Below, piece by piece: positions 1 through 64,000 of a stretch of DNA of 64,000 bases. A program made the position numbers and the translations under genes. The first letter of the stretch is position 1. Each line of letters opens with the position of its first letter. The stretch is from Rebecca billardiae RCC1528 (Eukaryota; Protista; Haptophyta), in the NCBI GenBank assembly GCA_965240325.2, contig OZ251239.1, forward strand, positions 372,001 through 436,000, given 5' to 3'. The notes under the pieces are model-generated. The model was not told the origin of the DNA and did no database searches. It saw nothing but the letters and a program-made list of their open reading frames with translations.

Positions 1-402
1 CCGGTGTACCGGTACACCGGTGCGCGCACCGCGGGGGGGTCCGGGGGGGTGTCCCCCCCGGGGCCCCGCCGGCCCGAGGCGAAGAAAATTTTTGGGCCTA
101 TTTACTGATATAAATAGCCCAATTATTCAGGACGAAATCGGCCGGCGTATTCGCCTTCCCTGAGTCGGGGCACGGCCTGAGAGTGCCAGCAGTGACTACT
201 CAGTCTCAGTACTCCGACCTCGGACACTGACAAGTGACAGCTCCGCGAGTAGTCCGTACTCGCGGGTGCTGTGGTCCGGGCGCACACGACCCCTCCCGGA
301 CTCTCACCGGTGCGCGGCAGTTTGTGGCGGTGCGTACCGGTACGCACCGGTACGCACCGGTACGGTATTTACCGGTGTCCGGTGTACCGTCTTGGAGCCC
401 TG
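1..402. mobile_element. Right-hand end of a probable hAT-like non-autonomous DNA transposon (continues left of the window)
   Basis: Ends in ...CTTGGAGCCCTG (reverse complement CAGGGCTCCAAG, a CAGGG terminus typical of hAT TIRs). Clustered subterminal CCGGTAC/CCGGTG repeats at 1-22 and 307-389, and a G7-C7 hairpin at 33-60. Only one end is visible. Confidence 0.45.
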
Positions 403-1467
403 AGCGCGACATCACCTCAAGGTTTTTTCCTGAGCGCCGGGCGGCAGCGGCGGCGAGGGCGGTGCTCCGCTGGCGGGGCGCGCACGGGGCACGGCGCTGC
501 GGGCGCGGATGTGCCCGCAGAGCCGGCGCGTGCGGACGGGCTGTTGCGGGAGAGCATCTGGCGCCCTCCTGCGCCGCGCGCATTGCGCCACGCCTCTTTC
601 GCCTTGACTCAGGGCAGCGCGCACATGCGCGCCGCGTCAAGGCCAGCCTTGCCGCGCCGCAGCCGACCGCGCGCGCGCCGTGCGCGGCGTGGTCGGGAAG
701 GAACGGGCGTGGCTGCCGGGCGAGATGGCGACATCACGTGCGCACGCCATGCCGCCCCGCCACGCCTTGACGAGCGTGTCGCCGGTCCGTTTGCACGCCT
801 CTTCGAGTTGTCTCAAATGGTCTGCACGGCCTCGCGGTCGCGACCCTTGTCGGGACGATCATTGAGACACAGAACAGTGCCAGACGGGCACGCGGACTAC
901 TCTTACATGAATGTCCATCACCACGTGGCCATGTAGAAGTGCTGGGTGCGACGCTTTCCTCGCGCTGATACACTTTCATCATCTTTTTCGAGCTCAGGTC
1001 TGGCTTCAGGCACGGCAAGAAATCAGCACTCGTCAACAGCTGTGCGGATCCGTTATCGCGCCCTTTCGCGGCGCCGCGGGACGACATGGCGTGCGCACGT
1101 GATGTCGCCATCTCGCCCGGCAGCCGCGCCCGTTCCTTCCCGACCACGCCGCGCACGGCGCGCGTGCGGTCGGCTGCGGCGCGGCAAGGCTGGCCTTGAC
1201 GCAGCGCGCATGTGCGCGCTGCCCTGAGTCAAGGCGAAAGAGGCGTGGCGCAATGCGCGCGGCGCAGGAGGGCGCCAGATGCTCTCCCGCAACAGCCCGT
1301 CCGCACGCGCCGGCTCTGCGGACACATCCGCGCCCGCAGCGCCGTGCCCCGTGCGCGCCCCGCCAGCGGAGCACCGCCCTCGCCGCCGCTGCCGCCCGGC
1401 GCTCAGGAAAAACCTTGAGGTGATGTCGCGCTGGCCGCTCGCTGGGAGCTCCCGGCCCGGACCTCCC
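403..1467. mobile_element. Long-TIR foldback/MITE-like element (~360 bp inverted arms, ~300 bp spacer)
   Basis: 403-~766 is the near-perfect reverse complement of ~1070-1432 (AGCGCGACATCACCTCAAGG... / ...CCTTGAGGTGATGTCGCGCT). The right arm probably runs on to GGACCTCCC at 1467; the left counterpart is cut off at 402. Confidence 0.8.
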
Positions 1468-1569
1468 TTGGTTTGGGGCATCACAAAGAAACAAACTAAG
1501 TATGAGTACTAGGGGGTCGTACAGTAACGATACTTGTACTTGTGCAAGTAAACGGATCATGCACACGAA

Positions 1570-1675
1570 CCCCGCCTGGACCAGGCTGGGAGAGAGGAGC
1601 TACGAGTGGCCGACCGGACGATCCCCGCCTGGACCAGGCTGGGAGAGAGGAGCTACCGAGTGGCCGACCGGACGA
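1570..1675. repeat. Tandem duplication of a ~53 bp unit
   Basis: CCCCGCCTGGACCAGGCTGGGAGAGAGGAGCTAC(C)GAGTGGCCGACCGGACGA occurs twice. Confidence 0.9.
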
Positions 1676-2247
1676 GAGTGTATAGTCATACTATGCATAA
1701 GCAGGCAGCCTTAGGCTCACTCCCGCGCAGTGAGTGCCCGACTCTGAATGAAGTCTGAGTCTATCTACAGGTCCGGTAGGCGCCAAGGCGGTACTACGGA
1801 GTACGCCTCACCGATTCCCGCCCGTGACTCTAATCATCATTGAATGATTGATTGATCTGCATGATATCAGTCGGCAGTGACTGTATGTACTGTAATCTCG
1901 CCTGCCTGAGCTGTGTGCGACGTCTCGATTCTTCTTAGTAGTTTGTCTTGCAGCTTGATGAGCGATCAGCGAACCGCATTGCCCGCAGACACGACGACGA
2001 GATTCTGATAATTACGAAATCGAATGAACTCATTAATATTAGACTCATAGGCTATACTATTATAGCCACTATAGGGCTCTCACTCACACTGCACTGACTC
2101 AGCACTGCTAAGGCTCACTCCTGACTCTTGCGGACTCTTGGAGTTGGTCTTGGACCGCGGTCCGTGCCACGCATGCCCGTCACTATTCGTCAGGCCGTCA
2201 GCGCGGGCTTCGTCGGACAGTTAGCCCGGTACGTACTGAGATGACTA

Positions 2248-3758
<1,511 letters not shown>

Positions 3759-3793
3759 TGAAGCCTGTATCGGACGACAATTTATTAGTTAGA

Positions 3794-3907
3794 CTCTCTC
3801 TCTCTCTCTCTCTCTCTCACTCACTCACTCTCTCTCTCTCTCTCTGAGTAAAGACTCTCTCTCTCTCTCTCACTCTCTCAGACTCTCTCTCTCTCTCGAC
3901 TCTCTCG

Positions 3908-3949
<42 letters not shown>

Positions 3950-4110
3950 CTCTCTCTCTCTCTGGCTCTCTCTCTCATTCTCAGTCCGTAGCTATAACTA
4001 GCCCTAGGGCGGGGGGCCCTAGGCCGCGCGCTCAACTAACGAGATGATACGGCTTATATATATACTATCTATATATATAGATAGATAGATAGCTATATAT
4101 ATATATATAT
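3794..4110. repeat. (CT)n, (TA)n and (GATA)n simple repeats
   Basis: Directly visible. Confidence 0.9.
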
Positions 4111-4281
4111 TCGACTGATGTAAGTAGAGTCATTACAACATCTAGCACGGTGGCAAACAATCGGACCGATCATCTCATGATGATCAGGCTACACTGTGCA
4201 TCGTCATCGCGATCGTCGTTGTGATGCGATAGATACATATGGTTATTGGCATGAATCATGGTACGTCAATCAATGACAATG

Positions 4282-4974
4282 TCATACGGCAAAGTCGACC
4301 TGCACAGCGCTCGCCTCCACGTCGATGGCCCAGCCGCGCGCGGCGCAGCGGATGGAGCCGGACAGCCCACCCCGCGTGCGCTCGAAGCCGAGCGGCGGCG
4401 GTGAGTGCCCGCGGCTCGCCGCGCCCCGCGCGCGCTCGGCGAAGCCGTCGACGACGAGTGCGTACCGTCCGGGTGGCAGCGTGAGCGTGAGCCGCACGCC
4501 GGCCGCGCGCCCGTCTGCGTCGCGGTAGCACGAGTCCTCGTGCACGACGGCGCGCGCATCGCCGCGTGCGGATGGCCTGCCGTCCTTGCCGTACGTCTCG
4601 GGCAGCCCGGTCCGCTCACCGCCCACGCCGTACGCTGCGACGTGCCACACGCACGACGCCAGAGCCGTCACCACGTCGAACTCGACGTCGACGGGCGCAG
4701 AGCGCGCGAGCGCCGCGTAGACGGCACGTGGGTGGCCACCACGCGACGCACGATGGGGGGATGCGAGTAGATCGACGCGCGCGGCCGGCGCGTGCGGGAA
4801 GGCCCGAGCGAGCATCAGCGCCCAAAGTGCGGGCGCGCCGAGAGCGTCGCGCCACCGGCGCGAGACGCGCGAGAGCCGCGCCACGTCTGAGCCGGCGCAC
4901 TGCCCGAGCACGCACGCGAGTACGTGCGCGGGAAGGGCTGCCACTGGGTCCATCGCGACGCTCCGATCCGTCAT
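4282..4974 (-). CDS. F-box domain protein
   Basis: N-terminal LPAHVLACVLGQC...DVARLSRVSRRWRDAL...ALW matches the F-box consensus; single exon, 230 aa. Confidence 0.75.
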   Translation of the reverse strand: MTDRSVAMDPVAALPAHVLACVLGQCAGSDVARLSRVSRRWRDALGAPALWALMLARAFPHAPAARVDLLASPHRASRGGHPRAVYAALARSAPVDVEFDVVTALASCVWHVAAYGVGGERTGLPETYGKDGRPSARGDARAVVHEDSCYRDADGRAAGVRLTLTLPPGRYALVVDGFAERARGAASRGHSPPPLGFERTRGGLSGSIRCAARGWAIDVEASAVQVDFAV

Positions 4975-5323
4975 GCTCGGCTAGCCCAGCTCGCGTTCGC
5001 GGCCGCGCCGGCCGCGATGGGGCCGGGCCGTTGCAGGGCCCTAGCTCCCTGTGCAGGGCTTGCCGCTCCGAGCCTCCGACGGCGCAAAACATGCGTCGTA
5101 CATTTTTTGTACATTTTTTAGACGACGGATGAACTACGGCCCTTGGATGAACGACGAACAGGTTCGAAGTCCTGCTCACCACTCACCAGTCACCAGGCGG
5201 GCGCCGCGCGGGCGCCCGGACCGTCGTGATCTCCAGCGGCAAGTTGAAAGTGCCAAGTAGGCCGTAGGCGCTGCCCAATTACTTCCAATAATAATTCTTT
5301 GCCCAAAGTTTCGCGATAAGCGC

Positions 5324-7000
5324 ATGGCGACTGTGGAGGTTGTCGTGGACGGGCGCACGGTGCTCGCACCGGCGTCGCTGCTGGCGCAGGCGCACCGGCT
5401 CGTGCTGCGCGAGGCGCCTGCGGATGAGCCCGTCACCTGGCATCCCGCCGACGTCGTCGCGCTGGCACAGGCTCGCGCCGCGCTGCCAAGGGCCGACGGC
5501 CCCGACGCGGGCAGCTCGGCGCGTCGAGCCCGTGTGCGCGCGGCGCTGGGCGAGTGCGATGCACTCGACGTGCTCGCGGCGCTCGCGGCGTCGCCCACGC
5601 CCAACGAGCCCCAATGGCTCGTCACGGAGGCAGCGCGCGCCGCCGCCGCCGGCGCCACGCCGGCCCGGCTGCGCGCACGCGAAATGTGGCCAAGGCTGCA
5701 CCCGGAGCACGCTCTGCTGTGCGTGCGCGAGTGCGCCGAGCGCGAGGCGAGCCGCGGCGCGGCATGGGCGCTGGCGTTTGGCTTGGTGCGTGGCGGCGCT
5801 GAGCTTGGCGCCGACGACGAGCAGCGCCTCGCCGCGCTCCTCCAGCCGCACGCCGCCACGTGCCCGCCTGCGGACGCGCAGAGGCTGTGGCAGGCAGCTA
5901 CCAGCACACACGGTCGGCGCGCGCCCGCAGTGGCACGGCTCGCGGCGCGCGCGCTGGCGCTGGGGCTTGCGCGCGGCGGCGCGGCGGAGTCCAGCGGGGC
6001 GGGCGGGCCCGAGGATCAGCTCGCCTTGCTGCGCCCGCCCGCGCTCGCCGCCGCCGTCGCCGCCGCCGCCGCCGAGCCCAAGGTCGAGCGCGCGCGCGTG
6101 CGGAGTGCCCTGCCGCGGTGGCTGCGCGCGGCGCGCGCGCCACTGGCGCCCGCGGAGGCGCGCGCCCTCGCGCCGCTGGTGCGCGACGCGCTGGCTCTGG
6201 GAGGCGAGGCAGACGACGAGGGTGAGACGCACGCCTGGGCTGACGAGGCTCTCGCCGCGCTCTGCGCTCTGCTCGGCGCCAGCGCTGCCGCGGCCGCCGG
6301 CGCCGCGGCCGGCGCCGCGGCCGCGGCCGACGGCTCCCGCGTGGGCGCAGGCGCGGGCGTGGCGGCGGAGGCGGAGGCGGCGCTGGCGGTGCTGTGTGCG
6401 GCGCAGCCGCCGCCGAGCGGCGCCGCGCTCGCGGCGGCGATGCGCGCACTGCCGCACTCCGCGGCGCTCGCGCATGCCGCCTCGACAGCACTCGCCGACG
6501 CGGCCGCCGACGCGGCCGCGCAGAGGGCCGCGCGCGCCGCGGCCGCGCGCACGCTCGCGCGCGCGCGCGGGTGGAGGGCCGCGGCCGGCGCTGCGGAGGC
6601 TGCGGAGGCGGCGATCGCGCGCGGTGCGTCGGCGGCCGCTGTGTCGCGAGCGCTCGCGCGCGCCGAGTCGGCTGTGCTCGCGGCGAGCGCTGACGACGCC
6701 GCTGCGCTCCAGGCTGCGCGCGCGCAGGCGAGCGCAGCGGCAGAATTGCAGGCGAACACACGCGCCACCGCCGCGCGATCGGCAGACGGGCTGCGAGCCG
6801 CGGCCGACGACGCGCGCGCGCGCGCTCGGGCGGCCGAAGCGCGCGCGGCTGATGCCGAGACGGAGGCGGCGACCCGCGCGGTCGAGGTGGAGGCACTGCG
6901 CGCCGAGCTCGCACTCGCTGTCACCGATGCACGCGCCGCGCGGCTCAGCTGGGCGGGGCGCGTGCCTTCATCCGCCGCGTCGACGCCACGGCGCGGCGGC

Positions 7001-7031
<31 letters not shown>

Positions 7032-7441
7032 GTGGCGGCGGTGGCGGCAGGGAGCGGGGTGCGTCGGCCTCGCCGCGCGCGGCCTCGGCCGCGCGAGCAG
7101 CTCCAGCTGGCTTCGACGCCGAGCCGGGCGACGCGCCGTCCGCACGCGAGTCGCCCCGTGTGCGCCCTCCGGCGGCGTGGGTCGAGCGGCCACCGACCGC
7201 GCGAGAGGCGGTGGCGCGCGCCCTCCCGCCGCCGCCAGCCGGGCGAGAGAGCACGGCAGGCGCTACCGGCGACCGCCGCAGCGCGAGTCTAGCCGCGGCA
7301 CACGCGGCGCGAAGTGCCGCCGTCCTCGGCGCCGGCGGCGCGCGCGCGACCTCGCCCGTGCCACTGCCCCTGGGCGCGGCCGGCCGGCAGCTGAGCGCGC
7401 CCCCCAACGAGAGGCAGCGCTTCACAGTGCGGCTGCGTTGA
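5324..7441 (+). CDS. Hypothetical Ala-rich protein with C-terminal coiled coil
   Basis: 705-aa ATG-initiated ORF in the Ala/Leu/Glu-rich frame typical of coding sequence here; bounded by AT-richer flanks. Confidence 0.65.
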
Positions 7442-8281
7442 TTGATCAGCAGATCAAATTGATGGGCCCCGGGCCGCCCGACGGCCCGGTCGGGTCCGCT
7501 GACTATTACGCCGTGACGCCCTCGGAAGTAGCCCGAGTGTCGTCGTCAGTTAAATTGATATATGCATGCATTTGCGGCCTTACGTCGGAGTCGGAGTCAG
7601 TCTCACTAGTCACTTTGAAATTGATCGACAGCGCGGATCATCATCATCAGCCGAGGCCGATCAGCCGCCAGCAGCGGCAGCGCAGTACACGCCTGAGCAG
7701 TATACGTATACTGGCTGAGACAGAGACTGCGCTCGGAGTCGGAGTCTGAACGGTACTCAGTCATTATCGTCGGCGGCAGTGTCGCAGCATTATTATATCA
7801 GCAGATAGCTTATATATTAGATATAGAGTCAGATATATCGGCTCATCATTATGTCGAGTCATCATTTACTCAATGCTGCACATTCATCCGATCCGCGTTT
7901 CTGCACGGCGTCATCAACACGACGAAGCCTTCCGACTGATAGATGCTGCACATGAGTTCCGTTTCTCACGTCAACACGAAGCCTGCCGACTGTATGTTCG
8001 CCAGCTAGCCGCCCGGCCGTGCAGCGCGGCAGGCTGCGCACGACTTGTCATCACACGCGCATGTCATCAGGCTCAGCTGTCAGCACGAGACCGAATACTA
8101 GTGCACAGACTGCTCACCTGGAATCCTGGATCCAGCAGAGCTGAGAGCAACACCGAGTCCGTTACAAAAAAAAGGCGTCGCCAGTCGGCCGCCATCTCGA
8201 TGCGCGCTCGAACTGCCGCTGCTTGCTGTGGCGTCCAGCGCGCTCGGAGGGCGCCAGGCGCAGCCCGCCTCCGCGTGGGCC

Positions 8282-11200
8282 ATGGACGAGCGCGGCGGCG
8301 AGGGCGGCGGCGGCGCGGACGCGCGCGCGCGGCGCGCCGAGGTCGACGACCGCCCGTCCCCCGCCTCGCGCGACGACGACGACGGCGAGGAGGACGCGCA
8401 AGAGGAGGAGGCGAACGCCGGCGGCACGCCGGTCGTCGTCGACGCGGCGCGGCTCGACACGGGCACGGCGTGGCGCGACCGCGCGTCGCGCGCGGCGCTG
8501 GTGTTCCAGTCGATGTTTCGCGGGCGCACCGTGCGCCAGGCCATGCCCAAGCAGCTCCTCGTGCTGCAGCAGGCGGCCGAGCTGCGGCGCGCACGCGTCT
8601 CGCGCCAGTCCACCGCCGACTTCCGATTCGGCGGCGCCGGCCCGGACCTGGACGCGCTGGGCTCGCACACGACGGAGGCGGTGGCGCGCTCGGCGGGCGG
8701 CGTGGCGGGCGACTCGGCGCGCAGCGCGCTGCGCACCGTCTCCGTCCTCACCTCGCGGCTGCACGCCGCGATGGCGGCGATCGCGCAGATTGGGCTGCAG
8801 CGCACGCCCGCTGACGTGATTCATCACGCGCGGCTGGCGGCGATCGCGCTGACCGGCGCGACGGGCGCGGAGGTGTACGTCGTGCGCCCCGGCGGCGGCG
8901 GCGGCGGGCGCGGCGTCGGGCTGCACGTCGGCGAGCGCCTCGTCCTGCCCGCCAACCGGCTGCCGCTCGCCGGGCAGTGTGCGCAGACGGGGGCGCAGCA
9001 GATGCTCGACGGCAGCGGCGGCGACGGCCTCTCGTCGCTCGCACTGTGCTCGGTGCGGCACGAGGTGTCGTCGTCGCACTACGAGCTGCTCGACTTCTTC
9101 TGCCACATGCTGCACGTGCGCGAGATCGAGGAGAAGGCCCAGCGCGCGGGCCACGTGCTGCGCGTGCGCATGGCCGCTGAGCGCGGTGTCACTTCCGTCG
9201 CGTGCGTACCCATGTGGGCGTCGGCGCGCGCCGTCTCTCAGACGATAGGCGACGAGCTGCAGGTCGACGAGGCGGAGGAGGCGGAGGAGGAGAAGCCGGC
9301 GGAGGTGTCGGACGCGTCGGCGGACGCGTCCGCCGCGTCGCAGCCGCAGGGCGCGGGCCAGACGGCGGTGGGCGGCGGCGCGGACGCGGGCGCGGCCGGC
9401 GCGGACGCGGGCGGCGCCGCGGGCGCAGACAGCGGCGCCGCGGGCGCGGTGGCGGCGGCGGCGGGCGCGCCGGCTGCGGCGCCGCCGGTGGTCGTGCCGG
9501 CGTCGTCGTCGTCGGCGTCCGCGCACGCCGCGCCGCCGGGCAGCCAAGCCGACGCCGCGCCCTCGGCAGACAGGCCGCTGGCGGTGCTGCAGGTCTGGCT
9601 TGGCACGCCCCCGGCCGGCTTTGAGCTGGGCGCACACGTGCAGACTCGGGTGCCGTCGTCGCCCACGAAGCGCTCGTCCATCACCGACAGCTCGGCGGCG
9701 TCCGCCGCGGGCGCGGCCGCGGGGGGCCAGAAGAAGAAGCTCGACGCCGACGACATGCACATCCTCAGGCTGATCGGCGAGCACGCGGCCAACGCGCTCG
9801 TGAACGCGCGAGCGCTCGCAGAGGAGCGCGCGCGCGCGCAGCGCGTCGCGCGGCTACACTCGCGCCTGCGCGAGGGCGCGCGCTCGCTGCCCGAGCTGCG
9901 CTCGATCGCGCTCGAGCTGATCCCCGCCGCGGAGGCGTTCATCTTCCTCACCGTCGCCGGCACGCCCGAGGCCCAGCCGCTCTCGGCGGACGTGGGCGTG
10001 GGCGCGGACGGCCCATGGACTCTGGTCTATCGACCCAACAGTGCGCGCACCGCGCCGGCGCGGGGCGCGCGCCGCGCCGGCGCGGGGCGGCCGACGGGCG
10101 TCCTGACGGCCGGCCGGCCGGCCGGCAGACTGCGCGCGCGGCGCGCACATGCGCCGAGCGGCCGGCCCACGGCCGACGCGCTGAGGCGCGACGGAGCGAG
10201 CGAGCGCGCGCGCGCGGCGCGGCGTCGGGGCGCAGAGGCTGGGCGCGTGCAGGCGAACACCGCGCCGCGCGCTCCCGACGCTCACGCCCCTTCGCCCCTG
10301 CCCCGCGCGCGCTCGCTTCTCCCCGCGCGCCGTGTGCCCTCCCCCTCGGCGTGTGCGCCGCGCGCCGCGCGCCGCGCGCGCAGCCGCGCCGCCCCCGCCA
10401 GGCCTGTTCTACGGCATCGACGCGGAGGTGCGGACCGGGAGGCCGCTGCTCGCGACAGAGGGCGACGTCAGCGCGAGCGCGGCGCGTCTCGGGTTCGCGC
10501 CCGAGGCCGAGGGCGGCTCGGAGCGCGGGATGCTCGCTGTCGCACTCGCGCTCGACGCGGAGCTCGTCCGCCCCGAGGCCCTCGTGCCGCGCCGCTCGGC
10601 GGAGGAGGCACGGCTTGGCGGGCGCGCGGCCGCGCGGCGCCGGCAACAGGTGGGCGAGGGCAGTGATGGGCGCGCGGGCGGCGGCGGCGGCGGCGTTGCG
10701 GAGGAGGAGGAGGAGGAGGAGGCGGAGGACGGCGCGGAGGGCGCGGAGGGTGGCGGCGGCGGCCCGCAGGGCGGAGGCGCCGAGCGCGGCGCCGCCGCCG
10801 GCGCGCCGGCCGCGGCGGACGTCGCCGAGGGCGGCGGCGCGCGCGGCGGTGCGGCCACACAGCCGCGCGCCGGCGCCAAGCGCGCGTCGCACGTAGGGTG
10901 GCAGGCGCAGCCAGCCGGCGGCGGGCGGTACGTGCCGCCGCCCCCGCACGCGTCCGTGCTGGCCGGCGTGGTCGTCTGGCTCAACCGGCGCACGCCCGGG
11001 CTGGGCGCGCACGGCGCGGCGTTCACGCCGGCGGACGCGCAGCTCGCCAAGACATTCGGGACGCTCGCGTCGGGCGCGCTCGCCACGCTGTGCGCGCGCC
11101 GCGAGTCTGTCACGCTGCGCACGGTCGCGCGCGCGGCGGTGCGCGAGGGCACGGCGGTGCGCACGCTGAGCGCCGCGCTCGGCGGCGTGCTCGACGCGCC

Positions 11201-14200
11201 GACGCTCGCGGCCGCCGCGCGCGCGCACGCCGCCTCGCTGCTCGGCTGCGAGGCGGCGGTCCTACTGCTGCTGCGCGCGTCCGATCGTTCTCTCGTCACG
11301 CGCGCGGCCGATGGCGCGCGCGTGCTCTCCGCCGACAAGGGGATCCTCGGCCTGCTCACGCGGCGCGGCGAGCTGATCAACGTGCGCTCGCCGGACGAGG
11401 ACGCGCGCCTCGACACGCGCTCGAGGGTCGAGCTCTCGGGCATCCTCGCGCTCCGGGCGCAGTCGCACAACGAGCCCCCGAGCGCGCGCGTGCGCTCGCT
11501 GCTCCTAGTTCCATTGCTTGCGCGCGTGGGCGCGTATCCGGGTATCGTGAGCGGCGCGGCGGCGGACGGGAGTGCGGCGGGCGGCAGCCTCGGGGGCAGC
11601 TTCAGCACGAGCTTCACGCGCCGCCGCGCCGAGCGCGAGCGCGCCGCCGGCCCACGCGCCGCCGCCGCCGAGGCTGGCGGCGCGCAGAACGACGCCGACG
11701 CGCCGCGCGCCGCCGAGCAGATGGATGTGATAGGCGTTCTGGTGGCGGCGAATCGCACGATGGCGGCGCAGCCGGCCAAGCGCGCGCCGAAGGGCGGCGG
11801 CGTGGCGGCGGCGGGCGCGGCTGTCGCCGGCGCGCGCGCCAAGGGCGCCGCTTCGCCCGCGGCGGGCGCCCTCGAGGCGGCGCCATTTCAGCCGGTGCGC
11901 AGCGCGCGTGCGCGGCGCGCGGCGCGGCCGCGCGCTGCGGCGCGCGGCCGAGTGGTGCGCGAGCGCGCCCCGCGCGCTGCCGCCGCGGCGCGCGCTCACG
12001 GCGGCGCTGCCCCGCCCGCTGTGCCCCACACCGCGCGCGCGCGCGCCGCGCCGCCGCCTTCCCGCCTGCGCGCGCGCGCCCGCAGGAGGACGAGCACCTC
12101 GCCGCCACCATCGCCGCGCAGCTCGCCGTCGCGGCCGTCGACGCGGCGCTGCACCGAGAGGCAGTTGGCGACGCGCGCGCGCGCGAGGCCTCGCTCAGCT
12201 CGCGGCAGCAGCTGCTCAAGGCGGTGCACGTGTGCATGTCCGCGCAGCTCTCGTGGCCCGAGCTGTGCGCGCGCGTGCGCGCGCAGGCGCGCGAGCTGAT
12301 CGGCGCGACCGCCGCGGAGCTCTACCTGTGCGAGGCGGGCGGGCGCGAGCTTATGAGCACGATGAGCGGAGCTACAGGCGGCTCCAACGACTCGCTCGCC
12401 GCCGAGGCGGCGGCCGCCGCCGAGGCCGCCGCCGCCGCCGCCGTGGCGAAGGCGGCGACGGTGCGGCGCGCGCGCGCGCAGGACGTGGCGGCGCGCTCGG
12501 CCGCGGCCTCCGCCTCCGCCGCCGACGGCTCCGGCGGCGACGGCGGCGGCGGCGGCGGCGGCGGCGAGGGTGCCGAGGGGGGCACAGACGACGGCGGCGG
12601 CGCCGTAGAGGAAGTGGTCCGCTTCCGCGTCGAGTGGCTGCTGGCCGCGGGCGAGGACGACGCGGTGACGCTCGGCGCGCGCGCCATCGACGCCGGGCAG
12701 ACCGTCGTCGCGAACGCGCGCGCGCCCGACGCCGTGCCCGACGGTGCGGACAAGGGCGGCTGGAGTGCACTGGATGCGCTCGCATCCACGCTCGATCGCT
12801 CCGCGCTCGCCGACGACGCTGACGCGCGCGCGCTCGCGCTCGCGCGCGCCAAGCCCTCGCGCTTCGCGGTGGTGCTGCGCGCTGGCGGCGGCGGCGGCGG
12901 CGGCGCCAGCGGGCTCGGCGGCGGGCTCGGCGGCGCGGGCGGCGCCGACGGCAGCGGCTCCACCGCGGCCTCGTTCAGCACCGCCCCACCCACGAAGAAA
13001 AAAGGCGCATCAACCAAGTCCGCGCCCGCCGCCGCCTCCGCCCACGCCGCCTCCGGCCCCGCCGCGCCCTCCTCCGGCGTCGGCCCGAAGGTCGGCGTGC
13101 TCGTCGTCGAGCGCCCCTCGCCGTTCGCGGACGCGGAGGTGGACACGTTCGCCGAGCTCGCGCAGCAGCTGGGCGCGATCGTGCACATGCACCGCGCGCG
13201 CTGGGAGGCGATCGCGGCGGTCGAGCGCGCGAACGCGCACGCGCACCGCCACTCGCTGCTGCTCGCAGCCGCTCGTCTCTCGCTCCGTTCATATGCGAAC
13301 TACGACGGCGCGTTCACCCACGCGCTCGACATGGCGTCGCAGCTCGGCTGCGAGGCGCTCAACCTCTTCGTGCTCCGGCGCGTGGACGCGCACGAGGCGA
13401 CGGCCGCCGGGCTCAGCGTGGGCACACTGGCCCTCTGGTCGCGGCTTCGCGCGCCGGACGAGGAGGGAGGTGGCGGCGCAGACACGCCGCGCGCGCCGCA
13501 GCCCGGCGGCGCCGCCGCGCCGCCCTCCGCGCACTTCCGCGCCGTCGCGCTCTCCGACGTGTACGCCCCGGTCGGCGGCATCCTCGGCCACGTGGCGCAG
13601 ACGGGGCAGGCGGTGCGCACGGACGACGCGACGATCCACCCGTTCTACCACGCGCCGGTCGACGCTCTCACCGAGGGCCCTCACTCCGCGTCGCGCGCGG
13701 TCGGCTCCGCCCTCGCTGTCATGCCGGTGCGCGACTCGCTCGGCCACGTCGTCGGCGTGCTCCAGGCGCGCGGCAAGCGCGCGCACAGGCAGGGCGCGGC
13801 GGCGGCGCTCCCGGCCGCGTTCCGGGACGCGGAGGCGGACGGCGGGGGCTCCTTCACGACGGAGGACATCGAATTCTTGGAGGTGCGCGCGCCGCGCCGC
13901 CCCCGCAAGCGCGGCCGCCCCCGGCAAGCACGGCCGCGGACCGTGAGCAACTCGCGCGCGATCTCGCGCGTGATCTCGCGCGTGATCTCGCGCGTGATCT
14001 CGCGAATGATCTCGCGCGTGATCGCGGTCTGGCCGTGCGTCCCGGCGTGCGAGCGGCGGCGGGGTGCGCCGCGCCGTGCACTGTGCGCCGCGCGAGCGGT
14101 GCAGCGCGCGCCCAGCGTCATCCGACGCGCGTCGCCCCGCCCGCGTCGCCGCCTCCTCCCCCCGCGCCCCCCCCGCGCGCGCAGGCGTACGCGTACGTGC

Positions 14201-14829
14201 TCTCCCACTTCCTGCAGATGGTCCGGCTGCACGGCGCGTCCGGACTCCAGGTCGAGTCGGTGCAGGAGGCCAGCATCCGGCTGCAGGGCGTGGCGCGCGA
14301 CTCGGCAGAGGCCGAGCTCGAAGACGAGCGCGGGACCCTTGCGCACGCGGTCGGCAGGCTGGGTGAGACTGAGCCACGCGAGGCGGCCGAGCTGCTGCGC
14401 GCGATGCCTGCGTCCGGGCTGATCCGCACCGACCGGATGGGTGGGATGAAGGGCTCGCGCGGCTCGCCCAGCGCCCTGCCGCCGCTCGAGCGCCAATTCT
14501 CGCCGGGCACGCAGGCGCGGCGCGCGCGCATCCGCGCGATGGGCGCGCCACTCAGCGCGGCCTCCTCGAAAGCGCCGACCACGCGCGTCGGCGGCGTGCG
14601 CGCCACGCCCGCCGACGCGGCGGCGCGCGGCGGCGCCGACGCCGCGGCGACCACGCCGCCGCGCACGGGCGGCATGACGCTCGCCACCAACGCGAGCGGC
14701 GCCACGCAGATTGCGGACGTGCGCGGCGCACACGCCGCCTCCTCCGCTGAGCTCTACTCCAGCACCACGCGCCGCAGCCGTGAGGAGGCGGTCTGGGATG
14801 AGGTCTTCCGCAACATCCGCATGCTCTGA
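8282..14829 (+). CDS. IQ-motif plus multiple-GAF-domain protein (~1897 aa). Exons 8282-10040, 10402-11894, 12086-13882, 14185-14829
   Basis: IQ-like AALVFQSMFRGRTVR. GAF signatures such as GILGHVAQTGQAVRTDDA..HPFY, MPVRDSLGHVVGVLQARGK, FTTEDIEFLE, FTPADAQLA and FQPEDEHLAATIAAQ. GT-AG introns join the frames; total 5694 nt is divisible by 3. Confidence 0.8.
13955..14025. repeat. 12-bp minisatellite (GCGTGATCTCGC)n inside an intron
   Basis: About 5 imperfect copies visible. Confidence 0.8.
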
Positions 14830-15194
14830 GCAGTCGGTCTCAGATTACTCTGTGGTCTGAGGCAGGGCGCGGCGGCGGCTTGCTCGTGCCGCACTGCTGC
14901 TCATGATGCGGCCGATGTGAGAAGTGACGACACGGGTACAGCCGAGCCCGACAGCGCGCGACGACGACGACGACCGCGTTGCGCGGTTGCTTGACCTCGT
15001 CTGCTTGACCTCGTCGCGCTGCCAGCTGCGCGACCCAGCAGCATTATTTAAGTATAAGTTGCTGCGCGTGCTATTAATATATATATATAATTTATATATA
15101 TAGCTACTAGCTAGCGCGCGCGCGCGCTCCGGGCCCGGCTCTGCTCACTCTCTCTAGCTAGTCTCTCACGGCGACTCACGTCTCACGACTCTCA

Positions 15195-15460
15195 CTAGTC
15201 ACTGTCTCTCTCTCTGACTCTCTCTCTGTCCCGGTATTGACGCACACACTACCGACATCACATGCACACAGCAGCGCTCTCACTCTCACTCTCACTGTCT
15301 CTCTCTCTGACTCTCTCTCTAGCTGTCCCGGTATTGACACACCGAGTACACACACACACACACACACACACCGACACACATATATCATCATATGTATATA
15401 TATATACATACATATATACATATGTATATATATATATGATGTGATGTATATATATACATA
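15195..15460. repeat. (CT)n/(CA)n/(TA)n microsatellites with a local duplication
   Basis: CACTGTCTCTCTCTCTGACTCTCTCTCT..GTCCCGGTATTGAC occurs twice, followed by CA and TA runs. Confidence 0.85.
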
Positions 15461-15653
15461 TACTGTGCAGCCGCCTGTCGAGTGCCCCTGTGCGCGCCTG
15501 ATGCATGGCTGGGAGGCGCGCCGCAAGTTCCGCACTTACTTGTATATATTGGATCGTCGCGCGCGCGCGTCCGGTCACGGCCACGGCCCCGGTGACGGGT
15601 CGACAGCAGTTGTCGTCACCTAGCCCACAGACCGGCCGTGGTGAATGCGCTCA

Positions 15654-17420
15654 TCAATACTGCTTCGCCGTCGCGTGCTGCTGCTCCTGCAGCTGCGGCT
15701 GGACCTGCTGGAGGGCCACCTGCACCTTGGTCGTCGACGCGCTCGAGCCCGCAATCACCACGGCCGTGCCCACGATGGTCACGAGCATGCCGACGCAAGC
15801 GAGCGGCGTCGGCGGCGACATGTGGCGCCACCACACGTTCTCGGCACTCGCGATGACGGGCCCGAGCAGCGCGAGCACGGAGACGACAAGGGGCGAGATG
15901 TACTTGAGCGCAACCACGAAGCCCAGGTTGCCCAGCACCTCCACGAAGAGCGCCGCGCCGAGCGCGACGGGCAGCTTGCGCGGCATGAGGAAGCCGAACA
16001 CGCCGGTGGGCTCGATGCCGAGCGGCGCGCGCGCCGGGCCGAGGAGCAGCACGGGGATGGTGAGCGCCCACGCGCCAAAGGCGATGAGGGCGAACTGTAC
16101 GGCGGGCTCCATCACCGGCCGGAGCCGCTTGCACGCGAAGAGGTACATCACGCTGCCCAGCGTGCCGCTCAGCGCGATCAGGCAGCCGAGGTTCTTCTTC
16201 GAGCTATCGGCCGCCTCGTGCTCGGCGCCGGCGGCCGGCGCGGGCGCGGAGAGGGTGATGACAATGAGACCGGCGAGGGCGACGAGCGCGCCGGCGCCCT
16301 CCGAGAGCAGGATGGGCTCGCGGCGGATGAGGCGCAGGCTGAGCAACAGGATGGGTGTCATGTTATTGAAGAGCAGCGCCAGTGACGCGCGCGTCATGTG
16401 CAGCGCGACGACGAACGTGCCGAAGTGGAACCACCAGCCGACCGCCGCGCACCCGACGAGCAGCACGCGCGTCGGGCTGCCGAGCGAGTTGCGCACGTTC
16501 TGCGAGGCGACGAAGCGCGTGATCGCCCACGGGGCAAGGATGAGCGTCGTGCATATGAACCGCCACGAGAGCCGCGTGAGCAGCGTAGCCTCGTCGCCGA
16601 GCACGTGGAAGCCCATGTCGGTGGAGGACATGCACAGGACTGCGACAGTCAGGATGGCCCAGCCGATGATCGGCACCTTGCGCTCAATCTTCATCGCCAC
16701 CACCTTCTCGGCGTCGGGGACGGAGGCGGTGGTGGGGCGGCGCGAGGAGAGGGAGAGGCGCCTGGCCGGCACGCCGGCCGCGCCGTCGTCCGGCGCCGCC
16801 CCCTTGTGCCCGTCGCTGTCACCGAGTGCGGCGGTGGACTCGGGCGTCGGTCGACAACGGAACACCAGCATGTCTGCTGGCTCGCCAGAGGCCGGCTCGA
16901 CGGCGATGGGGCGGCCGTCCTCGGGGTCGTCCTCCACACGGTCGCTCGAGATGACCTGCGCCTCAATCCACTCGACTGTAGGCTCCTGCTCCTGCTCCTG
17001 CGCCGACTCAGCCAAGGGCTGCTGCGCAGGCACCGGCGGCGCGCGCTGGACCTCGCTGAACGTCACCTCCGTGATGCCGCTGGGCAGGTGCGGCAGGTGG
17101 AGAAAGGAGCGGTTGTCAAGGCGATGGATGCCCTGGACCGTGAACACACGCCCAACGTCCTCTTCCTCGGGCACCACCGCGGCGTCGCTGCGCGGCACGT
17201 TGGGGTGCAGCAGGCCTCCGCCGCCCTCCGCCTCTGCAGGCGGCTCGGCGGCATCAGCATCGGGCACGATCGCGCCGCCAGCCTCAGGCAGGACAGAGGC
17301 GAGATCTTCGGCCATTTGCTCCTCGGGAAGCCCGACAGCTGCCCCGATGGCGCTCACGTCCACCGCCCATGTCTGCTCGGCGTTGTCGTCGTCAGCGGTC
17401 ATCCTCTGCTGCTCGTTCAT
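15654..17420 (-). CDS. EamA/DMT-family transporter with long acidic N-terminal extension
   Basis: About 10 hydrophobic helices with DMT-like motifs (SWRF, ALHMTRASLALLFNNMTP, ALKYISPLVVSVLALLGPVIAS). Start placed at ATG 17420; uncertain. Confidence 0.8.
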   Translation of the reverse strand: MNEQQRMTADDDNAEQTWAVDVSAIGAAVGLPEEQMAEDLASVLPEAGGAIVPDADAAEPPAEAEGGGGLLHPNVPRSDAAVVPEEEDVGRVFTVQGIHRLDNRSFLHLPHLPSGITEVTFSEVQRAPPVPAQQPLAESAQEQEQEPTVEWIEAQVISSDRVEDDPEDGRPIAVEPASGEPADMLVFRCRPTPESTAALGDSDGHKGAAPDDGAAGVPARRLSLSSRRPTTASVPDAEKVVAMKIERKVPIIGWAILTVAVLCMSSTDMGFHVLGDEATLLTRLSWRFICTTLILAPWAITRFVASQNVRNSLGSPTRVLLVGCAAVGWWFHFGTFVVALHMTRASLALLFNNMTPILLLSLRLIRREPILLSEGAGALVALAGLIVITLSAPAPAAGAEHEAADSSKKNLGCLIALSGTLGSVMYLFACKRLRPVMEPAVQFALIAFGAWALTIPVLLLGPARAPLGIEPTGVFGFLMPRKLPVALGAALFVEVLGNLGFVVALKYISPLVVSVLALLGPVIASAENVWWRHMSPPTPLACVGMLVTIVGTAVVIAGSSASTTKVQVALQQVQPQLQEQQHATAKQY

Positions 17421-20420
17421 CGCGCCGGCCTGCACCCGGTGCGGCCTGTGCAGTTCGAGCTGCGTTGGAGGACGCTGGATGCCACGCGGATGCAAAAAAG
17501 CGGTAATCAGGTGGTAGATAGTCAAAAGCTCTTATGGGATTTCTTTCTATGGAGGGCCCTCATCTATATTCTGTGTCCTACTCACGAAACTTTTACCGAG
17601 TTTTTTACGCCTGCTCGTCCAGTTTGACTGGGCAGACGCGAATCTCCTGTCGGTTCACGAATCTCACAAAGGAGGAAGCGGACGGACCAGTCCTGCAGCT
17701 GTTCAAGCTTCCAGCCAATGATAGATGTGTTCCAGGCAGTACTGTACAAGTTGAAAGTTGATCTGACGCCGCCGCCGCCGCCGCCCGATAACCCGATTCC
17801 CATCATCAACGGCCCGCCCCATCAGCCATGGCGGCCGTCGTCCCCTTAGCGCGAAAAGCAACAGGGTAGGCCAGTCACCCGCGGAATGCCCGCGATGCTC
17901 GCATTCGGGAGTTCAATCATACATCGGTAGTTCAGCACAGCAACTCGGCGCAGTGGCGCGTGGCGACGGCTACCATCTCCCTGCACGTCCGGATTTCCGC
18001 CGCGGAGCGCTGCGCGCCCCAGGGTCGCGCATGGACGCACGCCTGCATATTCGTCAAGTTTGTCATCTGGCCGCGATGAGAGCCTCGATGGAGGCCGTTT
18101 TGAACGCACGTAGGCGCAGCGAGACGACGCGTGCAGGGCCGTTCGACGCTGCGGGCGCCTTGCTGATGGCGTTAGAGACTCAAGATTGAGGCCTGCTGAA
18201 GACTAAGTCCCTCGGACAGTCCGGGCGCCAGACCCGGACTGTGCAGGCGCCCGAGATATGAATCTTATCTAAGATCGACAACGCCAGCACACCAGGCGCG
18301 CAGTTCAATTCCGGTCGGTGATTCACCCGAGGAGCTACACAGCACGACGATGACGCCGATGATCCTCCGGCCGCCGAATAGTTATAATAATAGTGTCAGA
18401 CGGCCTATTGCCGGGACTTCAAGCTAGCAATCAGCTCAAGTACTACTAGCTGACGCGGTCAGTACCTGTTACGTTCAGAAGAGGCTGCGCCGGCTCACTT
18501 AATACTGCTGCTGGCTATGATGCCGACTCTTCCCGACTTCCATTGGACCAGGTCCAGGGGCACGGGGGCTCCGCACCGTTGCTGTTGGCGTTGACGTGCC
18601 GCGTCGACGGCTCCGCTCACCGTCCGCTGTCCGCAGCCGCGCGGGCCGGACGCGGCGGAGTGACGCGGACGCCCAGGCTGAGAGCCTGCGACGACTATAC
18701 CGCTATAATCCAGGAGCTAATGAGTCTCAGCACCAGCTGCCGCGGCTGTGAGCTCGTCATCAGCCAGTAGTAACTCGGCCTCACGCGGCACTGGCCCTAG
18801 CGTGGTCCGACGGACTCGGGTAAGGAGGCAGCCAGGACCGTCGCGGAGGAGCCCCCGCGAGTCAAGCACTGTCTCAAAGTTCAGTCAGTGACTGTCGTAA
18901 CAGTGACGTGGCTGACTCACCGTGACTGAGTAGTGAGTCACTACTCTCATTGGAACCGTCTGCTGACGAAATTCCTGGCTTCAGCGGTGCCACCGGGCAC
19001 GTCTTCCGCGCCGGAGTCTGCGGCTCGCGTCCGGTCCGGGTCTGACTCTGAGTCTGACGCTCACTCACTGACGGTCTGAAGCTGGCCACTGCGGGCGGTA
19101 GAATTTGATAGTATTGCGTTGGTATAATAACGCAGGCGGCTGTCTGATGGCAGCCTGCGGAGAGTCGGAGACGTGCGCAGTGTAATTAAATCGTCTTATT
19201 GCATCATCAGTGCCCGGCACTCACACTGCGCGGCTGCAGCGGCAGTGGCATCAGTCACAGTGCGGCAGGGACATTGACCGTCCGCCCGGGCGGGACAGGC
19301 CGGGACAGGTCGGCCGCCGCGGGTCCGGGAATGAGTGACTCCGGGACGGGGCCGCCGGGAGGACTACGGGACGACTCGGCAAATAAGGTGGCGGGATCGT
19401 CCGCGACTGATGACGGAGAACTTTATTATTATCATTCAGCCATATATGATTGTGATGATGCCTCCGATCTGCCCACGACTACTCCGGGTCACCCCAGGCG
19501 GCCACCGTCTCAGGCAGTCAGGCAGCGTCTACTGCATTCTACTAGTACCACGACTACCAGTAGTCGTACTGATATTGTTTAGTCATCAATATAATTGTAG
19601 TAGTTATCGTATATATATATCGTGTCGTAGTCAGACAATGCCTGCTTCGGATCAGAGTCAGCTTGACCGTCCTTGGGCTTGTCGGTCGCTAGTGAGTCAT
19701 ACGCATTACGGTTATAATATTATATTTACGCGCCGGACGGATAAGTCCGAGACCGCGCCAGGCATCTGTCTGTTACTATTATTATTTATTATAATTAGAA
19801 TGACGAACTAAGCTTAAAGCTAGTTCACGGTGACGCCCGACGCCGCGGTCAGCCGGTCATGAATCACATTATCATCATCATTTGCGCGCAGCATGATCGG
19901 CCCAACTTCGTACGTCAGTCAGTTCCGCAGCCCCGGCCCGGCGGCCCGGCCTGCGTCAGGCCCGCGGCCTGCCGTGCGGGCCGCTAACTGCGGGGCCGCC
20001 GGGCGTACCGCGGTACCGCCCGCGGGCCCCGAGTCCTGCCGCATGAGTCCGCCGGTCCGCGGTCGATGCCATGATGACCGAATCACTGCGATCGGTCGAA
20101 GCCAGTCCAACGCACGCAGGGGTCAGGCCTGCGAGATGCCCGGGACAGCCGCACTGCACCCAGGGGGCTCCGTGCCGCGAGACAGAGCCACGCCGGCACG
20201 GACGCGGGACACCAGCGGTCGCGCACAGCGCAGCATCTGTACTCCGATGTGAGTCGGAACTGAGCTGATTCAGGCCCTTCAAACGCGGATGCGGACGTCA
20301 AAGCCCCGCGGGTCCGCGCGTCGGCCCTCCAGCATCGGCCAGCCATCGGGCCGCAGCCCGGCGGCAGAACGAGTGCACGAGCGCAGCGCGTCAAGCCATC
20401 GGCCGAGCGGACAGATGCGC

Positions 20421-20970
20421 TCAGTGGGCGCGCTCTGCGCGGCGGGGCAGGCGGCAGCATGCACGCGAGGGAGGTGGCGTGTGAGCCCAGGTGCGTGCGG
20501 GAGACGGTGCTCTGGGCGCGGGCGCGCGCACCGTGGCACTGCTTCATCATGTCGTAGATGTGGTCGCATCGCTCGAACTGGTTGCCCGTGTCCGCCATGC
20601 ACTTGAGGAACCCCTGAGTCTCAACGGAGCAGACCGGTGCACCGCCGCCTGCCGGCAGCGCGCCCTGCTCAGCGGGCGCGGGCGCGGCGGTGGAGCCACC
20701 ACCACCGCCGAACATGTAGTTGCCCACAGCCGAGCCCACCATCGAGCCCGCAGCCGACGAGGCCATCGTACCCATCAGGCCCGGGCCCTGGCTCTGCACG
20801 GCCGGCGGCTGCGCTGCGGCCGAGGCCGGGGCCGGAGGCGGCGAGGGCTTTGGCGCCATCGACGCCTGCGACGGCGCGGAAGGCGCGGCGTTGGTGTGCA
20901 TGCCACGCGACGGCGGCGCCGACGGGGCGGCGGGCTTCGGCCCGGCGTTCTGGCGGCGCGAGAATCCCAT
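20421..20970 (-). CDS. Mic17/CHCHD2/CHCHD10-like mitochondrial twin-CX9C protein (exons 20970-20532, 20434-20421)
   Basis: Basic N-terminus, GPGLMGTMASSAAGSMVGSAVG helix, C-X9-C...C-X9-C; GT-AG intron 20531-20435; 150 aa. Confidence 0.88.
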
Positions 20971-21482
20971 GGGTGCGGAGTGGCGGAAGGACGCGACGAG
21001 GCGGACGACGAGCTGCTGGCCGAGAGACGGTCGAGACGAGCTGCGGTCGTAGGAGGTGTCCCGACGAGCCACGCACCTCTCCTTCGCGGGGCGCGGCTAC
21101 TGTTCTAGCCGGGGCGACGCGCCAATTGGCGCGCTTTCTCGCGAGGAGCCTTGCACCAAGGGCGGTACTTGCACGATGGCTGCTCGCCACGGGGCCCTCG
21201 CAAGAGTGTCAGTCAAGGCTGGAAGATTCAAGATATTGATACACGCCGACTGTCGCCGACTGTCAAAGTCAGGTTGGCCAGTGGTCAAGAACTGGCGACC
21301 CGCGCCCGGCGGCGCCACCGGCTCGCCTGCGCAGCACTCCTAAGAACTGGCCCAGCCCCAGCATGGCCACTGGCGTCAGCCGCTAAGCGAGGCGGCCCAC
21401 GCGCCATTCGACAAGCCGTGACGGGCGAGCAGTACGGCTGCGCCGCGCGACGCCTGGCCCACCTGGCCAGGCGGCGAGCGCC

Positions 21483-22176
21483 ATGGCCGACGACGGCCCC
21501 CCGCGCCTCGTCCACTGCCTGCCGTACCACCCGGGCAAGGGCCACGCGCGCTTTGCGGTCGTGAAGCAGTGCGTGCAAGCACGCGCGCACGCCCGCGCGC
21601 GCGGCGGGCCGTGCGCGGCGCGCGTGGGCGCGCGTGGCGCACACCCCACCCACGAGCCTCGCCGCGCGCCGCCCCGCTCACGGCATGCCGCCCGTGCCGC
21701 CCATGCGCGGCCTCGTGCGTCGCTGCGTGCGCAGCTTCCTGCCTGCCGGCTGGTGCGCCGCGTACAAGTTCACGATCTTCGAGGACTCGTACCTCGTGAG
21801 CTTCGTCGAGGTGGACATGCAGGGGAGGCAGACACGCGAGGACGCGGCGCTGCACCTCGCGCGGTACGCGGCCGCGCACCGACAGCCGCCGCCGCTGGCG
21901 GGCGATACGGCGAGCGGCGTGCATGCACACGCCTGCTCACAAGGCTGGCTCTCCTCGCTGCCCCGCTTCGAGCTCGTGTGGCCGCTCGCGATGGACGCGG
22001 AGTTCATACGCACCGTCGACCAGGCCTTCTACACAGCCGCGCTGCGCCCGCGCGCCGCCAAGCGCAAGGGCCTCGGCTCGCCCGGCGACAGCGCGAGCGG
22101 CAGGCCGCCAGGCAGCGGCGCGGACCTGCCGCTCGAAGTGCACGCCAAGATGCGCCGGCTCTCCTTCGACCCGTGA
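21483..22176 (+). CDS. Hypothetical protein (exons 21483-21568, 21735-22176; 175 aa)
   Basis: A GTGCGT...GCGCAG intron joins two protein-like frames (VVKH-FLPAGWCAAYKFTIFEDSYLVSFVEVDM). Confidence 0.7.
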
Positions 22177-22223
22177 CAGTCTCAGTCTCCGGCTCTCCTT
22201 CGACCCGTGACAGTCTCAGTCTC
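22154..22223. repeat. 35-bp tandem duplication spanning the stop codon
   Basis: CCGGCTCTCCTTCGACCCGTGACAGTCTCAGTCTC occurs twice. Confidence 0.9.
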
Positions 22224-22476
22224 CGTGTTACGAAACACCGACAGCCGTCGGCACGCGGAGGCGCGCGCGCGGGAGAACCGCGACGCCCTGCCGACGCAGC
22301 TTGCCGACGTTCTGGCTGGCATGTAGATGTACGACGCAGTCTCAGCACTGATCGTGTGACCAGTGACTAACTAGATACTGTACCATCGGCGACGGCTTCA
22401 TGGGCGGTGACAGTTGGCGGGCGTCAATCTCGCCTGCCTGAGCTGTGTGCGTCTCTTATTCTTTCTAGTAAAACGC

Positions 22477-22648
22477 CGGTCTGTGGCCGAGTGGGAATAC
22501 TGGCGTGCTCTTGCGTCTGAGGTCATGGGTTCAAACCCCCAGTTTCCAGGTCTCTCTTCGGAGAGCGTGCGATGAAGGATGGCGCGGCAACCTGCCACCG
22601 TGAGCCTTACGCACGTTAAAACAAATAAACTGTAGTAGCAGTAGTAGA
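22477..22648 (+). mobile_element. tRNA-derived SINE-like element
   Basis: Pol III A box TGGCCGAGTGG (22484) and B box GGTTCAAACCC (22528) at tRNA spacing, but no acceptor stem. Tail GCACGTTAAAACA..TAAACTGTAGT is shared with 44722-44748. Confidence 0.55.
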
Positions 22649-22714
22649 TGTGTGCATCTGCAGCAAACTGTAGCTTTTATTACGACTTATAATTGGTATT
22701 ACGTAGGCCAAGCG

Positions 22715-23833
22715 ATGCCGGCCGGCTCGGCGTGTCTGCTCGTCGCGCACGTGGCGCTCGCAGGTGCCGCTGCTGCCGCGGTGCCGCCGATCGTGCAGCT
22801 CCAGCGCGCGTGGGTGCCAACGGAGATCATCTCTATCGCGCGACGGCACGCTGACAGCCTAGCGTCCCGACACATCGCCGAGGCGCTGTGGCGCGCGGCC
22901 GGGGCGCTCAAGCAGCCACGCTGTGCGAGCGCCCGCGCCTCGCTCGCGGCTTCAGGCGACGTGCCAGCCGTGCTCGAGGCCATCGCAAGGGACGCCGCGC
23001 CGTCAGACGTGGTGAATCTCCTGCGTGCGGCCGCTCTTCTTGGCATTGGCCCGCAGCACAGTCGGGCACACGCACTCGTGCTTGATGGCGTCGCACACGC
23101 GCGCGGCTGCTGTGAGGCTCTCACCGCGGGCGAGGTGACGGCTGCTGAATGGGCGATCACGAAGCTCGGCGAGAGCCGAGCGGACTGCCCCCTCGCCATA
23201 CGAGCGCGTGACTTCCCATTCCGCGCACACGCGGACGTCATGCCGCCAGCGGCCGTGGACTTCGAGCGCCTGTTCGAACAGCTGCGGCCACACCTGCGGC
23301 GCGAGCAGATCGAGCTGAAGGACTCGAAGGGTACGCGGCGCGTGCCAGAGTCGCGGCTGACGGCGTGGCTGTCCGACAGCGGCCGGTCATTCCTCTACTC
23401 TGGCAAGGCCATGGAGCCGACCCCGCTGCGCACGGCGAGCGCGTGCGTCGCTGACGTGCGTGAGAGCGTGCATGCGCACTCCGGCATATACTACGACAGC
23501 GTGCTGGTCAACTACTACGCGCACGGCAAGGTGGGCATGCGGTACCACCAGGATCCGGATCAGGGGACGTTGTGGTCGACGGACACGCACGTCGTCAGCT
23601 TCGGCTGTGCGCGCACGTTCGTGCTGCGCAAGCTCACGTCCGGCGCCGAAGGCGCAGGCTCGCCGGGCTCGAGCGGCGCGGCGCTGCACCACGAGTTTGT
23701 GATGCAGCACGGCGATTGCATGCACATGCACGGCCGATGCCAGCTCGACTATCAGCACTGCGTGCGGGTTGAGCGCGGGGAGGAGGACGCTGGACCGCGC
23801 ATCTCACTGGTCTTCAAGAAGAGCCTGCAGTGA
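22715..23833 (+). CDS. AlkB-family (ALKBH2/3-like) 2OG-Fe(II) dioxygenase
   Basis: ESRLTAW, YSG, DSVLVNYY, HxD (HQD), VSFGCARTF, QH and PRISLVFK motifs; hydrophobic N-terminus. Confidence 0.88.
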   Translation: MPAGSACLLVAHVALAGAAAAAVPPIVQLQRAWVPTEIISIARRHADSLASRHIAEALWRAAGALKQPRCASARASLAASGDVPAVLEAIARDAAPSDVVNLLRAAALLGIGPQHSRAHALVLDGVAHARGCCEALTAGEVTAAEWAITKLGESRADCPLAIRARDFPFRAHADVMPPAAVDFERLFEQLRPHLRREQIELKDSKGTRRVPESRLTAWLSDSGRSFLYSGKAMEPTPLRTASACVADVRESVHAHSGIYYDSVLVNYYAHGKVGMRYHQDPDQGTLWSTDTHVVSFGCARTFVLRKLTSGAEGAGSPGSSGAALHHEFVMQHGDCMHMHGRCQLDYQHCVRVERGEEDAGPRISLVFKKSLQ

Positions 23834-24142
23834 CTGTTGGCATTGTTGGCCTTCGACGGCAGGCGCCGGCTCTTGTGAGTGAGTCGTGGCTCGTCGTCGA
23901 CGTCGTCATCTGTTGACGTGTTATTGACTGTTCACGCATCTTAGGGTTAGTCTTAGCTACACTGCTCAGCACTACTGTCAGTCTGTTGAGCGTTCATCTC
24001 GGACACGGGTTCCCGGATCCGGGCTACTGACGAGCAGTCCGCGTCGTACCGCCATCATCTCTGCACGCACAGGAAGAGAGCAGAGCGGCGGCGCCCGTCA
24101 GTCGCGCAGCTCACACGTCGATCGGTGGCGCTCCTAGCTAGC

Positions 24143-24753
24143 TTAGTAGTCCAATCCGCCGTCCTCCTGCTTCTCTGCATCCTTGGCAATGTGGTAGTTC
24201 ACAAGCTGCGCGACGCCGCCCTGCGCGTAGATGGTGTGCCCTGGCTGCAACGTGTCCATAATGAAGCCGTCTTGCCTACCATCGAGCTTGGGCACATCCG
24301 ACGGCCCGCCGCGCGCCCCCGTCATCTTCGCCTTCTGCGGTAAGTAGGAGAGGGGCATGCGCCCATAGCTGTCTGCAATGTCGGTCGCTGCTCCCAGACC
24401 CTCGAGAAAACGGCCGACCTGTACGTGCCCCTCGTGGCAGGCCCAGTGCAGCGCGGTTCTGCCTTCACGATCCTGCGCCTCCAGGTCAACGCGACCCGAC
24501 TCGATCAGGATCCTGGAGGCAACCACGATCAAAGTGAGGGCGTACGCGCATGTAAGACGTGGCCCGCCCGTCCGGCTGCGAACACGCGCAGGGCAGCCAC
24601 GCACCTGCACGCCTCAAGATGGCCATTCTTGGCAGCGAGGTGTAGTAGTGTCAGGCCATCTGGGTCGGCGACCATCAAATCGCGCTCAGCCTCGACGAAC
24701 TCAGCGAGCCTGTCCACATGACCGTGCTCGCCAGCCTCGAAGTAGCCCGCCAT
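24143..24753 (-). CDS. Small ankyrin-repeat protein (exons 24753-24605, 24512-24143; 172 aa)
   Basis: [40 protein letters not shown] and DSYGRMPL repeats; GT-AG intron 24604-24513. Confidence 0.85.
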
Positions 24754-25227
24754 CGTCCTGCGTTCCAATGAAACGACCCCGCCCGCGAAACCGCCAGCGG
24801 AGTTGCTCACCCTTACTACCCTTGGTGCATCCGTGCATCCGAGTGACTCATCATCTTCGTCATCATGCTTGAACAATAAAGTCTCACTAGCTCACGCGCT
24901 GCCGGTGCAGCCGCGGAGGCGGCGGACAAATACGACGACTCCTGAGTCGATCGTCGTCACGCCGGTGACACGTAGTCAGCGCTATAGTCAGGCAGCAGGC
25001 GCAGCAGCACCTCACTGTTCCGCGCATCCGAGCCGGCATGTGGCGGATGTGGCGCAACAGCGCCGCCTGCGTGACCCCGCAGTACCCGCAGCGGCGGCCA
25101 GCCCCAGGTCCGGCCCCGGGCCAACGGCGGATGGTCAAGGCGCCCGTCACGAGTCACGGCGCAACTCGGAGCCCGGGCACCGCGGCCATCCGCCGGGCCA
25201 TCCGCCGGGCCATCCCTCCGGGGACCG

Positions 25228-26307
25228 TCATCTGCCACCAAGCCCACCAACCGTCATCACGCGGCGCGCGGCGGAGGCCAAACCGGCATCGGCACCATGA
25301 GCCGCCAGCGAGAGGCGCCGCTTGGCCCGGCAGGTCTGTGGCGTGGCAGCCGTGGTCTTGAGAGTGCCACCGTGCACCTTCTCCACGACGTGCTCCACCC
25401 GGCACGTCAGCAGCCCTTGCCCGCCTTGCGTCGCCGGCTGGCGCGCCTTGGCGTTGCGCGTCGCGCGCGCCACCAGCATGCCAGCCAACCTCTCCCATCC
25501 ACCATTGATCTCACGCAGCGACGCCTTGCCCGCGCGCACGGAGGCCCACAAGGCGTCCACGCTGGGCAGCGCGGCGTGTACCACGCCGCCCGTCGCGTTC
25601 ACCGCTGCCCAGAGCCGCAGCGACGAGAGCCAGCCCCAGCCCTCCGCACTGAGCCCGAGTAGCCCGTGGCGCGCCCCCGCCCAGTCCAGCTCTCCGCCTC
25701 GCGTACGGCGTGCGGGCGGCGCGGGGCGTAGGCGGAGCTCGGTGGCGACGCGCATGATGCCCGCCCACGCGGTCGAGCCGGCGGCGAGGCGCATTGGCGA
25801 CCTGCGCGGGAACGAGCCGCCTATCGCCCTGAGCGGGCATTGCGTAGCGTCTGCCATCGGCAGCGGGCGCCGCAGCCAAGTCGAGTGCTGCAGCAGAACC
25901 AGGCGCCGAAGCCGCACACCGCCGAGCATGCCGCGGGCAAGCTCGGCGTGCGCAGCCTCCAGGGCGCCGAGCTGGCCGTGGCTCGTGCTGCGCCGCACCA
26001 CGCGCACCGCGCCGCCAAGCCCGCCGGCGTGCGCCGCAGCGCGCGCGACGCTCGCCGGCACGTTGCCATCGGGCGAGCCGTTGTCCACGACGAGGATCGG
26101 CATCCGTGGGTGGTGGCGCACCACGGAGGTGATGGTGTCGGCGAGGAGCCCGCAGTTGCGCTCGTCGGGGACGTGGACTGCCAGCACGAAGAGTACCACT
26201 CCGGTCGGGGAGACAGCCGTCGCGTTGGAGTGGAGCGGCTCCGCGGCCGAGCCGGCCGCAACGCCTTGGCTCGCGTTCGAGGCCGGTCGTCGTCCGCCCG
26301 AGGACAT
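25228..26307 (-). CDS. Putative glycosyltransferase (GT2-like N-terminal fold)
   Basis: LLADTITSVVRHHPRMPILVVDNGSPDG resembles the GT-A nucleotide-binding motif; the 5' end is uncertain and the gene may be degraded. Confidence 0.5.
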   Translation of the reverse strand: MSSGGRRPASNASQGVAAGSAAEPLHSNATAVSPTGVVLFVLAVHVPDERNCGLLADTITSVVRHHPRMPILVVDNGSPDGNVPASVARAAAHAGGLGGAVRVVRRSTSHGQLGALEAAHAELARGMLGGVRLRRLVLLQHSTWLRRPLPMADATQCPLRAIGGSFPRRSPMRLAAGSTAWAGIMRVATELRLRPAPPARRTRGGELDWAGARHGLLGLSAEGWGWLSSLRLWAAVNATGGVVHAALPSVDALWASVRAGKASLREINGGWERLAGMLVARATRNAKARQPATQGGQGLLTCRVEHVVEKVHGGTLKTTAATPQTCRAKRRLSLAAHGADAGLASAARRVMTVGGLGGR

Positions 26308-27381
26308 GCTCGTCAGCCGTCGCCTGCAGATCTGGCGAAGGGGGTGAGGGGCATGGGACGGCCTCGATGACTCGCTCTCGCCGGGCTCTTCGCAGCCGCC
26401 GCCACACGTGCGTCTCGATCGCGTAGGGCGCACGCGTCTGACCACAAGACGAACCCGCGAACGATCCGGAAACGTTTTGATGAATTGTGTGGTTGTGTGA
26501 CGGTGAAGTCATCACCCGTGGGCAGCAGCGCCAGCCGCCGCCAGCAAGCCAGCTGAGCAGAGCGGCAAGCGCGCACGCGGCCGCGCAGGGCACACGGGGA
26601 CGACTACATCACCGCTGGACCACCCGCCAGGGCCCAGCGGCTGAGATGGCCGTCTGACATCCGGACCTGCACCCTCGCCCTCGCTCGGGGCACAGCAGGT
26701 CCATGCGAGCCGTGCAGCACAGGTGGATCGCGCCGTCCTAAGCAGCTCAAGGCCTCAAGGCCGCGCTCAAGCCATTCGATCGCGGCTCAGGCTATGCTCT
26801 GCCACCAGCGCCGACTTCGTGTCGACGATCGGGCACTGCCGACGACGAATCAGGACTACCTGCGCCGTCTTACCTGTGTCGTTAAATATATATATCATTA
26901 TTAAGCTATTATCATAGCAGACGAATGAGTCGTGGCGGCGACCGGAGTCCGGCCAGATGATCGCGTCGACGATGATGTTATGCCCGGTCATCGCGGGCCA
27001 GGGGCCGCCGATCCAGCCTCCACGCCCACGCCGCCCACGCGGCCCACGGGCTCCAGGCCCCACTAGTCAGCACTACCAGGCCGGCGGTCCCGGAACGATT
27101 ATTCGTCGTGACAGTTAATCGCACTCGGCTAAGACTCGACACACTGTTATTAATATTATAATAATTATATATATATATATCATATATATATATAGTATAA
27201 TTGAGTTATTGCCTGAATAGCCAGCGGTGGCGACGACAGGCGCTACGCAACGAAAAGACCTCGCGTCACTCCAAACTCGCTGACAGTGCTGTTAACGTCT
27301 TCGCCTGCAATGAGGCCGCCGTCTGAATCCTGCGGCCCGGGGATTGTGCCTGACCGCAGCCGGCGTGCCGCGCACGGGCTC

Positions 27382-28110
27382 TCACTTGCCGGCGAGCGAG
27401 CGCACGATGTCGAGCGCGGCTGCACGCGGGTCGGCGGCCTGCGTGATGGGCCTACCGATCACGAGGAAGTTCGCCCCGTCCGCCATCGCCTGCTGCGGCG
27501 TGACGACGCGCTTCTGATCGCCAGTGTCGGCGCCCGCTGGCCGGATGCCTGGCACGATGGTGAGGAAGTCTGGGCCGCACGCGGAGCGGATCGCCGGGAG
27601 CTCGCGCGCCGAGCACACGACGCCGTCGAGGCCGCATGACTGCGCCAGCTTCGCCAGGCGGACCACCTGCTCGTCGACGGGCGGGCGCTGGCCGACTGCC
27701 TCGAGGTCGGACTCATCCATGCTGGTGAGAACAGTCACCGCGATCACGAGCGGGCGTGGCCGGCTGTTCGAGGTGGCGGCGACCATGGCGGCTTCGGCCG
27801 CCGCGCGCATCATCGCGGCACCCCCAGCGGCATGCACGTTCACGATAGCCGGGCCGCTCGGCGCCACCGAGCGCACGGCGCCCGCGACCGTGTTCGGGAT
27901 ATCATGGAACTTGAGGTCGAGGAAAAAAGGATCTTCCCCGACGACGCGCGAGACGCCCGCGAGACCGTGCGCGCTGTAGAACTCGAGACCGATCTTGTAG
28001 CCCACGCCCGTCCCGCGCAGGGTGTCCGCGAGGGCCACCGCACGCTCGAGACTCGGCGTGTCGATCGCCACGAGCACGGGCGGCAGGTCGCGTCGGCCTT
28101 CAGCAGCCAT
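27382..28110 (-). CDS. pyrF: Orotidine 5'-phosphate decarboxylase, standalone bacterial type
   Basis: VAID, KIGLE, FLDLKFHDIPNT, VNVHAAGG, AVTVLTS, GLDGVVCS, VPGIRP, GDQKRVVTP and LVIGRPIT motifs; 242 aa; no intron. Confidence 0.96.
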   Translation of the reverse strand: MAAEGRRDLPPVLVAIDTPSLERAVALADTLRGTGVGYKIGLEFYSAHGLAGVSRVVGEDPFFLDLKFHDIPNTVAGAVRSVAPSGPAIVNVHAAGGAAMMRAAAEAAMVAATSNSRPRPLVIAVTVLTSMDESDLEAVGQRPPVDEQVVRLAKLAQSCGLDGVVCSARELPAIRSACGPDFLTIVPGIRPAGADTGDQKRVVTPQQAMADGANFLVIGRPITQAADPRAAALDIVRSLAGK

Positions 28111-28273
28111 GGCTCGCGCGCGCGGTGCCCAGCTTGCCGTGGCCGTCAACCCGCGCGTGTCCGGTGCACTCAACGGAGCACGTGGTCCTGCTGCGGGCTT
28201 TCGACGCTGCGTCTGGGCCTGCATCGCATCGCGGCGTGCGTGCGACGGTGGCGGCGGCGGAGGCGCGGGCGCT

Positions 28274-30117
28274 ATGTCGGTGGGCGTGCAGCGGACAGTG
28301 CGCCTGTGGCTGGCGTGCGTCGCGGCGTGCCTCGCTATCGAGGTGCCCATCGGCGTGCCGCAGGCGCGCGCGCCATCCCTCGCCCCCGACCATGACCACA
28401 TGCCAGTCGTGCCGGCGGACGAGCATCTCTCGTTCGTCGCGCCGTTCGACAAGGTGAACCAGTTTTTGGGCGAGAGGTTCATCGACAAGTGGGAGACGGG
28501 CGGCGCGGCGATGGTCCACCGCAACTTCATGCGCCTCACGAGCGACGCGCAGGGACACAACGGCTGGATCATCAACCGGCTGCCGCTGACATACAAGTCG
28601 TGGTCGACGCTGCTCAAGTTCCGCGTGTCAGGCCGGAGCGCGCAGCTCTTCGGCGACGGGCTCGCGCTCTGGCTGGTGCGCAACGCGGAGCACGAGCCGG
28701 GCAGCGTCTTCGGCCGGCAGGACAAGTGGGCCGGCCTCGGTGTCTTCTTCGACACCTTCCAGAACCTCGACAAGTCGCACCACCACAAGCACCCGTACAT
28801 CTCTGCGATCGCCAACGACGGCACGCAGCACTACGAGCCGGAGGACGAGTTCTCGGGCTCGTCGAACAAGCCGCGGCACATGATCCCGGGCAAGCTCGAG
28901 GGCTCGGGCTGCTCGTTCGACTTCCGCTTCTCCGAGGCGCGCGACGACTTCAGCGTGACCAACGCCACGTACGCGCACATCTCCTACTCGGCGGGCCGGC
29001 TGCGCGTGTCCGTGCGGCAAACGAGCGAGGCCGACTGGTACGAGTGCATCGACATGCCGCTGACGATGGAGGGCGACCACTTCTTCGGGCTCTCCGCGGC
29101 GACGGGCGACCTCGTCGACAACCACGACGTGCTCGCCGTCCTCGTGCACGGCTTTGACGCGCCGGTCGAGCGCGCCGAGCTCCAGGCCGTGCGTGAGGCG
29201 GCCGTCTCGCGGATCGAGGCCAGGATGCTCGACCTGCCGGCTGAGCCGCGGCCGTCGATGGTGAGCAACCCGAGCAACTACCTGGCCGTGATCGACGAGC
29301 AGGCCGCCGAGCTGCAGCAGCTCAAGTCCACCCTCGCCGTGCTGCAGCACCGGCTCGAGTACGAGCTGTCCGCCGTGCACAAGGGGATCCTCCACGCCAA
29401 GGAGCTGGCGGAGAGCGGCGCCTCGCGGCTCGAGATGCTGCACTCGGAGGTGCGCGCGGAGAGGGGGAGCGCCGTCTCCGTGCGCACGCGCGCGCGACAC
29501 TGGCTGCAGCGTGGCGGGAGGAGGGGTCGGGGGCGAGGCACGGCGCGGGTGGAGATGGGCTGTGGAGGGGCGGGCTCTCCGCGCACCCGCGCCAACCCGA
29601 CCGCCGGCGCGCGCGTGCGCGCCGCCAGGCCCTCCGCCCTTCGCCCCACTCACCGCCGCGCGCCGTGCGCTTGCGCGTGCGCCGCGCGCTGTGCGCCGTG
29701 TGCCGCAGGTGATCGAGGGCCTGAGCACCGGCCTCGACGACCACCTCGAGCGCCGCATCGAGGACGTGTCCGACGAGGTGGCGACGCGCTTGGAAGAGTT
29801 TGAGAAGAAGAGCAAGGGTGGTGTGCGCACGCGCCGTCCTCGTGGAGGCAGCGCGACTCTGGGCCGCTGCGCCGCCAGACCCGCCCAGACCAACTGGGCA
29901 GCGCAGTGCAGCCCGAGCGTGCTGCCGCACGCCTCGCCGCCGCGCGCTCGAGCCAGCCACCCGCGCGCTCACACGCTCCGAGCGCGCGCTTTGCTCGCCC
30001 CGCGCGGCCACAGGCGGCCTGGGCGCCTCGTGGTGGTTCCTCTTCTTGCTCATCGTCGGCCTCTTTGTCTACGGGCACAACCGGTACAACAAGCTGATGA
30101 AGTCGCACTTCCTGTGA
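28274..30117 (+). CDS. L-type (legume-like) lectin, VIP36/ERGIC-53 family (exons 28274-29449, 29709-29820, 30014-30117; 463 aa)
   Basis: Signal peptide; MRLTSD, FGDGLALW, GLGVFFDTFQN and FGLSAATGDLVDNHDV motifs; coiled coil; C-terminal TM helix and KSHFL tail. Confidence 0.92.
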
Positions 30118-30719
30118 GTGGCGACTGCACGAGTGGCTCGCTCGCTGCTCGCCAGCGTGGGCCCGGCGGGCGGCGAGTCTCTACAGCAGGGCGACAGGGG
30201 GTTGGCCACCCCGGCGCTCGCCTTGGTCATCATGAACAGCGAGCTCGGAGAGTGCGCTTGCGGCTTGCACTCAGCACTGGTTGCAGGTTGGTGGGCGTGA
30301 GTGAGTAGGCAGTGCCGCAGTGCGCAGGCACGCTGCCACGGGCACGGTGGGGTGGCAGGAGTGCAGCCGCCGGGCGGCACAGCAATAGCATGGCGGCCTC
30401 CGACGACGCGATGCACGCTTCACACCGTCGTCTCAGTGGCGGCACTTCGTCGGTTCGTCCGCGTCGCGCACGACTAGTGTCGTCAGCAGACTCGCGATGA
30501 CGTTGGTCGCGTCCGTGTAATTACGTGCATGCGATATACGTAAGTCTATAAGCTAGTGACGACGAGATTATATAGTACGTAGTGTAGTCGTGAGCAGCAG
30601 ATTCAGATGATACGGTGACGATGATGACGATGTCGTAGTCGTAGTAGTCGGACTCGGACTCGGTATTCACCGTATTGTCAGCACGTCGTCGCCGCTCGTC
30701 GTCATCATCGTCGTCAGCA

Positions 30720-32282
30720 TCAATAATCCGACACGCATCCGCCGGACGGAGGCGTCGGACGCCAGGGGCGCCGCGCAAAGAGATGCTCGACCATGAATCT
30801 TCGGCAAGAGAGGCCGCCGCACGCAGCGCAGCAGTCGCCGTCGGACAAACGCGCAGCGGTCCCACGGCCACAGCAGCTGCCACCACTGCCATCGGCGGCG
30901 TGGCCTGAGTCCATGTTGCAGCGCTGCTGCGGGCGCATGGGTGGCGGGCGAAGCATTGCATCGGGTCGTGCGCGCGCGAAGAAGGGCATCGAGAAGCGCT
31001 CGCGTGCTGCTGGCGCCATGGTCACGCGATGGATCACGGCAGGGATGCGCCCACCGGTGAGCAGGGCCAGGGTCTCGCCCGCAAAGCACAGCGCGTCGCA
31101 CTGCTCGGGTGCGGACTGAGCGTCAGCCTCGCACCGCGCCCACGCGAGAGCATCGGGGTCCCAGCTCTCGAAGGCGGGGACGTCGCTGAGCGGCGAGAGC
31201 GTCAGCAGCCCCAGGTCGGCGTGCGCGCCCTGCAGGGCGGCTGGTCGCTCGCGCGGTTGGCCCTCAGCGCAGCGCGCCTGCTGGTAACGGTAGCAGCGCA
31301 GCACGCTCGCACCCGCCCGCACGGTTGGGGCGAGGCCACCCAAGCCGCCGCCCTGCTGGCCGGCCTCGACAGCCGATGGCGCGCCCTCGATCGAACGCGG
31401 CGGGGCGGGAGGGGAGCAGCCGCCCTGAGCAGGGGCCCGCGCGCCCAACGGCGGAGGATCGAGCACGTCGCTCGTGAGCGCCGCCGCAGGCAGCCCCAGC
31501 GCGGCCGCTATCGCCACGAGCAGCTCGCGTGCGCGCAGCTCGCTGAGCGCGAAGAGCCGCTGGATCGGTGCGGGGGTCGCCCGGGGCACGCACGCCGCGC
31601 CGCCGTCGCGGCGAGGCGGGAGCTCGCGGCGCACCTGCAGCCACTCGCGCGTTCGGTCACGGGCGTACCCCGCCACGCGCCTCGACGTGGCCTCGCCGTC
31701 CTCAAGCCGAGTGAGCGCGCACGCCGCGCGCGCACGGGCCGCTGTGCGGTCCGAGCCAAACAAGGCGCGAGCCGCCTGCGCAGCCTCGCACATCGCGGCG
31801 CGCAACGAGGGGTCGTACCGCAGCCGCGCGACGCCGCACGTGGAGAGCGCGCGCACAAGCTCAGCCGCCTCGTTTGCACGGTCCTGCGCGCAGCCGCGCG
31901 TGAGCGTCTCGACGCACACGACGCGCCGCCCGGGTGGCTCCGACAGGCGTGCGCGCGCCTGCGGCATCGCGACGTTCGGGCGCACGATGGCGTCGAGCAC
32001 GAGCATGTCGTCCAGACCGAGAGCGAAGAGCGACGGCGCGAGCACGAGGGGCAGGGGCGGTCCAAACGGCTCGTCGTGCCGCCGGATCGCAAAGACGGTC
32101 GAGTCGGCCGGCAGCTTGAACGCGCGCTGCAGGGCGATCTCGAGCGCGGTCGCCGTGTCGACCGGCAACGGCGTCGGGAGCCAGCATTCGTGCACGTCGA
32201 AGAAGTGCGCGGCCGCATCGGCGCGCGGGGCGTGCATGCGGCCGGCCGTGCTGCCATCGTACAAGATGCGGCAGCGGATCAT
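30720..32282 (-). CDS. IPNS/DIOX-like 2OG-Fe(II) dioxygenase
   Basis: VLRCYRY, HADLGLLTL, FAGETLALLTGG, IHRV and RFSMPFF motifs; start uncertain. Confidence 0.85.
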   Translation of the reverse strand: MIRCRILYDGSTAGRMHAPRADAAAHFFDVHECWLPTPLPVDTATALEIALQRAFKLPADSTVFAIRRHDEPFGPPLPLVLAPSLFALGLDDMLVLDAIVRPNVAMPQARARLSEPPGRRVVCVETLTRGCAQDRANEAAELVRALSTCGVARLRYDPSLRAAMCEAAQAARALFGSDRTAARARAACALTRLEDGEATSRRVAGYARDRTREWLQVRRELPPRRDGGAACVPRATPAPIQRLFALSELRARELLVAIAAALGLPAAALTSDVLDPPPLGARAPAQGGCSPPAPPRSIEGAPSAVEAGQQGGGLGGLAPTVRAGASVLRCYRYQQARCAEGQPRERPAALQGAHADLGLLTLSPLSDVPAFESWDPDALAWARCEADAQSAPEQCDALCFAGETLALLTGGRIPAVIHRVTMAPAARERFSMPFFARARPDAMLRPPPMRPQQRCNMDSGHAADGSGGSCCGRGTAARLSDGDCCAACGGLSCRRFMVEHLFARRPWRPTPPSGGCVSDY

Positions 32283-32457
32283 GCAGTCGCGCTCACAGCC
32301 TCGTTGTGCGGCGGCGCCATCGTGCTCATTGGCCCGTATTGTACTGACGAAATGCCCGCGTTGATCGAGAGTCGGCGACGAAGCCCTGCAGCCATCTGCT
32401 GCCCGGACGGCTGCACGCTCGTCACGCCGCCGCGGCTGGCTGCCCGTGCGTCGCTCT

Positions 32458-33102
32458 ATGGACAGGCGGAAGCTCGCGCAACTGCTTTGCTGCTGCCCGC
32501 CAAATGTGCGCCGCGTGATCTCGGGGCACGGTGGCCCCCGCCACGCGCACCAAAGTCTGGCCGACGCCTCTCGCGATGTCGAGGCCGCGGTCGACGACGA
32601 CGATGACGAGTGGGACGATTTCGACGCCAAGGATGCGGGGGCCCAGCCGCGCGAGCAGCCGCAGCCACAGCCTTTGCAACCGGCCCATCCCGCTGCCGAG
32701 CCAGCCGATGCCCATCAGCGATCCGCTCGGCCCGACGCCGTCGGCGCTGACCTGGGCGAGGGTAGTGGCGCGGAGGCCGAGGCTGACCCATTCTCGGACA
32801 TGGGCATGACGCCCGTGTACCAGCGGCCCAAGAAGGTGGTCGTCGCGCAGCACTCTTCGATGAGCATCTGGTCGGAAGCGAAGCAGCGGCCGTCGACGAA
32901 CAGCCCCTTCGCCCTCGTGGACACCAACGAGGCGGACAGCAGCGCGGGCGCGTGGGGCGACGACGACATTGACATGGCTGGGCTGAACGCTGAGACGCGC
33001 AAACTCGAGCGCGAGCGCAGGAAAGCGGAGCAGGAGAAGAGGCTGGCGCAGAAGGACGGTCGGCAGGGGAAACTGAATGCCATGCGCACGACGAGCGCAT
33101 GA
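32458..33102 (+). CDS. EBAG9/RCAS1-like small acidic coiled-coil protein
   Basis: N-terminal CCC, then EWDDFD, DPFSDMGMTPVYQRPKKVVV, AWGDDD and a C-terminal coiled coil; same motif order as recalled for animal EBAG9. Confidence 0.55.
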   Translation: MDRRKLAQLLCCCPPNVRRVISGHGGPRHAHQSLADASRDVEAAVDDDDDEWDDFDAKDAGAQPREQPQPQPLQPAHPAAEPADAHQRSARPDAVGADLGEGSGAEAEADPFSDMGMTPVYQRPKKVVVAQHSSMSIWSEAKQRPSTNSPFALVDTNEADSSAGAWGDDDIDMAGLNAETRKLERERRKAEQEKRLAQKDGRQGKLNAMRTTSA

Positions 33103-34068
33103 CGACGCGGGCAGCATGCCGGCTTCGGATCCCACTTGCTCCGCGCTCGGCATCATGATGCGAATTGCGATCAGACTAACTAGTAACTGTGCATGGCATC
33201 GAACTCATGCATTCTGCTGCTCTGTGCTGATCATGATGTTGTCGTAGTAATTCATCGATCTGGCGCGGCGTCATTATTACATACGGAATACACTTCACGG
33301 ACGACGACGCCGGGGCACTCCATCACAGTGCCGATCTATCAGGCTCGGATGCTGACGATGCCTTATGGCCCGCGGTGCAGGGCGGAGCGCGCAGCGTGGA
33401 GCCCGCACCAGCGGGCCCGAACAACGTTTCAAAAAGATCTTCAATGATCAAGAAAAAAGGGACGGGGGACGATTTTCAGGGCTGGAGGAGACCGAGTTTC
33501 GAATTTTGAGACTCCCTTACAGGTGCATTAGCGTCGAAAAAGGTCGCGCCCACGGCAAGTTCATATTGGAGTGACGCCCGTCCAAAAAACTTCACGCCCT
33601 TTAGGATCCATAACGTAACGAACCGTTACAAGCGATTTTTCCAGCCAATGAGATTGCCGCAAGGTCATCAAGGAGCGATGACGACGTATCTAGATAGCCA
33701 GCCGGCACCGCGGGCCATTCGTTCATTACTTGTGTGCTGGACTGCGCTTGTTATTAATTCATTACTTGTGTGCTGGACTGCCGCTAGCTTTTGCGGGTTC
33801 TGATCATCAATCACCCAGGGCCCGGTCTGGTCATAAATGAGCCGCCCGCCGTTTATGACGACCCATTCATGTACATGTATGAACAATGGGTCATTAGACC
33901 GCGTCGTATCTTAAAAAAAACCGCTTCACGTTGCACCGCGTCGTATCAATGCTCGTAAATGAAATTCTATTCTACCGCTTCACGTAGTAACCCTGAGATG
34001 AGTCGTCGCGGCCCCGTCACCGACGCAAAACAACAGAGGTGGGCCCGATCGCACGTGGGTGGGGGGCG

Positions 34069-35457
34069 ATGGCAAGCAGCACCTCGACCGGCGACGCCGA
34101 CCAGGACTACGTTCGCCGCGTATTGAACGCGCTGCTCGACTCGAGGACGGTGACGCGGGTGAACAACACCACGTTCCAGAGCACCGCTGCCGCCATCTCC
34201 GTCGCCAGGCACAAGCAGACCATCCCCGGCGCCGCGAGCGAGTACGGCAAGTCAACAAAAGCGATCAAGCAGCTCCTTGGCCAGGTCCGCAAGGTGCTGG
34301 CGGCGGAGGGCGCACTCGGCAGCGGTGGCGCTGCGCGGTTGATCACCGACTTTCGTTCGTGCCCCGCAGGCGTTCGTCACTCGAGGAGCAGCGCGCAAGG
34401 GCGAGCCGAGTCCGGAGCACGCGAGCTCGTCGCTCGCCGCCCGGAGCAGAGCGCGCCGCTGCGAGCGAGCGGGCGCGGCAGAGCTGATGAGCCGGATGCG
34501 CCCGGAGCTCGCGCGGCTGAAGGGCGAGCTCGAGCACGCGAGCTCGCGCCTCGACGCCGAGCGCGAGCTCCTCCTCAACTCGGTCGACGGCGGCGCGGAG
34601 GTGCAGCAGCGTGAGGACGAGCAGGAGCATCAGTGAAACGCGCGCCGGTTCCGGGTCGCGCAGCGGTGCCCAGCTGCCTGCCACGCGAGCGGCGGCCACG
34701 TGGCGCGAGGAGCTGCGTGGGGAAATCGCCGCGCGCGTCGACGCGGCGATCACCGGGCTGCAGGCCTCGGCAATCGACGCGGTGCGCACCCTCGCCGCCA
34801 GCCGCGACGACTCCGCCGTCGAGCTGCAGCAGCTGCGCGCGCAGATGCCAGAAGTGCCGATGGGCGGCGGCGTATCAGCAGGCTGACGTGCACGAGCACG
34901 TGACACGCGGAGGCGCTAGGCGCCAAGCTGGCGAAGTGCGGCGCCGAGCTCGACGAGCTGAGCGACGCGGCAACGGACGCGCTGGGCGCCCGCGCCGCCA
35001 TCCTCGCGGCGCCCTCCAGCAGCTCGAGCAGCTGTGGATAGTTGGCCGTCGAGGCGACCGCGGGTGTGACTCACAGTGTGAGTGAGCCGGCGCGCGGCTC
35101 AGCCTGCCGCTGGCAGCCGCCGTCTTCGAGGCCGACGCGGCGGAGGAGGCGGCGGGCGAGCACGGCGGCGCGGTGGAGCAGGCGCGCACGCGGCGCGGCA
35201 GGCGCGACGCGCCGCTCGCCTCGTTCCACCGCCCCGAGCTCCGCTCGGTCGGTCTCGGTGCGAGGCTGCGCAGCCGGCAGGCCGGGGCCAGCAGTGGCGC
35301 ACGCTCTCGCTCTGCCGGCACGAGCGACCAGCGGCCCGTCGTCGAGCGCATGGCGCAGGGCGAGTACCTCAAGCAGGTGCGCCCGCTCGCGCGCACGCGC
35401 TGGCTCGCGCCGCGCCAGCGCCTCTCGTCCTGCCTGCGCGCGCGCGCCGGCCGCTAG
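34069..35457 (+). pseudogene. Frameshifted coiled-coil protein gene (pseudogene or sequence error)
   Basis: Protein-like segments (DYVRRVLNALL; ELARLKGELEHASSRLDAERE; WREELRGEIAARVDAAI; AKLAKCGAELDELSD) lie in different frames with stops; one plausible intron ends at 34369. Confidence 0.4.
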
Positions 35458-35993
35458 TCCCCGCGGCGGCCCGCGGACCCGCGGCGACAGTCCTCGGCCC
35501 GCCGGCCCGGTGGGCGGCAGTGACTGAGTTGGCGGTGGCAGCTCAGGCGAACTGTTACACATGTCAGACTGACACAGCAGCCGACGGAGGGTGCGCCGCG
35601 GGCCCCGAACTACGTTCGTTCTACGGAAAAAGACCGCGGAACGCGGTCATAATACTACGACAGACTAGTCACTAGACGTCGACGGACAGAGTCGGTCGAG
35701 CCTGAATACGCATCATCGTCAGTACGCGCTGTTACTGAATCAGACCGGGCGGTCAGCTAGTCTCTGTCTCTCAACCGAATTTCGGTGCCCGCCGCGCCGC
35801 TGACGGCCCGTAGTGTCAGTGTGTACGTCTCACTGCAGCCTGTAGTCCGTCCGTGAGTGGACCCCGCGTGCGTCGCCCGCGACGTCTCAGTCTGCCGACG
35901 ACTCAGTGAGTCACTAGTCTGACGGTCCGACGGCGCCCCCGTCGCAGGCTCCGTCTCCTGACCGCTGACGACGGTCGACAGACCGCCGGACTA

Positions 35994-37541
35994 TCACTGC
36001 GTGATGCTGACGAGTCGTCGGGCAACCCGGTGACGTATTCGTAGTATACGACTAGAGTACTGCTGAGCACGCGGGGCGATTGAACCGCCGTCAGTATTGC
36101 GCGCCATCATCAGTGACGTGACTCCGCCCACTACCCCCCAAACGCGAAAAGGCCGGATGAGTGGAACGCCAGCGGTCGCACACAAAAGCTCGAGCCCGAG
36201 TACAGCCACGCTCAGCGGCCACGCAGGTACGTCGTTCGACTCGAGCCCGCCCTCAATGGCAAGCCTTCCGTAGGCAGTTCCGATGGCGCTCACCACCATG
36301 ACCAGTGTCAGCACGCGCAGTGAGAAGGTGACGCCCACCACTGTGCCGGGGATCGCTGGGTGGCGCTCGGAGAGGATCGTAACGACCATCGGTGCGACCA
36401 GCCCGCGACCGAACGAGAGGGTGCCTGCCGTCGCGACAAAGGTCCATGCCGCACGCGTAGCATCGGAGGCAGCGGCACACGCAGCCGCAGCCGCAGTCGC
36501 GGCGCAAAGCGAGAGGGCCAGCCCGAGCGACAGGACGCCCCTCTCGCCAAGCGGCGAGCCGTGCGCAAGATGCGCGCTCGATTCGGTGCCCGATAAATAG
36601 CCAATCGCCATGAACGCGTATGCCAGGCCAAACTCCCACGTCGAGAGGTCATAGATTGTTCCCTGCAGCACGAATGACGCCGTGATCACCAGCGCGTTTT
36701 GCGCACAGTACGAGAGCGCCTCGATCACGACGAGCAGGCAGCTCGGCCAGTCCGCAGCGAGCGAGCGCGTCGCCATGACGAGCCCCCCATGCGCCGCCGC
36801 CCGCTGCTGACGCCGCCAGTCGTTGCGGGTGCGCGGGGTGCAGGGCAAAGCTCGTGCACAATTCGACGAGACCAACGCCGGCCATCGTCGCAAACACGGC
36901 GCGCCAGCCTGCGACGCTTTGGAGCACGGCGCCGACGATGGGAGCCAGCACGCCGCTAGCAGCACGTCTGAGACGCGCGCGCGCTCAGCGCGCGCGGGGA
37001 ACACAGTCTGCACGAGCGCCTGCGCGCTGACGACGGGAAAGGCGACAGCGCAGCCCTGCAGAAGCCGCAGCACGTCGATGATGGCGACGCGAGAGGCGAA
37101 CGCGAGCGGTGCGCTGATGACGACGTACATAAGCAGCCCGGCGCACAGCACTCGCGCGTGCCCGAACCTGTCGGCCACCGGACCCGCGACAACCTGCAAG
37201 GCGCCATAGCCGGTGAGGTACCATGCGATCGTAGCCTGCGCGTCTGCGATGCTCACGCCAAGGTCAGCGGCGATTGCGGGCAGGCAGGGAGCGTAGAGGT
37301 CGGTTGAGGTTGGCCCGAGCGCAGTCGCGAGCACGAGCGCGAGTAGTGTCGTTGACAACGACGCGGACTTGCCGCCGTCGTACGAGTCCTCACCTGGTGC
37401 TTCTGTGTCGGAAGGGGGCGGCGAGTGGAAAGTCATCAACTCGGTGCCACTGTCGTTGCCATCACTCGAAGACGCGCTTGAAGTCGGCCGAGCCGCGCTG
37501 CACGAGCTCGCTAGACGCGGGTCGTCAGCCAGCTCCATCAT
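35994..37541 (-). CDS. MFS drug:H+ antiporter (Bcr/CflA, DHA1-like) with an internal out-of-frame segment
   Basis: TDLYAPCLPAIAADL, GPVADRFG and LRLLQG motifs in the long frame; the motif APIVGAVLQSVAGWRAVF is in a different frame at ~36950-36800. Confidence 0.8.
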   Translation of the reverse strand: MMELADDPRLASSCSAARPTSSASSSDGNDSGTELMTFHSPPPSDTEAPGEDSYDGGKSASLSTTLLALVLATALGPTSTDLYAPCLPAIAADLGVSIADAQATIAWYLTGYGALQVVAGPVADRFGHARVLCAGLLMYVVISAPLAFASRVAIIDVLRLLQGCAVAFPVVSAQALVQTVFPARAERARVSDVLLAACWLPSSAPCSKASQAGAPCLRRWPALVSSNCARALPCTPRTRNDWRRQQRAAAHGGLVMATRSLAADWPSCLLVVIEALSYCAQNALVITASFVLQGTIYDLSTWEFGLAYAFMAIGYLSGTESSAHLAHGSPLGERGVLSLGLALSLCAATAAAAACAAASDATRAAWTFVATAGTLSFGRGLVAPMVVTILSERHPAIPGTVVGVTFSLRVLTLVMVVSAIGTAYGRLAIEGGLESNDVPAWPLSVAVLGLELLCATAGVPLIRPFRVWGVVGGVTSLMMARNTDGGSIAPRAQQYSSRILRIRHRVARRLVSITQ

Positions 37542-37623
37542 TACTGTACCCCCACATGCATGATCGTGTGCGATACCAACGGCTTTGGTTGGCCGTGTAC
37601 GACGACGGTTTTGGACCCCGGCG

Positions 37624-38715
37624 ATGGCCGCTCCTACCCGCGACGGGCGCAAGCCGCCAACACAGCTCAGCGCGGACGAACTTCGGGCGCGGACGCTCAA
37701 GGCGCGGCGTGACCGCGAGCTGGCGCAGAAGAGGTTGGATGAGCTCCGGCAGGGCGTCGCGGCCCTGCGTCAGACGCTCGCACAGCGTGACGCGGAGCCG
37801 CGCGAGTCCGAGCCGGCTCAGCTGCACGAGCTTCGCTCCGAGGTTGCGCGCCTGAGCGAGGCGGTGGACGCGAGCCGGCGGCGCGTGCAGCAGGAGGAGG
37901 AGCACGACGTACGCGACGAGCACGGCGCGGCCCAGCGCGCGCTCGCTGCGTGCCGCAAGCGCGTGTCGCGGCTCAAGCAGGCGCTTGGCGAGCTTAGCGA
38001 AGCGGATGTGATGGAGCGGCGGCGTGAGGCGATCGCCAAGCGGCAGCGGGCGCTGACGGCGCTGGAGGCGGAGAAGAAGGAGCTCGGGCGCGCGCTCAAG
38101 CGCGTCGAGCAGCGCATCAACGTCGACGCGCGCGAGCGCGAGCGCGACGCGGACATCTCGTCGAGCACGTGGCGCACTCTGCGCACAGAGTGCGCGCGAC
38201 TGCGCAAGGTGTGCGCGACGGCGGAGGAGCTGGCCGACGCTCTGCGCGACGAGGTGGCGCGGGCGCGGGCCGCTCTGCGGATGCGCGAGCAGCTGCTCGA
38301 AGCCACCGCGCGCGCGATCGAGGCGCGCATCGGCGAGCCCGCCGTCACCGCCGCGCTGAGCGCTGTCCGCGAGGCCGCGCGGCCCGGCGACCCGGCCGCC
38401 CAGAGCGCCGACGAGGCGCTGACACACGCCAAGGGGCCGCGGCTGGTGGCGCTGCTGGCGCAGGTGCACCGTCGGCACGGGCGGCTGAGCTCCGACCTGC
38501 GCAGGCGCAGGGGCATGCTGCGCGACGAGCGCGCAAAACTCGAGCAGCTCCGCGAGCGCGCAGCGCATCACAGCGTCGACCTTCGCGCCCTTGCAGGGCG
38601 CGACGGCGATGGCGACAGCGCAGTGCGGCAAGGGGGTGAGGCTGGCAGCGCGAGTGGCGCTACTCAGGCCACTGCGGCATCAACTGGCGGGGGCGGCGTA
38701 CTACTCGGTCGGTAG
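37624..38715 (+). CDS. Hypothetical coiled-coil protein
   Basis: 363-aa ORF with continuous heptad E/R/L/A pattern. Confidence 0.7.
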   Translation: MAAPTRDGRKPPTQLSADELRARTLKARRDRELAQKRLDELRQGVAALRQTLAQRDAEPRESEPAQLHELRSEVARLSEAVDASRRRVQQEEEHDVRDEHGAAQRALAACRKRVSRLKQALGELSEADVMERRREAIAKRQRALTALEAEKKELGRALKRVEQRINVDARERERDADISSSTWRTLRTECARLRKVCATAEELADALRDEVARARAALRMREQLLEATARAIEARIGEPAVTAALSAVREAARPGDPAAQSADEALTHAKGPRLVALLAQVHRRHGRLSSDLRRRRGMLRDERAKLEQLRERAAHHSVDLRALAGRDGDGDSAVRQGGEAGSASGATQATAASTGGGGVLLGR

Positions 38716-38932
38716 ACTCGAGAAGCTCACATCACTAGTGACATTAGCGTTCATCAGATGATGACGAATACAATGATGTCGTACAAACTAACTTGTACTA
38801 CTAGTTTTACTCAGACATCTAACCACGCACTAGTTCTGACTAACCGCAACAGTCCTTGATGTGCGCTCAGAGCAACTCAGGTTGGGCGGCCGTCGCCGCT
38901 CGCTTGAGGCAACTCGCCTCGACGACGCACAG

Positions 38933-40498
38933 ATGGCATCCTCGTCCCTGTCCAACAAGCGGCCGAGGGCGTGCGCGCCCATTCCTGTGAATACTGCCGC
39001 TGCTACGCCAAGCGTGCAGCCCAAGCGCCACGCCGCGCCATGCCACGCGACGTTTGCAAACCACGCGCCCGTGCGCGCATGCAGCACGCCGATCGGCATG
39101 TTCGGCAGGCTCAAGCCGCACGACTGGAGCGCGATCTTGCGGCGACTCTCCGATCGCGACGCGGTCTCTTTCGCACTTGCCTCGAAGAGCGTGCACGCCT
39201 GCGTCGACGTCGCGGCTCGCGCTCTCGTCGAGGAGAAGTACGGCTGGTCGAGCCGCTCTGCGCGCGGCATGCGCAGCTGGGACGAGGACGCGTGGCCGCA
39301 GACGCTCGAGGTCGCGACGCCGGAGAGCTGGCTTGCGACGCTCTCGACGCTTGCGCGGCAGAGCAGCGAGCTCGAGGACATCGTCTCGACAACGCGCTGG
39401 GCGACGCGCTGTGGCCTGCATCGCGTGCTGCGCGCGCTCGCGCCGGAGATTGTGTCGCGCGGCGATGGCGCGGCCGTGCTGCGCGACTCGGCGCGCTGGG
39501 GCCACTTGCGCGCCGTGCAGACGGCGTACAGCCACCTCTCGGCGCCGAGCGACGGTGCGCTTGCCCACGACGCTGACGCCGCCGAGGCCGTCTACCCGCA
39601 TCCGATCTTCTACGCCGCCGCGGGCGGCTACGAAGATGTCACGAGCGAGCTGCTGGCGCGCGACGGAGCGTGCGCGCGCCTCCTGGTGGCGTGGGACGAT
39701 GGGAGCGGCAACGCCTCGCCCATTGACGTGGCCGTCGCGCACCATCTGGCGGAGGCGGCCGCGCCAACCGACCACGCCGCGTGCGACACGTGCCCCGCGA
39801 TCTGCGTCGTGCGCAGCCTCAGCGCGCACCACGCGCGCGCGAGCGCGGCCTCACTTCTGCATGCGCTCTCTCACCAGTGCACCGCGCTCGTCGACGCGCT
39901 CGTGCCCGTGTGCGCGTGCTCCGAGTACTCGGACGCTCTGGCGGACGCACTGGTCGAGGCGGTTGCAAGCGCGCGCGGCGAGCACGTCGCGACTCTCCTC
40001 GACCGCCTGCGCTCGTGTGGCGGGGCTGCACAGCTCACGCCGCGCCGCATCGCCCGCGCGCTGTGCATCGCCTCCGAGCGCGGAGACAGCTCGCTCGTCT
40101 CAGAGCTGCTGAGCGCGGGCGCCAGCAGCGCGCTCGCCGACGAGAGCGGGCACACTGCCCTCGGCATTGCGCGCGACCACGCGACGTTTCAGCTGCTGCT
40201 GCGCGAGCGCATGGCGACGGCGCCGACGGGCGCTGAGGAGGACGGCACACCGCTGGAGGGCGCCGCCAACAGCTGCTGCCCTGCAGAGCCGGCTGTGCCG
40301 CCGCCGGCAGCATTTCCGCTTCAGCCACGCGCGGCGCATGCGGCAAGCCAAGACGACGACAGCGCCGGAGCGTTACAAGAGGCGCTGCTTGGACCTCTCA
40401 GCGGGCAGCGCGAGGAGAGCGCAATCGTTGAGGTACTCGCAGCAGACCCTGCCCTCGCGCAACATCGCGGCGGCATGCGCAGCATGGACGACGATTGA
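38933..40498 (+). CDS. Ankyrin-repeat protein with F-box-like N-terminal segment
   Basis: LKPHDWSAILRRLSDRDAVSFALASK (F-box-like); ankyrin repeats PIFYAAAGGYEDVTSELL and ALCIASERGDSSLVSELLSAGA...DESGHTAL. Confidence 0.72.
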   Translation: MASSSLSNKRPRACAPIPVNTAAATPSVQPKRHAAPCHATFANHAPVRACSTPIGMFGRLKPHDWSAILRRLSDRDAVSFALASKSVHACVDVAARALVEEKYGWSSRSARGMRSWDEDAWPQTLEVATPESWLATLSTLARQSSELEDIVSTTRWATRCGLHRVLRALAPEIVSRGDGAAVLRDSARWGHLRAVQTAYSHLSAPSDGALAHDADAAEAVYPHPIFYAAAGGYEDVTSELLARDGACARLLVAWDDGSGNASPIDVAVAHHLAEAAAPTDHAACDTCPAICVVRSLSAHHARASAASLLHALSHQCTALVDALVPVCACSEYSDALADALVEAVASARGEHVATLLDRLRSCGGAAQLTPRRIARALCIASERGDSSLVSELLSAGASSALADESGHTALGIARDHATFQLLLRERMATAPTGAEEDGTPLEGAANSCCPAEPAVPPPAAFPLQPRAAHAASQDDDSAGALQEALLGPLSGQREESAIVEVLAADPALAQHRGGMRSMDDD

Positions 40499-40754
40499 GC
40501 GCGCACTGCGCAGCCGCATGCGCGGATGATGGTGTAGGCCGAGGCGAGGGGTCCGAGGCGACCATGGTGACCACCGCACCATCATCGGCAGCCGCAGTGG
40601 AACCCGGAACAAGGAAGCTTCGTGAGATTTAGACTGATGTGTAGCACCTACCGACACTGTCATCCAAGCGCAACACGACCCTGGTCGACTGGCATCGCCG
40701 ACGCTGCAGTGTCACGCCGACCCGGAGAGTGGGTTGGAGCGCAACATCGCCCCG

Positions 40755-42048
40755 GGCTTGTCAGACAAACCCACGGGGGACGGCGGAATGTCCGGAAGCG
40801 CAGATCAGCAACCGGACGACCCCCCTTCCTAAGGGAGGGGGGTCGTCCGGTGCGCATCGAATAGGCGTCGCGCGTGCGCGGGCTGCGGACGCCAGCCCCA
40901 ACGGCGGGATGGCGCTCACTGGGCGACGCGAGGGCCCGTCTGCGCCATGCGCCCAGGGCCGCATACGAGCTTGACGGCCGTGCGCGGGCGCCTCGTGGTG
41001 GCAAGAAGACCCGATGGCAGCATTTCCGCCGCCTTGTCCACGCTCTCGTCACCCTTTATGCGCGCAAAGACCTGCTGACTGGCACGCGCGGCTCTAGATT
41101 GGAAGGCCTGCCCGATGAGCATGATGGTCGGCACGCGTGCACCCCTCAGGTACTCAACGGTCGGGTTCTTTCGCTTCTGTGCGAGGGGCCTGAGAGTACT
41201 AGCATCACCGCTGCGCCTTGAGCCATGCTGGCATCAGTCCGAGACCGCACGCATGTGTGACAGCTGACAGGCCAGCGAGTCACCGTGCGGCCCGGCGCCG
41301 CCAATTCAGTCAGTGCTGCTTCTACACGCATAGCCTCGACCAACAACTAGGCTAGCACATCTGTTGCATCTTCTCCCGATACCTTGCGGTCTGCTTCGTC
41401 GCTCATGCCTCGATCGCCCTACCGTGTACGAATGGCGGCGCGGCGGCGCGGCGACCGGCTCGGGACTCACAGCCGTGACCGGCCTTCTTCGTGCAGCAGT
41501 GGACACCTTCCTGCTCCAGATCGGACCACACCACGCCACCAGCGTGGGCGCACACGAGCCTGCAGACGATCGCTCACAGGTCGAGCGCACTGTCTACGGC
41601 CAGCAGGTGCCCGAGAACGCACTCTGCAGCAACATGTGCATTGAGCTGTTCAAACAATATGCTCAACAAGCAACAAAACCGCTCATCTCCGCTGAGTACG
41701 CGCGGGCATCGTCGCGCGCGGGGGCTCGTCGATGCGCCAACACCTAGGCCCATCGGGCAGAGGCCGTGGCTCATCTTAATTGGGCCTCTGGCACACGCGC
41801 GCGCGCGCTCTCGCGCGGCGGGCCGCCTCCTGGACGCATCGCGCGGAAAGTAGCCGGGCCCTGCGCGCGGCGAGGGCGGCGAGGGCGGGCGGGAGCGCGC
41901 GCGATTGAGCCCCATAGGTGTCTTGAGCCGCGCCGACCTCGCGCGCGCACCCGCAGCGGCCGTGGGTGCGCGTCCGAGCGCGCCGCGTGAGGTCGCCATC
42001 GTGCCGTGCGCGCGCGGGGCCGTCCCCCGTGGGTTTGTCTGACAAGCC
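40755..42048. mobile_element. Non-autonomous TIR DNA transposon, 1294 bp
   Basis: Perfect 30-bp TIRs GGCTTGTCAGACAAACCCACGGGGGACGGC (40755-40784 / 42019-42048), flanked by duplicated CCG within GCCCCGGGC on both sides. Confidence 0.88.
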
Positions 42049-42257
42049 CCGGGCCTGTTCATCATCGGCGTGCCCGCGATGCTAAATCAAATCGTCGCAC
42101 GATATAAAAATCAGAATGATCTAAATCATTGCGCCCCACCCGGACTCATTCGGGCGTGCCGGCTCCTTACCACCAAACCCCCGGCGGCGCCGCGTCCACC
42201 GTTGGCCTGACACGTCAGCCACCTCGCCTCGCCGCGCGACGGCGCGAGGCGGAGGGG

Positions 42258-43208
42258 ATGGGGCGCGACGCGCTCCTCGCCGCGGCGGTCGTGGGCGTTG
42301 CGCTCTCTACCGTCCCTTCGCACGACGCCTTCGTCACATATCTGCTCTCGTCGCGCTCGCACCCGGCTGGCTGGGCCGGCGCGTGGGCGTCCATGGCGGA
42401 CTCCGCCATGATTCCGTTGCTCGCATCGAGCACGTGGAGGTACGTGCTTCGCACAGGAGTCTACAAGGGACGGCACTTCCTCGGGGCTTTAGGCTGCTGG
42501 GTCCCGCTACCCTCGGTCTCGAGCCCGCTCAGCCTCTGCTCGAGCTGGCTCTGCGCGACGGGTGCTGACGGTGATTCGTGGGGTCCGCACGAGGCAGTCA
42601 TCGCACTCTGCGTCGCTGTGTTTGCCCTGTGGCACGTGTTGCCCGAGGGCTTCATGTGGCGGCACTTCACAGCGTCACCGAGCGGCCTCGCGCAGGGCCG
42701 CGTGTGGACACTGCTGACCGCGAACGTCTCGCACTGCCACCTCGACCACCTTGTCCACAACTGCATTTGCCTGCTCTCTGCGGGTCCCGTGGTCGCCGCT
42801 GGCGTGCCGTGCGCGGCGTTCGCCGAGCTGCTGCTCGCAGCGGCGCTGGCGTCGTCGGTTGCGAGCCTCGCGTGGGCGCACTACCAGCGCCGCCGGGGTG
42901 CCACAAGCCTCGGCGCCTCCGGTCTGTGCCTTGCAGTCAGCACGGCCTCCGCCGTCACGTTTCCGCGTACGCGCTGCATCCTCTACGGGCTCGAGCTCCC
43001 GCCAGCGCACGCGGTGCTGGTTCAGATCGGCCTCGACTGCCTTCTGGCCGCGATGCACGCCGAGGAGCGCGCGCGTGCGTGGGACGCGCGCGATCGAGCT
43101 CGCGAGATCGACGTTGCTGCGCACATTGGCGGTGCGCTGTGTGGCTGGTGGTACGCACGCCATCGGTTCCCAGCCTACCGTCGCTCCATTCCGTTCTTCT
43201 ATGACTGA
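42258..43208 (+). CDS. Rhomboid-family intramembrane serine protease
   Basis: GRVWTLLTANVSH..HLVHN, catalytic LGASG and AAHIGGALCG motifs. Confidence 0.88.
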   Translation: MGRDALLAAAVVGVALSTVPSHDAFVTYLLSSRSHPAGWAGAWASMADSAMIPLLASSTWRYVLRTGVYKGRHFLGALGCWVPLPSVSSPLSLCSSWLCATGADGDSWGPHEAVIALCVAVFALWHVLPEGFMWRHFTASPSGLAQGRVWTLLTANVSHCHLDHLVHNCICLLSAGPVVAAGVPCAAFAELLLAAALASSVASLAWAHYQRRRGATSLGASGLCLAVSTASAVTFPRTRCILYGLELPPAHAVLVQIGLDCLLAAMHAEERARAWDARDRAREIDVAAHIGGALCGWWYARHRFPAYRRSIPFFYD

Positions 43209-43364
43209 ATAATTCCGATCGAGTCGCGCTGCTCAAGTATTGCGCTTGCCCTATATTATTATCGTCGTCGTCATCACATGACACCCTCGGGCCAGATGCA
43301 GCACGCGATGATGACGATATGTGTGTCACGGATATCGGATGATGAATGACAGATGAGACGGAGC

Positions 43365-43476
43365 CAGAGAGAGAGATCGAGAGAGACTAGAGAGAGATCG
43401 AGAGAGATCGAGAGAGAGATCGAGAGAGAGATCGAGAGAGAGATCGAGAGAGAGATCGAGAGAGAGAGAGAGAGAT
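43365..43476. repeat. (GA)n / GAGAGAGAGATC minisatellite
   Basis: Directly visible. Confidence 0.9.
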
Positions 43477-44140
43477 TACTCAAAATTAAGTCGTCATCAA
43501 TAAATAGTTTAAAAGATCGGATCGGCCCGCGGCGCCAATTATTTTAATGATGACTGCGCCGAATAGCTAGCTACTGATGAGTTACCGACTCGGATGATGT
43601 CGATCTCAAACGACGACCGATCATCCATGCACCAGCTGCTGACCAAGTACGGGGGACGGCCTTGCCGCGACTGGCACCCGAACTAATCAACATGCTTACC
43701 CGCCTTTGCATTAGTAGTGGTACCCTGAATGCGGCTTCCTGGCCGGGGCCTGACGCCGTCGACGACGACAACCGAACATCCACCATGGCGACCAACATAT
43801 CAACGTGCTCACACCACTGCCACTGCTGCAAGCTTCGACCAGTACTGTACCACCGTAACCACGACAGACGAATCAGGAGAGCTGCGCCTGCTCGCTCGTG
43901 CCTGTGTCTTTAAATCATAGACGATTTTTTAAATAGTCAGTAGTAGTCGAGTGACGAGTCCGAAACAAGCAGGCGGTAATCAGCAATGGGACAGGGGGAC
44001 TCGGCGGCCGAGTCGGCTGTGGGCGTGAGTGGCACGGCCGGTGGACATGTTCGTGGACAGCACGTGTCAGAAGTGTATCCGCCGTAGCTTTGTCGGAACC
44101 GTGCGTCTGCGTGCGTCGACCGCTGGTGCAGCCGCGTGGA

Positions 44141-44449
44141 TCATTCGCTGCACGGGTTCAAGTGGAGCGCGTGCTGCTCGGAGATCCAGTCGGCCAATGT
44201 GGACGAGCCGTAGCCGTAGCCCAAGGGAAGCTCGACGTAGTCGAGTGTTTGGGCCAAGGGCGGCTCACCCCACGCTGGTACAAAGTGCTGGTTCTCGTGC
44301 GCCACGTCGTAGTGGATCTTGTCGGTCAGCCAGGTTGCGAGCGTGGACGACCCATTGCCGTAGCCGCCGGGGAGTGGGACGAGATCCCTCGTCTGCCTAT
44401 ACGGAAAGTCGTCATCGTCCAGCCATGCTTGTGGGAAGCATGCCGTCAT
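44141..44449 (-). CDS. Small protein of two ~40-aa repeats (QTxDxVxLPxGYGxGSSTLAxW)
   Basis: Internal repeat conserved at amino-acid level: QTRDLVPLPGGYGNGSSTLATWL vs QTLDYVELPLGYGYGSSTLADWI. Confidence 0.7.
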   Translation of the reverse strand: MTACFPQAWLDDDDFPYRQTRDLVPLPGGYGNGSSTLATWLTDKIHYDVAHENQHFVPAWGEPPLAQTLDYVELPLGYGYGSSTLADWISEQHALHLNPCSE

Positions 44450-44599
44450 GTCGTGGTGATGGCCGTGGCGCGGCATTGTTGCGGACGCTGAGAGGGAGCC
44501 GAGCAACCGATCTACAGATCCGCGATCGACACCGGAAGTTGCGAAGTTGCGATGGCCGGTGGCAAATCCCGGCGGTGAGAATCGGGATGAGGATTCAGG

Positions 44600-44750
44600 A
44601 TTATTTTGTCCGGACTGCCACTGACTGTTCGATTCCGCCGCACGCACGACACTGTTTTGGAGTTTTGTGGCGGTGTCTTTGTGCAGTGTTGGATGGCGTC
44701 AATCACGCCTTAACCAAGTGTGCACGTTAAAACATAGTAAACTGTAGTCT
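44600..44750 (+). mobile_element. Diverged second copy of the SINE-like element
   Basis: B-box-like GTTCGATTCC at 44627; GGATGGCG...GCCTTA...GCACGTTAAAACA..TAAACTGTAGT as at 22577-22636; A box not evident. Confidence 0.4.
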
Positions 44751-44831
44751 TGAGCCGAAAGTGCTAGCTGCAGATGTTTGCGATGAGGTCGTCTGCATGC
44801 GCGAGGGCCGAGCGGCGTCACCGGTGACCAG

Positions 44832-46205
44832 TCAGCAATCAGGCCAGGCAAGCAAGTGGTCACACTCTGACTCGAAGCTTGCTAGGCCCTCCAGCCCCAG
44901 CGGCCATGCCGCTGCCGGCGACTCGTGGCCGACGACTGCGACTGTCCCGACGCGCTCGCAGTTGCTGGGCACTGAAGCAGGTGGCATGCACGGCGTGCGA
45001 TGCCGGCCACCCGCCTCGACTGACGCGCGCATCTTGAGTGCGAGCGTCCAGTCGTCGGCCGTCGCGCGCGCGTTCGCGAGCCGGCCGAGCGACTCGAGGG
45101 GCAGAGCTCCACCGGCGAGTGCGAGCGGCTGCAGCGCGCACTCGGCCGCGTGCGCCGACAGCAGCGCGTCCTCGATCTCCGCCAGCTCATCGCTCGCGAG
45201 CGCCTGGTTCAGCCGGCGGGCCACCGTGTCCGCAGCCGCGCACATCGCCATCAGGTGCGTCAGCTGCGCCCGATCCTGCGCGCTGGCGCCGTTGGCCGCG
45301 GGCGACGAGAATGCGGACTGGCCATCGGGCGCCAGCTCGACGGCGGTGGCAGCGGACGGCCAGACGGGCCAGTGCGCATCTGGCAGGTCCAACGCGTCCT
45401 CGAGCACGTCCTCGATGGCGCGGCGTGCCGAGTAGCCACCGCTCGTGCCGCCTTGGAGCGCGGCCTGCAGCGAGCAGGCCAGTGACTGTGCAACCCGCAT
45501 GTGGCGCGAGGGCGCCGAGGGCTCGCCATGCGCGTGCGGCTGCGCGAGTGCCTCGAGCCAGAGGCGGCCGTACTCGTCGTACGCGTTGATGGCTGCGCTG
45601 AGCGCGGCCACGCGCGTGTGCTCCTTCCGGACCAGCGCCGTCAGCTCGCGGCCCTGCAGGCGCGACGCGCTGCGCACGAGGCCGCGAAATCGCTTGTACG
45701 GCGTGAGCGCCGGGCTGCCGTGCACACGCGCGGCGTGAGCAGGCGTCGCGAGCTCGGGGACTTGGACGCTAGCGTCGAGGAGTGGTGCCGTTGGCTGCGC
45801 GCTCGCGCGCGCTTGGGCGCTTGAGCCGTCGTCCGAGAGCGTCGCCGCAGATGCAGGCTCGCACTGCTCGTCGATTGAGCTCGGCATGCACTCCGTTACG
45901 GCAAGGGGCTCGGCCACGGCGAGAAGCGCCACCGCGGACGCTGGTATCGCCAACGGCATCTGCTCGTAAGCGTGCCAGTACTCCGCTTGCAGCCGTAGGT
46001 CGTGCTCGACCTTGGCCGCGCATGGCGCTGCCACGATCGCTCGGACCGGAGCCGTGCGCGCGGACGTTGGCAGGCTTGCGCGTGTCCGATCGAGCGCGTG
46101 GCGCGTGCCAGCCTCGCGCTGCGCACGCATCATCGTAGGTTCAGAAGGCGAAGCGCCATCCGACTCGGGGCGGAGCGTCGGCGCCGAGCTGCCGGGCCGC
46201 GACAT
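44832..46205 (-). CDS. Hypothetical protein
   Basis: Long ATG-initiated ORF with protein-like helical segments (YKRFRGLVRSASRL, AINAYDEYGRLWLEAL); no family recognised. Confidence 0.6.
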   Translation of the reverse strand: MSRPGSSAPTLRPESDGASPSEPTMMRAQREAGTRHALDRTRASLPTSARTAPVRAIVAAPCAAKVEHDLRLQAEYWHAYEQMPLAIPASAVALLAVAEPLAVTECMPSSIDEQCEPASAATLSDDGSSAQARASAQPTAPLLDASVQVPELATPAHAARVHGSPALTPYKRFRGLVRSASRLQGRELTALVRKEHTRVAALSAAINAYDEYGRLWLEALAQPHAHGEPSAPSRHMRVAQSLACSLQAALQGGTSGGYSARRAIEDVLEDALDLPDAHWPVWPSAATAVELAPDGQSAFSSPAANGASAQDRAQLTHLMAMCAAADTVARRLNQALASDELAEIEDALLSAHAAECALQPLALAGGALPLESLGRLANARATADDWTLALKMRASVEAGGRHRTPCMPPASVPSNCERVGTVAVVGHESPAAAWPLGLEGLASFESECDHLLAWPDC

Positions 46206-46376
46206 GAGCGCGCGTCGTCGAGATCGAGCCGACGTCCGCCTGCCGCACGATCGGAGCTTGCCTTGCTTGCTCAGGCGGGCCAACGATCGACAGTCTTTGC
46301 GCCATCCCGGACCGCAGACTACGGCAGGCCGGACATTCGCGCAAAAAAAGGAAAAAGCAAAAATGAAAAAACAAAC

Positions 46377-46441
46377 TCTTCGCCAGAGTCATCCTCACCG
46401 CGATTCATCAGATTGTTGTCGGCAAATGAGACGAAACTGCG
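46377..46441. repeat. Dispersed ~65-bp repeat, copy 1 (copy 2 at 53455-53527)
   Basis: TCTTCGCCAGA..CTCACCGCGATTCA..GATT..GTCGGCAAATGAGACGAAACTGCG is shared. Confidence 0.85.
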
Positions 46442-46477
46442 CTGTGGGTGAAAGCGTTCGGCACGGACGCAAGGGGC

Positions 46478-47941
46478 TTAGAGGCCGCTCGTGCTCGGCG
46501 CGGCCGTCACGTTGCACGGCTTCAGCACCCATTCACGCAATGTCGCCTCCGCGCGCGTCCTGGGCTTGTGCGTGGGCTGAGACTCCGGGCCGGAGCTGGG
46601 CGCCTCGGCTGCAGGCGCGGCCGGAGAGCCGTCGTCGAGGGTCGGCGGGTAGCCCACGTCCGCGCACGACGGCGCGGGCCCCGTGTTGCTCTTACAGAGC
46701 CGCGAAGCCGTCTGCCGCAAGTGGGTCACGACTTGGGACGCGCCGATCGGCGTAGGCTGCGGCTGCGGCTGCGATCGCGCGCGCACAGCCTTCGCCTCGG
46801 CAGTCGCCAGCATGGCCGCTGCTGACGGCGAGCCGTCGTCGTTCGTGCCGTTGGTCGGCTTCTGCCTGGCGATGTCGGCGAGCGCGCCGACATACGCCGC
46901 GCGGCTCGTGCCCAGCGGCACGAAGCACCCGTCTCCCTTCGCCGCCTCGAGCAGCCGAGCGTCCAGGACGGCATTCGCTGCCCGGTAGAATGTGTAGTCA
47001 TCCGCCAGCGCCTCGCGAGCGAGCGCGCGCGCGGCTTCGGGGTCGCGCGCGCGCTCCTCCTGGTTGCGGCGGAGCCACTCGGCGAGCTCGCCACCCTTCT
47101 TCCGCCGCTTGTGCGCCCAGCCCCTCACGATCCCCGTGAAGGGCGCCCCCATCCTGTGCTGCAGCAGCGCGAGCGACTCGGCCATGCGCTCGAACACGCC
47201 GACAAAGACGTGAGGCGCGCTCAGCTGCTCTGTGACCCACGCCGAGCCGACGGCCGCGCCGCTGAGGCGCGGCGTGTACGACTCGGGGAGGATGAACTCG
47301 ACCTGCAGGTGGCACGCGTTGCCCCACGCCAGGTCCTTCTGCGTGCGCCGCTTCGCCGCGCACGGCAAGAAGTCGCGCCAGAAGCTTGGGAATAATTTCC
47401 GGTACGAGCTGAAATAGGAGCAGCGCGAGAGCGCCCAGCTCTCGGGCTCGCGCACGAGCGCAAACATGACGAAGCGGCAGCGCGGCCAGGCGCGCGCGAC
47501 GCGCGGCAGCTCGAGCAGCATCTCCCTGTACGCGTACGTCGTCGTGTGGTCCTCGGCGAAGCTGAGCGGGAACGAAGGGCCGTTCTGACTCGCGTTCGAG
47601 ACGAGCAGCGAGTGGAGCCAGCTGGTGGGCAGAGCGGCGGGCCCGGCCGGCACGCGGCCGAGCGCGCGGAGCCGCGAGCCCGAGACGTAGCCCTTCACTA
47701 GACGCCATCCGCAGTGCCTCGCCATCCCGGCGCCCATGTACTGCCGGATGCTCGTGCCAGCGGTCTTTGGGTTGTGCCGGAAGAGCAGAAGGCCACACCG
47801 AGCCGCGCGCGCGGCGTAGTCGTGCGCGCAACGCGGCAGCGGCGACTCGGTGGGCGCGGCCGTGCTGGGGCGTGCGAGGTGCGACAGGAGGAGCAGCACC
47901 GGCGCGAGTCTCAAAGGCGCAGTCCACCGTGATGATGCCAT
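46478..47941 (-). CDS. Golgi-type carbohydrate sulfotransferase (Sulfotransfer_2 / HS2ST-Gal3ST-like)
   Basis: Signal/anchor sequence; 5'-PSB HNPKTAGTSI; 3'-PB LVREPESWALS; FVGVFERMAESLALL and DDYTFY motifs. Confidence 0.85.
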   Translation of the reverse strand: MASSRWTAPLRLAPVLLLLSHLARPSTAAPTESPLPRCAHDYAARAARCGLLLFRHNPKTAGTSIRQYMGAGMARHCGWRLVKGYVSGSRLRALGRVPAGPAALPTSWLHSLLVSNASQNGPSFPLSFAEDHTTTYAYREMLLELPRVARAWPRCRFVMFALVREPESWALSRCSYFSSYRKLFPSFWRDFLPCAAKRRTQKDLAWGNACHLQVEFILPESYTPRLSGAAVGSAWVTEQLSAPHVFVGVFERMAESLALLQHRMGAPFTGIVRGWAHKRRKKGGELAEWLRRNQEERARDPEAARALAREALADDYTFYRAANAVLDARLLEAAKGDGCFVPLGTSRAAYVGALADIARQKPTNGTNDDGSPSAAAMLATAEAKAVRARSQPQPQPTPIGASQVVTHLRQTASRLCKSNTGPAPSCADVGYPPTLDDGSPAAPAAEAPSSGPESQPTHKPRTRAEATLREWVLKPCNVTAAPSTSGL

Positions 47942-48028
47942 CGCCCGCGGTCGAGCTCGGCGCAACAGGGGCGTTGCGCCAGCTGGACAAACGCCTTCCG
48001 GTCTTTTCAGATCGGCGCTTTTCAATAA

Positions 48029-51000
48029 AATAACCGTAAAGAAGATATGGTCCGCGGCCGTCCGGCCGTGCTGCGCAAACGATGTCCTCGCCAGCACTCA
48101 GCAGCGCTCCCTCTGTCCATCCAGCGCCGTGACCATCCCGCAAGGTTCCGCCTCACCTTCTAGACGACGATCTCTGGTTCCAGCATAGGAGATAGTCGAG
48201 GTCGGAGGTGTGGCCCATGCGAGTGACGGAGTGACCAGCCCGCAGCCGGCGAGTCCTCGCCTGCGGTGTGGCGCCACCTGTGCAGCACGACTTGGTTCCG
48301 GCATAGCTTCCCCCTGGCTGTGCTCGTGCTGGCTAACCTCGGACTGACGCGCATCAATGGGCTGTGACGTCTGACACGATCCGCGGTAAACTACAGGAAT
48401 CTTACGAACGCGCCCTGGTGCCGGCCAGGCGCCGCAGACGCAGTGCGAGCGAGCCAACCGCGCCGTGACGCCGGCGCCGTGCACTGGCCGGTTGGCCCAC
48501 AAGTGGCCATACGGCGAGACGTCACCAGACACCTGTCGCACGAGTCGCACGTGAATTAACGTGGTGCGCTCCCTCCGCCTCCCTGCCGATTCAGACTTGA
48601 TGCCCGCCGCCACACCTGACACACACCAGCTCACTACCCCAAGGCCCAGATGTGAGAGGTAAAATGGAGTCTGGGCTGCCGGCCGGAGCCCATCAAGCAG
48701 ACACGCCTGCGGCTGCTGCAGCCGCAACGTGCTGGCGATGAGACAGGGGACCAAGACCACCCCGTCCGCACCAAGCCATCCGCGATTGTGGTCATCCAGC
48801 CGCCCGAGGAGCGAGCCTCGCTCACCTGGCAGCACATGCCGCACAACAGTGGCGCAGCTGCCAAGGGCAAGGCAAAGCGGAAGGACGCAATCGTGCGGCC
48901 AGCGTCGCAGCGGGCATCCATCCAACCCACACGGGAGGCCCGCAGCCGCCTAGCAGCCCAGCCCAGCCCGTCACGGAGAGTCACAGCACTGGCTCTCGTG
49001 CAGCATCCGCACCCTGCGAGCACGGAGAGTTCAGGACGCAACGCAGGGCGGCGCGCGCGCGGCAGACGAGCCGGGCCGTCACCGCCCGCCTCCACAAGCC
49101 GCCCCCGCGCGCGCGGCGCGCACCATCCGCCCCAGTGGTAGCGCGCAGCGGCGCGCGCCGCGACCCTGGTCGAACCGGGACGCACTGCTCACGCCGTGGC
49201 GCGGCGCGACGGGCGCGGCGCGGCGAGGTCGCATGTGCTTCCCCCGGGGGCCTGAGCGTACTGGCTGAGGCCCCCACGCGCGGCGGACTCCGCGCGCGCC
49301 CCGCCTGATGTGCGCGCGGCGCGCGGCCACAGCGCGCGGCGGGCTTCCATGGGCCGGTGCCGGTCCGTATTCGGTCTCGTCAGCACCGTGCTCGGTCTCG
49401 TCAAGCGTTACTGTACGGCCCCCAGGCGGCCCCCTTTAGCGCGGTCCTCGACAGCGAGGCCAACCATCGACGCTTGGAAGCCTACGGCCGCGCCAAACGA
49501 CGGCGCCGAGCGGGCGCGCGCGCGCGGCACGAGAGGTAGACTCCCGTAGCGTGCCTCCACACCCCGCCCGCGCCAGCGCACCCGCTCCCGGCTCTCTTTC
49601 CGCTCCGCGGCGGCGCGCGGCACCCGAGCCGCACTGAACGCGTGCACGGCGCACGCCGTGGCGCGGCGCGACGGGCGCGGCGCGGCGCGCTCGGAGTGAA
49701 ATCGCCCGGGGCTCCGAGCGTACGGGCCGACGCGCCCGCGCGCGGCGCGCTCCGCCCGCGCCCCGCCAAATGCGCGTGTTATCACGAGGCGCGGGTCGCC
49801 ACCCTTACGCGCGGCGGCGCGGCCGTCGCGAGGGGTCCCCGCACTTGGCGGCGACGAGAAGCGTCCGGACTCTCCTTGATGTTGCACAAAGCCGCGGGGG
49901 CGGCACGGTTAAATCCGGGCGTGCCCCCCCCGCGGAATAACCGTAAAGAAGATATGGTCCGCGGCCGTCCGGCCGTGCTGCGCAAACGATGTCCTCGCCA
50001 GCACTCAGCAGCGCTCCCTCTGTCCATCCAGCGCCGTGACCATCCCGCAAGGTTCCGCCTCACCTTCTAGACGACGATCTCTGGTTCCAGCATAGGAGAT
50101 AGTCGAGGTCGGAGGTGTGGCCCATGCGAGTGACGGAGTGACCAGCCCGCAGCCGGCGAGTCCTCGCCTGCGGTGTGGCGCCACCTGTGCAGCACGACTT
50201 GGTTCCGGCATAGCTTCCCCCTGGCTGTGCTCGTGCTGGCTAACCTCGGACTGACGCGCATCAATGGGCTGTGACGTCTGACACGATCCGCGGTAAACTA
50301 CAGGAATCTTACGAACGCGCCCTGGTGCCGGCCAGGCGCCGCAGACGCAGTGCGAGCGAGCCAACCGCGCCGTGCACTGGCCGGTTGGCCCACAAGTGGC
50401 CATACGGCGAGACGTCACCAGGCACCTGTCGCACGAGTCGCACGTGAATTAACGTGGTGCGCTCCCTCCGCCTCCCTGCCGATTCAAGCTTGATGCCCGG
50501 CGTCACACCTGACACCAGCTCACTGCCCCAAGGCCCAGATGTGAGAGGTTAAATGGAGTCTGGGCTGCCGGCCGGAGCCCATCAAGCAGACACGCCTGCG
50601 GCTGCTGCAGCCGCAACGTGCTGGCGATGAGACAGGGGACCAAGACCACCCCGTCCGCACCAAGCCATCCGCGATTGTGGTCATCCAGCCGCCCGAGGAG
50701 CGAGCCTCGCTCACCTGGCAGCACATGCCGCACAACGGTGGCGCAGCTGCCAAGGGCAAGGCAAAGCGGAAGGACGCAATCGTGCGGCCAGCGTCGCAGC
50801 GGGCATCCATCCAACCCACACGGGAGGCCCGCAGCCGCCTAGCAGCCCAGCCCAGCCCGTCACGGAGAGTCACAGCACTGGCTCTCGTGCAGCACCCGCA
50901 CCCTGCGAGCACGGAGAGTTCAGGACGCAACGCAGGGCGGCGCGCGCGCGGCAGACGAGCCGGGCCGTCACCGCCCGCCTCCACAAGCCGCCCCCGCGCG

Positions 51001-51827
51001 CGCGGCGCGCACCATCCGCCCCAGTGGTAGCGCGCAGCGGCGCGCGCCGCGACCCTGGTCGAACCGGGACGCACTGCTCACGCCGTGGCGCGGCGCGACG
51101 GGCGCGGCGCGGCGAGGTCGCATGTGCTTCCCCCGGGGGCCTGAGCGTACTGGCTGAGGCCCCCACGCGCGGCGGACTCCGCGCGCGCCCCGCCTGATGT
51201 GCGCGCGGCGCGCGGCCACAGCGCGCGGCGGGCTTCCATGGGCCGGTGCCGGTGCGTATTCGGCTCGTCAGCACCGTGCTCGGTCTCGTCAGGCGTTACG
51301 GCCCCCAGGCGGCCCCCTTTAGCGCGGTCCTCGACAGCGAGGCCAACCATCGACGCTTGGAAGCCTACGGCCGCGCCAAGCGACGGCGCCGAGCGGGCGC
51401 GCGCGCGCGGCACGAGAGGTAGACTCCCGTAGCGTGCCTCCACACCCCGCCCGCGCCAGCGCACCCGCTCCCGGCTCTCTTTCCGCTCCGCGGCGGCGCG
51501 CGGCACCCGAGCCGCACTGAACGCGTGCACGGCGCACGCCGTGGCGCGGCGCGACGGGCGCGGCGCGGCGCGCTCGGAGTGGACTCCCCCGGGGCTCCGA
51601 GCGTACAGGCCGACGCGCCCGCGCGCGGCGCGCTCCGCCCGCGCCCCGCCAAATGCGCGTGTTATCACGAGGCGCGGGTCGCCACCCTTACGCGCGGCGG
51701 CGCGGCCGTCGCGAGGGGTCCCCGCACTTGGCGGCGACGAGAAGCGTCCGGACTCTCCTTGATGTTGCACAAAGCCGCGGGGGCGGCACGGTTAAATGAC
51801 TTAAATCCGGGCGTGCTCCCCCCGCGG
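48029..51827. repeat. Head-to-tail duplication of a ~1.9 kb unit (48029-49935; 49936-51827)
   Basis: Both copies start AATAACCGTAAAGAAGATATGG and end TTAAATCCGGGCGTG..CCCCCCGCGG; highly similar, with small indels. Confidence 0.97.
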
Positions 51828-53299
51828 AAAAAGAAATGTTCCGCGCTGTCCAACGGCAAAGCGCGGCGGATGGCGGCTTCGCCGCCGCATGGGCGCGCGA
51901 GTCGCCATTGCCCGCAGAAAACGTGCGTCAGAGGCAAGGAAGCGGGCAGATGGCGCGTCGCACGCGTCGTGGAAGTCGGTCGCGACGCTCGCCAGCCTCA
52001 GCGCGCGCGGCGAAGCCACGTCCATGGGCGCCCAGCGTGCAGGCGGCACGGCCACGCCGCTCGCCCGCGGCGACCGGCCTCGCACGCGTTCTTGCGGCGC
52101 GAAAGAGCATCCCAGCTGCGGTCATTTGCCTTGTGCGTCGGGAGACGTGTGCCAGCTAGCCAATGCGCACGCGCCGCGAGCTGCACGGTGTGCGCACACG
52201 TCGCCCGCCGCGCGGCCGGGCGTGCGCCGAAAGCGGCACAGCGAGAGAGGGCCCCGATCCGAGTGCAGGTCTCGCCAGGGCCCTCCACAAGTCCAAGGAT
52301 CCTGGGTCTTGGGTCCTTCGCGTTTGTCCAGCTGGCGCAACGCTCCGGGCCGAGCTGCTCATCTCTCGGCCGCCCCTGCTTGCCTGCGCATCGCCATCAG
52401 CAAAGCCCGAGGCTCATCTCCTCTGCGTTCTTAAACCCGCCATCCGCCCCTGCAGCCTCCGTTGTGGTTGACGGCCTTGTCGTCAGGCCTGTGAGTGCTG
52501 CGCTTGCCTGAGCCAGGGACCTTGCTGCCACGCTGGCGCAGTCTGCGCGCAGCTTTGGCACCGTCGGCTCAGTCGCTCTTCCCGTTCAGCCAGGGACAAA
52601 TCCCCACCATGCGCAAGTATATATATGTGGGGTTATTGGTACAATAACTGATTGTCTAAGAGGACGACAAGAACGCCGGGCGCCAGCGCCGCTCATCAGC
52701 CACATCGCCCTGTAACAGACCATCGCCTCAAAGGGCTGCTCCCGGACAAACAGTCTGTCCGGGTTTTTCTGCCGCCCAGGAGATCGGTTTCCGGCGCCGG
52801 CCTCTGCCGCCTGCTTCGCCAGGCGCGGCGTGTGAGGTGGCTCCAGCCAAGCTCGTCCTGCGTCGCCGCCGGCGGCGGCTCGCACGCGGGTGGCGCGTCG
52901 CGTGCACCGACCAACATCTTTCGGCGATCTCGTCGACGGCGAGCGGCATGCCCACCGCATCTGCTGCCGCTCGCCAAGGCATGAGGACGCATAAATTCCA
53001 CTGAGTAGGAACACACGCAGCCGCCTCAGCATCGACATGCCAGGCGGCGTGCCCACCTTCGGCCAGCAGTTGGCGTCGGCGTTCACGAGGACGGCTAGAC
53101 ATATATATATATATATACATCACCATTTCTGCATCCATCATGGTGTGTATAGCTATCATCGGCATTTGCTGCATGCTCACATATGTGCTGCAATACCTGC
53201 CCTCGCATGCACATCAGCACGCAGACTGTGGGTGATGTTCGTCCATACTGTACTCAATGACGTCGCGCGTTGCTTTGAAGCTATGCACGGGAGTGACAC

Positions 53300-53321
53300 G
53301 ACACACACACACACACACACG

Positions 53322-53365
<44 letters not shown>

Positions 53366-53432
53366 CACACACACACACACGTACATAATATATATATAAA
53401 TAAATAGGTCGTATATATATATATATATATAT
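53300..53432. repeat. (CA)n and (TA)n microsatellites
   Basis: Directly visible. Confidence 0.95.
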
Positions 53433-53454
53433 TTAAGAAAGTGTCTGATCAAAA

Positions 53455-53527
53455 TCTTCGCCAGACGAGTCTTATCCGCCTCACCGCGATTCAGATTATC
53501 GTCGGCAAATGAGACGACGAAACTGCG
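53455..53527. repeat. Dispersed ~70-bp repeat, copy 2 (copy 1 at 46377-46441)
   Basis: Same core as copy 1, with several 2-3 bp indels. Confidence 0.85.
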
Positions 53528-53638
53528 ATAGACGATAGGACGACGCCGATCAGCGCACGACTCTGGCGAGCAGTGACGGCACCCGAGCTGCCCTCGGAGC
53601 GTCTCGGAACACAGCATGCCAGCCGTGCAGCAGCGGGA

Positions 53639-56600
53639 TCAGGCCGAGCGGCGCCGAGCGCGGTCCCTACTCGTCGTGCCAGCCGCGGGCGCAGCGTCCA
53701 GCTCACGCATGGCTGGCCACAATCCGAGCCCCGACGATGTTGATCCGCGATCGTCGTTAGCGGCGGCGCGGCGCATGGGTGCGGCGGGCGCAGCGCGGCG
53801 GGCGGTCATCAGCACACCTCCGCGCACGGCGCACTTGCGCACGGGTGCAGGCGCGCGCTCGGCGGCGCGCGCGCGCGCACTCGACGCTTCAGTCGGCGAC
53901 AGGTAGCCTCGGCCGCGCCGAGTCACCAGGACACTTCCGCGGAGGTTGGGCGGAGGAGGCGGCACGACGCGCCGCGCCGCGTCGCGCGAGCGCGGCGGCT
54001 CCGGCGCGGCGTGCGCGTTGGCCCACGGCGCAAGCTCCCCGCCGTCCTGCGGCGCGTCGGCGCGCGCGGAGTGCGGCGGCGTGCTCGAGCGCGCGCGCGG
54101 CGCAGCCGACAGCTCACTCCCAGTGTCGAGCAGCGCCGCCGCCATCGCGAACGCTGACCATTCCGCCGACTTGGTCGGCTGCGGTGCGCACGGCTGCGGC
54201 GCACACACGCAGCGCACGGGACGCGTGCGCACGGGGCGCGCGCGCCGCGCGGGGAGGAGGCCGCGCGGTGCGGCGCGCGGGCTCGGTGGGTGTGAGCGAG
54301 CGGACGGGTGCAGGTGTGCGCAAGCGCCCTGCCCACATGGCGGGTGCCGCGCGCGCCCTGCTGCGGGCAGCACAGGGCCGGCGCGCGCGCGGGCGAGGGC
54401 CGTCGTGTGCGCGCGCGGAGACGCGCCGCGCAGGGCGCGGCGCAGCGCAGCGCACACCTGCGCGCGCTCGGCACCGCCGCCGAGCCACGCCGCGTTGGCG
54501 GAGGCGGCTGTGGACCGGCCGAGCGGCGGGGAGGCACGCGGGGAGCGGCGCGCGCTGCCGCCGCGCGCCGCGCCGGCCCGAGGGCCGGCGGGACTGCCGG
54601 CGGCGGAGGCAGCGCGCGCGCTGTGGCGATCGGCCGCCGCTCTGTACAGCCGGTCCCACACCGAGCCCCCGGCGCGGCGCGGAGACGTGCTGGTGGGCTG
54701 CGGCCGCGGCGCGCTCAGGCCACGGCCGCGCGCGGGCGGGGCGCGCGCCGCGCCGTCCGCGAGCCCGGCGGCGCGCGGCTGGCCGGCGCCTGAGCTGCCG
54801 CCAGGCAGCGCTGCGCTCCCGCGTCGGCGTGTCGCGCCGCCGGGCGGGTCTGGTGTGTCCGGCCGGCCGCCCATGAAGAGGGCGAGCGCGCTCGGCGCGA
54901 CGATGGCCGTGGGCACGAAGCCCGGCGCGTGCGCGAGGCGGTGCTGGGACCGGCCGCGCCCGCCGTCAGCCCGGAGAGCGCTCGTCTCTCGGGAAGCCAG
55001 CAGCGCGGCGGTCGCGGCGCGGAGCAAGGCCGCGTGTCTCAGCTCAAGCACCGATCGACCGGCGGTGCCGCCCTCGGTAGCGGGGCCGGCGCGCTGGGCT
55101 GCGTCGCCGCTGCCGCAGCTGTTGCGCCGGACGCCGCTCGCGCCGCCGTCGCCGCCGCTCCCGCCCTCGCCACGCTCGCCGCTGTAGTCACAGCTATGCC
55201 GGGCGGCGCGGCCCGCGCAGCCAGGCCCTGTCCAGATGGGCTCTGGCGTCAGGATGGCCGCCGGCGACGCGGCGTTGGGCGCGGGCGAAGGGGAGCCGAG
55301 AGGAGCGGGCGGGAGGTCGGGCGGCAGCTGCAGCGCGCCGCGCGCTGCGCCGCCGACGCCGCCACCGCCAACCTCCTCCGCCGCCCCCGCCTCGTCCTCG
55401 CTCCGGCACTCACCACCACCCTCCGCGCCATCGGCCGCCGACGCGCCGGCCGCGCCGCCGGGTGTCGGCTCCGAGCGCCGCCCGCCGCACGCACCGGGCG
55501 GCGGCGCGGCCCGCGGCGGCGATGGCGCAGCCGCATCCCCCGGCGGCGCCGCGCCGCCGAGCCGCGGCGGCGCGGTGGCGGACAGTCGCGCGTACGAGCC
55601 AATCAGCCCCGCCAGACTCGCCGGAGTCCGGGGCGGCGGCAAAAAGTCCGGAAGCCCAAGCCGTTCGCTTAGGTGCGAGCCCGCGCCGCGCGGCGCGAGG
55701 GACAGGGCGCGCGCGAGCGCGCTCGTCTCGCGGTCGGGCGGGCGGTGCGGCCGCCGGAGCCATGCCGGGCGCGGCGTGGGCACGGAGCGCGCGCCCGCGC
55801 CCGCGCGCGCCGCGCGCGCGCCCGCGCGCAGCAGCGCGCGCGCGCCGACCACGCCGGGGGGTGAGTAGCTGCTCGTGCGGTCGACGCGGTCGGCGCGCGC
55901 GCCCGCCGCCGCCCCGGCGACGCATGCGCCGCCGCGCGGCGAGCCTCCGACTGACACGGCTGTGCGCATGAGGCCGGCCGCGCCGGCAGAGGCGGCGCGT
56001 GGCGCGGCGCACGCCGCCGCCCGTCGCGCATCGAGCTCAGCGGCGCCGGCGCCGCCGCCGGGCGCGCGCGGCGCCGCCGCCTCAGCCGCGCAGGCAGGGC
56101 CTGGCGGCGGCGAGGCGCGCCGCGCACACGCCGCGGTGCGGCTCACGGCTGCGCGCGGCGGCTCTGAGCGAACGGCAAGCGGGGGCGGCGCCGCCGGCTC
56201 GGCGTGCGCGCCGCTCGTCTGTGCCGCCTCGGCGCCGCCTCCGCCGAGCGAGGGCGCGCGGTACGGGCGCGGCACTGGGTGCGATGGCGGCGCGGAGAGC
56301 GGCTGCGCTGGCGTTAGGCTCGGCGCGCGCTCCCTGCCGCGCCCGGCGCCGCCAGCTGCCGGCGTGCTCGGCGCCGACGCGCGCTCCGACTCGGCCGTCG
56401 CGGCGCGCGCGAGCCGCCGTGCCGCCAGCCTGCGAGCGCGCGTCCCCTCCGTCACCAGCTCGCCCAGCGCCAGCCGGAGCCGCAGCCGCGGCAGGGACCA
56501 GGGCGTAGCACACTGCGCGCTGCGCCGCCGCTCGCCGCCCAGCTCGGCGGCCGCGGCGGCCGCGGCGGCCGCGCTCGGCGGCGTGTGCGTGTGCGTCGTC

Positions 56601-59600
56601 GGCGCGCCGCTGTCGTTGGCGCCGCGCGCGTGCCACGAAGGGTCTCTCGCCGCGCCGCCGTGCTCTGCGCCAAGCTCGGCGTCGGCGGCGCGGCGGGCGC
56701 ACACGCTGAGCTGCCTCCACGCTGTTATCGCCTGCCGAGCGCGCGCCCGCCGCCGCGCGCTGTCGAGCACGCGCGCCGCCCGCTCCCCGTCCACAACCAG
56801 AGCGGCCGCGCTCGCGTTGGCCGCGCTCGCGTGCGCGCCGCGCGCGTGCGCGCCGCCGTCGTCTCCGCCGGATGTCTCGCACGAGGCGTCGGCGCGCGGC
56901 GGCGTCTGTGTCGCCGCCGCTGTCGCGAAGACCGCATTCGGCACGTCCGCGCCGCCGTCGGTGCCGCCGGCTGTCGCGCACGCGGCCTCGGCGGCGCGCG
57001 TGTCCGCGGGCGCGCTGGCGCACGCCGCAGCGCGGTCTGAAGGGCTGCTCGCGCCCGCGCTCGCCGCCGAGCCCGGCACCAGACGCCTGGGCGGCGCAGC
57101 TCGGATTTGGTAGCACCCACTACCCCTGCCCGCCGCGCCGCGCCCGCCGTGAGCGGACGCGCCGCGCCCGCGGCCCCTGGCTGAGCCGAAGGTGGCGGGC
57201 GGCGGGGGCGACGCGCGCGGCTGGGCGGCGTAGCTCGAGGTCGGCGAGATGCCATCTCGTGCGCTCGTGGACGGGGCGCGCGGCGTCGGCGCGAGCGCGG
57301 GCAAGCTGTGTCGCCTCGTGCTGGCGCCGCACTCGTCGGGCGCGCACGGGCCGCATGCCGCGTCCGCGACAGCGCACGTGCCGCACGCCGCGTCCAAGCG
57401 CGTAGCTGCCGCGGCGACGTGCCCGCATGGCGCGGCGCCGAGCGGAGGCGCCGCCGCGGGCGCACCCATCGCGGCGACGCGCGAGCGCGCCGGGCAGGTG
57501 CCGCTCGGCACCGCCGCGGCCGGCGCGGCGGCGGCGGCGGCGGCGGGCGGCGGCGGGCGCGGCGAGAGCCGCTGCGACGGCGTTGTCTGCACGCCCATGT
57601 CTGTGCCACCAACCTGCACGGCGGCGTGCGCGCACACGGCCGCGCGCGCCGATGCAGGCGTCGCAGCCGCAGCGTCACCGCCGCGCGCCGCCTCCGCGCG
57701 CGCCGCCCCGGCGCCCGCCAGGCTGTCCGCTGGGCTCGCTTGGGTGGCGGCCGACGCGAGAGCCGTGGCGGAGGCGGCGGCGCGCGCGGCGCGCGCGGCT
57801 GCCGGCGCCGCCGCACCCGGCGCCGCGGGCGCCGGCGGGCTGGTCGCTGCGCACGCGCGCGCGCCCTGCGCCACCGCGGCGAGCGCCGGCATGGACTGCA
57901 CGCGCGCGTGAGACAGCCGAGGCGGCGGCTGGGCGGCACACCAGCACTCGGTGGCGCGTCTGCGCGGCGGCGCGTCCGCACTGCCCGCGCCGTCAGCCGG
58001 CGCGGGCGCGGCAGCCACGGCCGCGCGGCGCTCGGCGGTGGGCGGCGCGGCGGCGCTCTCCTCGGCGGCCAGCGCCAGCCGCGCCTCGAGCGCCGAGCTG
58101 CTCAGCTGCGTGTCCGATGCCGACCAGCGAGTCAGTCGCTCGCACGCGGCGCGGCGCGGCGCGCTGCCGCTTCGAGGCGCGGCCTGGACGGCCGCGCTGT
58201 CGGCCGCGCCTGGCGCGCTGCCGAGGTCTTCGGGCGGCGAGCCCACCGACGCGAGGAACTGCGCCGCGCGCGAGCCGCGCGGCGACGCGCCGAGCGCCGG
58301 GCCCGGGCTGCTGCTCAGGCACGCCGCGGCCGCGCGCGCGTCCGCCTCAGTCGCAGCAGCATACACTTGTGCGCACGCGTTGACGAGCTCGCCTCGCGCC
58401 GAGCCGAGTCCGCAGCCGAGCGTGGAGTTGGCGCGGCGGTACGCGGGGAGGCGGCCGTCGGCGTGCGCCGCGTCGACGGCGAGCAGCCCGCTCGCGCCCG
58501 CCTCCGCGCCCTCCGCGCGCGCGCCGCCCGCGCCGCCGCCGCCCGAAGGCGGCCCTTCTGGAGGGCGCTCGTGCGACCACGCGCTCGACGGCAGCACGGC
58601 AAGGCTTAGGGTGTGCGGCCCGTGGCCCGGGCTGGGCTGCGCCGTCGGGTAGGGCTGGGCGCCGCCGCTCAGGGAGGCGCGGCTCGCCTTGCTGAAGCTG
58701 CCGGCGGGGCTGCCCACGCCTGACGAGCCGCTCGCGCCCCTTCGGGAGCTGCCCACGCCGAGGAGCTGCGATTCGCTCGCTCCGCGTCTGAAGCTACCTG
58801 CGCCCGAGCGCGGCTGCGTGTCGCCCGCGGCGGCCCTTCGGAAGCTGCCCGCGCCCGAGCGCGGCTGGGCGTCGTTCTCGGCGCGGCCCCGTGGGCCGGG
58901 CGCGCGGTACGGCCGCAGCAGCGCGCAGCCGGCGTTGCTGTCAAAGTCTGACGAGGAGCTCGCCTCGCTGCGCGCGTCGCTGCGCGCGCTTACAGACGTG
59001 TGCTGCGGGCTGAGGCCGGCAGAGCGAGCGCCGTCGCCGCCCTCGGCGGCGGCTGCGGCGGCGGCGCCGTCCGCGGCGGCCGCGGCGGCCATCGCTTCGG
59101 ACAGCAAGTCCGTGCTGGAGTCCGCGCCGTTCACCGCGTCCACGCTCACCGAGGAGCACTGGCGGCGCAGCGCGGCGCACGCCATCTCGCGCTCGAGATT
59201 CGCATCCTCCTCCGCGGCCTGCGCGCGCCGGCGCTCCGCCTCGTCCGCCGCGGCGCGGTTCGCCATCAGCAGGCTCGCGCGCGCGCGCACGGTCGTGCTC
59301 GCGCCCGTGCGCACGGCGCGTGCCGCCTCGGCCGCAGGCGCGGCCGCCTCGCCTTCCTTCGCCGCCCCCGAGGAGCGTGGCGGCACGGCGCGCGTCGCGG
59401 GCGCGGCGCTTGGCTTGTGGCCTATCGTCGCGGCGCGCGCGCGCATCTGCTCGCGCGGGCTGTCGCGCTTGCCGCCGGCGCCGGCGCCGGCGCCGGCGCC
59501 AGCGCCGCCGCGGGCGGCCTGCCTGCCGCCGGCCGCGGCCGAGCCCTCCGCCGCCGCGGCCGCGCCTGGCGAGGAGCCAGCAGACGAGCACACGGCGTCC

Positions 59601-60262
59601 ACGCTCTCGGCGGCCGAGCCGCGGCGCGCGATGAGCATGTCGAGGCTCGGCGGCCTGCCCACCGGGCTCGCCGTCTCGTCGCGCCGCTCCGCGTACCCAT
59701 CGACGACGCGGGCGCCTCCTGCCGCGTCGGCGCCGGTCGCGATGCCGCAGTGCGCGCGCGGCGGCGGCGGCGGCAGCGGCGGCGGGTGCTGCTGCGCGGC
59801 GGGCGAGCGCGGCTGCCGCGCGCCAGGCTCCACGCCCGTGCGCGCGGCTGACGCCGGCTTCCCGCGCCGCGCTGCCTCGCCCGCGCCCGCGCCGCCGGCG
59901 CTGCGCGCCGCGTCGCCGTGGCGGAGGTTGGCAGCAGCATGCATGCCTGCATAGGTGGTCATGCGCGCGCGCTCCGCGTCGGCCTCACGGAGCACGCCGG
60001 TGAGCTGGCGGCGGAGGGAGTCGGCCTCGCGCGCGGCGGCGTCGGACGCGGCGCTCGCCTCCTCCAGCTGGTGCCGGAGCGAGCTCATCTCGCGCGCCGC
60101 TGCCTCCAAGCCGGCCGCCTCGTCCTCCCGCTGGATGCGCAGGCTCAGTGCCTCCTCCGCGGCGAGCGCGGCGCGCGCGGAGGCCTCGGCGAGGCGGTGG
60201 CGCAGAGAGGCGAGCTCTTCGGCTGGTGTGTGCCGAAGGTCCGCCCCGGGGCCCGGGTGCAT
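53639..60262 (-). CDS. Very large low-complexity hypothetical protein with N-terminal coiled coil; contains introns (one at 54457-54179); 3' exon structure uncertain
   Basis: Stop-free frame of more than 2100 codons; EELASLRHRLAEA/EMSSLRHQLEEA heptads; GSVWDRLY motif; GTGTGC...CCGCAG intron. Confidence 0.6.
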   Translation of the reverse strand: MHPGPGADLRHTPAEELASLRHRLAEASARAALAAEEALSLRIQREDEAAGLEAAAREMSSLRHQLEEASAASDAAAREADSLRRQLTGVLREADAERARMTTYAGMHAAANLRHGDAARSAGGAGAGEAARRGKPASAARTGVEPGARQPRSPAAQQHPPPLPPPPPRAHCGIATGADAAGGARVVDGYAERRDETASPVGRPPSLDMLIARRGSAAESVDAVCSSAGSSPGAAAAAEGSAAAGGRQAARGGAGAGAGAGAGGKRDSPREQMRARAATIGHKPSAAPATRAVPPRSSGAAKEGEAAAPAAEAARAVRTGASTTVRARASLLMANRAAADEAERRRAQAAEEDANLEREMACAALRRQCSSVSVDAVNGADSSTDLLSEAMAAAAAADGAAAAAAAEGGDGARSAGLSPQHTSVSARSDARSEASSSSDFDSNAGCALLRPYRAPGPRGRAENDAQPRSGAGSFRRAAAGDTQPRSGAGSFRRGASESQLLGVGSSRRGASGSSGVGSPAGSFSKASRASLSGGAQPYPTAQPSPGHGPHTLSLAVLPSSAWSHERPPEGPPSGGGGAGGARAEGAEAGASGLLAVDAAHADGRLPAYRRANSTLGCGLGSARGELVNACAQVYAAATEADARAAAACLSSSPGPALGASPRGSRAAQFLASVGSPPEDLGSAPGAADSAAVQAAPRSGSAPRRAACERLTRWSASDTQLSSSALEARLALAAEESAAAPPTAERRAAVAAAPAPADGAGSADAPPRRRATECWCAAQPPPRLSHARVQSMPALAAVAQGARACAATSPPAPAAPGAAAPAAARAARAAASATALASAATQASPADSLAGAGAARAEAARGGDAAAATPASARAAVCAHAAVQVGGTDMGVQTTPSQRLSPRPPPPAAAAAAAPAAAVPSGTCPARSRVAAMGAPAAAPPLGAAPCGHVAAAATRLDAACGTCAVADAACGPCAPDECGASTRRHSLPALAPTPRAPSTSARDGISPTSSYAAQPRASPPPPATFGSARGRGRGASAHGGRGAAGRGSGCYQIRAAPPRRLVPGSAASAGASSPSDRAAACASAPADTRAAEAACATAGGTDGGADVPNAVFATAAATQTPPRADASCETSGGDDGGAHARGAHASAANASAAALVVDGERAARVLDSARRRARARQAITAWRQLSVCARRAADAELGAEHGGAARDPSWHARGANDSGAPTTHTHTPPSAAAAAAAAAELGGERRRSAQCATPWSLPRLRLRLALGELVTEGTRARRLAARRLARAATAESERASAPSTPAAGGAGRGRERAPSLTPAQPLSAPPSHPVPRPYRAPSLGGGGAEAAQTSGAHAEPAAPPPLAVRSEPPRAAVSRTAACARRASPPPGPACAAEAAAPRAPGGGAGAAELDARRAAACAAPRAASAGAAGLMRTAVSVGGSPRGGACVAGAAAGARADRVDRTSSYSPPGVVGARALLRAGARAARAGAGARSVPTPRPAWLRRPHRPPDRETSALARALSLAPRGAGSHLSERLGLPDFLPPPRTPASLAGLIGSYARLSATAPPRLGGAAPPGDAAAPSPPRAAPPPGACGGRRSEPTPGGAAGASAADGAEGGGECRSEDEAGAAEEVGGGGVGGAARGALQLPPDLPPAPLGSPSPAPNAASPAAILTPEPIWTGPGCAGRAARHSCDYSGERGEGGSGGDGGASGVRRNSCGSGDAAQRAGPATEGGTAGRSVLELRHAALLRAATAALLASRETSALRADGGRGRSQHRLAHAPGFVPTAIVAPSALALFMGGRPDTPDPPGGATRRRGSAALPGGSSGAGQPRAAGLADGAARAPPARGRGLSAPRPQPTSTSPRRAGGSVWDRLYRAAADRHSARAASAAGSPAGPRAGAARGGSARRSPRASPPLGRSTAASANAAWLGGGAERAQVCAALRRALRGASPRAHTTALARARAGPVLPAAGRARHPPCGQGACAHLHPSARSHPPSPRAAPRGLLPARRARPVRTRPVRCVCAPQPCAPQPTKSAEWSAFAMAAALLDTGSELSAAPRARSSTPPHSARADAPQDGGELAPWANAHAAPEPPRSRDAARRVVPPPPPNLRGSVLVTRRGRGYLSPTEASSARARAAERAPAPVRKCAVRGGVLMTARRAAPAAPMRRAAANDDRGSTSSGLGLWPAMRELDAAPAAGTTSRDRARRRSA

Positions 60263-60945
60263 GCACCAGCGAGACGGGCGCACTGCTGGGTGCCGCCGAC
60301 TGCTGGCGGCCTCGCCGCGCGCGAGCGAGCCCCCTTACGGCCTGGCTGGCCTGCCTGCGTGCGCCGGGAGCAGACGCGCCGAGCCGCCGAAATTCTTTTT
60401 CCCCTGGCTGCGGCTGCGCGGTCGGTGTCAAAAATGCAAAATGCCGCCTCCGGCCCTCCGCCGATTATTTCGAGTTAATTGGATTTTCTGCCGCGTCGAT
60501 CTCGCCTCCATCTCCAGCCCCTGCTTCAACCTGCGTATGTACTGTATTGGGTATTCATTAGGGCCCGTCATATGCCTTATCATAGGCCCAGAGCTGGCGC
60601 ATAGCCGATGAACAGCCACGCGTCAGCAGCGAATAGAAGCTCTGACCGCGGCTGGGTACGTATACCTATCCCGCCTGTCCCGTTACCGGGACCTGCGCCA
60701 GGTGCCCGAGCGAGGCGACGGGCCAATGCCTCCAGACGGGCACCTCTCCGGCGCTCACATTAAGAACGGATCGCTCGCTGGTGTTTCGTCCGAGCGAACG
60801 GTGAATCAGCCAATCCTGGAGAGGCGCGCGCTGGCGAGGCCCCCCCGCTCGGAACAGCTCAGCGCCCGCACTGCTGCCCCTCCTCGCGCTCGCGACAAGA
60901 GCCCACAGCCCGCGGCCCGCACCGCCGCCGCAAACGTCCAGCGCC

Positions 60946-63178
60946 ATGCAGCCGCCGATGCCGCAGCAGAACATGGGCCCGGGTGGGCAGCCGACGCACG
61001 GGATGCCGAGGTGCGCCCCGCCCCGCGCCGCGCGCGCCGCCGCCTCGCCCGGCCGCATGCGCGCGCGCGCGCGCGCGCGCGGCGCAGCCACCTGGCAAAA
61101 GGGGGGCGGGCGATCGCGGCGCGTCTGCGCGGCGGTGTGACACGGCGGTCGTGGCGCGCGTCGCGCGCGTGTTCGGCGTGGCACGCGCAGGTACCAGCAC
61201 TACGGCCCGCAGAACCCCGGCCAGCAGATGCCCATGCCACCGCCCACACGCCCTGGCCAACAGCCGGCGGGCGCGCCGCCGCTGCCGATGGGCCACTACG
61301 CGCAGCAGCCGCCTCTGCCGCCGCAGCACCACATGCCGCCCGGCGTGCAGCCGCTGCCACCGCACGCCCAGCAGATGCAGTACGCGCCGCACCACATGCA
61401 GCAGCCGCAGCAGCCGCCCTACCCGCCGTACTCGCACGCGCCGCCGCCGCAGCAGCCCTCGGCCCCAGCGTACGCGTCGGCGCAGCACCAGCAGCCGCCG
61501 CTGCCGCAACCGCCGCTCCCGCCGGCGCAGCAGCAGCCCGCGCCGCCCGCCTCGCACCCCGCCGCCTCGCAGCCGCAGCAGCCCTACGGCGCCTCCGACG
61601 GCGCGCTCCGCGCGAGCGCGCCACCAAAGGACCCGCGGCCCAAAACTGAAGACGTGACCTCGACGCGCGGCAACGACTTCGAGGATTACTTCCTGAAGCG
61701 CGAGCTGCTGATGGGCATCTTCGAGGCGGGGTTCGAGCGCCCCTCGCCCATCCAGGAGGAGTCGATCCCCATCGCGCTCGCCGGCCGCGACATCCTTGCG
61801 CGCGCGAAGAACGGCACGGGCAAGACGGCTGCGTTCACGATCCCGTCGCTTGAGCGCGTCGACGCGTCGAAGAAGGCGATCCAGGTGCTGCTGCTCGTGC
61901 CGACGCGGGAGCTGGCGCTGCAGACGTCGCAGGTGTGCAAGGACCTGGGCAAGCACCTCGGCCTCGAGATCATGGTCTCCACCGGCGGCACCTCGCTCAA
62001 GGACGACATCCTTCGGCTCTACAACACAGTGCACATCCTCGTCGCGACGCCCGGAAGGCTGCTCGACCTGGCCAACAAGGGGGTGGCGCAGCTGCAGCAG
62101 GTGGTGACCGTGGTGATGGACGAGGCGGACAAGCTCCTCTCGCCCGACTTCCAGATGCTCGTCGAGGGCATCTTTGACTACCTCCCGCCGCAGCGCCAAA
62201 TCCTGTGCTACTCGGCCACGTTCCCGGTCAAGGTGAAGGACTTCAAAGACAAGTGGATGCGCAAGCCGTACGAGATCAACCTGATGGAGGAGCTCACGCT
62301 CAAGGGTGCGCGCGCGCAACCGAGCGCGCGCGCGCCGAGCGAGCGCACGGGGCGCCGGAGCGGGCCGAGAGCGAGCGCGCGAGCGAGCGCGCGCCGTCGC
62401 CGCGCGCGCGCCGCCGCCGCCCTCGGCCGAGCGCGCTCACACGCGCGACGCGCACGCGCCCCGCACCCGGCTGCCGCGCGCGCGCGCCGCGCGCGCGCAG
62501 GCGTGACGCAGTACTACGCGTTCGTCGAGGAGCGGCAGAAGGTGCAGTGCCTCAACACGCTCTTCGCCAAGCTGCAGATCAACCAGTCGATCATCTTTTG
62601 CAACTCGGTCAATCGCGTCGAGCTGCTCGCCAAGAAGATCACCGAGCTTGGATACTCGTGCTTCTACATCCACGCGAAGATGCTGCAGTCGCACCGCAAC
62701 CGCGTGTTCCACGATTTCCGCAACGGCGCGTGCCGCAACCTCGTCTCCTCCGACCTCTTCACGCGCGGCATCGACATCCCTTCCGTCAACGTCGTGATCA
62801 ACTTTGACTTCCCGCGATCGGCCGAGACCTACCTGCACCGCATCGGCCGCTCGGGGCGGTTCGGGCACCTCGGTGCGCGGCCGCGCGCGCGTGCGCGGCG
62901 TGGCACACGGCGCGCGCGCGCAGTGCCGCGCGCTGCGCAGTCGCGCGCGGCGGCGGCGGCGGCCCCTGGGCGCACGTGTTGGGCTGGCGGTGCGCTCACG
63001 CGCGCGCTCCGCTGCGCCGCGCGCCCCTGCCTGCGCGCGCGCGCGCGCAGGCCTCGCGGTCAACCTCATCACCTTTGACGACCGCTTCAACCTCTATAAG
63101 ATCGAGAAGGACCTGGAAACGACGATCCAGCCCATCCCGCCCACCGTCAACCCGGAGCTGTACGCGTTCAGCGGCTAG
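60946..63178 (+). CDS. DDX6: DEAD-box RNA helicase DDX6/Dhh1 (exons 60946-61010, 61191-62305, 62501-62872, 63051-63178; 559 aa)
   Basis: [65 protein letters not shown] and [13 protein letters not shown] motifs; P/Q-rich N-terminus. Confidence 0.97.
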
Positions 63179-64000
63179 CGGGCGGCGGGCCGCGCGGCGG
63201 CCAGGCCGACGCGCGGCGCAGGCGGCGCCGGGCGCGAGCCGTGGGCGCGCCGGGCCGGGCGTCGGTGGGCGCGTCCCCGCGCACCCCTTGCGGGGCGTGC
63301 GGGGTGCGCCCGCCGCGCGCGCCCGGCTGCGCGCGCGCGCGCGCCCGCGGCCGGCTGCGCACACGCCCGCACGTGGAAGCCTCGCGTGCGCGGCGCGCGC
63401 ACAGCCGGCCGCGCGCTGCCTGCGCGCACGCGCGCGGCCCAGCCGCCGCCCGCCGCTGCTGCACACCAAACCTCCCATCCTCCTCCACGTCCACGCGTCC
63501 ACGCTGCACGCGCTCACGGCTCGCACCCGCTGCAAGTCGCGCGCGTGCGCGCGCGCGCGCACCGACTGCGGTGCGCGCGCGCGCGCGGCTGGTCAGGCTA
63601 GCCACGCGCCCTGGGCGCTCGCGCGCGCGCTCACTGGGCGCGCGCGAGCTCCCAGGCGTGCGGTATCGGCCCGGCCGTACGGCCTCTTCACGCGCCGCCG
63701 GCGGCGCAGCGCATGCGCGCGCACTCGTGCGCGCGCGCGCTCCGCGCCCGCCCGCGGCGGCCTACTATGGCCTCCATGCTGTCCGTCCTTTTCTTTTTCT
63801 TTTCTTTTCTTCTCTTCTCTTTTTGCTCGTCGTCTTCGTGCCTCGGCTGCTGCTCGCCGCCGCGCCTTCTCCCATCCGCATCGCACGCTTCGTCGCCGCT
63901 CGACCTCGCCCGAAGCTCCGCACGCCACCCGCGCTCACCCCACGACCAGAGCGCTTTCTGCTCGAGCGCGCCCGCGCGGCGCCGCCGGCGCCATCCGGTG

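Follow-up and report, generated by a model that had tools for sequence, protein, structure and literature searches.

The two near-identical segments that lie side by side in the window (the whole 64-kb stretch of DNA that was analysed) are probably a pair of retroposon copies, and the TACTG that marks the first of them, W1, would be a Tc1/mariner-type excision scar, the other inserts having come from a different process. We assign this reading a probability of about 0.7. The mechanism is a known one, found here at unusual scale.

W1 (48029..49935, + strand; delimited by pairwise alignment and genome copies) and W2 (49936..51827, + strand; pairwise alignment) are head-to-tail copies of a ~1.9-kb non-coding retroposon-like element, and W1 begins with AATAACCGTAAAG and finishes in a 3′ stem-loop (...CCCCGCGG). 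They are 99.1% identical over the aligned bases, are mutual closest relatives in the family, and differ in the pairwise alignment by about 17–20 substitutions and five indels. Three of these indels had been described in the original prediction, and all are present exactly as described. The prediction also called the segments duplicate copies; two near-identical copies do exist, but they are members of a dispersed transposable element family of at least 25 copies, beyond a local duplication, and re-labelling the supposed duplicate as a retroposon-copy pair changes the dating of the differences between them. Polarisation with 22 other copies showed three inserts to be private to one copy among the 24 aligned: TACTG in W1 (49409–49413, making TACTGTA at 49409..49415, where W2 has TA at 51297), which is the proposed Tc1/mariner-type excision footprint; a 14-bp insert in W1 (48460..48473), consisting of an 8-bp repeat, GCGCCGTG, and the filler ACGCCG; and a 9-bp insert in W2 (TTAAATGAC, 51792..51800), consisting of TTAAAT and GAC and sitting in the loop that closes the 3′ terminal stem. 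The two remaining indels are a single T (49375), present in W1 and in most copies and deleted in W2, and an ACAC difference (48619..48622) that the copy alignment identifies as a polymorphism shared within subfamilies. The exact W1 state of the latter was found in L008, L011, L013, L015, L017 and L020, with L014 and L016 one base off, and the W2 state is common to L004–L007. Alignment columns 500–750 hold six W1/W2 differences, and ACAC is an inherited subfamily variant, within a cluster of W1 states common to another subfamily, that did not arise in place.

The 1.9-kb unit is dispersed in at least 25 full-length genomic copies (82–97% identity) with sharp common ends, and dimers occur at four loci. 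Pfam yielded no match in its ORFs or in the neighbouring ORFs, no Rfam model (hammerhead ribozyme included) matched the unit at gathering thresholds, and no tRNA was found in it with ARAGORN. The copies lack terminal repeats and their 3′ end consists of a stem-loop and a short A-rich tail (AATAA/AAAAA). The terminal stem-loop of W1 (49892..49935, + strand) has a folding energy of −35.7 kcal/mol (z = −3.3); in its W2 equivalent (51775–51827), the 9-bp insert leaves the stem intact and the fold stable (z = −3.3), and a related 1.6-kb family has retained the stem, its upper part being different (L029, z = −4.2). Three copies (L004, L006 and L020) are located directly 5′ of AAAA/AATAA in known target sequence. 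Target duplications of 5, 7 and 13 bp were identified in L005, L015 and L024, respectively, and none in most copies, and truncated matches span positions 65–1907, 532–1843 and 602–1907 of the unit. All this is consistent with a non-autonomous retroposon-like family without coding capacity, in which dimers may form by insertion of a new copy into the A-rich tail of one already present.

The site homologous to the TACTGTA of W1 reads GCGT-TA-CGG in W2 and in its close relatives L004–L007 and L009a, and the TACTG of W1 is therefore a derived insertion. The same type of change has recurred independently. L026, compared with its nearest relative L024, has TA converted to TA-CTG-TA elsewhere in the unit and to TA-TAG-TA at a third position, and L023 has a TA-TGG-TA. 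These insertions, four in the 1.9-kb family (CTG twice, TAG and TGG), are joined by a fifth in another repeat, L082, in which TA became TACTGTA within a copy of a short module (module A, see below), as judged from the module consensus. Insertions of the form TA + 3 nt + TA make up four of the eight private 5-bp insertions, for which the null probability is ~8e-13. The bases inserted in W1 are CTG and TA, that is, the terminal 3 nt of the TA-flanked elements resident in this genome and a second TA, and a sequence search around the insert revealed no nearby template for TACTG. The scar of a cut-and-paste transposon of Tc1/mariner type is thus a well-supported interpretation of the W1 TACTGTA, with the caveat that the TAG and TGG fillers require donors with other termini. 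Such footprints had been proposed to be a major indel process, which proved to be overstated: they account for ~4 of the ~70 private insertions found among the aligned copies (~6%), a measurable but minor share.

In the proposed sequence of events, W1 would have gained TACTG at a TA after its divergence from W2, through the visit of a TA-targeting Tc1/mariner element with CAG...CTG termini. Insertion would double the TA, excision with 3-nt staggered cuts would leave CWG overhangs, and end-joining would then yield TA-CWG-TA. The canonical excision footprint of Sleeping Beauty, TACAGTA/TACTGTA, is made in this way (PMC6943129). We infer that excision, rather than some other TA-specific insertion, made each scar, and the same applies to the element family responsible.

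TA-flanked elements with CAG...CTG ends, the presence of which was a corollary of the original prediction, are indeed resident in the genome. Ends reading TA|CAGGTGGATACGGG number 144 (all TA-flanked, the TA being part of the search pattern) and correspond to ~72 properly paired copies of a MITE family whose commonest length is 598 bp. A second TA-flanked MITE (648 bp) has CAGGC... inverted repeats, and a TA-flanked element of 2.46 kb has the ends CAGTTTAC.... Inverted repeats are imperfect and ~28 nt long in L005 and L106, ~24 nt long in L006 and 48 nt long in L042, and no recognisable protein was detected in the 2.4-kb interior of L042. The commonest CAG-ended units, however, are modules A (30-nt core, 709 genomic matches) and B (359 matches), which look one-ended and, at only 43–55 nt, would be odd substrates for a Tc1/mariner transposase. 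A filled/empty pair was found for module A, with the TA duplicated in L041 relative to L040 and L035, and module B has more than 100 identical 35-nt ends. This identity, together with the uniform length of the 598-bp MITE, suggests recent donor activity.

A candidate transposase is encoded by L106, a 3974-bp relative of the 598-bp MITE with an uninterrupted ORF of 554 aa followed by a second, low-complexity ORF of 492 aa. On its own, the 554-aa protein matched nothing in Pfam (where it falls below thresholds), NCBIfam, the PDB sequence search or a word-based protein search, so its family membership rests on homologues and fold. An exhaustive HMMER search recovered 161 homologues; DDE_1 was matched by Pfam in six of the 29 that were aligned, D241, D364 and D410 are nearly invariant in the alignment, and the ESM Atlas neighbours all carry DDE_1 and HTH_Tnp_Tc5. 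In Foldseek, the AF2 model was closest in the PDB to Mos1, the transposase domain of SETMAR and Sleeping Beauty (probabilities 0.95–1.00; Mos1: E 7e-5, probability 1.00; Sleeping Beauty 5CR4: 0.95), although TM-scores to Mos1 were low (0.2–0.3 at full length and ~0.5 for catalytic-domain entries). The model is consistent with an RNase-H-like fold of Mos1/Sleeping Beauty type in a divergent, pogo/Tc5-like member of DDE_1. Another uninterrupted ORF (L001, on C31; 460 aa, DDE_3, PF13358) was considered as donor and rejected, since it has no TA-flanked inverted repeats and its GC context is host-like; it may have been domesticated. The mariner profile PF01359 drew no hit, nor did its control, and this negative carries no weight.

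The short modules suggest another origin for TA-CWG-TA, by insertions that were ultra-short or aborted: an element ending in ...AAACTG would leave nothing but its terminal CTG, together with a TA duplication, and the 43–55-nt modules would be longer versions of the same. Modules A and B have the end ...GTAAACTG|TA in common and their other end is variable or abrupt, the similarity among module B copies ending after ~43–57 nt, and the string AAACTG-TCG-TAACTG-TACTG in L057 and flanks rich in GACTG/TACTG resemble a length series. However, the gain is exactly 3 nt plus TA in each of the five direct events and in none of them 4–8 nt of ...AACTG, and two carry TAG or TGG instead of CTG. Module A boundaries are, moreover, constant at both ends in hundreds of copies, with a clean TA duplication, and two-ended TA-flanked elements and a transposase of Tc1/mariner fold are both present. 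We therefore consider such abortive insertions distinctly unlikely as the source of the scars.

The excision reading extends beyond the repeat family. The nine TACWGTA sites listed in the original prediction all exist, the 64-kb window contains no others, and they rank this word first of 420 composition-matched reverse-complement 7-mer classes (class mean 1.76). With a genome-wide average of 4.7 sites per 64 kb, the window is only mildly enriched (Poisson P = 0.05). Genome-wide, the predicted enrichment was found, with 5341 sites against ~1520 expected (two-way expectation ~1523), a 3.5-fold excess, the expectation being taken from matched word counts (two-way). The other TA-SWS-TA words are much rarer (TACWCTA, 1380; TAGWGTA, 1292; TAGWCTA, 1141), and the AT-flanked equivalents number 2983–3594 (ATCWGAT, 3594; ATGWCAT, 2995; ATCWCAT, 3018; ATGWGAT, 2983). 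Local GC content gave an indirect test of non-coding location: eight of the nine window sites lie in lower-GC DNA (0.48–0.65), as compared with ~0.75–0.82 in long GC-rich ORFs, and the ninth (49409, inside W1) has a local GC content of 0.76.

As footprints, the nine sites are of unequal standing. The TACTGTA at 1888 consists of TA followed by a resident module A of ~50–55 nt (CTGTAATCTCGCC..., 1888..1945, + strand) and is best read as a target TA duplication plus a CTGTA... element end, that is, no simple footprint. The one at 22376 (22376..22472, + strand) stands precisely where homology to the 2.46-kb module-A-ended element breaks off, 22383–22472 being a truncated end fragment of that element. 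Besides the W1 scar, the others stand as candidate footprints: TACAGTA at 1520..1526 and TACTGTA at 17740..17746, both in unique lower-GC DNA, and TACTGTA at 37542..37548, 43843..43849, 53246..53252 and 60540..60546. Module ends (TA+CTGTAATC...) were rejected as the source of the excess, since none of 40 random TACWGTA sites was a module end and at most ~250 of the 709 module copies could contribute; the flanks of these 40 sites were unique save for one duplicated pair. An asymmetric motif, TACTGTAC, was suggested by seven of the nine window sites and was discarded, as just 40% of TACTGTA sites genome-wide have C next, a mild asymmetry only partly accounted for by iterated footprints. Some scars are iterated as TACWGTACWGTA, and three of 100 sites were pairs at a spacing of 5, one of them in the mixed form TACTGTACAGTA, which slippage cannot produce.

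The footprint reading of TACTGTA that the original prediction had put forward is well supported by what was observed directly, namely the polarity of a derived insertion, its independent recurrence, the k-mer excess, donor elements with CAG/CTG ends and the transposase fold. The view that Tc1/mariner-type excision footprints litter the non-coding DNA of this genome is supported, and the same process would have produced roughly 3,800 excess TACWGTA sites there. The excess could instead reflect a functional palindromic motif (for a transcription factor or RNA processing) in short intergenic spacers, the TACTG of W1 being a product of chance end-joining or slippage. TACWGTA is an odd palindrome, as is often the case for the sites of dimeric factors, and TACTGTA-C is mildly favoured; TACWGTA sites are clustered in intergenic DNA that is richer in AT and close to the ends of genes, with 19 of 99 successive spacings ≤200 bp against 1.7 expected, and three of them lie within 45 bp in one divergent spacer. 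Such a motif nevertheless leaves unexplained both the repeated de novo conversion of TA to TA+3+TA in non-coding repeats (P ~8e-13) and the overlapping pairs in 5-nt phase, and the neighbouring sequence does not template TACTG. As a complete explanation it is thus very unlikely, and a palindromic cis-regulatory motif in short intergenic spacers could simply add to the excess left by excision.

The two other private inserts appear to be ordinary short duplications with filler (8+6 bp and 6+3 bp), from another repair or slippage-type process. The 14-bp insert is absent from all 23 other aligned copies, and the 9-bp insert is likewise absent from all other copies. In each case the repeat and the first filler bases recur in the same copy (9–10-nt matches), at 48124 in W1 for the first 10 nt of the 14-bp insert and at 50547 for the 9-bp insert. 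The footprints of hAT elements keep both 8-bp copies of the target, with 0–3 changed or palindromic central bases. The 8-bp duplication of W1 (two copies of GCGCCGTG at 48460–48481) has indeed been kept and has the length of a hAT target duplication, but the filler ACGCCG is 6 nt long and is no palindrome of the flanks, and the private duplications of the family, with or without filler, have repeats of 3–8 bp with no mode at 8. The hAT-like origin proposed for this insert finds no support, and nothing links either insert to hAT.

These duplications raise the question of whether all three large indels go back to one generic process of duplication with filler that involved no transposon, such as repair by polymerase theta or template switching, or reverse-transcriptase errors during synthesis of the retroposon copies. 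Repeats of 3–8 bp separated by filler, or imperfect tandem duplicates, are common among the private insertions of the family, the starts of the 14-bp and 9-bp inserts recur in the same copy, and every retroposon copy went through reverse transcription. A process of this kind suits the 14-bp and 9-bp inserts, yet predicts neither a fixed TA repeat with a 3-nt filler and repeated CTG nor the genome-wide excess of TACWGTA, and as a common cause we judge it highly improbable. Assembly or polishing artefacts, conceivable in a tandem pair of a multi-copy repeat although nothing direct points to them, are extremely improbable, since the differences are specific multi-base insertions unlike homopolymer errors, their class recurs at many loci, and TACWGTA sites numbering 5341 cannot be artefacts.

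Excision footprints are mostly known from individual loci or from assays in the laboratory. In this GC-rich alga they would be countable genome-wide (3.5-fold k-mer excess), and both donor elements and a candidate gene for the transposase, with an uninterrupted ORF, can be identified. This combination could be used to estimate historical rates of excision versus insertion; the candidate active pogo-like system and its MITE might also serve as a genetic tool in this algal group. For analyses of indel spectra or motifs there is a caution, as what ranks at the top as a "motif" may be a scar left by repair. On a bolder reading, which we hold to be rather unlikely, cut-and-paste traffic would be so heavy that its scars outnumber the resident elements, with ~3,800 TA-CWG-TA fossils, some of them superimposed in 5-nt phase. 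Most of this traffic would have passed via the 43–55-nt modules, as "solo ends"; the modules total more than 1,000 copies, of which many are identical, and they frequently lie immediately upstream of genes. If this were true, excision repair would be a generator of new intergenic sequence, and no smaller unit than a solo-end module would be known to move by means of a Tc1/mariner-type transposase.

Comparison with known systems places the components of this pattern in different classes. The 1.9-kb unit resembles the stringent-type non-LTR retroposons (SINE/LINE partners with a common 3′ stem-loop) in being non-coding, in the combination of 3′ stem-loop and short A-rich tail, in insertion at A-rich sites where target duplications vary in length or are missing, in copies that seem 5′-truncated, and in having related subfamilies with only the 3′ half in common. 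Unlike them, it is long for a SINE (1.9 kb), with no polymerase-III head identified, and its recurrent head-to-tail dimers are a trait better known from Penelope-like elements. The 14-bp insert of W1 shares with hAT (Ac/Ds-type) footprints an 8-bp direct repeat and differs in its 6-nt non-palindromic filler. The putative donor system is like the pogo/Tigger/Fot1-type (DDE_1) branch of Tc1/mariner in its TA duplication, inverted repeats of ~25–28 nt, D..D..D columns, and one long element (3974 bp, uninterrupted ORF) with ~72 short 598-bp deletion derivatives; unlike that branch, the L106 protein is sub-threshold in Pfam on its own and is followed by the 492-aa low-complexity ORF. With respect to Sleeping Beauty/Tc1, the candidate transposase belongs outside the Tc1/Sleeping Beauty clade, as a divergent pogo/Tc5-like protein of the DDE_1 type, the footprints are inferred from genomic fossils rather than from an observed excision, and the additional TAG and TGG fillers point to several donor families. 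The outcome is nonetheless identical to the Sleeping Beauty/Tc1 footprint (PMC6943129), a duplicated TA around the terminal 3 nt (CAG/CTG), present here as a gain of 5 bp at a TA that was there before, with both central bases and with CAG...CTG donors flanked by TA duplications.

The indels that the original prediction had listed between W1 (window 48029–49935) and W2 (49936–51827), head-to-tail copies of a ~1.9-kb element, were all recovered in a pairwise alignment, which showed five in total: 14 bp inserted in W1 at 48460, ACAC at 48619, a single T at 49375, TACTG at 49409 and 9 bp inserted in W2 at 51792, besides ~17–20 substitutions. W1 and W2 were each other's nearest relatives (99.1%), and a local duplication or two insertions in quick succession are both possible origins of the pair. 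They had been described as duplicate copies; the two near-identical neighbours are real, but the units are members of a dispersed transposable element. A search with W1 of our dataset, one assembled genome of one strain (72 Mb, 41 contigs, ~69% G+C), yielded 74 matches, at least 25 of them full-length, on many contigs, with 82–97% identity and identical sharp ends. A second, internally homogeneous family of 1.6 kb (96–99%) has only its 3' half in common with the 1.9-kb family (77–78% identity). The 1.9-kb copies start with (A)ATAACCGTAAAG, and at their 3' end a GC-rich stem-loop (...CCCCGCGG) precedes AAAAA or AATAA; this stem-loop is stable (z = -3.3) and is kept in the 1.6-kb family with a different upper stem. 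Three copies (L004, L006 and L020) interrupt sequences known uninterrupted from other loci, with the insertion point directly 5' of AAAA/AATAA and zero or one additional A, while other copies have 5-, 7- or 13-bp duplications after the AATAA tail and many have none. Neither coding capacity nor a tRNA or Rfam match was found in the element, and we read it as a non-autonomous retroposon spreading by target-primed reverse transcription. Head-to-tail dimers were found at four loci; the members of the dimer on contig C1 are 93.8% alike and each is nearer to copies elsewhere (97.7% and 96.5%), from which we infer that an older copy was joined by a younger one, which inserted at its A-rich tail. Each retroposon copy also contains an internal direct repeat of 133 nt (~80% identity, ~460 bp apart; window 49182–49314 and 49644–49776, also 51071 and 51527).

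The five indels were polarised on an alignment of 24 copies of the 1.9-kb element. The 14-bp insert was private to W1, the 9-bp insert was private to W2, where it lies within the loop of the 3' stem-loop and leaves the stem undisturbed, and the T at 49375 corresponded to a private deletion in W2. ACAC was common to W1 and one subfamily, and its absence to another subfamily; it is an inherited or converted difference, because it lies within a cluster of W1 states common to the subfamily that has ACAC. Six W1/W2 differences are clustered at window 48594–48661, where W1 agrees with another subfamily (L008, L011 and L013), suggesting either gene conversion over a short tract or a source RNA of recombinant origin. 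At 49409, W2 and its nearest relatives have GCGT-TA-CGG, older copies have GCGT-TACCCGCATCGG, and GCGT-TACTGTA-CGG was found in W1 only, so that TACTG is a derived 5-bp insertion at a TA.

The proposal that the 14-bp insert is a hAT-like footprint was not supported: repeat lengths in the family showed no peak at 8 bp, and the 6-nt filler is non-palindromic, unlike classical hAT scars. Common among the private insertions of the 1.9-kb family are short direct repeats of 3–8 bp, either filler-less (CCGT/CCGT, GCACTGG/GCACTGG, GCGGCAG/GCGGCAG) or separated by a few bases of filler (ATCAAGC-GG-ATCAAGC, TCCGCC-GG-TCCGCC, ACCTA-GTG-ACCTA), and the W1 (8+6) and W2 (6+3) inserts fit this class. The repeat and first filler bases of each insert were found again elsewhere within its own copy, which hints at template switching as their source. 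The private insertions also included a 24-bp AT-rich sequence (ACTAATTCTATGATTTAAAGACAC; L021, alignment columns 2344–2367) in an element otherwise 70% GC, and a 170-bp sequence (L024, column 2151) whose 13-nt ends are inverted (CCACCCGTCCCAG) and which lacks a duplicated TA; the latter is probably a MITE from a different superfamily. Of the 21 private insertions of 2 bp in the two retroposon families, 13 were CG and none was GC (P ~8e-8 vs base composition; loci L007, L008, L009–L011, L018, L021, L026, L029, L035 and L041), most of the CG insertions preceding G, as in GAGT-CG-GACC. We know of no mechanism for CG dinucleotide insertion, and these could reflect repair, reverse transcription or a systematic error in the assembly.

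The insertion at 49409 is not isolated. Compared with its nearest relative L024, the copy L026 has TA-CTG-TA for TA at a position different from that of W1 and TA-TAG-TA for TA at a third position, and L023 has TA-TGG-TA for TA. Of the eight 5-bp insertions private to one copy of the 1.9-kb family, four thus carry a 3-nt filler between duplicated TAs (chance ~3e-4 per insertion; P ~8e-13), and the neighbouring sequence provides no template for any of the four (template search on W1). A fifth case, TA to TACTGTA within a copy of a 50-nt repeat (L082), was among 40 randomly fetched TACWGTA sites. Footprint-type events amounted to ~4 of ~70 private insertions in ~63 kb of aligned copies; such a process exists and can be counted, but to call it a major source of indels was an overstatement. 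The observation behind the original prediction stands and its interpretation survives in part, with TACTGTA retained as a probable scar, the hAT reading unsupported and the major-process reading overstated.

The nine TACWGTA sites noted previously all exist, with no further ones in the window, where this pattern ranked first among 420 composition-matched classes. Genome-wide counts (one strand, two words per pattern) were 5341 for TACWGTA, 1380 for TACWCTA, 1292 for TAGWGTA and 1141 for TAGWCTA, vs 3594 for ATCWGAT, 2995 for ATGWCAT, 3018 for ATCWCAT and 2983 for ATGWGAT. Since TA-flanked words are usually ~0.4x as numerous as AT-flanked words and a CWG core by itself contributes a factor of only 1.2, ~1523 TACWGTA sites are expected; the enrichment that had been anticipated is thus 3.5-fold, an excess of ~3,800 sites. 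The sites cluster in AT-richer spacers, and the flanks of the 40 sampled sites were unique, bar one duplicated pair, with a repeat terminus at the TACWGTA in none. Among the first 100 sites there were three 5-nt-phase pairs, one of them the mixed form TACTGTACAGTA, which is predicted by repeat visits to the scar's two TAs and is not makeable by slippage.

The window, C22:372001–436000 in this genome, has long microsatellites and GC-rich ORFs. Its TACTGTA at 1888 consists of a TA and the terminus (CTGTA...) of a resident copy of module A, and that at 22376 falls on the breakpoint of an element end that has been truncated. Adjoining this truncated end is a tRNA-like stretch (22475–22545; GGCCGAGTGG ... 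GGTTCAAACCCC) without an ARAGORN call, the sole such call in the window being an intron-containing tRNA-Asp (46237–46329, minus strand). The 32%-GC, strongly skewed part of the window composition profile corresponds to (TATC)n, a microsatellite ~1.5 kb long accompanied by short runs of (CATC)n and (TGTC)n, and then to (CT)n (2241–3760 and 3800–3975).

Module A is a dispersed, TA-adjoining unit of ~50 nt, with 709 genomic matches to its 30-nt core and a clean filled/empty pair with duplicated TA (L041 vs L040 and L035). The same module supplies the terminal inverted repeats (48 nt) of a TA-flanked element of 2.46 kb (L042:132–2645, G000:C8:3346481–3348994; also L043 on contig C9), whose ends consist of one or two tandem module A copies in inverted orientation, with an additional head-to-head module beyond the right end and no recognisable protein in the interior. 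Module B, a ~43-nt unit starting TA|CAGTTTACTATG..., has 359 genomic matches, with more than 100 copies identical over 35 nt, and often lies just upstream of genes; similarity ends abruptly at 43–57 nt. Of four examples (L102–L105; G000:C1:158397, 389950 and 419479, and C3:3080583), L103–L105 lie 100–270 nt upstream of an ATG-initiated ORF and are directed at it. Module B may be a mobile promoter-proximal element.

A scan of the fetched sequences for TA-flanked inverted repeats starting with CWG identified two potential donors, of 601 bp (flank of L005, ends CAGGTGGATACGGG) and 648 bp (flank of L006, ends CAGGC[A/C]ATCGCGGG). For the family of the first, 144 TA-flanked ends were counted across the genome; almost all of them pair properly, and the modal element size is 598 bp. 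The search for Tc1/mariner elements with CAG termini thus recovered TA-flanked families, one with a predicted transposase ORF: one end pair (L106) spans 3974 bp and contains an uninterrupted ORF of 554 aa, with a low-complexity ORF of 492 aa after it. The 554-aa ORF had no match in Pfam, NCBIfam, a PDB sequence search or a word-based protein search. An exhaustive HMMER search retrieved 161 homologues; Pfam DDE_1 matched 6 of the 29 aligned, and aspartates in DET, DGHxSRF and LQxLDQ contexts are nearly invariant across the alignment. Its ESM Atlas neighbours were all DDE_1 plus HTH_Tnp_Tc5, and the best PDB matches of an AlphaFold2 model (mean pLDDT 75) were Mos1 transposase (E 7e-5), the SETMAR transposase domain and the Sleeping Beauty catalytic domain. 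By its homologues and modelled fold, L106 is a pogo-like member of the Tc1/mariner superfamily whose termini are CAG...CTG. Elsewhere, on contig C31, a single uninterrupted 460-aa ORF with HTH_32 and DDE_3 (IS630/Tc1-like; L001:1390–2772, minus strand) has no TA-flanked inverted repeats around it and is closely followed by an AT-rich palindrome of 27 nt; this ORF may encode a transposase that has been domesticated. The excision mechanism is already known; the new details are which family would be the donor and how large the fossil record is. Sleeping Beauty leaves TACAGTA or TACTGTA behind at its excision sites (PMC6943129), and its ends are of the same kind (CAG...CTG) as those of the L106 family.
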